Positions 1-64,000 of a DNA stretch of 64,000 bases are shown piece after piece (positions within the stretch are counted from its first letter, which is position 1; every line of letters begins with the position of its first letter). Below the pieces are notes generated by a model. The model was not told the origin of the DNA and made no database searches. It saw only the letters and a list, made by a program, of their open reading frames with translations. Origin of the DNA: an uncultured Candidatus Saccharibacteria bacterium (GTDB lineage: Bacteria; Patescibacteriota; Saccharimonadia; Saccharimonadales; Saccharimonadaceae); NCBI GenBank assembly GCA_938033875.1, contig CALHKG010000015.1:16393-80392 (forward strand), written 5' to 3'. A program made the translations under genes and the position numbers.

Positions 1-1365
<1,365 letters not shown>

Positions 1366-1412
1366 ATTTTTAATTGCGCAAATTAGCGTGAGCTTGATGA
1401 TATAATATAAAT

Positions 1413-2831
1413 ATGGCGCAAACATTTTTCTTCTACGATCTTGAAACTAGTGGTCTTAATCCCAGGCAAGATCGAATTATGCAATTTGCCGGTCAGCGAA
1501 CCGATATGGATTTGCAGCCGATTGGTGAACCGTATAATATTCTCGTGACGCTAAATGACGATACGCTGCCGAGTCCTGATGCGTTGATGGTGACGGGCAT
1601 AACGCCGCAAAAAACTGTCGAAGAGGGTTATACTGAGGCTCAATTTGCGCGTATGTTAAGTGAGGAAATATTTACGACTGATACGATTGCTGTTGGATTT
1701 AATAATATCCGTTTTGACGACGAGTTTATTCGTCATTTGTTCTGGCGGAATTTTTACGATCCATATGAGTGGACTTGGAAAGATGGTCGATCCAGGTGGG
1801 ATTTGTTGGATGTGGTACGCTTAACCAGGGCGCTTCGACCTGAGGGAATTGAGTGGCCAATTGACGATAAAGGTGAACCGAGCAACCGCCTGGAGCTCAT
1901 CACAAAAGCTAACGGAATAGAACATGAAAACGCCCATGATGCGTTGGCAGACGTGACGGCGTTGATTGCTGTGACTAAATTGATTAAGCAGAATCAGCCG
2001 CAAATGTACGACTATTTGCTGAAAATGCGCGATAAGAAATTGGTTCAGAAACTGGTGAATGTCGATGATAAAAAACCTTTTGTTTATGCGAGCGGTCGTT
2101 ATGATAAAGAATTCGCCAAAACGACTGTGGCTTTTCCGCTAACCACGAGCCGAAATGGTGGCGTGATTGTTTATGATTTGCGTTATGATCCGACGCCGTT
2201 TGTTGATTTGAGTGTTGAGGAATTGTCGGCTAAGATATTTGCAACATGGGAAGAAAGGCAAGCTGAAGATTTCGTTAAATTGCCAGTTAAGGAATTGCAA
2301 TATAATCGCTGCCCGGCAGTTTCGCCACTTGGTGTGTTGACTCAGGGCGATGGTTGGAAGAAGATTTCTCTGGATGCGGAAACTGTACAGAAGCACCAAG
2401 ATATTTTACTTTCTCATCCAGATTTTGCCGAAAGGCTGCGTAGTATATTTGAAAATAAGCCAGAGTTTAAGAAAATGACCGATCCAGAAGCGCAACTGTA
2501 TGACGGGTTTTTGGATAATAGCGATCGAGTTCGCGTTGAAGCTGTGCGTAATGCTGACAATCGCGAATTGGCTGATTTTCATCCGGATTTTCAGGATGAG
2601 CGATTGTCTCCACTATTGTTACATTATAAAGCGCGAAGTTTTTCTAATTTGCTTAGTGAAGATGAGTTGCGACAATGGGAAGAGTGGCGAACTGGGCATT
2701 TACAGGCGCAAATGCCGCAATTTATGAAATCTTTGCAACGATTGGCGCCTAGTGCGACTGACGAACAGCAGTTTATTTTGCAAGAATTGCAATTATGGCT
2801 GGAGTCGGTTTTACCTCCCGTTGACTCCTGA
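1413..2831 (+). CDS. sbcB: Exodeoxyribonuclease I
   Basis: 472 aa. DEDDh exonuclease motifs (FYDLETSG, GFNNIRFDDEF, NAHDALADV) and near-collinear resemblance to E. coli SbcB (RNFYDPYEW, SRWDLLDV, ALRPEGIEWP). Confidence 0.92.
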   Translation: MAQTFFFYDLETSGLNPRQDRIMQFAGQRTDMDLQPIGEPYNILVTLNDDTLPSPDALMVTGITPQKTVEEGYTEAQFARMLSEEIFTTDTIAVGFNNIRFDDEFIRHLFWRNFYDPYEWTWKDGRSRWDLLDVVRLTRALRPEGIEWPIDDKGEPSNRLELITKANGIEHENAHDALADVTALIAVTKLIKQNQPQMYDYLLKMRDKKLVQKLVNVDDKKPFVYASGRYDKEFAKTTVAFPLTTSRNGGVIVYDLRYDPTPFVDLSVEELSAKIFATWEERQAEDFVKLPVKELQYNRCPAVSPLGVLTQGDGWKKISLDAETVQKHQDILLSHPDFAERLRSIFENKPEFKKMTDPEAQLYDGFLDNSDRVRVEAVRNADNRELADFHPDFQDERLSPLLLHYKARSFSNLLSEDELRQWEEWRTGHLQAQMPQFMKSLQRLAPSATDEQQFILQELQLWLESVLPPVDS

Positions 2832-2849
2832 AATGCGGTTATGTTAAAA
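2821..2849 (+). promoter_or_regulatory. Predicted promoter of first BNR surface-protein gene (TTGACT-N17-TTAAAA)
   Basis: TTGACT 2821-2826, 17-nt spacer, TTAAAA 2844-2849. The spacer end and -10 (TTATGTTAA) recur upstream of the paralog at 4218-4246. Confidence 0.45.
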
Positions 2850-2908
2850 TTGAAGCAATTAGATAAAAAGTGGAATATTAATTAGGTAATTTAAGGAGGG
2901 TGGCTCTG

Positions 2909-4174
2909 ATGTCATTTAAGAGTAGGGGTCATAAACTATATGTGGGTGTGATGGTGTTTATTTCCATGTTTGCACTTTCTTTGTCTGCAATATTAGCACC
3001 GTTAGCCAGGGCGGAAAATGCGCCGCTGTATACTTGGAGGGATATAACTATACCTGGACAGGGGGATATTTCGGAGTCGCGCGTTAGTCCTGACGGATCA
3101 AAACTTTTTGTCTTGCGTAGAGATTTGGCTAGCGGTAGTGTTAATCTTCTGGTCTCTGCGAATGATGGTGCAAGCTGGAGCACTTTTGCTGCACCAGAGG
3201 GTGCAAATGGACTACTAGTTAGCTCCGATGGCTCTAAGTTGGTCGTAAAGGGGAAGTATGGTGAAAATGCCATCTATGTTTCTACCGATGGCGGTCGAAC
3301 TTGGGTTAAGCGTAATTCGTCTGTTCCTTATACTGCGCATGTATTGATGAGCCCAGACGGCTCCACGCTGGCCATGTACTTTGAACATAGTCTCTATAAT
3401 GATCCTATGGCAATATCTACTGATGACGGCAATACTTGGGTTCCAAAGGGATATGAATATCCCGACTATGTCTTTAATGGCGGAAAGATGGCTCGCCGGA
3501 GTAATGACGGTACATTACGACAATCTACCGACTATGGCATGACTTGGTCTGCTATTGGGGGTTCTGCTGGTCGTACTAGCTTCAGTTCTGACGGCAAAAG
3601 TGTGTTCGACGGCTTTCATACGTCTATAGATGGCGGCGCTAACTGGGTTCAATTGCCCGAGTATCCTATACACGACATACGCGATGTCGTGTTGAGCGGC
3701 ATTAGTAACGACGGTAAAAAGCTATTTGCTACATTTGATGGCACCCCAACTGTACCGGTTTTTGTATCTTCAGATGGAGGTAAAACTTGGCAGAAATGGG
3801 GTGACGAGGGAGTTTCTTTCTCATCAGTTTCTATGTCTGCTGATGGTTCTAGAGTATTCGCAACAGCACAATTTACAGATCCAGATTTTAAGTCCGTATA
3901 TCGCCTAGCAATTCTACCAAGGCCTCAGCCTGTAACTCCCGGTGGCATCGGTACAGGTACAGGTGGAACTATCATTCCAGCAACTCCTACCGCTCCATCC
4001 ACAGGCTCTGCGTCTTCGAGTGCTTCAGTCACTACATCATCATCCACTTCTAGTAAGAAACCAGGAAAATCATCATCAAACCTTGCTGAAACAGGAGTTT
4101 CTGTTTGGGTAGTTAGTGGGTTAGCTGTTATCGCCGTTGTAGCTGGCGGATTAGCGCTGAGAAAACGGCTGTAA
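2909..4174 (+). CDS. Cell-surface BNR/Asp-box repeat beta-propeller protein with LPXTG-type (LAETG) sortase anchor
   Basis: Signal/TM segment. Six SxDxGxTW-type Asp boxes (STDGGRTW, STDDGNTW, STDYGMTW, SIDGGANW, SSDGGKTW, ANDGASW). S/T/G/P linker, then LAETG + hydrophobic segment + RKRL tail. Start moved to ATG 2909 (AAGGAGG at 2893-2899); the GTG at 2900 abuts the SD. Confidence 0.8.
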   Translation: MSFKSRGHKLYVGVMVFISMFALSLSAILAPLARAENAPLYTWRDITIPGQGDISESRVSPDGSKLFVLRRDLASGSVNLLVSANDGASWSTFAAPEGANGLLVSSDGSKLVVKGKYGENAIYVSTDGGRTWVKRNSSVPYTAHVLMSPDGSTLAMYFEHSLYNDPMAISTDDGNTWVPKGYEYPDYVFNGGKMARRSNDGTLRQSTDYGMTWSAIGGSAGRTSFSSDGKSVFDGFHTSIDGGANWVQLPEYPIHDIRDVVLSGISNDGKKLFATFDGTPTVPVFVSSDGGKTWQKWGDEGVSFSSVSMSADGSRVFATAQFTDPDFKSVYRLAILPRPQPVTPGGIGTGTGGTIIPATPTAPSTGSASSSASVTTSSSTSSKKPGKSSSNLAETGVSVWVVSGLAVIAVVAGGLALRKRL

Positions 4175-4217
4175 GTCGCGCTCTTTTAAAATCGTTGTAT
4201 ATTTTTATAAGAAACTG

Positions 4218-4246
4218 TTGACATAGCGTATGTGCTTATGTTAATT
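4218..4246 (+). promoter_or_regulatory. Predicted promoter of second BNR surface-protein gene (TTGACA-N17-TTAATT)
   Basis: TTGACA 4218-4223, 17-nt spacer, TTAATT 4241-4246. Shares TTATGTTAA with 2821-2849. Confidence 0.45.
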
Positions 4247-4368
4247 AAAAGCAATCATTACTATGTAGTGGAAACAAACAATAAATTGGGTGAGGGACCA
4301 ATGTCATGTAATATGCCAGAATAGGTATAAACTATTCGTATATAACAAAAACAAATTGGTAGGAAAAA

Positions 4369-5586
4369 ATGTTATATAAAAACAAAATAAAAGTACAAAA
4401 CATATTAAAGAGCGCAGTAGCTTTGATGCTTATGCTCACGCTGTCTTTATCTACAGCTCTGTCGCCACTGGCTAAAGCAGAAGAAGCAAGGTACACGTGG
4501 AAAAATTTAACGTCAGTGCCAGGTTATAGAATAGGAAGTATTTATATTAGCCCAGACGGCTCGAAACTTTTTGCCATGGAGCGGGATGCTGCTCATAACA
4601 TAACAGACTTATGGATGTCTGCGGATGATGGGACTACTTGGAGAAAAATATTTTCGAAGCAGATATTAGTAACAACATTCATGGGTGACGTGTTAATTAG
4701 TACGGACGGGTCTAAGATAGTATTGAGATATGGAGATTATTTCGGCATATCAACAGACGGCGGTCAGAGTTGGACGGATAAGGGACCAGAGCCAGAAGGT
4801 GTGAATGTACGTATTAGCCCAGACGGCTCCTTTTTAGTGAAATGTCTTAATGGTGTTGCTCCCTCCTATACAACCTACATTTCTACTGACGACGGTCAGA
4901 CCTGGACTCAGAAAGGTACTAATAATATATCGTGCCCTAGGTATGTGTCTAACAACGGCACGCTGATCGCTCAAGATGGTGGTGATCTGGCGCGATCAAC
5001 TGATTATGGTCAGACTTGGACGGAAACCCCTGATGTTTTAAACGTGTTCGGCAATACAGCATTCAGTAATAACGGAAATAACATATTTGAGGGAGATAGG
5101 ATTTCGTTGGATGGTGGTAATCACTGGACTCCTTCAAACGCTCCAACCCCAGCTGGTTACGAAGTCTTGTATTTGGATATTAGTGATGATGGTAAGAAGT
5201 TATTTGCTGCTGCTACGTCGATTATTCAGCGCAAATCGATACTTCTTACGTCAGTAGACGGAGGCAGGACTTGGCATTCGGAGGATGATGCTATTAGATT
5301 TTTCGATAGAGTGATTATGTCGAGCAATGGATCTAAGCTGCTTTATGTGCGCAACGATGGTGTCTACCGTTTGGGAACTCTGCCGACATCTCAGCCTGTA
5401 ACTCCTGGAGCGGGTGCAGGTGGAGCCGCTACTCCATCCACAGGCTCTACTTCTGCCACTCCTGGGCAAAAGCCAGGAAAAGCGTCAGGACGTTTGGCTG
5501 AAACAGGAACTTCAACTTGGATGGTTGGTGGATTAGCTGTTGTGACTGTCGCGGCTGGCGGATTAGTCCTGAGAAAACGGCTGTAA
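4369..5586 (+). CDS. Paralogous BNR/Asp-box repeat surface protein with LAETG sortase anchor
   Basis: 405 aa with the same architecture as 2909-4174. Asp boxes SADDGTTW, STDGGQSW, STDDGQTW, STDYGQTW, SLDGGNHW, SVDGGRTW. C-terminal LAETG + TM + RKRL. Confidence 0.8.
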   Translation: MLYKNKIKVQNILKSAVALMLMLTLSLSTALSPLAKAEEARYTWKNLTSVPGYRIGSIYISPDGSKLFAMERDAAHNITDLWMSADDGTTWRKIFSKQILVTTFMGDVLISTDGSKIVLRYGDYFGISTDGGQSWTDKGPEPEGVNVRISPDGSFLVKCLNGVAPSYTTYISTDDGQTWTQKGTNNISCPRYVSNNGTLIAQDGGDLARSTDYGQTWTETPDVLNVFGNTAFSNNGNNIFEGDRISLDGGNHWTPSNAPTPAGYEVLYLDISDDGKKLFAAATSIIQRKSILLTSVDGGRTWHSEDDAIRFFDRVIMSSNGSKLLYVRNDGVYRLGTLPTSQPVTPGAGAGGAATPSTGSTSATPGQKPGKASGRLAETGTSTWMVGGLAVVTVAAGGLVLRKRL

Positions 5587-5590
5587 AAAA

Positions 5591-6013
5591 TTAACTCATA
5601 GATGGAGCGAGCTTTTGAGGTTCGACTTCATGATTAGGCTCGCTCTTTTTCATACTGGAAAGTAGATAAATTGATAATAGAATAAGTTCGCTTTTTTGGT
5701 TTGGCGTAAAGTAGCGGATTTTTCTGTTAATTCGTCGTTGCGCGATTTCGCTGGCAATGTCAATGGACTTCCAAAACAGGACAGAAAGTGATTCTCTGAG
5801 GATGATTGCCAACGGTACGATAATTGCCCAGAAAATAACCATTAAAATTGCGGGCAGGCTGATGTTCGTGAATGGGATTTTTCCTAGGAAAAAGAAGAAA
5901 AATAGCTGGTCGATCACAAAAGGCGCGAGTAGTATCGCTCCGATGATCATAATTAAGTAAATGCCCAGCTTTCTCATAGATCTAACTGTAGCAAATAAGA
6001 TATTGACTTGCAA
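5591..6013 (-). CDS. Hypothetical small membrane protein
   Basis: 140-aa ORF with 3-4 hydrophobic helices. Fills the gap between flanking genes. No recognisable motif. Confidence 0.5.
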   Translation of the reverse strand: MQVNILFATVRSMRKLGIYLIMIIGAILLAPFVIDQLFFFFFLGKIPFTNISLPAILMVIFWAIIVPLAIILRESLSVLFWKSIDIASEIAQRRINRKIRYFTPNQKSELILLSIYLLSSMKKSEPNHEVEPQKLAPSMS

Positions 6014-6098
6014 TCATAAGCGTAATGTGTTTTAACTCTGATTTGCGTCGATATTTGGACTGGAAAAAATTGTCAAAAACCTGTATAATATAGCGGTT

Positions 6099-8912
6099 AT
6101 GACAGAGGTAATTCGTGTTAAGGGTGCTCGTGAGCACAATCTGAAAAATGTAGATATTGAGATTCCGCGAGATCAGCTGGTGGTGATTACTGGGCTTAGT
6201 GGGTCTGGAAAATCTAGTTTGGCATTTGACACGATTTACGCCGAAGGTCAGCGTCGCTACATGGAGAGCCTCAATTCCTATGCGCGTCAGTTTTTGGGGA
6301 CGATGGATAAACCTGATGTTGATTCGATTGAAGGACTTAGTCCAGCGATTTCGATTGACCAGAAATCGACTAGTCGCAATCCGCGATCTACCGTGGCTAC
6401 AGTTACCGAAATTTATGATTATCTGAGGCTTTTGTTTGCGCGAATTGGTGTGCCGCATTGTCCGATTTGTGGCAATGAAGTGACGCGTCGCACGACCGAG
6501 GTGATTATTGACGAGATTCTACGACAATTTGTTGATAAGCGAATTCTGCTATTGGCGCCAATTGTTAAGAATAAAAAAGGCGAGTTTGCGCATATTCCGG
6601 AGCAATATCAGCGACTTGGTTACGCCAGGGTTCGCGTGGACGGCGTGGTGTACGCGCTGGACGAATTTCCGGAGCTGCAAAAAAGCTACAAGCATAACAT
6701 CGAGCTGGTGGTTGATAGGTTGGCGTTGACGGCGGAAATGCGATCTCGATTAAGTCAGAGCGTTGAGCAGGCGCTGGATTTGGGTCAGGGAGTTATCGAG
6801 GTTTTAGACGCGGATAATGATGAAATGAAAACATTTTCGCAGAGATACGCTTGTGTTGATCATCCTGATGTCGATATTCCAGAGCTGGAGCCGCGATTGT
6901 TTAGTTTTAACGCGCCTCAGGGAGCTTGTCCTGTATGTACAGGTTTGGGGTCGAGGTTAGAGGTTGATCCAGAATTGGTCTTTAATAACAATTTGACAAT
7001 TTCCGAAGGCGCAATTCGACCGTATAATCGAATGAATTCTGACGCTTGGAATATGAAGCGATTGGCGTCTGTTGCTGAAGCTCACGGATTTAGCTTGACA
7101 GTTCCCGTAGGCAAGCTTTCTGATGATGTTAAACATAAAATATTATACGGAACTGGCGACCAAAAATATCGCGTTGATTTGGGTGGCGGTCGACATTACG
7201 ATACGACTTATGAGGGTGTTATTCCTAATCTGGAGCGACGCTGGAAAGAAACTGATAGCGATTTTATGCGACGAGATATTGAGCGATTTATGCGCGAGAG
7301 GGACTGCTATGCTTGTAAAGGTGCGCGCCTGAAACCTGTGGTTTTGGCGGTGACGGTTCATGAATTGAATATCGTTGACGTGTGCGATTTGAGTGTTGAT
7401 GACGCGTTGGATTTGTTTGACAATAAACTTCAATTGACTGAGCAAGAAATGATGATTGCTCGCTTGATTGTGAAGGAGATTAAATCTCGTTTGGCGTTTA
7501 TGAGTAATGTTGGGTTGAATTATTTGGAACTAAGTCGAGCAGCTAACACGCTTAGTGGCGGTGAGGCGCAGCGAATTCGCTTGGCGACGCAAATTGGCGC
7601 TGGACTTCAGGGTGTGCTTTATGTGCTGGACGAGCCGTCAATTGGACTTCATCAACGTGACAACGACAAGTTGATTGATATGTTGAAGCGTCTTCGTGAT
7701 TTGGGCAATTCTGTGCTGGTGGTTGAGCACGACGAGGACACGATTCGTCAGAGTGATTTTCTGGTTGATATGGGACCGGGAGCTGGTGTGAATGGCGGTC
7801 AAGTAGTGGCAATGGGGACGCCTGAAATTGTTGCGAAAAATGAGAATAGTATAACGGGTCGCTATTTATCTGGGGCGGAAAAAATTGCCGTTCCGAAAAA
7901 GCGTCGCAAAGTCGTGAAAGATAGAAAGTTGATTGTTCGTGGCGCTCGCGAAAATAATCTTAAGAACATTGATATAGAGTTTCCTTTGGGTTTGATGACT
8001 GTAGTGTCTGGTGTTTCTGGTAGCGGAAAGTCGACGCTTGTGAATGATATTGTGGCGCGGGAACTAGCGGCGGAACTTAATCGCGCAACGACAGCGCCAG
8101 GGTTGCACGACGCTATAGAAGGTGTGAACTTGCTTGATAAGACGATTGTCATAGATCAGTCGCCAATTGGTCGAACGCCGCGCTCTAATCCAGCAACATA
8201 TACTGGGATTTTTACGCCGATTCGCGAGCTTTTTGCCAGCACACCCGAGGCTAACGTTCGAGGCTACAAATCTGGACGATTTAGCTTTAATGTTAAGGGC
8301 GGCCGCTGTGAAAATTGTCAGGGTGATGGTGTGATAAAAATTGAAATGCACTTTTTGCCGGACGTTTACGTTCAGTGTGACGAATGTCACGGCAAGCGTT
8401 ACAATCGCGAGGCGCTAGAGATTAAGTACAAAGATAAGACTATTTCCGATGTCCTAGACATGACGATTGATCAAGCGGCGGAATTTTTCGACAGTGTGCC
8501 GAATATTTCACGTAAATTACAGACATTGGTTGAGGTTGGGCTTGGCTACATTAAGCTTGGCCAGCCAGCAACCACTTTTTCGGGCGGTGAGGCGCAGCGA
8601 ATTAAATTGGCAACGGAACTCTCCAAGCGCTCCACTGGAAAAACTATGTACATTCTGGACGAGCCTACGACTGGACTTCATTCTGCCGACGTGAAACGAT
8701 TATTGGGCATTCTACAGCAATTAGTCGAGGGCGGCAATAGTATGATTATCATTGAACATAATTTGGATGTCATAAAGTCGGCTGACTGGATAATTGACAT
8801 GGGGCCTGAAGGTGGAATCGGTGGCGGTACAGTTGTAGCTAGCGGTACGCCTGAAGATATTACCAAGGTTCCAAATTCGTTCACTGGCAAATATCTGAAA
8901 AAGATGCTTTAA
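6099..8912 (+). CDS. uvrA: Excinuclease ABC subunit A
   Basis: 937 aa. Two ABC ATPase modules (GLSGSGKSS, GVSGSGKST; LSGGEAQR twice) and Zn-finger Cys clusters (CPxC, CxxCxGxG). Confidence 0.97.
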   Translation: MTEVIRVKGAREHNLKNVDIEIPRDQLVVITGLSGSGKSSLAFDTIYAEGQRRYMESLNSYARQFLGTMDKPDVDSIEGLSPAISIDQKSTSRNPRSTVATVTEIYDYLRLLFARIGVPHCPICGNEVTRRTTEVIIDEILRQFVDKRILLLAPIVKNKKGEFAHIPEQYQRLGYARVRVDGVVYALDEFPELQKSYKHNIELVVDRLALTAEMRSRLSQSVEQALDLGQGVIEVLDADNDEMKTFSQRYACVDHPDVDIPELEPRLFSFNAPQGACPVCTGLGSRLEVDPELVFNNNLTISEGAIRPYNRMNSDAWNMKRLASVAEAHGFSLTVPVGKLSDDVKHKILYGTGDQKYRVDLGGGRHYDTTYEGVIPNLERRWKETDSDFMRRDIERFMRERDCYACKGARLKPVVLAVTVHELNIVDVCDLSVDDALDLFDNKLQLTEQEMMIARLIVKEIKSRLAFMSNVGLNYLELSRAANTLSGGEAQRIRLATQIGAGLQGVLYVLDEPSIGLHQRDNDKLIDMLKRLRDLGNSVLVVEHDEDTIRQSDFLVDMGPGAGVNGGQVVAMGTPEIVAKNENSITGRYLSGAEKIAVPKKRRKVVKDRKLIVRGARENNLKNIDIEFPLGLMTVVSGVSGSGKSTLVNDIVARELAAELNRATTAPGLHDAIEGVNLLDKTIVIDQSPIGRTPRSNPATYTGIFTPIRELFASTPEANVRGYKSGRFSFNVKGGRCENCQGDGVIKIEMHFLPDVYVQCDECHGKRYNREALEIKYKDKTISDVLDMTIDQAAEFFDSVPNISRKLQTLVEVGLGYIKLGQPATTFSGGEAQRIKLATELSKRSTGKTMYILDEPTTGLHSADVKRLLGILQQLVEGGNSMIIIEHNLDVIKSADWIIDMGPEGGIGGGTVVASGTPEDITKVPNSFTGKYLKKML

Positions 8913-8914
8913 GA

Positions 8915-9565
8915 CTACTTTTTACGCTTGGTTTTCGAGAGGAGAACCGACAATTGTTTTCTTAGCAAAGCGCGAGTATTCGGTTGTTTCAAAGCATGAA
9001 TAACCATTGGTGAGATAGACAGGAAAATAATGAGGATTGCTGCAACTTCAATATTTACGCCTGCTTTGGTCAAAAACTCGCCAGCGTAGAAGCCTAGATA
9101 AACGAATGCTGACGACCAAAGAAATCCACCGATAAGATTGAAAGTTAAGAAAGTTTTATAGTGCATTTCACTGGCGCCGGCAACGATTGGGGCGAAGGTT
9201 CTTACAATTGGTACAAATCGAGCCAGGACGATTGTCGCTGAGCCGTGCTTGTCGTAAAACTTTTCTGTTTGCTCCAAATATTTTTTCTTGAAGAATCGGG
9301 AATTTTCTTTTTCAAACAGCTTGCGTCCAACTTTGTGACCAAAACTATAGCCAACACTGTCGCCCAGCACTGCCGCCGCAAAAACCAAAAGCGCAAAAAT
9401 GTGAATATCAATGTGCTGAGGATTTTGCTGAACCATGTATCCAGCAGTGAAGAGTAGACTGTCGCCGGGTAAGACGAAACCAATCAGTAGACCGGATTCT
9501 GCAAAAACTACCAATAAAATTGCGAATACGCCGAAGCTAGTTATCAAGTTAACAAAAGATTCCAT
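8915..9565 (-). CDS. DedA/SNARE-associated family membrane protein
   Basis: 216 aa. Typical DedA motifs (LPGDSLLFTAG, RFVPIVRTFAPIVAG), multi-TM. Confidence 0.85.
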   Translation of the reverse strand: MESFVNLITSFGVFAILLVVFAESGLLIGFVLPGDSLLFTAGYMVQQNPQHIDIHIFALLVFAAAVLGDSVGYSFGHKVGRKLFEKENSRFFKKKYLEQTEKFYDKHGSATIVLARFVPIVRTFAPIVAGASEMHYKTFLTFNLIGGFLWSSAFVYLGFYAGEFLTKAGVNIEVAAILIIFLSISPMVIHALKQPNTRALLRKQLSVLLSKTKRKK

Positions 9566-9602
9566 AGCTTAATTATAACATAATTAGCGTATGCAGATTG
9601 AG

Positions 9603-11375
9603 CTATTCTTCAATAAATCCGCCAGATTGTCGCGCCCATAATTTGGCATAAACACCGCGTTTTTTATTGATGAGATCGTCATGTGATCCGTCCTCGACGA
9701 TTTTCCCATTTTTCAGGACAATTATACGATCCAGCTTAGCAATTGTAGATAAGCGATGGGCAATGACAATTGAGGTTCGATTCTCCATCAACGTTTCCAG
9801 GGATTTTTGAATCAACGCTTCTGACTCAGAATCTAGCGCTGAAGTCGCCTCGTCAAGGACTAGAATTGGCGCATCTTTCAGGATTGCCCTAGCAATTGCA
9901 ACTCGTTGTCGCTGTCCGCCAGATAATTTAATTCCGCGCTCGCCAACCATTGTGTCAAAACCGTCTTTAAGTCCAACGATAAAATCGTAAGCGCCAGCTT
10001 TTTTGGCGGCTTCTTCAATTTCTGCGTCTGTTGCATCGGGTCGACCGTAAGCGATGTTTTCGCGTACGGAGCGGTGGAATAGCAATGGCTCTTGCGGTAC
10101 GTAAGCGATTTTTGCGCGCAGGCTTGCTTGAGTGACTTCGGAAATATCTTGTCCGTCGATGGTGATTTTTCCCGAGTCAATATCAGCGAAGCGTAATAGC
10201 AATTTAGTGAGCGTCGTTTTTCCAGAACCGCTCGCTCCGACTAAACCTATTTTTTCACCCGGTTTAATCTCCAGAGAAAAGTCGTGGAATAGAGTGTCGC
10301 CTTGACCTTCGTCGTGCGTGAAAGTTATTTTATCCATAGAAATTTCGCCGTTTGTAACTTTTAGTTTTGAATCGCTTTTATCAATCAATGTTGTTGGTGT
10401 TTGTAAGATTTCTACCATGTCATTTGCGTTGCCGATAATTCGGTTGTAATTGCGCATAATTCCGTTCATGTTCCACAACTCACGAGTGACGCTACTGGTA
10501 TATGTAATAATAAGATAAACCGCCGCTACTGATATTAAATTATTTTGAGCTGCATATACTGCGAAAGCGGCTGCACTAACTTTCATAGTCATACTAATAG
10601 AGGAATATACAGTGCTAATCTTCAGGAATCCACGCATTACGTCGAGGCTCGAGTTTCGCCAAGAACTGACGGTTTTTGTGAAAAATTTCTGTTCTGTAGA
10701 TTCGGCACCAGACGACTTGACCGCTAGAATGTTTGAGATTACGTCGGCTAATTGTCCGTTCAATTTATTGCTGGCTTTGGCTTCTTTTTTTGTCAATTTC
10801 GCCATTGGCTTGGATCCGTAATAAACGACAAGGCTGAAAACGATTGAGAAAATAAGCAAGAATAATGCGTATTGCCAAAGGAGAGTTGACAGGACAATTA
10901 TTGAACCTACTAGTGAAATAACTAGCGGCAAGATTGACCAAATTATCGTGTCCCAAAAACGTTCTACCGCGCCGACTAATTTATTTGTTTGGCTAACGAG
11001 CGATCCGCCGAATTTATTTGAATGGAAGAATAATGTTTGGTTGGTCAGTTTACTGAAGCACCGAGCGTATAAATCTCGCTGCATGGCGGTTTCAAATGTC
11101 CATGCTATATATGTAATTAACCTATTACCAATAACAGACGTCCATAATTCACTGACGCCATATAAAGCAATTAGCGTCCATAGGCTTTTCGTGTCGTGTA
11201 GCTGATTGTGCTGGATAATGCTAAGAAGCTGGGCAATTATAAGGGGTCCTGCAAAAAGATTCATTGCTACTGTGAGTATTGTAAAAAATATTGCCAAGTT
11301 TCGGCGATGTTTGTACGGCTCTGATGTTTTCCAGAATAGACGAAATATTTCTTTGCTGTTCGGTTTGTTTTTCAA
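9603..11375 (-). CDS. ABC transporter, fused permease/ATP-binding protein (MsbA/exporter type)
   Basis: 590 aa. Six-TM N-terminal domain, Walker A GASGSGKTT, signature LSGGQRQR, Walker B ILVLDEATS. Confidence 0.9.
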   Translation of the reverse strand: MKNKPNSKEIFRLFWKTSEPYKHRRNLAIFFTILTVAMNLFAGPLIIAQLLSIIQHNQLHDTKSLWTLIALYGVSELWTSVIGNRLITYIAWTFETAMQRDLYARCFSKLTNQTLFFHSNKFGGSLVSQTNKLVGAVERFWDTIIWSILPLVISLVGSIIVLSTLLWQYALFLLIFSIVFSLVVYYGSKPMAKLTKKEAKASNKLNGQLADVISNILAVKSSGAESTEQKFFTKTVSSWRNSSLDVMRGFLKISTVYSSISMTMKVSAAAFAVYAAQNNLISVAAVYLIITYTSSVTRELWNMNGIMRNYNRIIGNANDMVEILQTPTTLIDKSDSKLKVTNGEISMDKITFTHDEGQGDTLFHDFSLEIKPGEKIGLVGASGSGKTTLTKLLLRFADIDSGKITIDGQDISEVTQASLRAKIAYVPQEPLLFHRSVRENIAYGRPDATDAEIEEAAKKAGAYDFIVGLKDGFDTMVGERGIKLSGGQRQRVAIARAILKDAPILVLDEATSALDSESEALIQKSLETLMENRTSIVIAHRLSTIAKLDRIIVLKNGKIVEDGSHDDLINKKRGVYAKLWARQSGGFIEE

Positions 11376-11538
11376 ATCAATTCCTTTCGATAATAAATTA
11401 ATATTTATAAACTGCGCAGAAAACTGAACGTTCTTAATTATTCAAAATGTATATTAGAGGAACTCGCCAGCGGGAGTTCATAGACTTTGATTATTATAGG
11501 GAATATATAGATATAAGTCAATTTGTGGAGCAAAGGCC

Positions 11539-11567
11539 TTGTTTATTTATTGTAAATACTTTACAAT
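11539..11567 (+). promoter_or_regulatory. Promoter of Fur-family gene with embedded 8-3-8 inverted repeat (candidate operator)
   Basis: TTGTTT 11539-11544, 17-nt spacer, TACAAT 11562-11567, ATG 6 nt later. Perfect palindrome ATTGTAAA-tac-TTTACAAT at 11549-11567 overlaps the spacer and -10. Confidence 0.5.
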
Positions 11568-11573
11568 AGGAAC

Positions 11574-11966
11574 ATGACGCAAATTGTTAGGCGATCAACA
11601 AAATACACGAATGATGTGATGGCGATTTTAAAGAGCAAACATCACGCGACGAATGCTGAAATTGCTCAGGAATTGCGGAATATTCATCCTGAAGTTAGTG
11701 ACACGACGGTGCATCGAATAACTCAGCGCCTATGTGGCGACGGGGTGATTGGTTTGGCGCCATCGACCAAAAAGGGTTGCTTGCGATATGATATTCGTAA
11801 GGACGATCACGATCATTTTGTGTGCAGCGATTGTGATGGCCTGATGGATATTAAAATTGCCGATGAGATGAGAAAGCAGATTGCGCATGAAATTAGCGAT
11901 TGCTATATTGACGGCCCGTTGGTTGTGACGGGAGTTTGTAAAAAATGCCAGAAAAGGAGGAAATAA
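11574..11966 (+). CDS. Fur-family transcriptional regulator (PerR/Zur/Fur type undetermined)
   Basis: 130 aa. Winged-helix N-terminus (TVHRITQRL), HDH-HF metal site, two CxxC pairs (CSDC, CKKC). Stop overlaps the trxA start (TAATG). Confidence 0.8.
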   Translation: MTQIVRRSTKYTNDVMAILKSKHHATNAEIAQELRNIHPEVSDTTVHRITQRLCGDGVIGLAPSTKKGCLRYDIRKDDHDHFVCSDCDGLMDIKIADEMRKQIAHEISDCYIDGPLVVTGVCKKCQKRRK

Positions 11967-12295
11967 TGGCTTTATATGAAATTACAACGAAGCAAGAATT
12001 TGAAGATAAGGTGCTAAAAAGCGACGGTCCTGTACTAGTTGATTTTTGGGCGCCGTGGTGTCCGCCATGTCGCGCAATGGCTCCGCTTTTGCATCAAATT
12101 GCTGAAGAAACAGAGTTTGATATTGTTAAGGTTGACACTGAAGCAAGTCAGGAAAATGCGCAATTGGCTATGGAATACCGCGTGCAGGGAATTCCAAACA
12201 TGAAGATTTTTGTTGGCGGCGAGGAAGTTGTCGAAATGATAGGCATGAAGCCAAAGCAGACGTTGATTGACGCTTTGGAAAAAGCTGCGAAATAA
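11966..12295 (+). CDS. trxA: Thioredoxin
   Basis: WCPPC active site, ~109 aa. AGGAGG SD upstream. ATG at 11966 overlaps the Fur-family stop. Confidence 0.92.
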   Translation: MALYEITTKQEFEDKVLKSDGPVLVDFWAPWCPPCRAMAPLLHQIAEETEFDIVKVDTEASQENAQLAMEYRVQGIPNMKIFVGGEEVVEMIGMKPKQTLIDALEKAAK

Positions 12296-12315
12296 AAAAA
12301 ATAGAAGGGGGATTT

Positions 12316-12711
12316 ATGAAGGGTTTTAGTGGAAATATCGAAGAGCTTACGTTAGAAAATGATAATTTTCGTCAGGTTTTATATACTGCGAAGCATTGCC
12401 AATTGGTATTGATGAGCTTGCCTGTTGGTGGGGAAATTGGTTCGGAGGTTCATGAGGAGAATGATCAATTTTTCCGATTTGAGTCTGGCGAAGGTAAGGT
12501 TTTGATTGATGGCAATGAATATGCTGTTTCTAATGGTAGTGCGATTATTGTGCCGGCGGGCGCTGAGCATAATGTGATAAATACTGGCGAGGAGCCGCTT
12601 AAGCTTTATACTATTTATAGCCCAGCGCATCATAAAGATGGAATTGTTCGGGCAACACGTGAAGAAGCAGATGCTAACGAAGAAGATTTTGATGGTGTAA
12701 CTACCGAATAA
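12316..12711 (+). CDS. Cupin domain protein
   Basis: 131 aa. Cupin motifs (G-x5-H-x-H/E: GGEIGSEVHEE; PAGAEHNVIN). Confidence 0.7.
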   Translation: MKGFSGNIEELTLENDNFRQVLYTAKHCQLVLMSLPVGGEIGSEVHEENDQFFRFESGEGKVLIDGNEYAVSNGSAIIVPAGAEHNVINTGEEPLKLYTIYSPAHHKDGIVRATREEADANEEDFDGVTTE

Positions 12712-12743
12712 GCTGCTGCCAAAGGAGAAAGTTTTTACTAATT

Positions 12744-13208
12744 ATGTCTCGCAAAGGATCAATCGTCGGCGAGATGTTTAGCTCATTTGGGCGAGCAATT
12801 TTTCGTGGAATTGCGTGTGTCGTATCGCTAATTTTTAGGATTGCACCGCAGAAGGATCGCGTGCGGGTAATTGTTTATCGTGATGATGGTAAGATTTTAT
12901 TAGTTAGAAGCCGCTTTAGTCGTCAAGAATGGGCTTTGCCAGGAGGCGGGGTGAAATATAATGAGAGTTATGAGCAGGCTGCCGTTAGAGAAGTCTTGGA
13001 AGAAATTGGATTAAAGATACATAATCTGCGATATCTCGGAAAAGCTAATTCTCATGAATCATATGCCAAATTTTCAGTTCGAGTTTTTGCGGCGCACGCG
13101 TCTGATTATGACATAAAATGCAACTTTGAAATAATGGAAGCCCGGTGGTTTAATAGGGATTATCTTCCTAAAGAATATTACGCTTTGTATGCTAATAAGC
13201 GTCAGTAG
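12744..13208 (+). CDS. NUDIX hydrolase
   Basis: Nudix box GGGVKYNESYEQAAVREVLEEIGL. Confidence 0.8.
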   Translation: MSRKGSIVGEMFSSFGRAIFRGIACVVSLIFRIAPQKDRVRVIVYRDDGKILLVRSRFSRQEWALPGGGVKYNESYEQAAVREVLEEIGLKIHNLRYLGKANSHESYAKFSVRVFAAHASDYDIKCNFEIMEARWFNRDYLPKEYYALYANKRQ

Positions 13209-13236
13209 GCGACTCTGCTTTATGTATAATATGAGT

Positions 13237-13983
13237 ATGAATGATCGACAAATTTCCCAGCTTGAAATAGTAAAGACTAAAGTCCGGCAGTTGCTGGGCG
13301 GCGACACTTCGGGGCATGCTGATGATCATGTTGAGCGAGTGGCGTTGCTGGCAGAGCGTTTTGCTAACGAATGCAGCGAATCAGTGAACCTGCAAGAAGT
13401 GCTATTGACGGCTTGGCTGCATGATGTCGATGATTATAAATTAGTCGGTAAAACGCAGGCGGAAAAATTGACGAACGCGGTAAATATTATGGCGCAGGCA
13501 GAGATAGCTGATGATTTAAGTCAGGTTGTGCTGGAAAATATTGCGGCGATTGGTTATAGTAAACGGCTGAACGGCAAGCAGCCGCAGCGGTTGGCGGGGA
13601 AATTGGCGTCTGACGCTGATATGTGTGATGCTATTGGTGCGGTCGGCATTGAGCGAGCGTTGGTTTATGCTTGTCATCATGGTGGGCGGATTTTTGATCC
13701 TAAAGTTTGGCCGAATGTCAATCTGGCGGCGCACGAATATAACGCTGATGGCAATACGCATGATACTGACGGATTTATCAATCACTTCTTTGAGAAACTG
13801 CTGAAATTGAAAGGTTTGATGTTGACTGAGCCGGGGCGAATAGAAGCGGGAAATCGTCATCAAATTATGGTTGATTTTCTTCGCGCTTACTTCCGCGAGA
13901 AGAATGCATCTGACTGGAGTGAATTTTTGGAGGAATATTTACGTAGTATCGATGTCTATGATAGACTAAACTTAGTATATTAA
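13237..13983 (+). CDS. HD-domain phosphohydrolase
   Basis: H...HD motif (HADDHVERV ... WLHDVDD). Start set to ATG 13237 because TATAAT 13225-13230 lies 6 nt upstream. The longer ORF from 13189 overlaps the preceding Nudix gene. Confidence 0.72.
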   Translation: MNDRQISQLEIVKTKVRQLLGGDTSGHADDHVERVALLAERFANECSESVNLQEVLLTAWLHDVDDYKLVGKTQAEKLTNAVNIMAQAEIADDLSQVVLENIAAIGYSKRLNGKQPQRLAGKLASDADMCDAIGAVGIERALVYACHHGGRIFDPKVWPNVNLAAHEYNADGNTHDTDGFINHFFEKLLKLKGLMLTEPGRIEAGNRHQIMVDFLRAYFREKNASDWSEFLEEYLRSIDVYDRLNLVY

Positions 13984-13998
13984 ATATTATAGTCTAGT

Positions 13999-15018
13999 AT
14001 GGAAAAGATCTTGAAGATACTTAATACTCGGTTTTGTAAGTTAGCTAAAAATAGTGCCACCGAGAAGCGCGCACACCGATATTCTCGAAACTCGCTAAGA
14101 CGAGGCAATAAAGCTGAAGGTGATAAATATCAAAGACTATTTGTAAAGAAATCATTACAATATTTACCGCATCATCTATTATTAGCGGTTTCTCATAGAA
14201 TACGATTGCGATGGGCTGAAAAAATATTAGACAAATTTGCCAGAAAATACATAATCAAGCCAAAATCAATACGCCAGTTTAAAGAGTCTGAAATAAAAGA
14301 ATATCAAAAACTGACGAAAGGTACTCAGTTTTGGCATGGTACCGGCCGCTGGCAGCATGGTGAGCACGGTATAACTGATGTCCTGAAAAGTTTTTGTGAT
14401 GCTGCCGGACTTAAGCCAGTACGTGATGTGTATGCAGTATTTGGCGGGAGTAAGCAACGTGTTGTGTATTCGGTTTCACTGTGTCGGAGCAGAATGATCG
14501 CGCGATCATATGCTGATATGCACGGCGTTGGCTGGAAAGAAGAAAATCGTTACGGTGATGCGCTTACATGGGTGTCGTATTATTATGGCATGTTTTACGC
14601 TCGTCTATTTATAACTAGCGGTTTTAAAATGATGCGTCGCTGGAAAGCGTGGCGAGCATTGTCTCATGATAATAATGGTGATAATACTTGGGGTAAAAAA
14701 GTAAATAGCCAAGCGCGAAATGTATGGGACGTTTTTTGCTTAGGTAGTGACATATCTGGAAATTATCCGATATTAATTGGTGTGAAAAATATTGATTCAC
14801 AGATAAAACTAGATAAGCCAATGTCTCAATACGAAGTTCGTGCTAGTAAACTGATAAATATTGCAAATATTTCACATATGGAAGTACCGTATGACAAGCA
14901 AGATGAAGTGCGAAAGTTATTGCGCAAACACGATGTTAAATTGCCAGTAACGAGTATAGAATTAGGCGAATATGTTAGCTCAAAAGAGCGTTTTATTGAC
15001 CTGATTAGCGCTTTGTAG
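13999..15018 (+). CDS. Hypothetical protein (ORFan, basic N-terminus)
   Basis: 339-aa ORF filling the interval. No motif recognised. Confidence 0.5.
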   Translation: MEKILKILNTRFCKLAKNSATEKRAHRYSRNSLRRGNKAEGDKYQRLFVKKSLQYLPHHLLLAVSHRIRLRWAEKILDKFARKYIIKPKSIRQFKESEIKEYQKLTKGTQFWHGTGRWQHGEHGITDVLKSFCDAAGLKPVRDVYAVFGGSKQRVVYSVSLCRSRMIARSYADMHGVGWKEENRYGDALTWVSYYYGMFYARLFITSGFKMMRRWKAWRALSHDNNGDNTWGKKVNSQARNVWDVFCLGSDISGNYPILIGVKNIDSQIKLDKPMSQYEVRASKLINIANISHMEVPYDKQDEVRKLLRKHDVKLPVTSIELGEYVSSKERFIDLISAL

Positions 15019-15030
15019 TTATATGAAATT

Positions 15031-15378
15031 ATGACAAAGTATAAAATTGAACGGATTTATGAGCCGACCGCGTCAGATGATAGTTATCGTGTGCTGATCG
15101 ATCGATTGTGGCCGCGCGGAATTAGCAAAGAACGAGCTGCATTGGATGAGTGGAATAAAGAAATTGCCCCAACTGATGAATTGCGTAAATGGTTTAACCA
15201 CGACCCAGAAAAATTTCCGGAATTTTCTCGCCGTTATATGAAGGAGCTGGATAATAATCCTGCGGCTGCCGAAGCAAAGAATAGTTGGAACAAACAATCT
15301 GCAGTTACACTGCTATATGGCGCCAAAGATGCGGAACATAATCAGGCGATAGTTCTCAAAAAGTGGTTGGAAGATTAG
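15031..15378 (+). CDS. DUF488 family protein (YeaO-like)
   Basis: 115 aa. Characteristic RVLIDRLWPRGISKE ... W.KEIAPT.ELRKWF.H pattern. Confidence 0.72.
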   Translation: MTKYKIERIYEPTASDDSYRVLIDRLWPRGISKERAALDEWNKEIAPTDELRKWFNHDPEKFPEFSRRYMKELDNNPAAAEAKNSWNKQSAVTLLYGAKDAEHNQAIVLKKWLED

Positions 15379-15433
15379 TCAATCGCTAGAATAATGCTTG
15401 CATAATTGTCGTGTTTAGATTGTAATATATTTA

Positions 15434-17011
15434 ATGAATCAAGCATTGCAAGCCAAGCTGAAGACTTTGCCGCGAACGCCCGGTGTTTATTTTCATAAGT
15501 CGGCGAGCGGCGAGGTAATTTATGTTGGCAAGGCGGCGGTTCTTAAAAACCGCGTACGTCAGTATTTTCAAGATTCGCGCGGGCGAGACAATAAAACTAT
15601 GGCGCTGGTGGCGGAGATTTTTGATACTGATTGGATTGAAACTGAGAGTGAGGTTGATGCGCTATTTTTGGAAAGTGAGATGATCAAGCGTTATATGCCG
15701 CGATACAATGTTCTGTTGCGTGATGATAAGTCTCAGATGTATGTTCGGATTGATATGAAAAGCGATTGGCCGACGGTCAGTTTTACGCGGAATCCTGCCG
15801 ATGATGGTGCGGATTATTTTGGTCCATTTTACAATGGTTTTGCGTTAAAAAAGGCATTGCGCTATTTGAGGCGAATTTTTCCATATCTCACTCACCAAAG
15901 ACGCCCTGGGCAATCAAAGTTGGATGAAGATTTGGGCTTAAGTCCAAAAATAAGTGATGGCTCGGACGCGTATAAAGCTGGTTTGCGTAAATTGATAAGT
16001 TATATCAAGGGAAATCGCAAGGCTATTGCCGTGGAGCTAGAGCGTGATATGAAAACGGCTGCGGGACTTCACGATTTTGAGCGGGCGGCAAGTCTGAGGA
16101 ATAAGTTGCGCGCCATGCAAGAGCTTCAGCGACGCGTTATGTTTGGCGATAAGGAATTTTTGGATATTTCAAAAGATAAGGCGCTGGCTGATTTAGCAAA
16201 ACTACTTGGCTTGAAAAATATTCCAGTGCGAATTGAGGGTTATGATATTTCGCATATGAGCGGACGCCAAGTCGTGGCGAGTATGGTGGTCTTTACGAAT
16301 GGTGCGAGCGATCGTGCGGAATATCGCAAATTTAAGGTGGGTGAAAAAAACGACGACACTGGAAATATGTATGAGGTGATTTTTAGGCGGCTTGGCGAGC
16401 GAAATATCAAAAGCTGGGGTCGTCCGGATCTGTTGTTGATTGACGGTGGAAAGGGTCAACTCTCGACGGCGATTAAGGCAAGGGATGAGCGCGGAATAAA
16501 ATTGCCAATTATCAGCATAGCTAAGCGAGAAGAGGAAATTATTATTCATAAAATTGGCTCGCAAATTGACGTATCGTATATTGAAGAATTGCAAAAATCT
16601 ATTCATCGGGATATTGCTATTTATGAGGATGGTGATGTATATGTAGTGAATTTGCATCCTACTCAGCGCAACGCCGGATCTCATTCAAAGAATCTACGAG
16701 GCTCTGCTATCGATGACGATTCCAGCAGGGACAATTTTACAAAAAGTTCTATTGCGACGACAGATATTGTCAAGCTTTTCCAGCGGATTCGTGACGAGTC
16801 GCACCGATTTGCTGTGAGCTATCATACAGCGCTGAAGCGTCAAAATCAGACGAAAAATCAACTGGAGGAAATTCCGGGAATTGGTCCAAAGACGCGTGCG
16901 AAATTGTTGAGGAAATTTGGTAGTGTGAAAAAAATTATCGAGGCGGATTATACGGAATTGCAGGCGGAAGTTGGCTCGAAAAAGGCGAATTTGATTAAGC
17001 ACTTATCTTAA
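15434..17011 (+). CDS. uvrC: Excinuclease ABC subunit C
   Basis: N-terminal GIY-YIG (GVYFH...GEVIYVGKA...LKNRV), UvrB-interaction region, Endo-V-like domain (IEGYDISH), C-terminal HhH (IPGIGPKTRAKLL). Confidence 0.93.
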   Translation: MNQALQAKLKTLPRTPGVYFHKSASGEVIYVGKAAVLKNRVRQYFQDSRGRDNKTMALVAEIFDTDWIETESEVDALFLESEMIKRYMPRYNVLLRDDKSQMYVRIDMKSDWPTVSFTRNPADDGADYFGPFYNGFALKKALRYLRRIFPYLTHQRRPGQSKLDEDLGLSPKISDGSDAYKAGLRKLISYIKGNRKAIAVELERDMKTAAGLHDFERAASLRNKLRAMQELQRRVMFGDKEFLDISKDKALADLAKLLGLKNIPVRIEGYDISHMSGRQVVASMVVFTNGASDRAEYRKFKVGEKNDDTGNMYEVIFRRLGERNIKSWGRPDLLLIDGGKGQLSTAIKARDERGIKLPIISIAKREEEIIIHKIGSQIDVSYIEELQKSIHRDIAIYEDGDVYVVNLHPTQRNAGSHSKNLRGSAIDDDSSRDNFTKSSIATTDIVKLFQRIRDESHRFAVSYHTALKRQNQTKNQLEEIPGIGPKTRAKLLRKFGSVKKIIEADYTELQAEVGSKKANLIKHLS

Positions 17012-17061
17012 AATCAAGCATTCAATCGACAATAAAGCATAAATTATATATAATAAGACTA

Positions 17062-17436
17062 ATGAAAAGACAATTTGCAACGTTTTTGATTCGGCTAATT
17101 CTTAACTCGGTAGGTATTTGGGTTGCAGTGCGGTTGCTTGGAAATGAAACTCCGGGTGCAACTTCTGCGTGGACGTTTATGATGGCGGGGTTGATATTTT
17201 CGGTAGTGAATAGTGTATTGAAACCAATTGTTACAATTCTAGCTCTGCCAGCAATTCTATTGACATTAGGACTGTTTACCTTAATTGTAAATGGCTTTAT
17301 GGTTTATATTTCATTAGCTTTGGCGCCAGGAATTTCTATGACTTTTGCGCATTCAATTATTGCCGGGATTATATTGAGTTTGGTAAACTATATTATAAGT
17401 AGCGCGCTGGTTTTGCAGCGGGAAGAAAAGGAGTAA
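17062..17436 (+). CDS. Phage-holin-4_2/YvlD-like small membrane protein
   Basis: 124 aa, 4 TM. LKPIVTILALPAILLTLGLFTLIVNGFM resembles the YvlD family. Confidence 0.65.
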   Translation: MKRQFATFLIRLILNSVGIWVAVRLLGNETPGATSAWTFMMAGLIFSVVNSVLKPIVTILALPAILLTLGLFTLIVNGFMVYISLALAPGISMTFAHSIIAGIILSLVNYIISSALVLQREEKE

Positions 17437-17437
17437 T

Positions 17438-17674
17438 ATGTCAATTGATACAATTTTACCGTACGTGACGCTTGGATCTGCCGTACTGATGATTATCGCA
17501 ATTTTGTTGCAACAACGAGGCGCAAGTTTGGGTGCAGGATTCGGCTCGTCTGGGGAATTATTCACTACTCGTCGCGGATTTGATAAAAACTTGTTTGATG
17601 TAACTATTGTTTTTGCGGTGATTTTTGTGCTATCGATTTTAGCAAGTATGATTTTGCCAGGATTGCAAAAATAG
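17438..17674 (+). CDS. secG: Preprotein translocase subunit SecG
   Basis: 78 aa, two TM helices, LLQQRGASLGAGFGSSGELF Gly-rich loop typical of SecG. Confidence 0.7.
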   Translation: MSIDTILPYVTLGSAVLMIIAILLQQRGASLGAGFGSSGELFTTRRGFDKNLFDVTIVFAVIFVLSILASMILPGLQK

Positions 17675-17684
17675 GAGAATAGAT

Positions 17685-19475
17685 TTGAGCTCGGATAATT
17701 CGTCATGGAATCGTTTTGCGCGGCTAAAAGTTTCCAGTAAAGATGTCAATAAGCGTCTGCGTAAGATTGAAAAGGGGAGCTTGCGTCATGCGCATAAATT
17801 CGTGACATCCAGGCTGGATCGCTTATCTAATGTGCGACGTCGGGTTTCTGTCTGGATTATTCTAGTATTGGTGATGATTGGTGCCAGCGCGGTGCAGTGG
17901 CATATTTCTCGCAATTCTTTCACAACAATGGCGTACACTTCTGGCGGATCATATTCTGAGGGTGTGCTGGGTCCTTTGGAAAATCTAAATCCGATTTTCG
18001 CAAAAACCAATGCTGAAAAATCTGCCGCGAAGTTGCTATTTTCAAGTTTGTATCGATATGACTCAACGGGCAATATAAAGGCTGACATGGCGGATAGTAT
18101 CAGCGTGAATGATAAAGAAACTGAATATACGGTTAAGCTAAAGAAGGACTTGAAGTGGTCAGACGGACAAGATTTAACGGCGGACGACGTAATTTTTACA
18201 TTGAAACTATTAGCGAATCCAGAAGTTGGGGCTGAGATATCTGGCTGGAAGTCTATAAAATTCGAGAAAGTGTCTGACGATTCGGTGAAGTTTATCTTGC
18301 CGTCGTCATATTCGCCGTTTGTCCACGCTTTGACATTCCCGATTATTCCTAAACATATATTAAAAGATGTTAAACCGTCGAATTTACGTGAACATGATTT
18401 TAATAAGTCGCCTATATCCAGCGGCCCATTCGCCTTTAGGTTGCTGCAGAATGTAACTAGCGATGGCAGTAAAAAAGTGCTATATTTGCAGTCGAACAGC
18501 AATTATTATGGCAGCACGCCTAAGTTAGAGCGATTCCAGTTGTACGCGTATCCGACGCAGGATGATATTGCGAAAAGTTTGCGTACGCGAGAAATTACAG
18601 GAACTCCAGAATTGATTTATAACGATCAATCCGCCGAGGTAAAATCTATGTATGCCGCAGAAGCGCATTCTTTGAATAACGGAGTTTACGCGCTGTTTAA
18701 TAACAACAGTCAGTTCTTGCGATCAAAAGCAGTTCGCCAAGCTTTGTCGCTCAGTGTCGACACATCCAAGCTACGCCAATCTTTGTCATTGTCTACAGAG
18801 GAATTATCTGGTCCAACGCTCAACAAATTCCTAGGAAATAATTCGAATTCGTCTAGTTATGACGTCAAGAAAGCGAAATCTCTACTTGACGCCGAGGGCT
18901 GGAAGAGTGTGAATAATGTTCGTCAGAAGGGAAATGATAAGTTAAAACTCAACGTGGTTGTTTTAAAGAATAGCAATTACGAAAAGGTCGTCAGATACTT
19001 GGCTCAAGTTTGGTATGACGAGCTGAACATAGAATCGGATATTAAGGTTGTCGATCCGAACGACGCCACTCAAAATATTCTTCAGACAGTTTTACAGCCG
19101 CGCAATTTTGATGTGTTGGTTTATGAGCTCTCCTTGGGTGGCGACCCCGATGTTTACGCCTATTGGCATTCTTCACAGGCAACCAACAATGGTTTGAATT
19201 TCTCCAATTACAATAATGCGATAGCGGACGATGCTTTGGAGAGCGGTAGATCTAAGATTTCAGCGAAGCAACGCGCTGATCGTTATGCGAAGTTTACTGC
19301 CACTTGGCAAGCAGACGCCCCAGCGATTGCCTTGTATCAACCGAAGTTTGACTATATTCATATTCGGAACGTTAAAGCTCTCGACGCAAGCACCGAAGTT
19401 GTCAATCCCGTCGATCGCTATGTCGATGTTCAATATTGGGCGACAGAGAAAAAGTCCGTTTACAAAACCCCGTAA
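17685..19475 (+). CDS. ABC-transporter solute-binding protein, family 5 (peptide/nickel type), membrane-anchored
   Basis: 596 aa. TTG start 7 nt after AGGAG. N-terminal TM anchor. SBP_bac_5-like features (KWSDGQDLTADDVIFT, PFVHALTFPIIPKH). Confidence 0.78.
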   Translation: MSSDNSSWNRFARLKVSSKDVNKRLRKIEKGSLRHAHKFVTSRLDRLSNVRRRVSVWIILVLVMIGASAVQWHISRNSFTTMAYTSGGSYSEGVLGPLENLNPIFAKTNAEKSAAKLLFSSLYRYDSTGNIKADMADSISVNDKETEYTVKLKKDLKWSDGQDLTADDVIFTLKLLANPEVGAEISGWKSIKFEKVSDDSVKFILPSSYSPFVHALTFPIIPKHILKDVKPSNLREHDFNKSPISSGPFAFRLLQNVTSDGSKKVLYLQSNSNYYGSTPKLERFQLYAYPTQDDIAKSLRTREITGTPELIYNDQSAEVKSMYAAEAHSLNNGVYALFNNNSQFLRSKAVRQALSLSVDTSKLRQSLSLSTEELSGPTLNKFLGNNSNSSSYDVKKAKSLLDAEGWKSVNNVRQKGNDKLKLNVVVLKNSNYEKVVRYLAQVWYDELNIESDIKVVDPNDATQNILQTVLQPRNFDVLVYELSLGGDPDVYAYWHSSQATNNGLNFSNYNNAIADDALESGRSKISAKQRADRYAKFTATWQADAPAIALYQPKFDYIHIRNVKALDASTEVVNPVDRYVDVQYWATEKKSVYKTP

Positions 19476-19499
19476 TCGGGTATAATGGTAAGTGGCTAT

Positions 19500-19587
19500 G
19501 CGGGCGTGGCGGAATTGGTAGACGCGCTAGCTTGAGGGGCTAGTGAGCATTGCGCTCGTGGAAGTTCAAGTCTTCTCGCTCGCACCA
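19500..19587 (+). tRNA. tRNA-Leu (anticodon GAG), CCA encoded
   Basis: Acceptor GCGGGCG/CGCTCGC, D-arm GCGGAATTGGTAGACGC, anticodon stem CTAGC/GCTAG with loop TTGAGGG, long variable arm, T-loop TTCAAGT. Confidence 0.9.
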
Positions 19588-19655
19588 AACATATTGCAAT
19601 TATTGGATGAATTGTTTGTGATATGTTTTGTAAAATCTGATATAATAAAAGCGGT

Positions 19656-19729
19656 GGCGCGTTGGCGGAGCGGTTACGCAGAGGTCTGCAAAACCTTTTA
19701 GACGAGTTCGACTCTCGTACGTGCCTCCA
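19656..19729 (+). tRNA. tRNA-Cys (anticodon GCA), CCA encoded
   Basis: Acceptor GGCGCGT/ACGTGCC, anticodon loop CTGCAAA, T-loop TTCGACT, 74 nt. Confidence 0.9.
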
Positions 19730-19854
19730 ATTTTTTGATGAATAGTCCTGAGTATTGGGCTATTTTTTATTTTGCGAAATTGTACAATTTACTTAGCGAA
19801 TATAGTATAATATAAACAGTCTGGCGCGTAGGTGTCTGGATTGTATATAAATAA

Positions 19855-19940
19855 GCGCGAGTGGCGGAATTGGTAGACGCGAGGGACTTAAAATCCCTTG
19901 ACCAAAAGTCGTGCGGGTTCGATTCCCGCCTTGCGCACCA
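19855..19940 (+). tRNA. tRNA-Leu (anticodon TAA), CCA encoded
   Basis: Acceptor GCGCGAG/CTTGCGC, anticodon loop CTTAAAA, long variable arm, T-loop TTCGATT. Confidence 0.9.
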
Positions 19941-19988
19941 AAGTTGTAAAGAAAGTAATATTGAATAGGAAAGGGACAAAGGTAAGAA

Positions 19989-20558
19989 ATGAGTCCATTG
20001 GTAATTGTACTTATTGTTACAGTGGTAGTTTTATTAGTACTCGTAGGAGTTGTAATCGGTGCGTACAACAGTTTGGTGGTACTACGCAACCGCGTAGAAG
20101 AAGCGTGGAGTGATATTACTGTTCAGCTAAAGCGCCGAACTGATTTAATTCCAAATTTGGTCAATTCAGTAAAAGGCTACGCTACACACGAAAAAGAAGT
20201 GTTTGAGAAGGTTGCAGAAGCTCGTTCAGCAATTATGAATGCTGGCAGCGTGGCTGAAACCGCTAAGGCTGAAAATGCTTTGGAAGGCGCGTTGAAGAGC
20301 TTGTTTGCCGTATCTGAGGCTTACCCAGAATTGAAAGCAAATCAAAACTTCTTGCAATTACAACAGGAATTGGTTGACACTGAGGACAAAATCCAAGCAG
20401 CTCGCCGATTCTACAATGGTGGCGTTCGCGACTTAAACACGAAGATTCAGACTTTCCCAACAAACATCATCGCGGGAATGTTTGGCTTCCAAGCTAAGGA
20501 ATTCTTCGACGTTGAGGACCGTGCAAGCGTTGAAAATCCAGTTGAAGTAAAGTTCTAA
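19989..20558 (+). CDS. lemA: LemA family protein
   Basis: 189 aa. N-terminal TM then the typical LemA sequence (YNSLV.LRN.VEEAWS.I.VQLKRR.DLIPNLV, ARR.YN). Confidence 0.9.
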
Positions 20559-20573
20559 TTGAACCTTGAAATG

Positions 20574-20607
20574 AAAATCGCTCGTCTATTTTTAGCGGGC
20601 GATTTTT
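20574..20607 (+). terminator. Intrinsic terminator after lemA
   Basis: Stem AATCGCTCG/CGGGCGATT with 11-nt loop, followed by a T-run. Confidence 0.55.
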
Positions 20608-20621
20608 GGTATAATTAACAT

Positions 20622-21497
20622 ATGTACAATGCAGTTTCTCAAAACAAACGCAACACAATATTAATTATGTCTGTGTTTGTAATAATTATTGGAATTATCG
20701 GTCTGTTTATTGGAGCGGCGACGGATAGCTATTCACTAGCGCTCATCATTTTTATATGTGCAATGTTATATGCTTGGCTGCAATATTTTATAGCTGGTAA
20801 GTTGGCTATGATGATGACTGGCGCTCAGGAAATTAGTAAAAATGACGCTCCTGAACTTTGGCGAGTGGTGGAAAATTTGTCTATCGCTTCTGGTATGCCG
20901 ATGCCGAAAGTCTATATTATCGACGATCCAGCTCCAAATGCTTTTGCGACCGGTCGCGACCCAAATCATGCCATTGTCGGTGCAACCACTGGGCTTTTGG
21001 ATATTATGGACAAGCGTGAGCTGGAGGCTGTTATGGCGCATGAAATGAGCCACGTGCGAAATTACGACATCCGCGTGAGTATGATTGCTTTTGGTTTGGT
21101 TAGCGCAATTGGGTTATTTGCAGATTTGGCGCTTAGAATGATGTTTTATAGTGACGATCGTGACAGAGATGTTAATCCTATCGTCTACGCTCTCGGGCTG
21201 ATCGTGGTTATATTGGCGCCGCTTTTGGCAACAATAACTCAATTGGCGGTTAGTAGACAGCGTGAATATCTGGCGGATGCTTCGGGTGTGCTATTGACAC
21301 GAGATACTGAAGGGCTAGCAAGCGCGCTGGAAAAATTGCGCCAATACGGCAGACCAATGCAAAAACAAAGTTCTTCCACTGCCAATTTGTTCATGAATAA
21401 TCCTTTGAAACCCGGATTTTTCTCGAAACTATTTAGTACTCATCCACCACTAGAAGACAGAATTGCAAGGTTGAGAAATAACGCAACAAAGATGTAA
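20622..21497 (+). CDS. htpX: M48 family zinc protease HtpX
   Basis: 291 aa. HEMSHV zinc motif, 4 TM, PNAFATG motif. TATAAT 20610-20615 lies 6 nt before the ATG. Confidence 0.9.
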   Translation: MYNAVSQNKRNTILIMSVFVIIIGIIGLFIGAATDSYSLALIIFICAMLYAWLQYFIAGKLAMMMTGAQEISKNDAPELWRVVENLSIASGMPMPKVYIIDDPAPNAFATGRDPNHAIVGATTGLLDIMDKRELEAVMAHEMSHVRNYDIRVSMIAFGLVSAIGLFADLALRMMFYSDDRDRDVNPIVYALGLIVVILAPLLATITQLAVSRQREYLADASGVLLTRDTEGLASALEKLRQYGRPMQKQSSSTANLFMNNPLKPGFFSKLFSTHPPLEDRIARLRNNATKM

Positions 21498-21499
21498 TT

Positions 21500-24590
<3,091 letters not shown>

Positions 24591-24609
24591 ATTAATGTAT
24601 AATTTACGC

Positions 24610-25308
24610 ATGGATAAGATTAAAAAACCGAGACTCTATTGTTTTTCTCCAGCAGTAATGCTGGCGACGCTGACAATTGAAATCATTCTGGCGATATATA
24701 CTTTTTGGAAATATAAATTGAATGCTGTGACGAAGATTGTGATCATGCTGTTGATTTGTTTGGCGCTGTTTCAATGGGCTGAATATAACGTTTGTGAAGG
24801 TGCGATTCTTCTAGATAATCTCGGCTGGGCTAAACTTGGCTATATTGCAATTACTATGCTTCCGCCCCTGGGCATTCATTTGATATATGAAATTTCTGGT
24901 GATAATAGGCGATGGATTCCTGCGCTTGGTTATACTTTTGCAGCAATGTTTATTAGCTATTTTCTATTGGAGGCTAACGGAATTAAGTCTGGGGCTTGCC
25001 TGGGTAATTATGTGATTTTTGAAAACCAGCCGGGCGTCGGAATGTGGTATGGTTTGTATTATTACGGCCTATTATTTGCGGCAATTGCTTATGCGTATGT
25101 TAGGAATAAAACCTCCAGTAAACACATTCGGCGCTCTCTAGGTTCGTTGATTGTGGGATATGTTCTATTTATGGCGCCTACAACGTTTGTCAATATCATC
25201 GATCCATCGACTATTATCGGAATTCCGTCAATTATGTGTGGATTTGCAGTTTTGATGGCGGTAGTTTTAGCTGGGAAAGTTTTGCCAGAATATGTAAATG
25301 AGAAATGA
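24610..25308 (+). CDS. Hypothetical polytopic membrane protein
   Basis: ~232 aa, 6-7 TM. TATAAT 24598-24603 lies 6 nt before ATG 24610, so the longer start at 24595 would sit inside the promoter. Confidence 0.5.
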   Translation: MDKIKKPRLYCFSPAVMLATLTIEIILAIYTFWKYKLNAVTKIVIMLLICLALFQWAEYNVCEGAILLDNLGWAKLGYIAITMLPPLGIHLIYEISGDNRRWIPALGYTFAAMFISYFLLEANGIKSGACLGNYVIFENQPGVGMWYGLYYYGLLFAAIAYAYVRNKTSSKHIRRSLGSLIVGYVLFMAPTTFVNIIDPSTIIGIPSIMCGFAVLMAVVLAGKVLPEYVNEK

Positions 25309-25347
25309 TGCTTGTGTTTTTTTGGACGATAATGCATAATTAAACAT

Positions 25348-25438
25348 GAGCTGGTACGCATAGGGGCATTCTCCTATGCTTGCCAATTGAAAGACAAACA
25401 CACATTCAAATATGCCCCGGGTGGGCGCGTAGCAGCTC
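25348..25438 (+). ncRNA. Candidate structured RNA / cis-regulatory leader (unclassified)
   Basis: GC-rich island in an AT-rich spacer. Closing helix 25348-25359 / 25427-25438 (11 of 12 pairs). Hairpin GCATAGG/CCTATGC (25358-25379) whose loop GGCAT can pair with ATGCC at 25412-25416. CATAAT at 25335-25340 would place a TSS at ~25347. Confidence 0.25.
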
Positions 25439-25467
25439 TTCTATAATGCTTATGGTATGATATAGTT

Positions 25468-26757
25468 ATGGTTACTGTTTCAAAAAAAAGGGAAGAAAAA
25501 CTAGCAAAATTAGTGCGAGAATTTTTTGCTGTTCATCCAGATGTGAAGCTTGTGGCGATAACTGGTAGCGCTGGAAAGGCTAGCGCGAAAATAGCTATCG
25601 GTACGGTTTTGGCGCAACAATTTGATATTCAACTTCGCAATGAAGAGCCGAAGACGAAAGCTGATGTTTTCCTTCAGATGATGGGTGTGAAAATGCCTGA
25701 AAAAGGCTTATTCAAATGGTGGAAAGTGATGCGCGCCGTAAAGAAGAGGATTAAGGCTGAAAAACCGGAAGTTCAAGTGATTGTTCAGGAATTTAATCCA
25801 AAGGAACTTGGCTATAACGATTGGTTTAAGGCTTATGTTGTGCCAGATATTACGGTTGTAACTTCTGTGACGAATGGTCGAATGCAGGTTGAATATTCCT
25901 TGGAGGAAGTGGCGAATGAGATGATTTCGCTGGCGAATTTCTCGCGAATGGCGATGATAAATCGTGATGACATTGACGGGCGTTTTGCTAGTTTTTTGAC
26001 AAATCCGAATATCACTACGTACGGAAGTGATCCAGTGGCGGAGTATAATTTTGACGATCGTAATTTTTCTCTGAAAGACGGGCATCACGGCTTTATTGTG
26101 TCGCCAGAAAATCCTAACGGATTAGAGGTCAATGTTAAGCTAATTGGCGAGCATAATATTCGTCCAGCAATTGTGGCGGCGGCTATTGGGTATGCGTTTA
26201 GTGAAACTGAGGAGAATATAAAAAAAGGTGTAGAGAATTTGCGTCCACTGCCTGGCAGGATGAATTTGCTGAAGGGTGCGGACAATACTTGGTTGATTGA
26301 CGATAGTTATAGTTCGACGCCGTTGACTGCTTTGGCGGCTTTACAGTCTTTATATCGAATTGAGACTCCGCAGCGAATTGCTGTACTTGGCAATATGAAT
26401 GGCTTAAAGGGGATTTTCGAGCAAGCTCACGCTGAACTTGGTTCTCATTGTAGTCCGGATTTGTTGGATTGGGTTGTGACGGTTGGTGAGAAAGCTAATC
26501 AATATTTGGCGCCGGCCGCTCGTCAAAAAGGTTGCCAGGTGAAGGAATGTAAGAATGCCATCGAGGCTGGGTCTTTCGTGCGCGATAAATTGAAATCTGA
26601 AGGCGTTGCTCTGTTTAAGGGCTCGAGCGGCGGTGTATGGCTAGAGGAATCTATAAAAATCAACCTTCATAGCACTGAGGACGATAAATACTTAGTCAGG
26701 CAAACGCCGGAGTGGATTGCAAGGAAAAACCAATTTTTCTCACAATTTAAAGATTAA
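25468..26757 (+). CDS. Mur ligase family protein (MurF-like)
   Basis: 429 aa. P-loop ITGSAGKAS, Mur ligase C-terminal motif DDSYSSTP. Family assignment only. Confidence 0.62.
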   Translation: MVTVSKKREEKLAKLVREFFAVHPDVKLVAITGSAGKASAKIAIGTVLAQQFDIQLRNEEPKTKADVFLQMMGVKMPEKGLFKWWKVMRAVKKRIKAEKPEVQVIVQEFNPKELGYNDWFKAYVVPDITVVTSVTNGRMQVEYSLEEVANEMISLANFSRMAMINRDDIDGRFASFLTNPNITTYGSDPVAEYNFDDRNFSLKDGHHGFIVSPENPNGLEVNVKLIGEHNIRPAIVAAAIGYAFSETEENIKKGVENLRPLPGRMNLLKGADNTWLIDDSYSSTPLTALAALQSLYRIETPQRIAVLGNMNGLKGIFEQAHAELGSHCSPDLLDWVVTVGEKANQYLAPAARQKGCQVKECKNAIEAGSFVRDKLKSEGVALFKGSSGGVWLEESIKINLHSTEDDKYLVRQTPEWIARKNQFFSQFKD

Positions 26758-26798
26758 TGTGATATATTAAATTCAAGGTATATAAAACAAGGGGGAAT

Positions 26799-27884
26799 AT
26801 GGATCAAGGTAATCAACCTGCACCGCAGCCGCAATATAACGGCGTACCGATGCAACCAAAAAAGAAGAAAACGGGATTGATAATTGGTGTAGTGCTGGGA
26901 GTTATAGCTCTTATTGCTATTATTTCTGCTGTGTTAGTTTATTTCTTGTGGTGGCAGAATCCAGAAAAGATGGTTACGGACGCTGTGTCTAATGCTATTA
27001 TGGCAAAGAAGATGACTGCCGACGGTAAGGTAGTTATTGACATGCGCGACCAAGGAAAAATAGAGCTAAACGTAAAGACTGCTACTGAGTCGGGAAAATC
27101 AAAGGCGAATATTGACGCTAAGCTTAATATCAAAGGGGTCGAAAAGAGTATTCCACTAGATGGTGATATGGTTCTTGGTGATGACGGGACGATATACGTG
27201 AAGATAAATAATTTTAAGGATTTGTATGGCACTTTGCTTGAAATAGTTATGGAGTCTTCTTCTGGCGGCAAGGCATCAAGGGCTCAAATAGAAACTTACC
27301 GTGATCAGACTTTGAGAAAGATGAGCTCTGAGATAGATAAAATGAGCGACACGTGGATGAAGGTTTCTCCAGATGAAATTGGTAGTGAATATAAGTGCGG
27401 AATTAACGCCCTGAAGAAAATTCAAAGTGATGAAAGTGTCCGCAAGGAAGTAGCTCAACTTTATCAAAAGAATAGCTTCTTCACTATAAAAGACTCAAAG
27501 ATCAGCGACCGTAATGGTGGACGTGGTTTTGAGCTGCAGGGTGATAACGGTAAATTGTCGAAATTTAATGATGAGTTTAAAAATTCATCAGCAGGCAAGG
27601 CGCTCGGTAAGTGCGGAAAATCTAATAGCTACAAGAGTAGTGAATCATCATCTATTGACACAGCTTCATTGAAAGTGTGGGTTGATAGGTCGTCTCATGA
27701 ACTGAAAGCCTTAGAGTTGAAAGGTGATGGCAAGAAGGCTTCTGTAGAGATTTCATTTGACATTAACATGAACAAGTCTGAGGAGATAAAGGCGCCGTCG
27801 GACGCTGAAAGCTTGAAAGAGTTTGTAGAAGGTTTTATGAGCGGATATTCGAGCGGATTGTCATCAACCTCGACCAGACGATAG
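26799..27884 (+). CDS. Hypothetical membrane-anchored extracytoplasmic protein
   Basis: 361 aa. P/Q-rich N-terminus, single TM, Lys/Ser-rich ectodomain. GGGGGA SD upstream. Confidence 0.55.
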   Translation: MDQGNQPAPQPQYNGVPMQPKKKKTGLIIGVVLGVIALIAIISAVLVYFLWWQNPEKMVTDAVSNAIMAKKMTADGKVVIDMRDQGKIELNVKTATESGKSKANIDAKLNIKGVEKSIPLDGDMVLGDDGTIYVKINNFKDLYGTLLEIVMESSSGGKASRAQIETYRDQTLRKMSSEIDKMSDTWMKVSPDEIGSEYKCGINALKKIQSDESVRKEVAQLYQKNSFFTIKDSKISDRNGGRGFELQGDNGKLSKFNDEFKNSSAGKALGKCGKSNSYKSSESSSIDTASLKVWVDRSSHELKALELKGDGKKASVEISFDINMNKSEEIKAPSDAESLKEFVEGFMSGYSSGLSSTSTRR

Positions 27885-27898
27885 CTTAATTGCCTAAT

Positions 27899-27929
27899 AA
27901 TAATCCCGTTCGTAATGAGCGGGATTATT
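27899..27929 (+). terminator. Hairpin terminator candidate
   Basis: 10-bp stem AATAATCCCG/CGGGATTATT with 11-nt loop. Weak T tail. Confidence 0.4.
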
Positions 27930-27945
27930 TGCTATAATTACAGAT

Positions 27946-30453
27946 ATGAGACGCTATAATCCGACAGAAATTGAACAAAAATGGCAAAACAAATGGGAAG
28001 CTGACGGTACTTACGCGGTTGATTTTAATGACACGACCCGACCGAAATATTACAGTTTGAGCATGCTTCCGGGGATTACAGGGGCGGGAATTCACATTGG
28101 TCACGGTCGTACTTTTCAATTTGCCGACATCAAGGCACGATTCAAGCGTCAGCAGGGCTATAATGTCTATCATCCAATCGGTTGGGACAGTTTTGGTCTG
28201 CCGGTTGAAAATTACGCTATTAAAGTCGGTAAAACGCCGCGTGTAGCGCACGATGAAGCGAAGGTTCATTTTAAGGAGCAATTGAAGCGTCTTGGCTTTA
28301 GCTATGATTGGACAAAAGAAATTTCTACAGCCGATCCAGAATATTATAAATGGACTCAGTGGATTTTTACGCAATTATATAAGCACGATTTGGCATATCA
28401 AAAAGAGCAGCCGCAGTGGTGGTGTGAGACTGATAATACAGTGCTTGCTAACGAACAGGTTGAAGGCGGCAAATGTTGGCGCTGCGGTAACTCTGTAACC
28501 AAGCGAAATCTCAAACAGTGGTTTTTCCGAATTACGGCGTATGCAGATGAAATTTTAGAGGCAACCGATGCGCTTGATTGGACGGAAATGGTTAAAACCA
28601 TGCAGAAGAATTGGATTGGTCGATCAGTTGGTGCGGAAGTTGAGTTTGCGGTTAGTGGTCAAGATTCCAAGATTACAATTTTCACGACTCGTCCTGACAC
28701 GTTATTTGGCGCGACGTATGTAGCTTTGGCGCCGGAGCATCCTCTGATTCCTCAGTTGGTCAATTCTGATACGCGCGAAAAGGTTGAAGCGTATGTTCAA
28801 GCTTCGCAACAAAAATCTGATGTTGAACGTCAAGAGAATAAAGAGAAAACAGGTGTATTTACTGGCAGTTATGTCATAAATCCAGTTAATGGTCAAAAAT
28901 TGCCGATTTGGGTGGCGGATTATGTTTTGGGTGGCTATGGAACCGGCGCAGTCATGGCGGTGCCAGCGCACGACGAGCGCGATTTTGCGTTTGCCGAGAA
29001 GTTTGACTTGCCGATTGTCCAGGTTATTGATAAGCCTGAACATTCAGCCGATGCTGGCTGTTATTCTAGTGAAGGTGAACTGATAAATTCCGGACAGTTC
29101 AACGGGACCAGGAGTGAGGATGCTCGCGAGCAAATTGTTGCGTGGCTGGAGCAGCAGAATTCCGGACGAAGCAAAACCACGTATAAAATGCGCGATTGGT
29201 TGATTTCTCGTCAGCGCTATTGGGGTGCTCCGATTCCAATTGTCCATGTTGATGGTCGTGTGCCAATTGCCGTGGCTGATGAATGCTTGCCGGTGATTTT
29301 GCCAGAGGTGGAGAATTTTAAGCCAACGGGCGGGAATACTTCTGTTTTGGCCCAAGTTGATGATTGGGTGCGAGTTTGGGTGGATGTTGAAACTGGAAAA
29401 ACTGTGCCGATTGCGGAAAATAAACCTGACGGCGACAATTGGGTAGAAGGTCGACGCGAGACCGATACTTTGGATGGCTATGCTTGTTCTAGCTGGTATT
29501 TCTTGCGATATCTCGACCCGCACAATGATAATGAAGCGTGGAATCCTGAGAGAATTAACCATTGGATGCCGGTTGATTATTACAACGGTGCCGACCACGC
29601 CGTAGCTCACTTGCTATACAGTCGTTTTTGGATGCGATTTTTCTATAAGCTCGGTCTCGTTCCGACTCCAGAACCTTTCAAGCGAATGATGTACAATGCA
29701 TACATTATGGCCCCAGACGGTCAGAAAATGTCCAAGTCTAAGGGCAATGTTATTGATCCAATGGAAATTATGGATAGTGGATACGGCGCTGATGCGCTGC
29801 GAGTTTACGAAATGTTCATCGCGCCCTATGACATGGACGCGCCATGGGATCCTCGTGGCGTTCCGGGAACTTATCGATTCTTAAACCGAGCATGGAATTT
29901 GGTTCAGGAGTTCGTTGATAAGAATAATGACCCAAGCAATTCTCCTGAGATGGATGAAAAAATAACTCAAGAACTATTGCGATTAACTCACTCGACAATT
30001 AAAAAAGTTACTCGCGACATTGAAGATGAGAAGTTTAATACAGCCGTGGCTTCGATGATGGAAATGATCAATGGTCTGTATAAGATAAAAGAATCGCATG
30101 GAATTGACATGTCGGACGAGTGGCGATTTGCATTAGAAAGTTTGATTCAAATTTTGGCGCCTTTTGCTCCGCATATCACAGAGGAATTGTGGCATGAAAT
30201 GGGTCATGATGATACGGTTCACGTTGGTCACTGGCCGAAGTGGGACGAAAAATATCTAAAGAGCGATACGATGACTATTATAGTTCAAGTGAACGGCAAG
30301 CTTCGTGCGAAACTTGAACTGCCGAGTGATATGGACAAGCAGGGTGTTGAAGAGGCTGCTCTGGCTGATGAAAATGTCCAGAAATTCACAAACAATAAAC
30401 CACCTAAAAAGATGGTTTACGTTCCGGGCAAGCTGGTGAATATTGTGGTTTAG
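27946..30453 (+). CDS. leuS: Leucine--tRNA ligase
   Basis: 835 aa. Class I HIGH (HIGH as GIHIGH) and KMSKS motifs, CP1 editing domain. Confidence 0.97.
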   Translation: MRRYNPTEIEQKWQNKWEADGTYAVDFNDTTRPKYYSLSMLPGITGAGIHIGHGRTFQFADIKARFKRQQGYNVYHPIGWDSFGLPVENYAIKVGKTPRVAHDEAKVHFKEQLKRLGFSYDWTKEISTADPEYYKWTQWIFTQLYKHDLAYQKEQPQWWCETDNTVLANEQVEGGKCWRCGNSVTKRNLKQWFFRITAYADEILEATDALDWTEMVKTMQKNWIGRSVGAEVEFAVSGQDSKITIFTTRPDTLFGATYVALAPEHPLIPQLVNSDTREKVEAYVQASQQKSDVERQENKEKTGVFTGSYVINPVNGQKLPIWVADYVLGGYGTGAVMAVPAHDERDFAFAEKFDLPIVQVIDKPEHSADAGCYSSEGELINSGQFNGTRSEDAREQIVAWLEQQNSGRSKTTYKMRDWLISRQRYWGAPIPIVHVDGRVPIAVADECLPVILPEVENFKPTGGNTSVLAQVDDWVRVWVDVETGKTVPIAENKPDGDNWVEGRRETDTLDGYACSSWYFLRYLDPHNDNEAWNPERINHWMPVDYYNGADHAVAHLLYSRFWMRFFYKLGLVPTPEPFKRMMYNAYIMAPDGQKMSKSKGNVIDPMEIMDSGYGADALRVYEMFIAPYDMDAPWDPRGVPGTYRFLNRAWNLVQEFVDKNNDPSNSPEMDEKITQELLRLTHSTIKKVTRDIEDEKFNTAVASMMEMINGLYKIKESHGIDMSDEWRFALESLIQILAPFAPHITEELWHEMGHDDTVHVGHWPKWDEKYLKSDTMTIIVQVNGKLRAKLELPSDMDKQGVEEAALADENVQKFTNNKPPKKMVYVPGKLVNIVV

Positions 30454-30597
30454 AAAATAATCTATCTCGATTTGTCTTTTATTATTGTAAAAAGTTAGTA
30501 TCATTATCTAATTTACGTACAAGCTCTTGAGATTGTCTAATAAAAAAGGTATAATGGTACGTAAGTTTTATGACAACCTAAAAGAGGAGAATAAATT

Positions 30598-30744
30598 ATG
30601 GCACAACCTAAGAAACAGAGTAGCCCACGTAAAACTGGTCTTCGTCGCAGTCACTTGGTATTAAAATTGGCACGTCGCGTTAACGCAACTTCACCAGTTA
30701 AGGTGAAGACAACCAAGCGTGAAACCGGTAAAACAACAAAATAA
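30598..30744 (+). CDS. rpmF: 50S ribosomal protein L32 (short ORF absent from the supplied track)
   Basis: 48-aa ORF MAQPKKQSSPRKTGLRRSHLVLK... preceded by AAGAGGAG. Matches the L32 N-terminal pattern (A-x-PK-(K/R)-x-S-x-x-(R/K) ... R-(R/T)-(S/T)-H). No Cys pairs (Zn-free form). Confidence 0.75.
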   Translation: MAQPKKQSSPRKTGLRRSHLVLKLARRVNATSPVKVKTTKRETGKTTK

Positions 30745-30768
30745 TAATTACGAACAGGACGCTTAATA

Positions 30769-31227
30769 ATGGCATCAAACCGTCATTTGGGACGAATTGT
30801 CGCACTGCAAACACTTTATGAACATGAATTTCGCAAAGAGGTTGGTGATAGCGATGTTGATTATAAGACTATTTTAAAGCGTAATTTGGCTGAATATAAA
30901 TCATCGGTTGATGACATTGAATTTATTGATAATTTGATCAGTGGCGTACTTTCGACGCAGAGTCAATTGGACGAGAAATTGCAGCCATTGGCGCCAGAAT
31001 GGCCTATTAGTCAGTTGCCGCGAATTGATCGGGCGGTACTTAGAATTGGTTTATATGAATTGCTATATTGTGCAGATACCGTTCCACCAAAAGTGGTGAT
31101 TAACGAAGCGGTAGAATTAGCAAAAGCGTTCGGTTCGGATAACTCGGGTAAGTTTGTGAATGGCGTGCTTGGCACGGCACTCCGTACTCTCGTGGAGGAG
31201 TCCGACAGTGAGAACAAGCAACTTTGA
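30769..31227 (+). CDS. nusB: Transcription antitermination factor NusB
   Basis: 152 aa. Typical NusB (RIVALQTLY, INEAVELAK.FG, KFVNGVL). Confidence 0.9.
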   Translation: MASNRHLGRIVALQTLYEHEFRKEVGDSDVDYKTILKRNLAEYKSSVDDIEFIDNLISGVLSTQSQLDEKLQPLAPEWPISQLPRIDRAVLRIGLYELLYCADTVPPKVVINEAVELAKAFGSDNSGKFVNGVLGTALRTLVEESDSENKQL

Positions 31228-31705
31228 TAAGATAAAAAAATATTTTGGTGGCAGCAAGAAGCCATTGATTCAGGAAATTGTACGCGAGCCAACTGCTGGT
31301 GGCGTGATTTTTCGTCGTAATAAAAAGGGCGAGGCGGAATTTTTGCTATATCAGGACGCTCGCGACCGCTGGACAATTCCGAAAGGGCACATTGAGCCAG
31401 GTGAAACAGCTCAAGTGACGGCTCGTAGGGAAATCGGCGAGGAAACTGGACTGAAGAAAATTGAACTGCACGGCTGGCTAGGCAAGGTGAATTTTCGTTA
31501 TCGTCGAATCGATAAATTGGTATTGATGACAACGCAAGTTTATCTAGTTAAGGCGCTGGATCCTAATGAGAAACTCCAAAAGGAAGAGTGGATGAATGGT
31601 CTTAAATGGTTTAGTTTTCATGAGGCGCTGGATGAAGTTGAATATGAAGATATTGGCAAGCTGATTCTTTTGGCGATGAAACGAATTAGACAGGAGAATT
31701 TATAA
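31208..31705 (+). CDS. NUDIX hydrolase
   Basis: Nudix box GHIEPGETAQVTARREIGEETGL. GTG 31208 start overlaps the nusB end by 20 nt. The ATG at 31160 would overlap by 68 nt. Confidence 0.72.
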   Translation: MRTSNFDKIKKYFGGSKKPLIQEIVREPTAGGVIFRRNKKGEAEFLLYQDARDRWTIPKGHIEPGETAQVTARREIGEETGLKKIELHGWLGKVNFRYRRIDKLVLMTTQVYLVKALDPNEKLQKEEWMNGLKWFSFHEALDEVEYEDIGKLILLAMKRIRQENL

Positions 31706-32422
31706 ATGAACGGAATGAACACTGCGCCATATCAAGATTTTGCGCGCGAAAAATTAGGTTTTGAATTTACGAATTTGGATTTGCTGATTACAGCTTTGAC
31801 TCACCGTAGCTATGTGAATGAGCATCGAAAATCCGTTCATCACCACAATGAGCGCTTGGAATTCTTAGGTGATGCGGTTTTGGAATTGGCAGTAACGGAA
31901 TATTTGTTTACGCATTTTTCTGAGCCAGAGGGAATTTTGACTGCTTGGCGGGCGGCTTTGGTGCGAACGGAAAGTATTGGCGATGCTGGTGATAAGTTGG
32001 GTTACGGCCCGCTGATTCGTATGTCAAAGGGTGAGAAGAACGGCTCAGAGCGAGCGCATTTACAGATTTTAGCTAATGCATTTGAGGCGGTAATCGGCGC
32101 GATTTATCTGGAGCGTGGCTTTGATGATGCTCGAGATTTTATTTACAAGCATATAATTGTTAAGTTGGATGGAATTTTAGAGTCGGGCAGTTGGCGCGAT
32201 CCGAAGTCATATTTGCAGGAGATTTCTCAACGAGTTGACAATCAAACGCCGGTATATAAAGTCCTGAGCGAAGAAGGTCCAGATCACGATAAAGTCTTTA
32301 CTCTTGGGGTTTTTGTTGGTGATAATATGATGGGGCGAGGCATTGGTCCGTCTAAGCAAGTTGCCCAACAGCAAGCTGCTCGTGCTGCAATTGCTAAATA
32401 TAAAGAATCTGGCGAGAAATAA
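31706..32422 (+). CDS. rnc: Ribonuclease III
   Basis: Signature NERLEFLGDAVLEL, C-terminal dsRBD (GPDHDKVFT ... AARAAI). Confidence 0.93.
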   Translation: MNGMNTAPYQDFAREKLGFEFTNLDLLITALTHRSYVNEHRKSVHHHNERLEFLGDAVLELAVTEYLFTHFSEPEGILTAWRAALVRTESIGDAGDKLGYGPLIRMSKGEKNGSERAHLQILANAFEAVIGAIYLERGFDDARDFIYKHIIVKLDGILESGSWRDPKSYLQEISQRVDNQTPVYKVLSEEGPDHDKVFTLGVFVGDNMMGRGIGPSKQVAQQQAARAAIAKYKESGEK

Positions 32423-32492
32423 TTAAAGTTTGCACGGCGTAAACTGCTCGTGTATAATGAAAATACAGTTTAATTCCAGGAGGAGGGGCAGA

Positions 32493-32882
32493 ATGTCAAC
32501 AATAGATCAGCAGTTTGTAGAATATACTGTAAAGGCGTTGGTTGGACATCCAGAAGACGTCATAGTAGACCGAACGATTGATGAAAAGGGCGTTTTACTA
32601 ACATTGACAGTTAATCCAGCAGATTTGGGTCGGGTTATTGGTAAGCGCGGCAGTACGGCACAGAGTTTGCGTACACTTCTGCGAGCTTTGGGTGCAAAGA
32701 ATGACGCTCGATATAACTTGAAGATTGTTAACAATGATGGTTTTTCTGGTGAGCGTGAGAGTAATAGCTATAACGATCATGCTTCTGTGGACAACTCAAC
32801 AGATGAAGCTGTGGAAAATGAATCATCTTACGCAGAAAACACCAGAAAAGAGCTTGCAGAACTCGACGATCTTGATATATAA
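32493..32882 (+). CDS. KH-domain RNA-binding protein (YlqC-like) with acidic C-terminal tail
   Basis: GKRG motif (VIGKRGSTAQSLR). AGGAGGAGG SD before ATG 32493. The upstream part of the ORF (32430-) lacks an SD. Confidence 0.8.
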   Translation: MSTIDQQFVEYTVKALVGHPEDVIVDRTIDEKGVLLTLTVNPADLGRVIGKRGSTAQSLRTLLRALGAKNDARYNLKIVNNDGFSGERESNSYNDHASVDNSTDEAVENESSYAENTRKELAELDDLDI

Positions 32883-32965
32883 TTAAAACCAGTTCAAGCA
32901 CAGACATTATGCGAGAACAGCTCTATGCGAGACAATGGGAAACCATTGAGAGCCTTATTTGTGCT

Positions 32966-32995
32966 AAAAAACCGTCCTTACTGGGACGGTTTTTT
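32966..32995 (+). terminator. Intrinsic (potentially bidirectional) terminator
   Basis: AAAAA-ACCGTCC-ttactg-GGACGGT-TTTTT. Confidence 0.75.
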
Positions 32996-33031
32996 GGTGG
33001 GGAATAATTTCTGTAAAAAGACATGAAAATA

Positions 33032-33091
33032 GCCCGCCGAAAACGTACTCAAGTCGAGACTTGATGTCTCAACGAGCTATTTTCGGCGGGC
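33032..33091 (-). terminator. Long-loop hairpin terminator of ORF 33093-33542
   Basis: 12-bp stem GCCCGCCGAAAA/TTTTCGGCGGGC starting 1 nt after the stop. The 36-nt loop holds an inner palindrome TCAAGTC-ga-GACTTGA. T-rich tail on the minus strand. Confidence 0.55.
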
Positions 33092-33092
33092 G

Positions 33093-33542
33093 TTAGAAAA
33101 CCCTTTTAATCGACCAATGTCCTCCGTCCCAGAACAGGACGTAGGGTTCGTCTAGCTTGGCGATTATCTCGAAAGCGCTTGCAAGTCGCTTAGATTCGGT
33201 TACCTGTTCTACAACAGGCCAGATCTCGACTCCTATTCCGGTTTTGGCGGGTTTCCCCTTACTCCATGACCGTGGTACTACCTTGAGTACCATGGTGTCT
33301 CCGGCGTAGACTGCGAAGCCGGTAACTTCATCGAAATCAGACTTCAGAGTTTCAATTCGGTTAATATCTCCGGAGTCGGAGTAGGGGGTGAGATGTTCCC
33401 GTACTAAGTCCTCGATGTGATTTTTGTAACCACGACGAGGTATGGTGCACGCGTTTATTTCCAGAGTGTGCTCCTCCATTTTGATGGAGAGATTAGAACC
33501 TTCCGCGGACCAGTTAGTGTTTTTCTCGGTGATACAAGACAT
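33093..33542 (-). CDS. Hypothetical soluble protein (ORFan cassette A, atypical codon usage)
   Basis: 149-aa ORF with own promoter, SD (AGAGGAAGAG) and terminator, antisense between the KH gene and trmD. C-ending codons are enriched relative to neighbours. Confidence 0.55.
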   Translation of the reverse strand: MSCITEKNTNWSAEGSNLSIKMEEHTLEINACTIPRRGYKNHIEDLVREHLTPYSDSGDINRIETLKSDFDEVTGFAVYAGDTMVLKVVPRSWSKGKPAKTGIGVEIWPVVEQVTESKRLASAFEIIAKLDEPYVLFWDGGHWSIKRVF

Positions 33543-33599
33543 GACGTCTCTCTCTTCCTCTAAGGGCTACTTCTACTCGGTTGAGTAGAAGTTAATATA

Positions 33600-33628
33600 T
33601 ACATATCATACCTGGACAAAAAAGTCAA
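33600..33628 (-). promoter_or_regulatory. Promoter of cassette A (TTGACT-N17-TATGTA)
   Basis: Reverse complement reads TTGACT (33628-33623), 17-nt spacer, TATGTA (33605-33600). Followed by 5'-proximal hairpin CTTCTACTC-aacc-GAGTAGAAG (33570-33591). Confidence 0.55.
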
Positions 33629-33641
33629 CACTTGCTACACT
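33613..33641 (+). promoter_or_regulatory. Promoter of trmD (TGGACA-N17-TACACT), overlapping the divergent cassette A promoter
   Basis: TGGACA 33613-33618, TACACT 33636-33641, ATG 7 nt downstream. Confidence 0.45.
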
Positions 33642-33648
33642 GTAACAG

Positions 33649-34317
33649 ATGAGAAAGTTTCAAGTAATTACGCTTTTCCCAGAAATGACAACGGGAGTTT
33701 TTAATAATTCCATGATGTGGAAGGCGCAGAAAGACGGTATCGTGGAGCTCACTACGGTGAATTTGCGGGAGTTTGGTTTGGGGCCGCGGCGTCAGGTGGA
33801 TGATACGCCGTATGGTGGTGGTGACGGAATGCTTCTTATGGTTGAGCCGTTATGGAAAGCGGTAGAATTTGCGAAATCTCAGGATGAAACAGCGAAGGTG
33901 GTGTTAATGAGTCCGCGCGGGCAGCGCTGGAAGCAGGCTAAAGCCCAGGAAGAAGCCGATGATAACAGAGGTGTGATATTTATTTGCGGGCGATACGAGG
34001 GTGTTGATGAGCGAATTTTAGAGCTAGTTGATGAGCAATGGAGTATTGGCGATTTTGTGCTGACGGGCGGAGAGCTGGCGGCAATGATGATGATTGATTC
34101 TATTGTTAGGTTGATTCCTGGAGTTTTGGGCGGCGAAAAATCTGCGGAAATTGAAAGTTTTTCAGATGGAGAAACGTTGGAATTCCCACAATATACACGA
34201 CCTGAGGAGTTTAAAGGTTTACGTGTGCCGGATGTTTTATTGAGCGGACACCACGGAAAAATTGCCGAGTGGCGCGCTGAACAATCGCGGATATTGACCA
34301 ATAAAAATACCCCATAG
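33649..34317 (+). CDS. trmD: tRNA (guanine37-N1)-methyltransferase
   Basis: 222 aa. TrmD motifs (DDTPYGGGDGML, ICGRYEGVDERI, SIGDFVLTGGELAAM). Confidence 0.93.
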   Translation: MRKFQVITLFPEMTTGVFNNSMMWKAQKDGIVELTTVNLREFGLGPRRQVDDTPYGGGDGMLLMVEPLWKAVEFAKSQDETAKVVLMSPRGQRWKQAKAQEEADDNRGVIFICGRYEGVDERILELVDEQWSIGDFVLTGGELAAMMMIDSIVRLIPGVLGGEKSAEIESFSDGETLEFPQYTRPEEFKGLRVPDVLLSGHHGKIAEWRAEQSRILTNKNTP

Positions 34318-34331
34318 AGACGGGGTATTTT
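34307..34331 (+). terminator. Hairpin terminator overlapping the trmD stop
   Basis: ATACCCC-atagagac-GGGGTAT followed by TTT. Confidence 0.5.
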
Positions 34332-34484
34332 AAGTTGTGGTGGATTTGTCGTAGAGCGAATATTGTGTTTATTTTTGTAACGTTCGCTGATTTAACTTTA
34401 TGACGTTTTTATAAAAAGTGCAAGTGCTTTCGTAAAAAATACAACAAGCTTGAGCTTTTTTGACGCGCAAGCTATACTGAAATT

Positions 34485-34904
34485 ATGTCTAGAAAAGTGA
34501 ATAAAATTGTTAAATCGATTATAGGACTATTGATAATGGTGCCATTATTATGTCAATTATTTACGTTTGAGAAGTTTTCTGCGGTCCTTATTTCTGCAGG
34601 GATTATGCCATATTTAAGTCTTCCGATTGCGATAACATTGGTGATTGTTGAGCTAGTGTCGTTGCCGTTTTTGATTGATATGAATATGACAAAAAGAATT
34701 ACTCTGACGAGCAGAGTGGCTGGTTTTTTGAGTTTGGGGATTATGACGGTAATTAGTTTTTTGGCGTTTGCGAACGGACATGCGGCGGTGATATTTGGTG
34801 CAACGATAAAGAATGTGAATAATGTGGCTGCGATTTTTCTGGTATTCATGATGTGGATTTTGTTGATTTGCGCAAATTTATCGACGAAAAAAACAGCCAA
34901 ATAA
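34485..34904 (+). CDS. Hypothetical small membrane protein
   Basis: 139 aa, 4 TM. TATACT 34473-34478 lies 6 nt before the ATG. Confidence 0.45.
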   Translation: MSRKVNKIVKSIIGLLIMVPLLCQLFTFEKFSAVLISAGIMPYLSLPIAITLVIVELVSLPFLIDMNMTKRITLTSRVAGFLSLGIMTVISFLAFANGHAAVIFGATIKNVNNVAAIFLVFMMWILLICANLSTKKTAK

Positions 34905-34925
34905 TTGGCTGCTAAATCTCAAACT

Positions 34926-35000
34926 TGGCTGGGATGGAGGGATTCGAACCCCCGAATGGCGGGACCAGAACCCGCTGCCTTACCACTTGGCGACATCCCA
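34926..35000 (-). tRNA. tRNA-Gln (anticodon CTG), CCA encoded
   Basis: Reverse complement TGGGATGTCGCCAAGTGGTAAGGCAGCGGGTTCTGGTCCCGCCATTCGGGGGTTCGAATCCCTCCATCCCAGCCA. Acceptor TGGGATG/CATCCCA, anticodon loop TTCTGGT. Confidence 0.9.
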
Positions 35001-35079
35001 ACGGCAAACATAATTGTACTATAGAAAAATGATTTTCGCAAGCGTTTACGAGCCAGCGTTGACGCGATATACTGGTAGT

Positions 35080-35556
35080 ATGGATTTGCAATGGATTGTA
35101 AAGTTAATTGCTGACGGACTAGTGGTGCCGGTCGTGCTAATTGGTGCGTACGCGCTGATAAAATTGGTTCCAAATAAAGAGAAGTATCAAGTTTATAGCC
35201 AAGTTTTGATGGCTGGGTTGACTGCTTACGTGGCGGCAAAAATTATCGGGTCAATTTATCAACCAGATCAGATGCGCCCGTTCGAGATTCTGGGCGTATC
35301 TGCCGGCGCGTCATTCCTTAATAATCCGGGTTTTCCGTCTGATCACGCTCTATTTACAATGGCAATTACTTTGGCTGTATTTTTCGGAGCAAAGAGTTGG
35401 CGGCTGGCTGTTGTTTGTTTGGTTATGACGATCTTAATATGTGTAGGTCGGGTTATTGCTCTGGTGCATACGCCACTTGACGTTATTGGCGGATTATTGA
35501 TTGCCTGCGTAGGGATTGTTTGGTATAAACCGATGAATCTCCTGAAAAAAGCATAA
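35080..35556 (+). CDS. PAP2-superfamily phosphatase (membrane)
   Basis: Motifs K-x6-RP (KIIGSIYQPDQMRP), PSDH (FPSDHA), GRV-x4-H-x3-D (GRVIALVHTPLD). TATACT 35068-35073 lies 6 nt before ATG 35080. Confidence 0.7.
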   Translation: MDLQWIVKLIADGLVVPVVLIGAYALIKLVPNKEKYQVYSQVLMAGLTAYVAAKIIGSIYQPDQMRPFEILGVSAGASFLNNPGFPSDHALFTMAITLAVFFGAKSWRLAVVCLVMTILICVGRVIALVHTPLDVIGGLLIACVGIVWYKPMNLLKKA

Positions 35557-35573
35557 TATTTAAGCATATACAT

Positions 35574-35602
35574 TTGCAATATTGACAAGTTTACGTTACA
35601 AT
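35574..35602 (+). promoter_or_regulatory. Promoter TTGCAA-N17-TACAAT, ATG 6 nt downstream
   Basis: TTGCAA 35574-35579, TACAAT 35597-35602, ATG 35609. Confidence 0.5.
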
Positions 35603-35608
35603 TTACGT

Positions 35609-36103
35609 ATGAAATTATTGTCAGCTATTTTCCGTGAAGAAATATCAGATTACACATATCCATTTTCAAGGCGAGTTTTCTTGAGGATTTTGGCGATTTT
35701 AGTTGCTAGCGGTGTAGCTATCTGGCTGCTGGCGCTTGCGTTTGATAAATTTATGATCACGCCTGTATTTTGCGCAAACGCTGAGCATATTTCTATTTGC
35801 GCAAACAGCACAATCATTGCATCTTACGTTGCGTTGGTTTTGGCGGGAATTATGTTGGTGCCAGTGTTGGCGGTATTTGGCATTAAGCGACCTCTGTTGG
35901 TAGTGGTCGCGGCAACTGTGTCATTGTGGGGTGTTACATTATGGGCTGGTGGATCTTGGATTTTGTCATTACTATGGGTAGTTTTGGCGACAGTTTTGGT
36001 ATATTTGTCGTTAATCTGGTTGAATAGAATTCGTGGCAATGGCGCAGCAATTTTATTTATGATTTTATTCGCAATCTTAGCACGAGTTGTCTTGGCGCTA
36101 TAA
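35609..36103 (+). CDS. Hypothetical membrane protein
   Basis: ~164 aa, 4 TM. Start chosen by the promoter geometry above. Confidence 0.45.
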   Translation: MKLLSAIFREEISDYTYPFSRRVFLRILAILVASGVAIWLLALAFDKFMITPVFCANAEHISICANSTIIASYVALVLAGIMLVPVLAVFGIKRPLLVVVAATVSLWGVTLWAGGSWILSLLWVVLATVLVYLSLIWLNRIRGNGAAILFMILFAILARVVLAL

Positions 36104-36121
36104 TCACTGTACACTAAGTGT

Positions 36122-37192
36122 ATGGAAGTCATTATCATTATTCTCTTAATCGTTATTACTATTGGTTTGGGCGCGACTTTATTTGTCTTGCAATCAAAAA
36201 TCAGCGAGCTAAAAAATCAATCATCCGTCGAGTTGATTAAAACCGATGTCGTGGAGTTGGGGCGGACTATTGCGAAGTTGAATGAATCCGTTAGTGATAA
36301 GTTGGAGCGAAGCAACGCGCAAGTTCAGACTTCCGTGCAGAAACAATTGTCAGAAAGCGCAAAGTTGGTGGCTGACGTGACGCAGCGATTGGCGAAATTG
36401 GATGAGACCAATAAGCGTGTGGTCGATGTGGCGACCGATCTGAAGACCTTGCAAAACGTGTTGCAAAATCCAAAGCAACGCGGGGTCTTTGGTGAGTTTT
36501 ATCTGGAGAGTGTGTTGGATAACGTTTTGCCAGCCAAGCAATATCAAATGCAATATCGTTTCAAGGACGGTGAAATTGTTGACGCGGTTATTTTTCTGGA
36601 CAAGGGGCAGATATTGCCGGTGGACAGTAAGTTTTCTTTGGAGAATTACAATCGGATGATTAATGCCGAGACAAAATCTGAGCGTGAAATGTGGCTGAAT
36701 AAGGTGAAGGCTGATCTTAAGGGGCGAATTGACGAAACTAGTAAATACATTCGTCCGCGCGAAAACACCATGGATTTTGCTTTTATGTTTATCCCTAGCG
36801 AATCTTTGTATTACGATCTTCTGATTAACAATGTTGGTCAGGGCGGTTCGAGTCGCGATTTGATTGAATATGCGTTCCGAGATAAGCGAGTGATTATTGT
36901 TAGTCCGACTAGTTTTTTGGCATACCTGCAGACCGTTCTTCAGGGGCTTCGTAGTTTGCAAATTGAAGAGCAAGCCAAAGACATTCAAGTTCGAGTTGGG
37001 CAATTGGGCGTTCATATTAAAAAGTTTGACGAGTTGATGACGAAAATGGGCAAGAGTTTAAGTACGACTGTTGGTCATTATAACAATACGTATAAGGAAC
37101 TAGGGAAGATTGATAAGGATGTTGTGCGAATTTCTGGTGGCGATAACCAAGCTCAGCCGGAGCTGATTGATCGGCCGACTCAGGAAGATTGA
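36122..37192 (+). CDS. rmuC: DNA recombination protein RmuC
   Basis: 356 aa. N-terminal TM + coiled coil. RmuC core (RGVFGE, PDAVI-like VDAVIFL, VDSKF, FMFIPSE). Confidence 0.87.
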   Translation: MEVIIIILLIVITIGLGATLFVLQSKISELKNQSSVELIKTDVVELGRTIAKLNESVSDKLERSNAQVQTSVQKQLSESAKLVADVTQRLAKLDETNKRVVDVATDLKTLQNVLQNPKQRGVFGEFYLESVLDNVLPAKQYQMQYRFKDGEIVDAVIFLDKGQILPVDSKFSLENYNRMINAETKSEREMWLNKVKADLKGRIDETSKYIRPRENTMDFAFMFIPSESLYYDLLINNVGQGGSSRDLIEYAFRDKRVIIVSPTSFLAYLQTVLQGLRSLQIEEQAKDIQVRVGQLGVHIKKFDELMTKMGKSLSTTVGHYNNTYKELGKIDKDVVRISGGDNQAQPELIDRPTQED

Positions 37193-37195
37193 CAT

Positions 37196-37228
37196 AAAAA
37201 ATACCCCGCCGATTAAGCGGGATATTTT
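37196..37228. terminator. Bidirectional terminator between convergent rmuC and the MIP channel gene
   Basis: AAAAA-TACCCCGC-cgattaa-GCGGGATA-TTTT. Confidence 0.6.
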
Positions 37229-37244
37229 ATTGTGAAGTTATAAT

Positions 37245-38180
37245 CTATTCTTCGTCTTTGTTTCGGTAATTGACGAGTAGAAATAGGTTGCCGCCTAATG
37301 CTGCGCCGATTAGGGTAGCGGCAATTACTTCCAAGCTAAAGCGTGAATAGCTCTTTTCACCTTCAGCTGGCAATACTCCGTTGCTGCGTAGTTGAGAGTC
37401 GGTTTTCTCTGTAACAGCCAAAGAAACTGCTGGGTTCAAAGTTGCGCCTGAGATGTAGATCTCGCGTGGGTAAGTGCGGCCGTTTTTCTCAGTTTGAGTA
37501 GTGCTTTGATCTTTTTGGATTTTTGCAATGGCAGTACTTTTAATGTATGAAGAGATTGAGCCAGATACGACAAGACCAATCATCAACGCCAAGCCAATTC
37601 CAAAAGCTTGACCAGCTGCTTTGATTTCTTTGCGCTGCAAAACTGCGGCAATACCAAATACAAATACAGCGGTACCGACTAACTCCATCGCGAAGATGTT
37701 CCAAGAGAACGCGGTGAATTGGTCAAAGCTTAGAGCGAATCCGCCGTTTGTTAATGAGCCGACAAGCACGATAGCTGCCATTGCACCGAGGAATTGTGCG
37801 CCCCAGTAAAATGGAACAAGTACAGTCTTTAGCTTACGCATTGTCCATAGACCAAATGTGACAGCTGGGTTTACGTGTGCGCCAGAAATGTTGCCGATAA
37901 TTGCAACGATAAACATCAATGCAAAACCGACATACATCGATGACAAAATATCTGATGCGAATAATGCGGCAAGTGTCAAAATGAATGTGCCGATAACTTC
38001 CGCAATAACGATGTTAATTAAGTTGTTTGGTAATTTAGAATCTAGTTCGACACGCTTGCTTTTAGCGGTAGATTCAGTAACGACGTACTTGACGGTCGTT
38101 TTGGTTTCAGTCTTAGCGGCAGTAGTTTTCTTTCCTGCGGCTTTAACTGGGGCTTTCTTTGAAGTTTTCTTCGTAGCCAT
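37245..38180 (-). CDS. MIP/aquaporin-family channel, atypical (NPAV/NPAV, long inserts, basic N-terminal tail)
   Basis: 311 aa. Two NPA boxes (SGAHVNPAVTFG; GATLNPAVSL), six TM. GGAGGG SD. Confidence 0.85.
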   Translation of the reverse strand: MATKKTSKKAPVKAAGKKTTAAKTETKTTVKYVVTESTAKSKRVELDSKLPNNLINIVIAEVIGTFILTLAALFASDILSSMYVGFALMFIVAIIGNISGAHVNPAVTFGLWTMRKLKTVLVPFYWGAQFLGAMAAIVLVGSLTNGGFALSFDQFTAFSWNIFAMELVGTAVFVFGIAAVLQRKEIKAAGQAFGIGLALMIGLVVSGSISSYIKSTAIAKIQKDQSTTQTEKNGRTYPREIYISGATLNPAVSLAVTEKTDSQLRSNGVLPAEGEKSYSRFSLEVIAATLIGAALGGNLFLLVNYRNKDEE

Positions 38181-38237
38181 ATTCCCTCCTTAAAGTAATA
38201 TCACGACTATTATAACATAATTTGCTATACTGTAGTT

Positions 38238-38474
38238 ATGGGATTATTTGTAAATCAACAAGATCAGCGTAGTGAATTGCAAGAGCGAATTGCAGCGGAA
38301 TTAAGAGAGAAGGCAAAGGCTTCGAGTTTGCAAGAAAAGGCAACTATGGACGGCGTCGACGACATAAGATATTTGGAAGGCACGAAACAGACGACGACTT
38401 TGGCGTGGGCGTGGATTTTAATTGCTATTATGGCCGGTGCGGTGATTGTAATGTTTTTAATGCAAGGACGATAA
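38238..38474 (+). CDS. Hypothetical small protein with C-terminal TM
   Basis: 78 aa. TATACT 38226-38231 lies 6 nt before the ATG. Its stop is 1 nt before the pheS start. Confidence 0.4.
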   Translation: MGLFVNQQDQRSELQERIAAELREKAKASSLQEKATMDGVDDIRYLEGTKQTTTLAWAWILIAIMAGAVIVMFLMQGR

Positions 38475-38475
38475 A

Positions 38476-39519
38476 ATGGTTGACTTAGACGAATTGAAAA
38501 GAGAAATAGTTTTGGCGGTTTCGCAATCCAAATCTCCGCGTGAGTTTTTACGCGATCGACGACTTAGGGAATTGTATGATCAAATCAAGTCATTGCCGCC
38601 AGTTGAGCGTGGTCCGTTTGGCAAGCAGATTAACGAGCTGAAGCAAGCGATTGAACAGGCTATTGCTGCGCGACTGGAAGAGCTGGAAAAAGTTGACTTG
38701 AAACCGATTGACGTTACGGCGCCGATGGACGTGAATTCGTCCAAGCCTGAACTTTTGCCGAGCGAACAAGGCACGATTCATCCGCTGAGCGCTGAAATTG
38801 AGCACATTTCTGAGATCTTTAATCGCATGGGGTTTGTCACGGAAGAGTCCAGAGAGATTGACGATCAATTCCATATGTTCGAGAGCCTGAATTTTCCAAA
38901 AGGTCATCCAGCGCGCGATGATTACGATACGTTTATGACCGAGGAAACTGATTCTAATGGCGATCGTTTGATTGCACCGGCGCATACGTCTACTATGCAA
39001 AATCGCGTGCTAATGAAATATCGCGACAATTTGGAGAAAGGCGAGGCTATTGCCGCTATCGTTCCTGATCGCGTTTTCCGCAACGAAGATTTGGATGCGC
39101 GCCACGAGCATACGTTTTATCAAGTTGAAGGTGTGTACGTTTCACGCCGGGTTAATGTTGGCAATTTGATTGCCACGCTGCAAGAATTTTTGCAGGAATA
39201 TTATGGCAAGAAACTTGACGTTCGCGTTAATCCATTCTACTTTCCGTTCACTGAGCCTAGCTTCGAGTTTGCGTTAAGTTGTCCGTTTTGTGAAGGAAAA
39301 AATCCTGATTGTAAAGTCTGCTCTGGTGAAGGTTGGATTGAGCTACTGGGCTGCGGAATGATTCATCCGAATGTCCTTCGGGCGGCACAAATTGACCCGA
39401 ATGAATATACGGGATTTGCTTTTGGTTGCGGAATCGACCGCTTGGTTATGATGAAGTATGGAATCGAAGATGTCCGTCATTTTGAAAGTGGCAAATTGGA
39501 TTTTTTGGAACAATTTTAA
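38476..39519 (+). CDS. pheS: Phenylalanine--tRNA ligase alpha subunit
   Basis: 347 aa. Class II motifs (HPARD, FRNE, GFAFGCGIDRL). Confidence 0.95.
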   Translation: MVDLDELKREIVLAVSQSKSPREFLRDRRLRELYDQIKSLPPVERGPFGKQINELKQAIEQAIAARLEELEKVDLKPIDVTAPMDVNSSKPELLPSEQGTIHPLSAEIEHISEIFNRMGFVTEESREIDDQFHMFESLNFPKGHPARDDYDTFMTEETDSNGDRLIAPAHTSTMQNRVLMKYRDNLEKGEAIAAIVPDRVFRNEDLDARHEHTFYQVEGVYVSRRVNVGNLIATLQEFLQEYYGKKLDVRVNPFYFPFTEPSFEFALSCPFCEGKNPDCKVCSGEGWIELLGCGMIHPNVLRAAQIDPNEYTGFAFGCGIDRLVMMKYGIEDVRHFESGKLDFLEQF

Positions 39520-39524
39520 GCAAT

Positions 39525-40157
39525 ATGAAACTTCGACAGATTAAGGATTTTTTGTGTAAGAATCGCCTTCAGGCGCTCTGCATTCTTAATGGTGTCGTTT
39601 TGGCTGTGGGCTTGATCGTGGCGATGCTGCTTTCTGATGATACTCGGTGGACGAACTGGAGCTTGAGTAGATTGGGCGAAACCACCTCGAACCGTTTGTC
39701 TGCATTTTCGTTCAATTCGGGAGTATTTTTATCTGGTTTGATTATGGGGATGATTGGATTTTTTATGAATCGTGGTTATCTTAAACTTGGTCAAATTCGC
39801 TCTGCTCGGATATCTGGCTGGATACTTTCATTGTTTGCGATTTGTATGATAGGAGTGGCGCTTTGTCCGAACGATACGATGCACGCGGCGCATTTTGTTT
39901 TCTCGCGCGGCATCGTGATATTGATGGTACTTTTGATGTTTATTTTGCCATCGAGTTTGAGCTATTTAACTCATCGTGAGCGAATCTCATCTTTCAGTTT
40001 TCCGATTTTTGCGGCAATTATAGCGGCGCAAGGTTACGCGATGGGCAAGTTTTGGTTTGTGATAGTAGAAGTTTTATTGGGAATTTTTGCGACGATGTGG
40101 CTAGTCCTGGTTTGCCGTCGAATGGAACTTAAATTGTCCGACCTGAAAACTTCGTAA
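39525..40157 (+). CDS. Hypothetical polytopic membrane protein
   Basis: 210 aa, ~6 TM. Starts 5 nt after the pheS stop. Confidence 0.5.
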   Translation: MKLRQIKDFLCKNRLQALCILNGVVLAVGLIVAMLLSDDTRWTNWSLSRLGETTSNRLSAFSFNSGVFLSGLIMGMIGFFMNRGYLKLGQIRSARISGWILSLFAICMIGVALCPNDTMHAAHFVFSRGIVILMVLLMFILPSSLSYLTHRERISSFSFPIFAAIIAAQGYAMGKFWFVIVEVLLGIFATMWLVLVCRRMELKLSDLKTS

Positions 40158-40175
40158 AATGCTATAATTACTTCA

Positions 40176-40390
40176 AAAGGAGTAATTATGAATCACACAA
40201 TTTTTGACGACATCGTATCTGGAAAAATGAAATCTTGGAAGATTTGGGAAGATGAGAAATTCCTAGCATTTTTAACACCGTTTCCAAATACGCCGGGCTT
40301 TACCGTGGTGATTCCGAAGCAGAATCCGGGCGATTACGTATTTTCTTTGGACGATAATTTATATTCCGAAATGATGCAGGCAGTGAAAAA
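40176..40390 (+). repeat. Direct repeat copy 1 (215 nt, identical to 41885-42099)
   Basis: Base-by-base comparison gives 215/215 identity at offset 1709. Covers the SD plus the first 203 nt of the HIT ORF. Weaker similarity continues to ~40410. Confidence 0.95.
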
Positions 40391-40562
40391 AGTTGCTGGT
40401 ATTTTGGAAGCGGTAAGTTGGACTTTTTGGAACAGTTTTAAGGAGCTATCGCACACGATAATAGTAGTAGCTCAAAAACTCGTAATAAAAGAGGCAGTTC
40501 TGTGTGCCGATAGAGAATTTGTTGCAGCGAGAGAGATCGCTAAAAAAGATAGGAGGAGGTAA
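40188..40562 (+). pseudogene. Truncated/chimeric HIT gene (5' duplicate lacking the histidine triad)
   Basis: The first 68 codons are identical to the intact HIT gene at 41897. Then an unrelated 56-codon tail with no HxHxH-type motif. Confidence 0.8.
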
Positions 40563-40563
40563 A

Positions 40564-41886
40564 ATGGATACACAACAATTTGACGCACTCATCATTGGTT
40601 TTGGCAAAGCTGGCAAAACATTGGCGGTAGCGCTGGCAAATGCGAAAAAAAAGGTAGCGCTAGTGGAGCGGTCGCCAAAGATGTATGGCGGCACCTGTAT
40701 TAATATTGCTTGTATTCCTACTAAGGTGCTAGTCAATGCAGCCGAACATCATCAAAGTTTTGATGAGGCGATGGCGCATAAGACAACAGTGGTAGCGCGG
40801 TTGAATGAGAAGAACTATCATATGCTTGCGGATCGTGAAACAGTGAGCGTCATTGAGGGTGAGGCATCGTTCGTAGATGATCGTACTGTGAAGGTTGTGG
40901 CGGGTAGCGACGAGCTAGTAGTTAGTGCACCGCAGATTTTTATTAACACCGGTGCGGAATCAATCATCCCAGATATTCCAGGTGTTGATAAGCCGTTTGT
41001 GTATACTAGTACTGAATTGCTGGATAGAATGACGCAGCCAAAACAGCTAGCTATCATTGGTGGCGGTTATATTGGGTTAGAATTTGCCTCAACTTATGCC
41101 AAACTTGGTACAAAAGTAACAGTATTTGAGAGGGGCGATGCTCTGCTTGCACGTGAAGATCCAGCAATTGCTCGGGCTGCTACTGAAGCATTGCAGGCAC
41201 AGGGTATTGAGATTGTGTTTAGTGTGGATGTGACAGCGATTGAGGGTGAGTCTACTGCGACGATTCGCACAGTAAATCATGATGATTACGCTGGTTATGA
41301 TGCGGTTTTGATGGCTACGGGCCGTCGCCCGGCAACGATGAGCTTGAATTTACCAGCTGCTGGTGTAGCGACGGATGAGCGCGGGGCAATTGTGGTTGAT
41401 GAAACACTTCGCACTAGTCGGTCGCATATTTGGGCAATGGGCGATGTAACGGGCGGGCCACAATTTACCTATGCGTCGCTGGACGATTTTCGGATTGTGA
41501 GAAGCCAGTTGCTGGGTGACGGTCTGTACACTCGCGCCAAACAAAAAACCTTGCCGTACGCGGTCTTTATGCAAACGCCGCTAGGTCGGGTGGGTATGAC
41601 AGAGGCTGAGGCGCGTGCGACGGGGTGCGAAATTATCGTAAAAGAGCTGCCTGCTATGGCGATTCCACGCCTGCATGTTGATAATGCTACAACAGGATTG
41701 CTGCGTGCGGTGATTGATGCAAACACTGAACAAATTTTGGGTGCTAGTTTATTGTGTCGTAACTCACCAGAAGTCATTAATATTATCAAAACTGTAATGG
41801 ATAATGGCCTGCCATATACTGTGCTGCGTGACCAAATATTCACTCATCCAACGGTGAGTGAGGCATTAAACGATTTATTTACATAA
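40564..41886 (+). CDS. rclA: Class I pyridine nucleotide-disulfide oxidoreductase, RclA/YkgC-like
   Basis: 440 aa. IIGFGKAGKTLA dinucleotide motif, redox CxxxxC in YGGTCINIACIPTK, second GGGYIGLEF motif, C-terminal FTHPTVSEALNDLF. AGGAGGAGG SD before ATG 40564. RclA subfamily assigned from memory of E. coli RclA, not verified. Confidence 0.75.
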   Translation: MDTQQFDALIIGFGKAGKTLAVALANAKKKVALVERSPKMYGGTCINIACIPTKVLVNAAEHHQSFDEAMAHKTTVVARLNEKNYHMLADRETVSVIEGEASFVDDRTVKVVAGSDELVVSAPQIFINTGAESIIPDIPGVDKPFVYTSTELLDRMTQPKQLAIIGGGYIGLEFASTYAKLGTKVTVFERGDALLAREDPAIARAATEALQAQGIEIVFSVDVTAIEGESTATIRTVNHDDYAGYDAVLMATGRRPATMSLNLPAAGVATDERGAIVVDETLRTSRSHIWAMGDVTGGPQFTYASLDDFRIVRSQLLGDGLYTRAKQKTLPYAVFMQTPLGRVGMTEAEARATGCEIIVKELPAMAIPRLHVDNATTGLLRAVIDANTEQILGASLLCRNSPEVINIIKTVMDNGLPYTVLRDQIFTHPTVSEALNDLFT

Positions 41887-42099
41887 AGGAGTAATTATGA
41901 ATCACACAATTTTTGACGACATCGTATCTGGAAAAATGAAATCTTGGAAGATTTGGGAAGATGAGAAATTCCTAGCATTTTTAACACCGTTTCCAAATAC
42001 GCCGGGCTTTACCGTGGTGATTCCGAAGCAGAATCCGGGCGATTACGTATTTTCTTTGGACGATAATTTATATTCCGAAATGATGCAGGCAGTGAAAAA
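41885..42099 (+). repeat. Direct repeat copy 2 (215 nt)
   Basis: Identical to 40176-40390. Confidence 0.95.
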
Positions 42100-42355
42100 G
42101 GTTGCAAATATCTTGGAAAAAGCCTTTGATACGCCGCGAGTGGCATTGATTTTTGAAGGGACGGGTGTGGCGCACGTTCATGCCAAGTTGGTGCCGCTGC
42201 ATGGCGATCTGGCTAGCCAAACTGATGTGTGGAGTAAAGAGACTGAGTTTAGTGAAGTGTATCGTGGCTGGCTAACGACTGCAGAAGGTCCAAAAATGGA
42301 TGACGCTCAATTGGATGAAATTCAGGCACGAATTTTAGCCGTGCAAGGTAAATAG
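41897..42355 (+). CDS. HIT family protein (variant triad H-V-H-A-K)
   Basis: 152 aa. HIT-like N-terminus (IFDDIVSGK...FLAFL.PFPNTPG..VVIPK) and AHVHAKLVP in place of HxHxHxx. Confidence 0.78.
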   Translation: MNHTIFDDIVSGKMKSWKIWEDEKFLAFLTPFPNTPGFTVVIPKQNPGDYVFSLDDNLYSEMMQAVKKVANILEKAFDTPRVALIFEGTGVAHVHAKLVPLHGDLASQTDVWSKETEFSEVYRGWLTTAEGPKMDDAQLDEIQARILAVQGK

Positions 42356-42362
42356 TAATTTT

Positions 42363-43358
42363 CTATTTTGATCCTAATTTTACGTCTTTTCCTTCGTACA
42401 TATTCAAATAGAACGGATATAATTTGTCGGCGTGCTTTTTAACCTCGTCTTGGTTTAAGGCTACAATGTCGTGACCGATACCAAATGAGGCCGGAATTGA
42501 ATAATATTGGAATTTGGCGCCAGAAACTGCAGCCATTTGCTTAGGTATGTTGACTGCGAGATTTTTATCAATTGCGGTGTCGTTTTCGCTCGTTACAACC
42601 CCGACGTATTTTAATCCTGGAGCTTTGAGGTCGGATTTATAGTTCTTTGCGATTATTATATATTTTCCGAGGGCGCGGTATGACAAATTGCTACCTGTGA
42701 ACGAATCTGGGAGAATATTTCGTCCGTAAAGATTTCGTAAAAGCGGAATTTTCCAGGAAGGAGTTTCTGACGCTGAAGGCTGATAAAAAGGTGATAGAAA
42801 TAGCGCTCGTGATATCGTCTGGCTATTGTACTGAGTAATCCAGGTTGCCATATTGGCGCCACCAGAAAGCCCTACAACGCCCACTTCATCGCCCAGGCCG
42901 CTGATAATACTGGTATTGGAATTCATAAACTGCGCCATTGCTGGAATGGTAATTTCTCCGTGTCGTTTGTTGTCTGTCAGACCGTGACTGGGGACGCGGG
43001 GAATATAGACGTTATAGCCGGCATTGAAAAAGGTGTCGCCCAAGTCTGCGAATTGCTGTGGGCATGCGCTTACGCCATGAATCATCATGACGGCTTTGGT
43101 GGTTTTTTTGCCATGGGTTTTAATAATCGATCGGCATTCTGGTCTAACGTCGGTATTTGAAGTGTCTTCACTAACAGTACGATTTGCAGCGGCGATGGCG
43201 TCGTCATAGCTCAATTTTTCAGAGCTCGAAGATTGCAATTGCTTGGATGTTGCTGGCCAAAAGAAAGCTGCGGCGACTAGTAAGGCGGCTATAATGACAA
43301 TTGAGCAGACTGCCCAAATAGTAATTTTTACGATGCGATTTTTTCGTGAAGTATTCAT
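42363..43358 (-). CDS. Alpha/beta hydrolase, membrane-anchored
   Basis: Nucleophile elbow GLSGG, N-terminal TM. Start set to ATG 43358 (MNTSRKN) because the longer ORF would overlap the upstream CYTH gene by 80 nt. Confidence 0.62.
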   Translation of the reverse strand: MNTSRKNRIVKITIWAVCSIVIIAALLVAAAFFWPATSKQLQSSSSEKLSYDDAIAAANRTVSEDTSNTDVRPECRSIIKTHGKKTTKAVMMIHGVSACPQQFADLGDTFFNAGYNVYIPRVPSHGLTDNKRHGEITIPAMAQFMNSNTSIISGLGDEVGVVGLSGGANMATWITQYNSQTISRALFLSPFYQPSASETPSWKIPLLRNLYGRNILPDSFTGSNLSYRALGKYIIIAKNYKSDLKAPGLKYVGVVTSENDTAIDKNLAVNIPKQMAAVSGAKFQYYSIPASFGIGHDIVALNQDEVKKHADKLYPFYLNMYEGKDVKLGSK

Positions 43359-43410
43359 GGGTATATTATATTGGTTGCGAGTGGAGTTGTGAAGTTTTGT
43401 AGCGGTTTTC

Positions 43411-43977
43411 TTAATAACCCATGCAAATATCCCGATAAGGTCGCGTTGCAATTTCCATTGAATCCAGGCCGAGTTTGGTTTCAACTTCACTAATCGTCAT
43501 CAGCGCACTAGCCTCATCATCTGACAAAACTTCAACTTCTACGAAAGTCCCGGCGTCTTTGATTGCGTCGATAGCTACCGTTGCCTGCGGAAAATCAGAG
43601 GACTGAAACGAGCGACGGTATTTGTTGACCTCGACCAGTTGCATCATACCGAGGTTTGCCAGTAGCTGCTTGGCGGTTGCCGCATCTTCAGGCTGAATTG
43701 GTAGGTTTGTCTCGGGCTTGATGATTACATTATTCTCCGCATGCGTCGCAGCGGTCGTTGCTGGCTTATATGTTACCTCAGCAAAACTATCACGCTGGCG
43801 AATCCGCAAGCATTCAATCGTTTGCATAAAATCGACATCAGGACGAGAATAATACGTATCAATTTCGCGGAGACTACTCTTTAGCTCAAAACCGATGTTT
43901 TGCAACCGCCCGATTAGCTCTTCAATATTGCCCGTTAGTTGGCGCTTGCGTTCGATTTCTAGTAGTTTTTTGGTCAT
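43411..43977 (-). CDS. CYTH-domain protein (class IV adenylate cyclase / triphosphatase family)
   Basis: 188 aa. N-terminal ExExK (LEIERKRQL). Size and pattern of CyaB/ThTPase tunnel enzymes. Confidence 0.78.
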   Translation of the reverse strand: MTKKLLEIERKRQLTGNIEELIGRLQNIGFELKSSLREIDTYYSRPDVDFMQTIECLRIRQRDSFAEVTYKPATTAATHAENNVIIKPETNLPIQPEDAATAKQLLANLGMMQLVEVNKYRRSFQSSDFPQATVAIDAIKDAGTFVEVEVLSDDEASALMTISEVETKLGLDSMEIATRPYRDICMGY

Positions 43978-44062
43978 TTGATAGCCTTTCTTATGGAAGT
44001 GTAGATATTTGAATATTTATTTATATGATGGTTTAATTATAGCAAGAAAGGCGAATAATTTT

Positions 44063-44401
44063 ATGACTACACACCAATTAAAATTGGCGACCGAGCCGTT
44101 TAATGCTATTATTTCTGGCAATAAGACTATCGAGTCGCGATTATATGACGCCAAACGACAGAAAATCCAGATTGGGGATCGGATTATTTTTACAAATAGA
44201 GATAATTCCGAGCAAACTGTTACCGCTGAGGTTGTTGGTTTGCTGAGATACGCGACATTTCGTGACTTATTTTTCCACAATAATCTGCGAAAGTTCGGCG
44301 GTGATAATGTCGAATGGTTAGAAAATCAAATTTCTGAATTTTATTCTCTCAGCGACCAGCTGGAAAATGGCGTGATAGGTATCGAATTTGAAATATTTTA
44401 A
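44063..44401 (+). CDS. ASCH-domain protein (native composition)
   Basis: 112 aa. ASCH pattern (L..EPF.AI.SG.KT.E.RLYD.KRQ.I..GD.I.F). Start at ATG 44063 after AGAAAGG. Confidence 0.72.
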   Translation: MTTHQLKLATEPFNAIISGNKTIESRLYDAKRQKIQIGDRIIFTNRDNSEQTVTAEVVGLLRYATFRDLFFHNNLRKFGGDNVEWLENQISEFYSLSDQLENGVIGIEFEIF

Positions 44402-44466
44402 TGATATAATAATGACCATCCTATCAGGCTACACTAAAAATCGTAGTCATCACAGGAAGGTGTACT

Positions 44467-45804
44467 ATGACTGAAGCGCTAGTCAATGATATCATTGTAC
44501 GTCCGGCAAGGGCGGACGATTTCGATTTCGTCGCGGATCTTATGATCCGGGCGCTCACACCGTTTTATGACGGTGACCACTACGCACACGCACGGCGTAT
44601 CTTTGATACGCACATGGCAGGCGGTGTTGACCGCGTCGGCCAGTTCTCGGCCGGACAGCACATGTTCATCGCCGAGAGTGATGGGCAACCCGTGGGTGTC
44701 ATTCATGTTGTCAACAAGAAACAGGGGACTGTCAAGATCAGCCCTCTCATTGTTGACACGGCATACCGAGGAAAGATGGGCGTCGGAAGCGTGTTGCTCA
44801 AGCACGCTGAAGATTTCGCCCGCAGCCTCGATGCTCGACAACTGTACTGCACTGTCGCGTCGCCGAACCAGAAGGCGCTTCAGTTCTTCCTCCGGAAGGG
44901 TTTCCTCGTCACTGGCACGGCTCGCAACCACTACAAGATGGGGGTCGATGAGCACATGCTGTACAAGCAGCTCGTTGACGAGGCGGGGTTCGACTCGCCG
45001 AATATCTCTGTGGTTCCGTTTAACGAGAGTCAGCACGCCGACAGCGCGCGAGCTCTCATCCTGTCGCAGACGAGTGACGACTTCGAAGGAGTGGACGACA
45101 GTTGGGTTGACGCCCTTTTCGCTGGCTACCGTCGTATGGAATCTGGCGACGTCAACAACAAGTTCAAGATCATCTTTGTAGCTGAGTGCAACGGTCAGGT
45201 TGTTGGTGTCGCTGGTGTGACCCCGAAGAAGGGGCAGCCTATCAAGCTGATGCCTCTCGTGGCGAAGTCGGAAGCAGCTTTTGAGGCGCTCATTATCGAC
45301 CTTCAAGGGCTGTTGGAGGATTACGGTCGCAAGCTGTACATCCACCTCGTCCCTGAGCCATGGCAGGTCGTCTGTCTCCAGCGTCACGGCTGGAGCCTGG
45401 AGGGCGTGTTCCCGGGAGGGTATGCGCCTGCCAGCGTCGTTCAGCAGTGGGGAATCAGTCTCAACAAGAAAGGAGTGTCTATGCGTAAGATGCGCATCAA
45501 GCGTCCATACTACGACGCAATCATGTCCGGCAAGAAGACTCTCGAGGTGAGAGTCGGCTATAACAGCATCAAGCGGCTGAAGGCTGGTGAGCTGCTACAG
45601 CTCGAGACCGGTCACACATCGGGCGTGGTACGGATCAAGTCGATACGTATTTACCGTAGCTTCGCCGACATGCTGGCGGCTGAGCCGTGGCAGCAGATCG
45701 TGCCGCAGGCAGAGAGCGAGAGGGAGGCTCTCCGTCTCCTTCGTAAGATCTACCCTGGCCACAAGGAGAATCTTGGTGTTCACGTCATCGAGGTTCAAAA
45801 GTAG
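44467..45804 (+). CDS. GNAT-GNAT-ASCH fusion protein, compositionally foreign (high GC)
   Basis: 445 aa. First GNAT has the acetyl-CoA motif YRGKMGVGSVLL. A second GNAT-like domain spans ~190-330. The C-terminal ~105 aa form an ASCH domain (MRIKRPYYDAIMSGKKTLEVRVGY...GELL). Hand counts of 37/60 and 33/60 G+C versus 28/60 in a uvrA line. Long spurious ORFs in other frames are typical of GC-rich DNA. Confidence 0.75.
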   Translation: MTEALVNDIIVRPARADDFDFVADLMIRALTPFYDGDHYAHARRIFDTHMAGGVDRVGQFSAGQHMFIAESDGQPVGVIHVVNKKQGTVKISPLIVDTAYRGKMGVGSVLLKHAEDFARSLDARQLYCTVASPNQKALQFFLRKGFLVTGTARNHYKMGVDEHMLYKQLVDEAGFDSPNISVVPFNESQHADSARALILSQTSDDFEGVDDSWVDALFAGYRRMESGDVNNKFKIIFVAECNGQVVGVAGVTPKKGQPIKLMPLVAKSEAAFEALIIDLQGLLEDYGRKLYIHLVPEPWQVVCLQRHGWSLEGVFPGGYAPASVVQQWGISLNKKGVSMRKMRIKRPYYDAIMSGKKTLEVRVGYNSIKRLKAGELLQLETGHTSGVVRIKSIRIYRSFADMLAAEPWQQIVPQAESEREALRLLRKIYPGHKENLGVHVIEVQK

Positions 45805-46149
45805 GACAACGAGGGAGGTGCGCATCCTCTAGGCTGGAGAAATCCACCTGAACAAATGCGAGTGACTTGGGCTAGTGTAACTGTTATCTGACTTAAGATA
45901 CAGAACAGACTATACTGTCTTTAATGAAAACACTAAAGATGAATTATTTGAAGAAATCGGTCAAGTTTGGGTTGATATTGTTGAGAATAATACACAGGAT
46001 GTCGCGTAATAAATCAAATAATACAATCGTCCTAGTGTTATCGGCATATCACATGTCTAGACCCGCATCTATTGTGTATGCTAAAATAAAACCACAAATA
46101 ACATCCGCGCGCCGTTTCGCAGCAAGAGGATGTTTATAATCTGAAAGAG

Positions 46150-46650
46150 GTGACTTTTATTAAATCCATCATCTGTAAAGACGTCTTCGGCAATCAATAT
46201 ACCGTTCCTGTTGACGAACTAAATATTCGCGTCGGCGTGTACGCGGTGATTATTGAGGATAATAAGATTCTTTTAACTCGGCAATGGGACGGATATAGCT
46301 TGATTGGCGGCGGTGTCGAGAAAGGCGAAACGATCGAGGAATCAATTGTCCGTGAAGTCAAGGAGGAAACTGGACTGACTATCACGCCAGATAAAATCAT
46401 TCACCAAGCAACCACTTTCTTCAAGCGCAACACTGAGTCGCAAGCCAATCAGTCAATCCAACTGTACTTTACCCACAGTCAGCTGCACGGGCAAATCAAT
46501 AACGACAACATAACCGACGGTGAGAAGACTTATACTAACGGCACGCCAGAATGGGTTGATCTGGATAAGATTGACGATATAAACTTTCGCCACAGCGTGG
46601 ATCTAAAAACAATTTTACAGGCGTATATTTCGCAATCTCGTACCCGCTAA
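46150..46650 (+). CDS. NUDIX hydrolase
   Basis: Nudix box GGGVEKGETIEESIVREVKEETGL. GTG start after AAAGAGG. Confidence 0.75.
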   Translation: MTFIKSIICKDVFGNQYTVPVDELNIRVGVYAVIIEDNKILLTRQWDGYSLIGGGVEKGETIEESIVREVKEETGLTITPDKIIHQATTFFKRNTESQANQSIQLYFTHSQLHGQINNDNITDGEKTYTNGTPEWVDLDKIDDINFRHSVDLKTILQAYISQSRTR

Positions 46651-46879
46651 TAGTCGAATAATAATGAAACTATCCAAACCCGTAATTATCACCGGCGAAT
46701 AATTATGTTCGAGGAGTCTACTATGGCGAGGGTAATTATGCTATAGCCCATATATATCCAGAAATTAGAGGAGATCATAAGGCTTGCTATAGGGGCAGTA
46801 AGAATGTTGGGAAGATTTATTTTAATAAAAAAAGAGCGCGCAAAGTCTGCTCGTAGTATGGGAAAATATGTCGGACAGA

Positions 46880-47293
46880 TCAAGCCTCGGATAAATGTTT
46901 TAAATAATCAATAGCATCTATATAATAAGGATCTGCGCCCTCTGGAATATTAGTATCTAATAATTCCGATAACGTCATCCAGCGGTATTTTTTATGCTCC
47001 CAGCTCAATTTAACAGGAATGTCGGCTTTATCTATAATTATCTCAAAAAGTACATGTCTTGTGTTTTTGTGCTGTCTAACAAATAGCTTTTTTAAGTCAT
47101 TTGGATATATACATATGCCAGTCTCTTCTTGCACTTCTCGCGCAGTCGCCGTCTTAGAGGTCTCTTCCGATTCTACTTCTCCTCCAGGAAAATCAAGATG
47201 CCCAGGGAAATTAGGGTGCGTGTCTCCCCTATAAAGCAGCAAATATTTACCATTTTTATTCTTAATAAGCGCTTTTGATACTGCTTTAACCAT
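46880..47293 (-). CDS. NUDIX hydrolase
   Basis: Nudix box FPGGEVESEETSKTATAREVQEETGI. 137 aa. Confidence 0.8.
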   Translation of the reverse strand: MVKAVSKALIKNKNGKYLLLYRGDTHPNFPGHLDFPGGEVESEETSKTATAREVQEETGICIYPNDLKKLFVRQHKNTRHVLFEIIIDKADIPVKLSWEHKKYRWMTLSELLDTNIPEGADPYYIDAIDYLKHLSEA

Positions 47294-47333
47294 ATTTCAA
47301 TTGTAATGAAGAAGCAATATTTGATCAATGTGA

Positions 47334-47538
47334 TGTACTGTGAACAATGAAAAGCGCCAAAAAATCCAACTTGGAGACGAAGCCACTTTTACGAATCGAG
47401 AAAACACCAGTAAGGCAGTCACTGTAAGAGTGGTTGGTTTATTGCGTTGCCAAACCCTTCAATAACCTTTTCATTCATAATAATCCTGCAAAATTTGGCG
47501 GCGTTAATATTTCATCTTCAGAATCTTTTCTCTACTAG
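47334..47538 (+). pseudogene. Decayed ASCH gene remnant (5'-truncated, frameshifted)
   Basis: Translation NEKRQKIQLGDEATFTNRENTSKAVTVRVVGLLR then, after a +1 shift, VAKPFNNLFIHNNPAKFGGVN. Collinear with residues ~30-90 of the ASCH protein at 44063 (KRQKIQIGDRIIFTNRDNSEQTVTAEVVGLLRYATFRDLFFHNNLRKFGGDN). In-frame stop at 47461-47463. Confidence 0.6.
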
Positions 47539-47552
47539 AAAATCGGCTAGAG

Positions 47553-48452
47553 CTAATAATCCAGGACTATCGTCGCCTTTACTTGTTTTAGAATTGCGTT
47601 CATGTTTGCGACGTTTATAGTTTTCGCTAGGTCATTTCTGGATAGTGGCGTAGCGGTTTGTTGATAAAAATATATGGGCACTGAAATGTAAAATGGGTCA
47701 GACGTGAAAGATTCGGCAAGGTTTTTTAGGTCGGTTGCGTGCGAGGATATGTTAAAGTTTTGTAAATATGTCTGTATAGTTTCACTTGAGCTCAGTTGAG
47801 CAAGGTCTGTATTTTTTACGGTGTAGGTTTGGCTGGTGTAATTGCCATCATAGTACGCTATAAACTTTCCTGGGCTGGACGGATAGGATGAGATTTTATC
47901 AAAACAAATGTCACGCACTAGATCTAAAAGTATTGGGTATGTGCAGAAAAATGCGGCAGTCAATTCATCGCTGGCGTCAGCAATTTCTATATCAATCTTA
48001 ACGTCTGTAAAATCCTTCGGACTATGACTGATTTTAAGAGGAGAAATCTTAGATTTTGGGTGTGAATTGCTGGGAGTGGTTTTTTGACTATCGATAAAAT
48101 ATTTTTGACAAAGAGCGAGCTGCTCTTGTAATAGCGTCATGTCTGCTATATCAATGTTGGATTGCATCTCGGCTTCTATGTGTGAGATGGACTGTTGAAT
48201 AAGAGACGCCTCAAAAGGCGTAATATCGTTGATGGTTTTTTCAAATAATGCATTAGACTCGCTTGTGAATAGTGCGGACGTAAAAAATACGCTTGATTCG
48301 CTAGTCGTGCCATCCAATTCCCCAGTGAAAGCTCGGTTGCTGCCAGCTTTTTCCGTTTCCTTTAAGAATCGCCTAATAATCAGATGCTCAAACAAGTGGC
48401 ACGTGTCGTGGTCTGCTGGTAAAGAATATGCTGAATGCAAGTTGTGGATCAT
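47553..48452 (-). CDS. Hypothetical protein with N-terminal HxxEH motif
   Basis: 299-aa ORF. HLFEH near the N-terminus resembles the inverted zincin motif of M16 peptidases, but the protein is far shorter than M16 enzymes. Assignment is tentative. Confidence 0.45.
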   Translation of the reverse strand: MIHNLHSAYSLPADHDTCHLFEHLIIRRFLKETEKAGSNRAFTGELDGTTSESSVFFTSALFTSESNALFEKTINDITPFEASLIQQSISHIEAEMQSNIDIADMTLLQEQLALCQKYFIDSQKTTPSNSHPKSKISPLKISHSPKDFTDVKIDIEIADASDELTAAFFCTYPILLDLVRDICFDKISSYPSSPGKFIAYYDGNYTSQTYTVKNTDLAQLSSSETIQTYLQNFNISSHATDLKNLAESFTSDPFYISVPIYFYQQTATPLSRNDLAKTINVANMNAILKQVKATIVLDY

Positions 48453-48493
48453 GAGTTTATTATATCAGTATGAAAGTTAGCCTAAATCTTATA
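48451..48493 (+). repeat. Orphan duplicate of the pheT promoter-proximal region and first 8 codons
   Basis: 48461-48493 matches 48971-49003 at 32/33 positions (TATATCAGTATGAAAGTTAGC[C/T]TAAATCTTATA). Weaker similarity extends back to 48451/48961. Offset 510 nt. Confidence 0.85.
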
Positions 48494-48525
48494 GGCTCGG
48501 TGGCGTGTTTGTACGAAGAAAAGCT

Positions 48526-48837
48526 TTATTTATCATAACCAAACAAACTTCCAGCTCCCGCCGCTTTATATAAAGCATTTACCGCTAAGAGTATATCGTT
48601 CTGAAGTGTTGGCTGATTGTCAATATTCTTATCATAAAAATCCCGCAATGACGCCGGATAGATTTCATCGGGCATATCGTACAGGAATGTATTCTGTAGC
48701 AGTTTCTTCTGTTCGGGTGAAATATTATTAAAAAACTCTGGATGAAAATCGTAAAACCATTCTAGGCGAGTTTGTAATTCTAGATATTTATCGTAATCCA
48801 TAGCTATATTATAATTCAGGGGATGACCCTTCTCCAA
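48526..48837 (-). CDS. Hypothetical protein
   Basis: 103-aa ORF with no recognised motif. Lies inside the 510-nt unit bounded by the pheT 5' duplication. Confidence 0.4.
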   Translation of the reverse strand: MEKGHPLNYNIAMDYDKYLELQTRLEWFYDFHPEFFNNISPEQKKLLQNTFLYDMPDEIYPASLRDFYDKNIDNQPTLQNDILLAVNALYKAAGAGSLFGYDK

Positions 48838-48979
48838 GTCTGAAGAGAGGAGTGCCTTTGAGGATTATCTCCCGCTTGTTCAAGGATGGCTGTATTTTGC
48901 CCTAGAGCAGTTTTACCTTGGTTATTTATAGTTTTCTAAGGTCGATTACCTGCCGGTAAAATGATATAATTATATCAGT

Positions 48980-51493
48980 ATGAAAGTTAGCTTAAATCTT
49001 ATAAAACAATTGATTAATTTTGAGTTGCCGTCAGTTGACGAGTTGGTGTCGCGGGTAAATCAGCAACTTGGTGGTGTCGAGGAAGTGATTGATCTGAAGG
49101 CCAAATATGGTGGCGCGCGCATTGTGCGGGTTGTTGAATGCGAAAAACATCCGAATGCGGATCGTTTGAGCGTGACTAAAATTGACGATGGTGGCGTAGC
49201 GGACGCTCCAAGGGATGGCAATGGTTACGTGCAAGTAGTTTGCGGTGCGCCGAATGTTCATGCTGATATGTGGGCAATTTGGTTGCCGCCAAAAAGCACC
49301 GTCCCAGCAAGTTTTGATGACGCCGAGCCGTTCGTGCTGGATGCGCGACCGCTGCGTGGAATTCTAAGCCAGGGCATGCTGGCGGCGGCTGACGAGCTGG
49401 CGATTGGTACGGATCACGAGGGAATTATTGAGATCAATGAGCGTGATATTCCGGCTGGCGTTACACTTCAGGCTGGTGCGAGCTTTGCGGAAGTGTTTGG
49501 GCTGGATGATTACGTGCTGGAAATTGAAAATAAGATGTTTACGCACAGGCCGGATTGTTTTGGGCAACTCGGTGTGGCGCGCGAAATTGCTGGCATTTTT
49601 CATCAGCAGTTTAATAGTCCTGACTGGTATAATGCTATTCAAGAATTCGCAGATAGCGATGGCTTAGAGCTTGAAGTGTTTAATGAAGCCAATGAGCTTG
49701 CACCCGCATTCTCTGCGATTGCTATAAAAAATGTAGATATTCATCCAAGCCCGTTGTGGTTGCGATGTCAATTAGTTGCAATGGGCGGAAAGCCAATTAA
49801 CAATATTGTTGACGCAACGAATTATGTGATGTTTATGACGGCGCAGCCGACTCATGCTTATGATTATGACAAGTTGCGCGGGCATAAACTCGGCGTGCGA
49901 ATGGCGCATGATGGCGAAAAAGTTGGTTTGCTTAACGGCAAGGAATATGAATTGACGGCTGACGATATTGTGATCGCTGACGGCGAAGGTGTGATTGGGC
50001 TAGCGGGAATTATGGGCGGCGTTGATACGGAAGTTTCGGCTGAAACGAAGAATATTGTCCTTGAATGTGCCAATTTTGATATGTACGCGCTACGTCGTAC
50101 GGCTATGCGTCACGGAATTTTTACAGATGCGCTGACCCGTTTCAATAAGGGACAGTCGCCAGCACAAATTGACCCTGTCTTAAAATGGTTAATTGGTATG
50201 GTTGGTGGTGAGCAAGCTAGTCCTACGCTATTTAAGAATCATTCTTCATTGCGACAAGTGTTGGTCGATGGTAAGCACTGGTACGGTGGATTGTTGATTC
50301 CTAAAAGGTTTGTCGAAGAACGTCTGGGTGTTGACTTTGCCGAGAATGAGATTGAGACACTACTAAAGAATGTTGAATTTATCGTTGACGATGGTAATAA
50401 ATATGACGAAGCTGGCGTGATGGTTTACAGTCCATTTTGGCGAACAGATATTGAGCTTCCTGAGGATATTGTTGAGGAAGTTGGGCGATTATACGGCTTT
50501 GATAGACTGCCGCGCCATTTGCCAGAGCGAAGCATTAAGCCTGCGCCGAAGAATGAGTGTCGTGAATTGAAACAGAGAATTCGCCAAAGTTTGTCGCGAG
50601 CTGGAGCGAACGAAGTTTTGACGTATAGTTTCGTTCATGAGCGAGTTTTGAAAAATTCCGAGCAAGATCCGAGCCGTGCGTATCGCTTGAGCAATGCGCT
50701 TAGTCCAGACTTGCAATATTACCGAATTAGCATTTTGCCGAGTTTGCTGGATAAAGTTCACGCCAATATAAAATCTGGACATGACGAATTTATGCTGTTT
50801 GAAATTGGTAAAATTCACGATAAAAAATTAGGATTTAACGATGAGAATTTGCCGATTGAAAAGACTTTCATTGACGGAGTTTATGCGAATAAAAAACCTC
50901 AAGTTGGCGCGCCGTTTTACAAGGTGAGAAAAATTGCTGAAAGGCTGATGAAGGATTTGAGTGTTGAGGTTGATTTTGTGAAGATTACGGAATCTGACAG
51001 CGACGTTCCAGCGCCATTTGATGCGAAACGCAGCGCTTGGATTGTGGCGAATAACGGCGACAATTTGGGGATTGTTGGCGAGCTGGTTTCATCTGCTCGA
51101 CGCAACTTCAAATTGCCAGATTACACGGCAGCGTTTTCTATTGATATTGAAAAATTGCAGAAAAATCTGAGTAAAAATCAGGGCTATAATTACCAGCCGT
51201 TAAGTCGTTTTCCGTCGACTGCCAGAGACATTTCATTGAAAATGGATTCGAATGTTGATTATGCGAAGGTTTATGCTTGCGCTGAAGAAGTTGCGAAAAA
51301 ACACGGTGAGTTACAAATTAGTATAACGCCGATTGCGATATATCAGCCAAAAAATGACGATTCGACAAAAACTGTAACTTTGAATGTAAAATTTACGAGC
51401 ACTGAGCGGACGCTGGAAGATAAAGATATTGCGCCGATTATTGAGGAGATTGCCGCGATGGCTGCGGAAGAATTCGACGCCGCTCAGGTTTAA
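48980..51493 (+). CDS. pheT: Phenylalanine--tRNA ligase beta subunit
   Basis: 837 aa. N-terminal tRNA-binding OB domain (CEKHPNADRLSVTKID), B3/4, B5 and C-terminal FDX-ACB domains. Confidence 0.95.
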   Translation: MKVSLNLIKQLINFELPSVDELVSRVNQQLGGVEEVIDLKAKYGGARIVRVVECEKHPNADRLSVTKIDDGGVADAPRDGNGYVQVVCGAPNVHADMWAIWLPPKSTVPASFDDAEPFVLDARPLRGILSQGMLAAADELAIGTDHEGIIEINERDIPAGVTLQAGASFAEVFGLDDYVLEIENKMFTHRPDCFGQLGVAREIAGIFHQQFNSPDWYNAIQEFADSDGLELEVFNEANELAPAFSAIAIKNVDIHPSPLWLRCQLVAMGGKPINNIVDATNYVMFMTAQPTHAYDYDKLRGHKLGVRMAHDGEKVGLLNGKEYELTADDIVIADGEGVIGLAGIMGGVDTEVSAETKNIVLECANFDMYALRRTAMRHGIFTDALTRFNKGQSPAQIDPVLKWLIGMVGGEQASPTLFKNHSSLRQVLVDGKHWYGGLLIPKRFVEERLGVDFAENEIETLLKNVEFIVDDGNKYDEAGVMVYSPFWRTDIELPEDIVEEVGRLYGFDRLPRHLPERSIKPAPKNECRELKQRIRQSLSRAGANEVLTYSFVHERVLKNSEQDPSRAYRLSNALSPDLQYYRISILPSLLDKVHANIKSGHDEFMLFEIGKIHDKKLGFNDENLPIEKTFIDGVYANKKPQVGAPFYKVRKIAERLMKDLSVEVDFVKITESDSDVPAPFDAKRSAWIVANNGDNLGIVGELVSSARRNFKLPDYTAAFSIDIEKLQKNLSKNQGYNYQPLSRFPSTARDISLKMDSNVDYAKVYACAEEVAKKHGELQISITPIAIYQPKNDDSTKTVTLNVKFTSTERTLEDKDIAPIIEEIAAMAAEEFDAAQV

Positions 51494-51551
51494 TGCGATT
51501 TGTTGCGCTTGATAAAAATTGCTATAATTGAAAGGTAAATAAAGGAGGAAT

Positions 51552-52229
51552 ATGGCAACTACAAAAGGCCAGAGAATAGGTATTTGGGTTATTGCCGGCA
51601 TGATGTTTTTGGGGACCGTTGGCGGATTTGTCGCTATGATGGTAGCTCCTGGAAATGAGGCCAAGGACCAAGCCGCGCTTAAGAAAGCTCAGGATGAATA
51701 CACCAAGGCTACTAACGAGCGAAAAAAGAAAGTAGAGGCTCAGGCTAATGAATTGAGCCAAAAATATTACGGCAAGTTTTCTGAGTTTAGCTCACGAGTT
51801 GGTGCGTTTGAAGCCGGTGACGTGAAAGAGCTTGTTAAGGAAGATTTGGTTGAGGGCGAAGGCGCTGAGGTTAAGGATGACACCAAATTGGCTGTTTATT
51901 ACATTGGCTGGAACGCTAAGGGTGAGATTTTCGATCAATCAATTGCTGACGGCAAATTGAAAGCTCCGCTCAATATGGATGGTCCGGCAAATACTGCAGT
52001 CATTCAGGGTTGGAAAGAGGGCTTGATTGGTATGAAAATTGGCGGCGTGCGCGAACTAACAATTCCAGCCAACAAGGCTTATGGCGACAAATCTCAGGGC
52101 GATAAAATTCCTGCAAATTCTCCACTTAAGTTCGTGGTGATGGCTATTGAAAAGCCAGCCGATATTCCAGAACCGGAAATGCCAGAAGTGATGAAGCAAT
52201 ATTATCGATCGCGAGGTTTCAATGTCTAA
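51552..52229 (+). CDS. FKBP-type peptidyl-prolyl cis-trans isomerase, membrane-anchored
   Basis: N-terminal TM. FKBP core (YIGW...G..FD.S, GWKEGLIGMKIGGVRELTIPANKAYG). Confidence 0.85.
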   Translation: MATTKGQRIGIWVIAGMMFLGTVGGFVAMMVAPGNEAKDQAALKKAQDEYTKATNERKKKVEAQANELSQKYYGKFSEFSSRVGAFEAGDVKELVKEDLVEGEGAEVKDDTKLAVYYIGWNAKGEIFDQSIADGKLKAPLNMDGPANTAVIQGWKEGLIGMKIGGVRELTIPANKAYGDKSQGDKIPANSPLKFVVMAIEKPADIPEPEMPEVMKQYYRSRGFNV

Positions 52230-53154
52230 AGATGTTATTATTGTTGGCGCTGGTCCAAGCGCGTTAACGGCGGCAATTTACTTGTCGCGCGAAGATGTCG
52301 ACACGACATTATATGAACGCGGCGTGGTCGGCGGAATGGCGGCGATTACTGATCAAATTGACAATTATCCTGGATTTGCCGAGGGCGTTACGGGAATGAA
52401 ATTGGCGTCTGAATTGCAACAACAAGCGGAGCGGTTTGGCGCGAAGATTGAGTATGGCGACGTGACGGAATTGAAGCAAGTTGATGGCGAGTTGGAATTG
52501 ACTGTTGACGGTCAAGCTGTTCGCGCGAAGTCGGTTTTATTGGCGACTGGCTCGAATTATCGCAAATTAGGCGTTCCGGGCGAAGATGAATTATATGGTC
52601 GAGGCGTGCATTACTGTGCGACTTGCGACGGTGCGTTTTATCGTGATAAAAATCTAATCGTTGTTGGTGGCGGAAACTCAGCGGTGCAAGAGGCGATATT
52701 TTTGACGCGATACGCTAGTCATATTGATCTGTTGGTTCGCAGTAAATTGCGCGCCAGTGACATCTTGCAAAAAGATTTGCAGAAGTATGTCGATGATGGA
52801 AAAATTACCGTTCACATCGGTGCAACGACTGATGAAATTATTGTCAAGGACGATAAGTTTTACGGCGTTAAATCGACCCAAAACGGCGAGCAGAAAGAAT
52901 TTACCGCTGACGGATTGTTTGTGTTTATTGGGCTAATTCCGAACACGCAATTCCTGATAAACTCGGATGTTGAGTTGGATTTAGGCGGACACATCATTAC
53001 TGACGAACATCTGCACACTAATATTCCTGGCGTTTTTGCTTCTGGCGATGTGCGCTCGGGGGCAACTATGCAAATCGCTTCGGCGGTTGGTGAAGGCGCA
53101 GTAGCTGCGGTGCAGATTCGTGAATATTTACAAGAAAAAGCCAGAGAGGAGTAA
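52222..53154 (+). CDS. trxB: Thioredoxin-disulfide reductase
   Basis: 310 aa. GAGPSALTAA FAD motif, redox CATCDG, GGGNSAVQEA NADPH motif. Confidence 0.92.
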   Translation: MSKDVIIVGAGPSALTAAIYLSREDVDTTLYERGVVGGMAAITDQIDNYPGFAEGVTGMKLASELQQQAERFGAKIEYGDVTELKQVDGELELTVDGQAVRAKSVLLATGSNYRKLGVPGEDELYGRGVHYCATCDGAFYRDKNLIVVGGGNSAVQEAIFLTRYASHIDLLVRSKLRASDILQKDLQKYVDDGKITVHIGATTDEIIVKDDKFYGVKSTQNGEQKEFTADGLFVFIGLIPNTQFLINSDVELDLGGHIITDEHLHTNIPGVFASGDVRSGATMQIASAVGEGAVAAVQIREYLQEKAREE

Positions 53155-53157
53155 AAA

Positions 53158-53688
53158 ATGGCAGATTTTAATCAAATTTTAACACCTGGTGATGTCGAAA
53201 ATGGCATCATAAATGTAGTTGTTGAGACTCCACAGGGATCAAGTCATAAGATTGAGTGGAATCGTGAGCTTGCAGTGATGCAGTTGGACCGTGTTGAGCC
53301 AGCTATTTTTGCAAAGCCAACAAACTACGGTTTCATTCCACAAACTTTGGACGAGGACGGCGATGAATTGGATGCGCTAATTATTACCGACGAACCATTG
53401 ACGACTGGTATTTTTATGGAAGCAAAAGTTATCGGCGTGTTGGAATTTGTTGATGATAATGAAGTTGACGACAAGGTTATCGTTGTGCCAGCCGACGACC
53501 GAAACACTGGCAACGCAATCAACTCACTAGAAGATCTACCTTCACAATTGTTGAAGCAAATTGAACACCATTTCAATCACTACAAGGACTTGAAGAAGCC
53601 TGGCTCAACTGTAGTTAAGGGCTTCGGCGACGTAGAAAGGGCAAAGCAAATCATCCGCGAGTCAATTACTCGTTGGAACGAAAAATAA
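53158..53688 (+). CDS. ppa: Inorganic pyrophosphatase (family I)
   Basis: 176 aa. DGDELDALI and YGFIPQT motifs. Confidence 0.92.
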   Translation: MADFNQILTPGDVENGIINVVVETPQGSSHKIEWNRELAVMQLDRVEPAIFAKPTNYGFIPQTLDEDGDELDALIITDEPLTTGIFMEAKVIGVLEFVDDNEVDDKVIVVPADDRNTGNAINSLEDLPSQLLKQIEHHFNHYKDLKKPGSTVVKGFGDVERAKQIIRESITRWNEK

Positions 53689-53730
53689 ATCACGTTTGAT
53701 TATTGATTAAAACCGAGAGACTGGCGAGCG

Positions 53731-55248
53731 TTACTTGTGTCGAAAGAACGAGGAAACGCCGCCAGTTAATTGTTGTAAGATGCCGTTTGAGCGGGACAAT
53801 TGTAGGCGTAATTTATCTTTGGCGTGTGGTGTGATTATGACGTCCCGCCAATCTGGTTTCGGGCGAGCGGATTTGCTTGTTAAGACTTCAATTGTGTCGC
53901 CGTGCTGTAATTTGTAATTGAACGGCTTCATTACGCCATTGATCTTAAATCCGCTTGCGCGCGCCGCGATGTCGGAGTGAATTCGGTAGGCATAATCCAA
54001 AGGAAACGCTCCGCGAGGCAAATCATAAATGTCGCCCTTTGGTGAATATACGAAAATCCTATCAGAAAACAGCTTCATTCGGAATTTGTTGGAGTCGAAT
54101 CGCTTTCCTTCGCTAATTAAAGCAGCGGCTTCTTGAAGTTCGCGAATCCATGACAAATCGGCTGGCATAGTTCCGATTTTTCCTTTTTTATAGGCGTCGG
54201 TCAATTTTTGCTCATTATAATGGAAGCTGGCCGCTAATCCGCGCTCGGCATATTCGTGCATTTCTTTGGTGCGAATCTGGAATTCAACAATTTGTCCGCT
54301 CGGAGTTTGTACGGTTGTGTGAAGACTTTGATATCCATTTGGTTTTGGATTGGCAACGTAATCTTTAATCCTCTCATACATCGGCTGATACATCTCGTGT
54401 AGAATTCCCAAAACCAGATAGCCGGTCGATAAATCATCAACAATTATTCTTAGGGCAATCAAATCATAAATCTTATCGATATCGCCAACTTTGTCCAATT
54501 TCTTAAACAGACTATAAACGCTCTTAACACGCCCGTCCATCTGAAAAACTAGCTTTTCCGCCTTCAGTCGCGCTTCAACTTCGCGGCGAACGTGATCCAA
54601 TTTTCGTTGCGATTTTTTCAGTCGACTGTCCATCAAATTTTTGGTTTCTTGAAAAGCTTTCGGCATCAAATATCTAAAACTCAGCTCCTCCAATTGAACG
54701 CGAACTCGTCCCATGTTTAAGCGGTCGGCCAGCGGCGCAAAAACTTCAATTGTCTCTCTGGCAATTTTTTTCTGCTTTTCTGGCGTCATAAATTGCAGCG
54801 TTCGCATATTGTGCAGGCGGTCGGCTAGCTTGATAATTATCACGCGCACATCTTCGCCCACGGCAATCATCAACTTGGTCAAATTGTCCTTGGTGTGTGA
54901 TAAATAACTATCCAAATTTCGCATTCCGGCGCGAGCTTGTGAAACTTTAGTTACGCCATCCACCAGAAACGCCACATCGCGTCCAAACAAACTCTCCAAA
55001 TCGTCCAAAGTTGCGTCGGTATCTTCAACGGTGTCGTGTAAAACTCCCGCCACAACCGTATCGATGTCCATGCCCCATTCAATCAGAATTCCCGCCACCG
55101 CCAATGGGTGATTAATGTAGGGTTCGCCACTTTTGCGCTTTTGTCCAGCGTGCTTTTCCGTGGCGTAATCGATTGCGCTCGCTAAAACTAATACTGGCAC
55201 TTCGTCGTATTTTTGTTCAGCAATTGACAATAACTCTTCGCGCGTCAT
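53731..55248 (-). CDS. rel: Bifunctional (p)ppGpp synthetase/hydrolase, short form (HD-Synth-TGS, no ACT/RRM)
   Basis: HD (HPLAVAGIL...LHDTVEDT), synthetase (YQSLHTTV, EFQIRT), TGS (VYSPKGDIYDLPRGAFPLDYAYRIH). Start ATG 55248 lies 6 nt after TATAAT on the minus strand. The longer ORF to 55470 overlaps gap and is rejected. Confidence 0.9.
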   Translation of the reverse strand: MTREELLSIAEQKYDEVPVLVLASAIDYATEKHAGQKRKSGEPYINHPLAVAGILIEWGMDIDTVVAGVLHDTVEDTDATLDDLESLFGRDVAFLVDGVTKVSQARAGMRNLDSYLSHTKDNLTKLMIAVGEDVRVIIIKLADRLHNMRTLQFMTPEKQKKIARETIEVFAPLADRLNMGRVRVQLEELSFRYLMPKAFQETKNLMDSRLKKSQRKLDHVRREVEARLKAEKLVFQMDGRVKSVYSLFKKLDKVGDIDKIYDLIALRIIVDDLSTGYLVLGILHEMYQPMYERIKDYVANPKPNGYQSLHTTVQTPSGQIVEFQIRTKEMHEYAERGLAASFHYNEQKLTDAYKKGKIGTMPADLSWIRELQEAAALISEGKRFDSNKFRMKLFSDRIFVYSPKGDIYDLPRGAFPLDYAYRIHSDIAARASGFKINGVMKPFNYKLQHGDTIEVLTSKSARPKPDWRDVIITPHAKDKLRLQLSRSNGILQQLTGGVSSFFRHK

Positions 55249-55318
55249 ATTTATATTATACAACTTTGTAGTATAATTAAGAAAAGCTAAAGCGAAAATA
55301 TCTAACAGGGAGGGCGAT

Positions 55319-56341
55319 ATGGCTGTAACGAGAATAGCAATTAACGGCTTCGGGCGAATCGGACGCAATGCGTTTAAGATTGCTAACGAGCGAAGCGACT
55401 TGGAGATTGTCGCGATCAATGATTTGACTGACACGAAAACTTTGGCGTATTTGTTGAAGCATGATAGCAATTACGGTGAGTACGGACGTCAAGTTGATTT
55501 TACGGAAAACGAGCTGATTATTGAGGGTAAGTCGGTTAAGGTGCTGGCTGAGAAAGATCCAGAAAATCTGCCGTGGCGAGATTTGAATATTGATGTGGTG
55601 ATTGAATCGACAGGATTTTTCACTGATAAAGATGGCGCGGGCAAGCACTTAACGGCTGGCGCAAAGCGTGTAGTTATCAGTGGTCCGACGAAGTCTGAGG
55701 GAGTCGATACGATTGTTCTGGGAACTAACGATGACAAGGTAAAAAATGCGACGCCAATCGTATCTAACGCTAGTTGTACGACCAATTCTTTGGGTGCGGT
55801 TATGGCGATTTTGGACGCGGAGTTTGGCGTTGAAAAGTCAATGCTAACGACGGTACATAGTTATACGGCTAGCCAAAAGCTTCAGGATGCGCCATCCAAG
55901 GATCTTAGAGAAGGTCGTAACGCCGCCGAAAACATTGTCCCGACTACGACTGGCGCCGCAATTGCTGTAACTAAAACCTTGCCGCAGCTAACTGGAAAAT
56001 TTGACGGACTTAGTGTGCGCGTACCGACTCCAGTTGTGTCGCTTAGCGACGTGACGGCGCTTCTCAGGGAAGATGTGACTGTCGAGCAGGTAAATGACGC
56101 GTTCAAAAAAGCCGCTCAGAGTAATTTCTATCAAGGCATTTTGGGTGTTTCTGAAGAACCTTTGGTGAGTCGCGACTTCATTGGCAATTCATATTCTGGA
56201 ATTGTCGACCTTCCATTAACGAAGGTAGTTGGCGGTAATTTGATCAAGGTTATGGTCTGGTATGACAATGAATGGGGCTATTCGAACCGGCTGGTTGAAC
56301 TGGTGGCGGATGTGGCGTATTATCTGAAAAAGAGTGAATAA
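55319..56341 (+). CDS. gap: Glyceraldehyde-3-phosphate dehydrogenase
   Basis: 340 aa. INGFGRIGR, active site SNASCTTN, WYDNEWGYS. Confidence 0.96.
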   Translation: MAVTRIAINGFGRIGRNAFKIANERSDLEIVAINDLTDTKTLAYLLKHDSNYGEYGRQVDFTENELIIEGKSVKVLAEKDPENLPWRDLNIDVVIESTGFFTDKDGAGKHLTAGAKRVVISGPTKSEGVDTIVLGTNDDKVKNATPIVSNASCTTNSLGAVMAILDAEFGVEKSMLTTVHSYTASQKLQDAPSKDLREGRNAAENIVPTTTGAAIAVTKTLPQLTGKFDGLSVRVPTPVVSLSDVTALLREDVTVEQVNDAFKKAAQSNFYQGILGVSEEPLVSRDFIGNSYSGIVDLPLTKVVGGNLIKVMVWYDNEWGYSNRLVELVADVAYYLKKSE

Positions 56342-56365
56342 GGACATCTTCCAAAAAGGAAATAA

Positions 56366-56388
56366 CCCCGCACCGTGACAGTGCGGGG
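56366..56388 (-). terminator. Intrinsic terminator of cassette B
   Basis: CCCCGCAC-7 nt-GTGCGGGG. On the minus strand it is followed by TTATTTCCTTTTT. Confidence 0.7.
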
Positions 56389-56451
56389 ACGCCAGATCTT
56401 GACGATTTTACAGACATTTATTGTCTCGCGCCTCTGCTGGCGCGGAGCATC

Positions 56452-56784
56452 TCAGCCGCGGCGTCGACGAATCTTGTCGACGATCACCATCGCGATGGCG
56501 ATTACGAGGAAGACGATCGCCATATAGGCGGGAGCGTCATACACTATCGTCGATAGTGATGATAATCCGGGGTAATACGGGTAATACGGTACCCCCGATG
56601 CCCTCATCTCTTCCAGTTCCATCCACGCACTCAGGATAAGTGCGAGGTGGATTGCGGCGAAGTCGGCTGCCGCGAACATGCTTGCTGCGACCAGTCGGTG
56701 ACGGTACAGCGCTGTGACTGAGGTCACAAACATACCGGCGATCAGAGTGATAGCTACGACTACAGCCAAAGCAGTGGTGGGCAT
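56452..56784 (-). CDS. Hypothetical small membrane protein (cassette B, high GC)
   Basis: 110 aa, 3 TM, YYPYYP loop, RRRRG tail. 34/60 G+C in line 56461-56520. Own promoter, ~100-nt structured leader, AGGAGG SD and terminator. Confidence 0.5.
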   Translation of the reverse strand: MPTTALAVVVAITLIAGMFVTSVTALYRHRLVAASMFAAADFAAIHLALILSAWMELEEMRASGVPYYPYYPGLSSLSTIVYDAPAYMAIVFLVIAIAMVIVDKIRRRRG

Positions 56785-56891
56785 GATTTATCCTCCTAGG
56801 GAAGATCTTGAGGTGCGGCCTTTCAAAACCGCGACCTCAACCGGGGTGAACTCCCCGGGAGTTGCTTTTCACGGTTTGAAAAGCTAATATA

Positions 56892-56920
56892 TATATATCA
56901 TACAAGCCACGAAATGTCAA
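56892..56920 (-). promoter_or_regulatory. Promoter of cassette B (TTGACA-N17-TATATA)
   Basis: Reverse complement reads TTGACA (56920-56915), 17-nt spacer, TATATA (56897-56892). Followed by 5' hairpin GCTTTTC-aaaccgt-GAAAAGC (56864-56884). Confidence 0.55.
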
Positions 56921-56973
56921 TACTTTTTGTCAAATAGCTACATCCTACCTCTGATAAAATACCTAACTTTCCC

Positions 56974-57002
56974 TTGCAAAAAACATCGAAAACGCTTATA
57001 CT
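56974..57002 (+). promoter_or_regulatory. Promoter of the rpiB operon (TTGCAA-N17-TATACT), ATG 6 nt downstream
   Basis: TTGCAA 56974-56979, TATACT 56997-57002, ATG 57009. Confidence 0.55.
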
Positions 57003-57008
57003 AAAATT

Positions 57009-57461
57009 ATGAAAATCTACCTCGGATCTGACCATCGTGGCTTTATGTTGAAGGAAAAAGTTTTTGCCTATTTGGTTAAGAATGGCTATGACGTGCAAGA
57101 CGTTGGCGGTGTAGAATTAAATCCTGATGACGATTTTCCGCAATTTGCGCAGGCGGCGGCGTTGAAGGTCATTGGTGATGATAGCAAGGATCCGCGCGCG
57201 ATATTAATTTGCGGCGGCGGTCAAGGAATGTGTATGGCGGCTAACCGATTCAAAGGAATTCGTGCCAGCGTGATTTGGGATGCGTTTGAGGCAAAAATGA
57301 CGCGCCAAGATAACGACTCGAATGTTCTATGTTTGCCAGCGCGAGTTTTGGAAGACAATGAATCAGCGTGGAAAGGAATTGTGGAAACGTGGCTGAACAC
57401 TCCTTATGCGAATGCTCCGCGATTTAATAGGCGTAATGCGCAGTTGGATGAATTGTCATGA
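57009..57461 (+). CDS. rpiB: Ribose-5-phosphate isomerase B
   Basis: 150 aa. RpiB/LacAB motifs (GSDHRGF, ICGGGQGMCMAANR). Confidence 0.92.
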   Translation: MKIYLGSDHRGFMLKEKVFAYLVKNGYDVQDVGGVELNPDDDFPQFAQAAALKVIGDDSKDPRAILICGGGQGMCMAANRFKGIRASVIWDAFEAKMTRQDNDSNVLCLPARVLEDNESAWKGIVETWLNTPYANAPRFNRRNAQLDELS

Positions 57462-58108
57462 GCAGTTCTGTAATTGCACCAGCAATTTTGGCAGAAAATG
57501 CCGAACAATACAAAGAGCAGGTTGATAAAATAACGGGTTTTGCTGAGCGTGTGCATATTGACATTTCTGATGGCGAATTTGCTCCGACATTGACAGTTGG
57601 CATTCCTGAATTATGGGCACCGGAAGGTTGGACGATTGATATCCATGCGATGGTTAATGATGTTGCTGAGTATGTTCCGAAGTTGATTGCCTTAAGACCG
57701 CACATGATTATTATTCACGCGGAGGCGACGGGAGATGTGAAGACCGCGCTTATGCAGATTCGTCAAGCTGGAATTATGGCGGGATTAGCACTACTAAAGC
57801 CAACGGTTCCGCGAACGGTTGAGGAATTGATAAAAATAGCAGATCATGTGATGATTTTTAGCGGTGAGCTGGGGCGATTTGGCGGAACTGCTAGTCTTAT
57901 GCAGCTGGAAAAAATACGACTTATTAAAGCTATTAATCCTAGTGTTGAAATCGGTTGGGACGGTGGAGTGGCGGTAGATAATGCGTACAGTTTGGTTCAG
58001 GGCGGCGTTAACGTTCTGAACGTTGGCGGTGTTATTCAGAAATCGTCAGATCCGCGCACCATTTTCTCCAGATTGCAACAGGAGATTAATAAAACGAGCG
58101 TGCTTTAA
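57458..58108 (+). CDS. rpe: Ribulose-phosphate 3-epimerase family protein
   Basis: 216 aa. APAILA...HIDISDGEFAP, TIM-barrel pattern, 4-nt overlap with rpiB. Confidence 0.78.
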   Translation: MSSSVIAPAILAENAEQYKEQVDKITGFAERVHIDISDGEFAPTLTVGIPELWAPEGWTIDIHAMVNDVAEYVPKLIALRPHMIIIHAEATGDVKTALMQIRQAGIMAGLALLKPTVPRTVEELIKIADHVMIFSGELGRFGGTASLMQLEKIRLIKAINPSVEIGWDGGVAVDNAYSLVQGGVNVLNVGGVIQKSSDPRTIFSRLQQEINKTSVL

Positions 58109-58944
58109 TGGATATCGACCAAATAGTGAAATTGAAGAGAATATCACAACAATTGCGAAAGTCTGTTATTAGCAAATTATCGGCGGCTGGCTCGGGTCAT
58201 TCGGCTGGCTGTTTGGGGTTTGCTGATGTTATGGCGGTTTTGTATTTTCATGCCATGCAACTAGACCCTGAGAATCCTGATTGGGAAGACCGGGATATTT
58301 TCGTGATGAGCAATGGTCATTATGCGCCACTTTTATATGCCACACTGGCGGAGCGGGGATTTTTCGATAAAAAAGAGTTGGCTAATTTGCGAAAATTTAG
58401 CTCCAAGCTTCAAGGTCATCCGGAACGCGGCAGCTTACCAGGAATTGAAACGACTAGCGGTCCTCTGGGCTGCGGCCTGAGTCAAGCGGCTGGTATGGCA
58501 TACTCATTGCAATATTTGGGTGGCAATTCTGAGCGATTCGTTTACTGCAGTTTGGGTGATGGCGAACTGGATGAAGGGAATATTTGGGAAGCGGCGATGT
58601 TTGCGAAAAAATATAATCTGTCGAATTTGATTGCGATTGTTGATAGAAATAATATTCAGATTGGTGGTGATACGGAAAAGGTGATGCCGCTAGGTGATTT
58701 GGCAGATAAATGGCGAAGTTTTGGCTGGAATGCGCAGGAGATTGACGGGCATGATCATTTGGCGATAATTCAGGCGATTGATAAGGCTAAGAATTCTCGG
58801 CAGTCGAGCGTGATAATCGCGCATACAATTCCTGGTCGTGGCGTTGATTTTATGGAATATGATTACCGTTGGCATGGAAAATCTCCAAACGCCGAGGAGG
58901 CGGAGCGGGCGCTTGCTCAATTGAGTGAAGGAGGTGGCGAATGA
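58108..58944 (+). CDS. tkt: Transketolase, N-terminal (TPP-binding) subunit
   Basis: 278 aa. GSGHSAG, GDGELDEGNIWEA TPP motif. Split-gene form. Confidence 0.9.
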   Translation: MDIDQIVKLKRISQQLRKSVISKLSAAGSGHSAGCLGFADVMAVLYFHAMQLDPENPDWEDRDIFVMSNGHYAPLLYATLAERGFFDKKELANLRKFSSKLQGHPERGSLPGIETTSGPLGCGLSQAAGMAYSLQYLGGNSERFVYCSLGDGELDEGNIWEAAMFAKKYNLSNLIAIVDRNNIQIGGDTEKVMPLGDLADKWRSFGWNAQEIDGHDHLAIIQAIDKAKNSRQSSVIIAHTIPGRGVDFMEYDYRWHGKSPNAEEAERALAQLSEGGGE

Positions 58945-59903
58945 GTTTCTTAATGGAGAATTGGCAGAATTTGGAGCTTGCGGCAATTCGGATGGGTTTC
59001 GGCGAAGGCTTGGTGGATATTGCGAAGAAAAATAATTTGGTGGTGGCGCTGAGTGCGGATTTAATGGAGAGCGTTGGCTTTGGTAAGTTTTATGAGGAAA
59101 TCGGGAAGCCGCGGGCAATTGAAGTTGGCGTGGCGGAACAGAATTTGGTTACTGTGGCGTCTGGGCTGGCGGCTATGGGAAATATTCCGTTTGCAGCTAG
59201 TTATGCGGCGTTTAGTCCGGGTCGCAACTGGGAGCAGATTCGCACGACTATTTGCCTGAACAATCAGCCGGTTAAGTTAGTGGGTTCTCATGCTGGGTTA
59301 AATGTTGGTCCAGATGGTGCGACGCATCAAATGCTGGAAGATATTGCGCTGATGCGAAGTTTACCTAATATGGTGGTTTTGGCGCCCGGTGATGCTAATG
59401 AAGCCAAGCTGATCGCGGCGGCAATGACTGGAGATAAACGCCCGAATTACGTAAGATTGCCAAGAGAAAAAACGGCGTTATTCCTAAATCAATCTACTTT
59501 TGAGATTGGAAAAAGTTATACGTTGAGGCACGGTAAAGATGTTGCCTTGTTTGGAACTGGCGTGATGACTTATCAATTGTTGTTGGCGGCGGAAAAGCTC
59601 GCGAATGAATATGACATTCAGGCGGAAGTAATTCATTTTCCGACGATCAAGCCGCTGGACGAGGACACTGTGCTTGATGCGGCTCAAAAATGCCAAGCCG
59701 TCATTACGGCGGAAGAAGGGCAGATTGCTGGTGGATTTGGCTCAAGCGTGGCGGAAGTTCTTAGTGATAATTTGCCGGTAAAGATGAAGCGAATCGGTGT
59801 TAATGACGCGTTTGGCGAGTCTGGCAAAATGTCTGAATTGTGGCAAAAGCACGGTTTGGATGTCGATTCAATTGTTCGTAGTGTTGTCAATTTTCTCCAG
59901 TGA
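58941..59903 (+). CDS. tkt: Transketolase, C-terminal (pyrimidine-binding) subunit
   Basis: 320 aa. GVAEQNLVTVASGLA, THQMLEDIALMR. 4-nt overlap with the N-terminal subunit. Confidence 0.9.
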   Translation: MSFLMENWQNLELAAIRMGFGEGLVDIAKKNNLVVALSADLMESVGFGKFYEEIGKPRAIEVGVAEQNLVTVASGLAAMGNIPFAASYAAFSPGRNWEQIRTTICLNNQPVKLVGSHAGLNVGPDGATHQMLEDIALMRSLPNMVVLAPGDANEAKLIAAAMTGDKRPNYVRLPREKTALFLNQSTFEIGKSYTLRHGKDVALFGTGVMTYQLLLAAEKLANEYDIQAEVIHFPTIKPLDEDTVLDAAQKCQAVITAEEGQIAGGFGSSVAEVLSDNLPVKMKRIGVNDAFGESGKMSELWQKHGLDVDSIVRSVVNFLQ

Positions 59904-59907
59904 AAAA

Positions 59908-59967
59908 CCCGCCAGGAGCTACTGCCAAGATCCAATTAAAGACCTCAAAGCAAGTAGTCCTGACGGG
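59908..59967 (-). terminator. Long imperfect hairpin terminator of cassette C
   Basis: Arms 59908-59924 / 59951-59967 (CCCG/CGGG, CAGGA/TCCTG, CTACT/AGTAG with bulges). On the minus strand it is followed by TTTTTC. Abuts the tkt stop. Confidence 0.5.
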
Positions 59968-59979
59968 TGCGTGCTGCAT

Positions 59980-60165
59980 CTACTGGTCTGGTGCGCGGAC
60001 CATGCTGTAGATGATAGCGGGCGCCATGACGTTAACCATGAAGACGGCAATCGCGCCGTCTGTCCCGTAGACTGTAATGATGGTCACCATAGCGGCGCAC
60101 CAGATCAGGCAGAGTACCGCCATGATGATCGCGGCAAATTCTACTGTTCTTACGACAGGACTCAT
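59980..60165 (-). CDS. Hypothetical small hydrophobic protein (cassette C, high GC)
   Basis: 61 aa, 2 TM. 34/60 G+C in line 59981-60040. Own promoter, ~77-nt leader, GGAGGAAAG SD and terminator. Possible distant paralog of 56452-56784. Confidence 0.4.
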   Translation of the reverse strand: MSPVVRTVEFAAIIMAVLCLIWCAAMVTIITVYGTDGAIAVFMVNVMAPAIIYSMVRAPDQ

Positions 60166-60248
60166 CTCTCTTTCCTCCAGAAAAGAAAACGCTCAGGACC
60201 AAAGGACTCTTCCGCCCTTAGGGGTAAGCCTTGAGCAAAAGTCATTTT

Positions 60249-60277
60249 ATATTATCACCAAAACAACATGATGTCAA
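60249..60277 (-). promoter_or_regulatory. Promoter of cassette C (TTGACA-N17-TAATAT)
   Basis: Reverse complement reads TTGACA (60277-60272), 17-nt spacer, TAATAT (60254-60249). Confidence 0.55.
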
Positions 60278-60338
60278 TTCTCTTGGCATAGCGGGCGGTA
60301 ATTGATATAATTACCATAAGTATTTTAGGGGGGGCAGT

Positions 60339-61250
60339 ATGGGATTATCGATTTCAGAGATTCGGAAAAACACGACGCGGGCGCGTCATTTAATGCAGCG
60401 GACACGGGCGCAGCGTTTTGCGGTTGGGGCGTTTAATATTGACAATCAAGAGACGCTGATTGCGGTGGCGCGGGCGGCACAAAAGCTTCAATCGCCAGTG
60501 TTGGTTGAGGTTTCTGACGCCGAAGTGAAGGCTATGGGTCTAGAGAACGTCCGTGATTTGGTGGACAATTATAAGACTGAGTACGGAATTGAAATGTATT
60601 TGAATTTGGACCACGGTCCGACGGTTGAGGGTTGTAAGCGAGCGATTGACGCTGGATATGAGTTTGTCCATATTGATATTTCTCAGGCGAATCACGACGC
60701 TTCAGACGAGGAAATTATTGCCAAAACTCGTGAGGTTGTTGAATATGCCAAGTTTACTGGCGCGCTAGTGGAGTCTGAGCCGCATTATTTTGGCGGCAGC
60801 TCAAATGTTCATACGGAAGATATAAATTATAAGGAAATAAAAAAGACTTTCTCTACGCCAGAGGGTGCGCGTGCGTTTGTTGAGGCGACTGGAATTGATA
60901 CTTTTGCGGCGGCGATTGGCAATTTGCATGGCAAATATCCAGTTCCGAAAGTGTTGGATTTGGATTTGTTGACTGACATTCGTGAGGCGATTCATTGTCA
61001 GATTTCGTTGCATGGCGGATCTGGGACGCCGCTACATTATTTCGAGGATGCTGCGAAAATTGGCGTTTCTAAAATCAATATCAATTCTGATATGCGCTAC
61101 GCTTTCCGAACGACTTTGGAGAAAACCTTGCGAGAAAATCCAAATGAGTACGCTATTGTTAAATTAATGCCGCCAGTTTATGCTGCCGTACAGGAAGTGG
61201 TGGAGTCAAAGATTAAGGCGTTTAATTCCGTCAGAAAGGCGGTGGTTTAA
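60339..61250 (+). CDS. fba: Class II fructose-bisphosphate aldolase
   Basis: 303 aa. LNLDHG, HIDIS, SLHGGSG metal/substrate motifs. Confidence 0.88.
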   Translation: MGLSISEIRKNTTRARHLMQRTRAQRFAVGAFNIDNQETLIAVARAAQKLQSPVLVEVSDAEVKAMGLENVRDLVDNYKTEYGIEMYLNLDHGPTVEGCKRAIDAGYEFVHIDISQANHDASDEEIIAKTREVVEYAKFTGALVESEPHYFGGSSNVHTEDINYKEIKKTFSTPEGARAFVEATGIDTFAAAIGNLHGKYPVPKVLDLDLLTDIREAIHCQISLHGGSGTPLHYFEDAAKIGVSKININSDMRYAFRTTLEKTLRENPNEYAIVKLMPPVYAAVQEVVESKIKAFNSVRKAVV

Positions 61251-62212
61251 TGGCAAAAATCATCACCGTTGGTGCGGCGATTCAAGACGTATTTTTAAGT
61301 CAATCGGACGCACTGACGCCAGTTTGTGAAAGTCCAGAACACTGTTTTGCGCGACTGGATTTGGGTGCGAAAGCCGACGTAAACCAGATTCATTTTTCGA
61401 CTGGCGGTGGCGCTACAAACGCTGCGGTAACGTTTTCCAGGCAAGGGCATTATGCTAGCTTTATGGGCGCAATCGGTCATGATCCAGCTGGGCAAGCGGT
61501 AATTGCGGATTTGGACAAGGAAAATATTGACACGCATTTGGTGCGATATTCGCCAAAATACAGTACGGGATATTCGGTGTTATTATTAGCCTCAAATGGC
61601 GAGCGGACAATTTTAACATACCGCGGTGCTTCAACGCATTATCATGAGGCGGATTTTGATTTGTCTGAAGAGGACGCGGATTGGCTATACGTTTCAACTT
61701 TGGCGGGAAATATGTCAATGCTTCATAAATTATTCCAGCAAGCCAAGCGTCGCGATATGAAAATCTGTTTTAATCCCGGGAAGAAAGAATTAGCGCAAAA
61801 GGATAAATTGCTGGGATTGTTGTCTGATGTTGATGTTTTAACTCTGAACAAAGAAGAAATGCAGCAATTGGTGTCTGGTGAGGATTTGGAAGCCTTGGTT
61901 AGAAGAGGTTTGAGATTAGTTCCGGTCGTTTTAGTGACGGACGGCGTAAATGGCTCAATCGCAAGCGATGGAAAAACCATCGTGCGAGCGCTAATGTACG
62001 ACGACAGACCGTCAATTGACAGAACTGGCGCTGGAGATGCGTTTGCGTCGGGATTTTTGAGCGAATGGGCGCGAAGCGGCAATTTGAAAAACTCTGTGAT
62101 TATGGGCAGTGCGAACGCTAGTTCGGTGGTTATGAAAATTGGAGCAAAGGCTGGAATTTTATATGCTGGCACAGTACTTCATGCTATGCCAATTCAAGAA
62201 AGGGAATTATAA
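61250..62212 (+). CDS. PfkB-family carbohydrate kinase
   Basis: 320 aa. GGGATNAA N-terminal motif and DRTGAGDAFASGF C-terminal motif. Start overlaps the fba stop. Confidence 0.8.
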   Translation: MAKIITVGAAIQDVFLSQSDALTPVCESPEHCFARLDLGAKADVNQIHFSTGGGATNAAVTFSRQGHYASFMGAIGHDPAGQAVIADLDKENIDTHLVRYSPKYSTGYSVLLLASNGERTILTYRGASTHYHEADFDLSEEDADWLYVSTLAGNMSMLHKLFQQAKRRDMKICFNPGKKELAQKDKLLGLLSDVDVLTLNKEEMQQLVSGEDLEALVRRGLRLVPVVLVTDGVNGSIASDGKTIVRALMYDDRPSIDRTGAGDAFASGFLSEWARSGNLKNSVIMGSANASSVVMKIGAKAGILYAGTVLHAMPIQEREL

Positions 62213-62691
62213 TGGCGCAAAATTTGGGAAAATTGTTGGGTGGTGACGTGAAAAAGCGTCGAGCATTAACCGAGCTCAGGCAGATGACTAGGGATGATAG
62301 CGATGTGCGATTGATTGCGGAAATATTGGCTAGAGCGCACTCAATTATTCGATCTCTAGGTCTGGATCCGTCAAACGCTACGGCAGAAGAAATTTATCAA
62401 TCACTAATGGCTATTGCACCGAAAGTGGATAAATGGGCGCCGTTTAAGGCTTCTGAATGGGTGCTTTTGGACGTTGATGGTCAGGTGATTTCGTTTAATC
62501 CAATTGATATTATAAATAACTATCACTGCCAGTTACCTCTGGGAAAGCAGCAAACAACGTATGGCAAGCGAGGTTTGGGATTTGAGATTACGCGCCGATA
62601 TAAAAACCACCCGCGCACGTACAATCCAGCCGTAGAGCGAGTGGTCTGCCAGGGTGGAATTTGTTGGATTGAGCCGAAACCTAAGAAATAA
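62212..62691 (+). CDS. Hypothetical protein, translationally coupled to the PfkB kinase
   Basis: 159-aa ORF. ATG overlaps the kinase stop (TAATG). No motif recognised. Confidence 0.5.
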   Translation: MAQNLGKLLGGDVKKRRALTELRQMTRDDSDVRLIAEILARAHSIIRSLGLDPSNATAEEIYQSLMAIAPKVDKWAPFKASEWVLLDVDGQVISFNPIDIINNYHCQLPLGKQQTTYGKRGLGFEITRRYKNHPRTYNPAVERVVCQGGICWIEPKPKK

Positions 62692-63363
62692 TTATCGGTC
62701 GCAACAAGTTCGCTGATTTTTGATCAAATTAACCACCTCTGGAATATCTTCGGTAATTGTGTAGGTTTTTTCATCGCCGTCAGATATTAGCTTGTTTGGT
62801 AGCATGTTGTCGCGAACAAAATCATCCCATTTACCCCAGAATTTTTTATCAAACAGGATAATTGGTACTGGCGCCATTTTCTTAGTTTGTGTCAATGTGA
62901 TAATCTCACAAATTTCGTCCATTGTGCCGAATCCGCCAGGGAAACAAACGTACGCATCAGCCAGAAGTGTCATAACGATTTTTCGTGGTGCGAAGTGGGT
63001 GAATGCGAATGAATCTGTCGTATAGTTGTTTAGAGATTGTTCGTGTGGCAAGCGAATGTTGAACCCGACTGATTTTCCGCCAGCTTCCATAGCGCCGCGG
63101 TTTGCCGCTTCCATAATTCCGCCACCACCGCCGGTGATAATTGTGTAACCTTCTTTAGCTAATTGGAATGCTAAGTCTTTGGCTTTTTGGTAATATTCAT
63201 TATCTTCAGTTATCCTGGCTGATCCAAAAAAAGTCACGGTTTTATGATATTTTTGGAGAATTTCATAGCCGGCATGAATTTCGTCATCGACTTTTCCTAA
63301 TCTGAACATCGCAGCCTGAAGTTGCAATTCGCGCGGAATACAAACATTTTTCGGTGTCATCAT
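62692..63363 (-). CDS. LOG-family / TIGR00730 Rossmann-fold nucleotide-binding protein
   Basis: 223 aa. GGGGGIMEA and PGGFGTMDE motifs. Confidence 0.85.
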   Translation of the reverse strand: MMTPKNVCIPRELQLQAAMFRLGKVDDEIHAGYEILQKYHKTVTFFGSARITEDNEYYQKAKDLAFQLAKEGYTIITGGGGGIMEAANRGAMEAGGKSVGFNIRLPHEQSLNNYTTDSFAFTHFAPRKIVMTLLADAYVCFPGGFGTMDEICEIITLTQTKKMAPVPIILFDKKFWGKWDDFVRDNMLPNKLISDGDEKTYTITEDIPEVVNLIKNQRTCCDR

Positions 63364-63428
63364 TATCCTTTTTATTTTATGATTTTAACTTTATTACTAT
63401 ATCATAAAATGCCTATGGTTACAATACA

Positions 63429-63457
63429 TTGACGGCAAATAATCCATCATATACAAT
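63429..63457 (+). promoter_or_regulatory. Promoter TTGACG-N17-TACAAT for the terminal partial gene
   Basis: TTGACG 63429-63434, TACAAT 63452-63457, then a leader with GGAGG SD. Confidence 0.5.
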
Positions 63458-63483
63458 CAAAGCACAATCTAAATGGAGGTTTT

Positions 63484-64000
63484 ATGGAAAATAAATCAAC
63501 GGCTAACAAATGGCTGATCGCGGCAGTGATTGTTATGGGTATAATCATTGTTGCTATGGCTACTTGGATAATTGCTGGTGCTGTGTATAAAGATAAGGAT
63601 TCTAGCGCTTCGGTAAAAGGTAGCCAGACAAAGAAGGATTCATCTGATTCACTGGAAAAAACTCGCGGTGAAGGCGAGGAGCCGTCAAATGAGGCAAAGA
63701 AAGAGTATAAAGATTTCCGAACCAAAGGCGACGGTACGGGCATTCGTTTAACTTCAGCAAGTGATGTTGATAAATTGGATATTGATAGCTCTTTGAAGAA
63801 GTTTTTGAAGTCTAAAGTTGGTCAGCCAATTCCAGAGCGTGAAGGTTCTACGTATGAGCCAATCATCGACCGTGCATACGGAAAATATGCGGCAGTATAT
63901 GGCTTAACGAACGCTTATACTATTATCGGACCAAAGAACGGTACTGGCGAAACTGCAATTGTTGCGGGCACGCAGCAAGGTGGCATGCCGTGCTCAGACT
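63484..64000 (+). CDS. Membrane-anchored hypothetical protein (3' end beyond the window)
   Basis: ATG 63484 after GGAGG. MENKSTANKWLIAAVIVMGIIIVAMATWIIAG TM anchor. Open to the window end. Replaces the antisense track ORF 63447-63743. Confidence 0.5.
   Translation, partial: MENKSTANKWLIAAVIVMGIIIVAMATWIIAGAVYKDKDSSASVKGSQTKKDSSDSLEKTRGEGEEPSNEAKKEYKDFRTKGDGTGIRLTSASDVDKLDIDSSLKKFLKSKVGQPIPEREGSTYEPIIDRAYGKYAAVYGLTNAYTIIGPKNGTGETAIVAGTQQGGMPCSD

Follow-up and report, generated by a model that had tools for sequence, protein, structure and literature searches.

The 64,000-nt window that we analysed comes from the genome of an oral member of the Saccharibacteria (Nanosynbacter) and carries, between gap and rpiB, a promoter, a leader of ~100 nt with four hairpins, an ORF of 110 aa and an intrinsic terminator that together make up one unit. 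A preliminary description, made from the sequence alone, gave the ORF, promoter, terminator and leader helices at the same minus-strand coordinates that we find. It also placed the leader upstream of the rpiB operon, but the cassette is divergent from rpiB and its leader is not a leader of rpiB. The canonical promoter described there (56892-56920) is present, with TTGACA (56915-56920), a 17-nt spacer, and TGA plus TATATA (56892-56897); it is also found upstream of the leaders of relatives, as is a second TTGACA box that lies further upstream (56929-56934 at this locus). We read this promoter directly from the sequence, since a consensus scan did not report it because the -10 hexamer has no T at position 6. 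Transcription likely starts at the A at ~56885, within a conserved AGCYU. The intrinsic terminator (56353-56388) was likewise called correctly, and comprises a stem of 10 pairs, 8 of them G-C (56366-56388), followed by a T-rich tail that would be U-rich in the transcript. Between the ORF and the terminator, the 3' UTR has two hairpins: T1 (CGCGCC/GGCGCG; 56427-56444), which provides a second SD-like box in its 3' arm, GAGGCGCG, and T3 (CGUCA/UGGCG; 56390-56404), the site of which reads CGCGG/CCGCG or GCCGG/CCGGC in relatives.

The ORF (56452-56784) has a GC content of 0.559 and a GC3 of 0.640, compared with 0.433 +/- 0.036 and 0.416 +/- 0.060 for the crude gene set of the genome; by GC3 it ranks second among 705 genes (2 of 705 reach 0.64, the ORF itself included). 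The earlier view of a high-GC cassette for a small membrane protein is therefore upheld, in that the unit is self-contained and compositionally foreign (GC3 0.64 versus 0.42). The 110-aa protein is hydrophobic over residues ~4-26, ~31-54 and ~84-103, in agreement with the three TM helices previously assigned to it. Homologs exist, but the family is an orphan, with 14 clusters among 1.84 billion proteins. Searches of Pfam, NCBIfam, PADLOC and PHROGs with this protein gave noise only; the best family hits, to COX1 (E 0.025) and to a holin PHROG (E 0.27), were rejected as being at noise level. Feature scores in the ESM Atlas were all under 0.9, and the structural neighbours had no family. Profile comparisons of the 3-TM family with the WLYxP 3-TM family of another clade (probability 24%) and with a 2-TM family (probability 0.2%) do not support homology to either.

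Folding of the leader recovered all three helices proposed earlier in the MFE structure: P1 (GCUUUUC/GAAAAGC; 56864-56884), P2 (CCGGGG/CCCCGG; 56841-56858) and P3 (56808-56840). A fourth helix, P4 (AUCUUCC/GGAGGAU; 56790-56806), was absent from that description; in the MFE structure and in our model of SD accessibility it is predicted to bury the SD core (56792-56796). The 5' arm of P3, UUGAGGUCGCGG, is SD-like and the 3' arm, CCGCACCUCAA, is anti-SD-like; the 16S 3' end of this genome reads ...GGAUUACCUCCUUU. The suggestion that the CCUC of this helix is an SD-pairing box was thus well placed, since it belongs to the anti-SD-like box. The leader has an MFE of -47.1 kcal/mol (z = -4.95; 0 of 200 shuffles folded equally well), making it the most stable among the 286 SD-bearing 5' regions of the genome (background -21.8 +/- 6.6). 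The Rfam/Infernal scan called for earlier assigned the leader to no Rfam family: there was no match at the gathering score, and with E up to 10 the sole overlap was an 11-bit hit to a snoRNA model. A scan of six related loci with E up to 1 returned nothing but an unrelated snoRNA hit elsewhere.

The leader was expected to be unusually structured and able to take mutually exclusive folds, and this is what the z score and two computed states indicate, albeit with a different pairing from the one first named. AACUCC/GGAGUU, proposed as the rival of P2, does exist as a helix; nonetheless, it is the least conserved, with 86% of cells paired, four of six pairs broken in some relatives and no covariation, and it appears in no MFE structure. 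We therefore rejected it as the main alternative pairing. According to the folding models, the best-supported alternative is instead a 16-bp helix (56818-56884) in which the 5' end of the transcript (56869-56884) pairs with the 5' arm and loop of P3 (56818-56834), with P2 enclosed. This helix is the MFE structure at transcript lengths of 62-72 nt (-33.6 to -34.4 kcal/mol), and the P3 state is the MFE structure from 76 nt on; for the full-length mRNA they come out at -220.4 and -220.0 kcal/mol, a gap of 0.4 kcal/mol. The modelled probability that the SD core is unpaired is 0.005 at 37 C (99.5% paired), a value as low or lower in 3 of 294 genes; across 36 relatives it ranges from 0.005 to 0.98, such that burial of the SD is not universal. 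We note that P4 is predicted to be closed in both leader states of this locus, which counts against reading the leader as a switch and leaves the effect of the toggle at this locus unexplained.

The P3 pattern occurs in 75 of the 121 Candidatus Nanosynbacter genomes searched, mostly as a single copy per genome, and P3 is the most conserved element of the leader. In 12 relatives the main fold has 98.4% of cells paired and the alternative helix 96.6%, as against 36-59% for a slid-partner control; P1 is paired in 100% of cells, and two P2 pairs show compensatory changes. Both folds are thus kept, and conservation of the leader structure, on which the preliminary description had made its proposal depend, is what we observe. 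Because the loci are related by descent, these and other counts across relatives are not independent. Compensatory changes affect 6 of the 12 P2 pairs among the short-leader variants (19 cells), and the linker CUGCGCUUC is able to pair with the 5' arm of P3. P3 of these variants and most of the alternative helix do not vary; given that the sequences never vary, the argument for P3 and alternative-helix pairing is one of sequence conservation and energy models, not of compensatory changes. The sequence of P3 and the linker does not change even between lineages with gap genes no more than ~77% identical, and P1 and P2 have wholly different sequences and lengths in the different leader variants. 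A covariance model, R1, built from 14 short-variant leaders recovered two of two other genomes of the genus and missed the long variant of this locus; outside the genus it gave one weak match (E 0.0024), in another genus. The P3 pattern itself was found in 9 of 380 genomes beyond the genus, close to the level of a reversed-pattern control. Inspection of five of these nine matches identified a single true cassette (L063), the remaining four of the five falling within high-GC ORFs. A search over all GTDB species produced chance matches in unrelated high-GC genomes.

In close relatives, unrelated ORFs that encode either other 3-TM proteins or a lipoprotein sit within the same set of promoter, leader and 3' UTR; a 64-aa soluble protein is found at the site in relatives with a different leader. 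Compared with this locus, the 5' modules are 88-98% identical and the 3' modules 80-97% identical, and ORF identity, at 45-56%, is no higher than noise; in L007, which has a different leader, the identity of the 5' module is 71%. The boundaries of the ORF swap fall exactly at the start and stop codons. Synonymous divergence among the 3-TM alleles is 0.23-1.28, as against gap flanks that are 93-96% identical. A dN/dS of 0.35-0.73 indicates that the 3-TM alleles are coding, and so does one of 0.16-0.37 for the lipoprotein. In six more distant genomes of the genus, gap and rpiB are adjacent, with only ~33 nt between them, and from this arrangement adjacency without a cassette appears to be the ancestral state. 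A tree of the gap flanks, which is poorly resolved, needs at least 4-5 changes of ORF type; its well-supported branches force only one.

The stop codon of the ORF overlaps a short 3' box, UGAGAUGC (56447-56454). The consensus of the family for this box, UGAGGUGC, is complementary to GCACCUCA in P3, and this locus departs from it by a single G-to-A change. With up to one mismatch, TGAGGTGC lies at or directly past the stop codon in 32 of 36 cassettes, compared with 8 of 1029 background ORFs, and the 3' box recurs in another genus beside an unrelated 152-aa ORF. The duplex between the leader box and the 3' box has z scores of -3.5 to -5.3 in five short-leader relatives, and the duplex between the leader and the 3' UTR has z scores of -2.2 to -5.3 in 11 of the 16 cassettes of relatives that were tested. 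At this locus, the predicted leader/3'-UTR pairing is no better than chance (-13.1 versus -12.2 +/- 2.4; 103 of 300 shuffles as good; z = -0.35). A genome-wide search for trans-acting partners, as complements of the leader boxes with up to two mismatches, gave matches drowned in noise. Metatranscriptome contigs cover 56452-56868 (depth 16) and 56593-56865, and hence the ORF and leader, although such contigs carry no information on strand, ends or expression level; gap and rpiB have zero depth in the same contigs.

A near-constant promoter, leader and terminator around a protein that is swapped point to an undescribed RNA control element rather than to a toxin gene. On balance we favour, with somewhat better than even confidence, the reading that the cassette is a moron-like, recombination-swappable unit for small envelope proteins in the genus Candidatus Nanosynbacter, with an undescribed SD/anti-SD leader switch. 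The non-coding parts would be its conserved functional core and would serve as a platform for post-transcriptional control. The anatomy of the cassette, its conservation and covariation, its alternative folds as computed, the replacement of its ORF and its occurrence in RNA libraries are what the analysis shows; how the switch affects expression, what triggers it and what the protein does are inferred. We propose that at this locus the SD would be locked in P4, and that the SD-like and anti-SD-like boxes upstream would pair together as P3. Because P3 would compete with a helix that forms earlier as the RNA is transcribed, in which its 5' arm is taken up by the 5' end, the leader would have two states that differ in which boxes are available. 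Relatives have a third SD-like box, positioned at the stop codon, that may pair with the anti-SD-like box, closing the mRNA 5' to 3'. Such a switch would set the translation of a small envelope protein, the stability of its mRNA, or both. Since they are conserved, the flanks may double as homology arms, by which the ORF would be swapped between lineages for those of unrelated small envelope proteins. A more elaborate version of this proposal, which we put forward only tentatively, is a plug-and-play locus for surface proteins: the UTR brackets (mimics of the SD and of the anti-SD in the leader, and a matching box at the stop codon) might act as a bistable completion check that licenses translation or stability once the 3' box has been transcribed, and might also be the homology arms that let naturally competent epibionts swap unrelated small envelope proteins, diversifying host recognition or phage susceptibility.

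Several other explanations could account for parts of these observations. The leader might be nothing other than a stabilising array of 5' stem-loops on a gene acquired recently, and neither switch nor regulate. Indeed, in Firmicutes-like systems mRNAs are shielded by 5' hairpins against 5' exonucleases, and the pairing of P3, being invariant, is not proven by covariation. Invariance of P3 and the linker across lineages with such diverged gap genes is, however, more than a generic stabiliser needs, and neither the burial of the SD nor the retention of two alternative folds in relatives is expected of one; we regard this explanation as unlikely, if still deserving of consideration. We give somewhat less credence to a ligand-binding riboswitch, in which the leader helices would form an aptamer and a ligand would select P3 or the alternative state. 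Its position in the 5' UTR immediately before the SD, its several helices with two near-isoenergetic folds, and a linker and hairpin that are invariant genus-wide are all features that a riboswitch could have. Nonetheless, the helices are arranged one after another, neither a multi-helix junction nor a conserved pocket is evident, P1 and P2 are replaced entirely between variants, the genes controlled encode unrelated envelope proteins with no metabolic theme, and Rfam gave no match even at the most permissive threshold. Opening of P4 with rising temperature, freeing the SD as in an RNA thermometer, seems the least probable of all: the SD does sit inside a short hairpin, but P4 has G-C pairs and not a weak U-rich or mismatched design, and in the model the SD core is unpaired with a probability of 0.003, 0.007 and 0.042 at 30, 42 and 60 C, respectively.

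The preliminary description had raised the possibility of a type I toxin, and a toxin-antitoxin system of the hok/sok or tisB kind would comprise a membrane toxin whose mRNA is silenced by SD burial, a metastable fold and 5'/3' fold-back, and is counteracted by an antisense RNA. The product is hydrophobic, and an SD buried by an upstream complement, a metastable fold formed during transcription and, in relatives, 5'/3' complementarity resemble the architecture of hok RNA as outlined in a published account (PMC9841398). However, a protein of 110 aa with three TM segments is not a small (about 30-60 aa) single-TM peptide, the fold-back at this locus is not above chance, and PADLOC, Pfam and NCBIfam have no match. 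As for the overlapping antisense sRNA promoter that had been suggested as a check, a consensus scan of the plus strand from 56342 to 56950, which weak or non-sigma-70 promoters may escape, found no promoter-like site. Moreover, the same leader precedes a lipoprotein in close relatives, and a toxin-specific control circuit is therefore hard to reconcile with this locus. We consider a toxin identity very unlikely, and hold the same opinion of a DNA-level element, in which recombinase sites for inversion or exchange of the ORF, or else a repressor operator, would be supplied by inverted repeats of 9-10 bp (a leader copy, CCGCACCTCA, with the complement located at the stop codon) or by the palindrome of P3. 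Inverted repeats do flank the ORF in 32 of 36 cassettes, and ORF exchange is precise from start to stop codon. By contrast, the orientation of the ORF after the leader hairpin is constant wherever an ORF was callable (36 of 37 loci), there is no recombinase, integrase or invertase gene among the ORFs of the 53-60 kb region, the cassette is present in a single copy per genome with no array, and the contigs examined contain no joints, although this last is weak evidence. The spacing of the P3 arms also varies, at 5 nt in one variant and 10 nt in the other, and the helices contain G-U pairs, which work for only one of the two strands; these pairs, together with one stem that is longer in the long variant, speak for RNA rather than for a DNA operator.

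In Rfam and in the main texts of the literature searched, we found no earlier account of such a cassette or leader. Hendrix and colleagues reportedly described phage morons as independent promoter-ORF-terminator units. Like morons, the cassette surrounds a single short ORF with a promoter and a factor-independent terminator of its own, is inserted between genes that are adjacent in relatives, and has a deviant base composition; unlike morons, it resides not in a phage or prophage but between the chromosomal housekeeping genes gap and rpiB, and its conserved part is the non-coding flanks, not the ORF. A phage origin was considered and rejected, as blastn found no match to phage records and the single viral contig detected carries an unrelated hairpin.

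In the icaR mRNA of Staphylococcus aureus, the anti-SD is reportedly in the 3' UTR and blocks the real SD. The cassette has the reverse arrangement, with a 3' UTR that carries an SD-like box that would capture the anti-SD-like box of the leader. The two would be alike in that SD/anti-SD-type boxes of the 3' UTR and 5' UTR pair within one mRNA, which for icaR controls translation (PMC3868564). A highly structured 5' UTR is shared with the hbs mRNA of Bacillus subtilis, in which 5'/3'-UTR pairing modulates RNase access (Braun, Durand and Condon, 2017; PMC5737220). The pairing is 14 bp in hbs, compared with 8 bp in the cassette, where it is well above chance only in relatives, and the leader box of the cassette is an anti-SD mimic with an additional local partner, the 5' arm of P3. 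The hok mRNA, for which tac/fbi, ucb and dcb elements and a metastable fold are described (PMC9841398), shares with the cassette as modelled an SD sequestered by an upstream complement, a metastable co-transcriptional structure and long-distance 5'/3' pairing, the last seen in relatives of this locus. The cassette differs from hok in that no antisense RNA or overlapping leader ORF was detected, and in that its 110-aa, 3-TM product is encoded by an ORF interchangeable with that of a lipoprotein.

To our knowledge, essentially nothing is known of how the life cycle of Patescibacteria is regulated. A genus-wide leader with two computed states would rank among the first native cis-regulatory RNAs proposed for these bacteria. 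Since Nanosynbacter is now transformable, the proposal is directly testable. A 2024 perspective argues that translational control is likely to be key in Patescibacteria (PMC11665869). The locus also singles out a few envelope proteins, either fast-evolving or exchanged, that are candidates for strain-specific host-bacteria or phage interaction. Lastly, the cassette is a natural promoter-leader-terminator set that could be used to build genetic tools.

The cassette is a single compact unit on the minus strand of the window, situated between gap (55319-56341, plus strand) and rpiB (57009-57461, plus strand). Direct reading of the minus strand gives a -35 element TTGACA (56915-56920), a 17-nt spacer, and then TGA and a -10 element TATATA (56892-56897), with a second TTGACA at 56929-56934; our consensus promoter scan did not list this promoter because the -10 element lacks a T at position 6. 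There follow, on the same strand, a leader of ~100 nt that starts from a conserved AGCUU near 56885, the ORF (56452-56784, 110 aa), a 3' UTR of ~100 nt, and an intrinsic terminator (56366-56388) with 10 pairs, eight of them G-C, and a T-rich tail. An in-frame TAA lies six bases before the ATG, so the leader is non-coding in the window locus. The ORF is compositionally foreign, with a GC of 0.559 and a GC3 of 0.640 (genome, 0.433 +/- 0.036 and 0.416 +/- 0.060), and ranks second among 705 crude genes of the genome. The preliminary description of a high-GC small membrane-protein cassette with its own promoter and terminator is thus borne out.

Our DNA search for the cassette locus covered 30 other genomes of the genus, Candidatus Nanosynbacter. 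Across these, gap, the 3' UTR and the terminator are conserved as a block, and the rpiB side, together with promoter and leader, is likewise conserved. Only in G222, one of the 30, can the ORF body be aligned. Identity to the window locus is 88-98% for the 5' module (71% for a locus with another leader) and 80-97% for the 3' module, and the ORFs are 45-56% identical, the level of unrelated sequences under the same scoring. The 5' homology extends through ATG-TCY-ACY and the 3' homology begins at the stop codon, indicating that the exchanged piece is the ORF itself. Behind the same leader are found proteins with three transmembrane segments (3-TM proteins; 127-140 aa, 38-47% identical to the window protein) and a lipoprotein with an LTGC lipobox (113-117 aa); a 64-aa soluble protein has a different leader with the same promoter and 3' UTR. 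Synonymous divergence among the 3-TM alleles (0.23-1.28) far exceeds that of the gap flank, which is 93-96% identical; the mismatch suggests that recombination imported the alleles and that they did not diverge in situ. A gap-flank tree of 26 rows divides into a short-leader clade and a long-leader clade that contains all three ORF types; the maximum-likelihood tree needs four to five ORF-type changes, of which only one is forced by well-supported branches, the long-leader clade being poorly resolved. In six genomes of the genus gap and rpiB are ~33 nt apart, with no space for a cassette, an arrangement that we read as the putative ancestral state. In the short-leader clade the cassette is also convergent to gap, with rpiB located elsewhere, and a third group carries a cassette with a 71-95-aa, 2-TM ORF at another site.

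Further cassettes, in L026 and L028 (both minus strand), L029 and L007, share the double-TTGACA promoter and the 3' UTR and have other leaders, which lack the third leader hairpin, P3; their products are soluble proteins of 64-76 aa or a 119-aa protein, so the modules combine mosaically. Upstream of other-site cassettes in L024 (1950-2100), L025, L027 (minus strand) and L029 there is a long hairpin, GCCCACCGAAAAUAG...CUAUUUUC, of ~110 nt with a 10-bp closing stem, a U-run and no Rfam match, probably a large terminator serving the gene before it.

The 110-aa protein has few relatives and belongs to no family of Pfam, NCBIfam, PADLOC or PHROGs. When 5.8 billion proteins were searched by word index, only copies 97-100% identical and one fragment came up; HMMER, run exhaustively against 1.84 billion representatives, yielded 14 clusters at E values up to 0.001. 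In the alignment the common plan opens with TM1 and a basic loop of YRHRL type; TM2, in which a His is nearly invariant, is followed by a variable loop rich in aromatic residues and proline, then by TM3 and a basic tail. Pairwise dN/dS among five 3-TM alleles is 0.35-0.73, which marks the gene as coding but fast-evolving. The lipoprotein is lineage-restricted (36 clusters, 67-96% identical) and is under purifying selection (dN/dS 0.16-0.37). An ESM Atlas model of the 110-aa protein (pLDDT 0.69) had no informative structural neighbours.

Four hairpins in succession make up the computed leader fold, whose energy is -47.1 kcal/mol (z = -4.95; none of 200 shuffles was equal). The three helices named in the preliminary description, P1 (56864-56884), P2 (56841-56858) and P3 (56808-56840), are all present in the computed fold, to which we add P4 (56790-56806, likewise on the minus strand), where AUCUUCC pairs with the Shine-Dalgarno (SD) sequence GGAGGAU. 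When 125 nt around each start codon were folded for 286 SD-bearing genes of the 766-kb genome, the window leader was the most stable (-48.4 vs -21.8 +/- 6.6). The modelled probability that the SD core is unpaired is 0.005 (median, 0.53), a value as low in only 3 of 294 genes, the window gene included; it is still 0.007 at 42 C and 0.042 at 60 C, making a simple thermometer unlikely. Among 12 long-variant leaders, the type of the window locus, the four-hairpin fold keeps 98.4% of cells paired, as against 48-59% when slid, and P2 and P4 show compensatory changes. In 14 short-variant leaders compensatory changes occur in 6 of 12 P2 pairs (19 cells), and P3 is invariant in all 14. The short form of P3 is UGAGGCGCGG-AAMGG-CCGCACCUCA; the long form has a longer stem. 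Of the 121 genomes of the genus that were searched, 75 have the P3 pattern (46 of the 72 of high quality), nearly always in single copy, as in this genome, and a reversed control pattern matched 10 genomes. Beyond the genus the pattern matched in 9 of 380 genomes of the family, a rate close to that of the control; five were inspected, and one of these, L063, is a genuine cassette, with a promoter of the same kind, the P3 hairpin and a membrane-anchored 152-aa ORF (GC3 0.84) unrelated to that of the window.

The 16S rRNA of this genome ends in ...GGAUUACCUCCUUU, so the P3 3' arm, GCACCUCA, mimics an anti-SD and the 5' arm, UGAGGU, mimics an SD. At transcript lengths of 62-72 nt, the minimum free energy (MFE) structure of the window leader is a 16-bp helix (-33.6 to -34.4 kcal/mol) in which the 5' end (56869-56884) pairs with the P3 5' arm and loop (56818-56834); from 76 nt onward the P1/P2/P3 fold is computed to be lower in energy. 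Relatives keep this alternative helix paired in 96.6% of cells, compared with 36-57% when slid, and in the full-length 530-nt mRNA of the window locus two leader states lie at -220.4 and -220.0 kcal/mol. In short variants the P3 5' arm has another partner, the invariant linker CUGCGCUUC, whose pairing with it extends P2 (97.5% of cells); this is the MFE structure in 10 of 19 leaders folded. The invariant linker and P3 would fit, though not prove, nucleotides that serve two partners. A different pair of exclusive helices had been proposed earlier; its AACUCC/GGAGUU member is absent from every MFE structure, less conserved (86% of cells paired) and free of covariation. P4 keeps the SD paired under both modelled states of the window leader, and the target of a toggle there may be the single-stranded stretch adjoining P4 (a standby site), or it may be RNase access.

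Of 36 cassettes, 32 have TGAGGTGC, the exact complement of the P3 3' arm, intact or with a single mismatch, at the stop codon or up to 7 nt past it, against a background of 8 in 1029 ORFs. This box is retained with either type of 3' end, with any ORF, where the stop lies a few bases upstream, and also in the L063 cassette from another genus. MFE folds pair it with the P3 3' arm in three of nine full-length mRNAs, and in a fourth the arm pairs with the last ORF codons instead. Against shuffled 3' UTRs, the leader-3' UTR duplex scores z = -3.5 to -5.3 in the short-leader clade (0-3 of 300 as good) and z = -2.2 to -2.9 in three long-leader loci; three further long-leader loci fail to beat shuffles, as does the window locus, where the box is UGAGAUGC and the duplex is at chance level (z = -0.35; 103 of 300 as good). 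From these comparisons, 5'/3' closure appears to be a feature of the family that is weak or eroded in the window.

Contigs from two metatranscriptomic runs of one study cover 56452-56868 (depth 16.3) and 56593-56865 (depth 5.3), with no depth over gap or rpiB in the same runs. This fits a cassette transcript more abundant than its neighbours, from contigs that carry no strand, end or level information and whose ends coincide with borders of the conserved modules, where assembly graphs branch. Both contigs have T for C (plus strand) at 56832, i.e. G to A in the RNA, a strain variant that in the model turns one P3 G-C pair into an A-C mismatch.

The cassette is a moron-like unit that works similarly to morons, differing in its chromosomal location and in that the conserved part is an RNA platform rather than a gene. 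We propose, with somewhat better than even confidence, that SD-like and anti-SD-like boxes form a switch that would act post-transcriptionally to control small, exchangeable envelope proteins. The RNA design resembles that of hok mRNA (PMC9841398), and the closest described analogue of the UTR pairing is Bacillus subtilis hbs mRNA (PMC5737220). A leader serving as a passive stabiliser is unlikely, since its sequence invariance exceeds a stabiliser's needs, the SD is buried and relatives keep two folds. More doubtful is a riboswitch, given that an Rfam scan matched no known family in the window leader or in six related loci, that the fold has no evident junction or pocket, and that the controlled genes share no metabolic theme.

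The type I toxin hypothesised from the small hydrophobic product and structured leader is improbable: the product has 110 aa and 3 TM, the same leader drives a lipoprotein, and a consensus scan found no antisense promoter-like site. We give just as little credence to inversion or an operator at the DNA level, as a single orientation was seen with no recombinase gene nearby; the G-U pairs in the helices, and a distance between the arms that is not the same in the two forms, favour an RNA structure rather than a DNA operator. Least probable of all is an RNA thermometer, because the SD helix stays unmelted from 30 to 60 C in the model.

On the plus strand of 56841-56884, T-rich runs follow the complements of P2 and P1, and the P2 complement was scored as terminator-like; read-through from the convergent gap would run antisense to the cassette and might end at this place. 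Only 6 nt separate the rpiB ATG from a promoter-like TTGCAA, 17 nt, TATACT ahead of it (56974-57009, plus strand), and rpiB may therefore lack a leader in the window. In relatives without the cassette, rpiB directly follows gap and may be co-transcribed with it, in which case the rpiB promoter would have come with the insert. Elsewhere in the window, a 445-aa gene at 44467-45804 (plus strand), with a GNAT acetyltransferase domain and a C-terminal ASCH domain, has the highest GC3 of the genome (0.69; GC 0.57) and is probably another acquired gene. Transketolase is split at 58108-59903 (plus strand) between two overlapping ORFs, one for its N-terminal portion (278 aa) and the other for its C-terminal portion (320 aa), as is usual for this enzyme in such small genomes.
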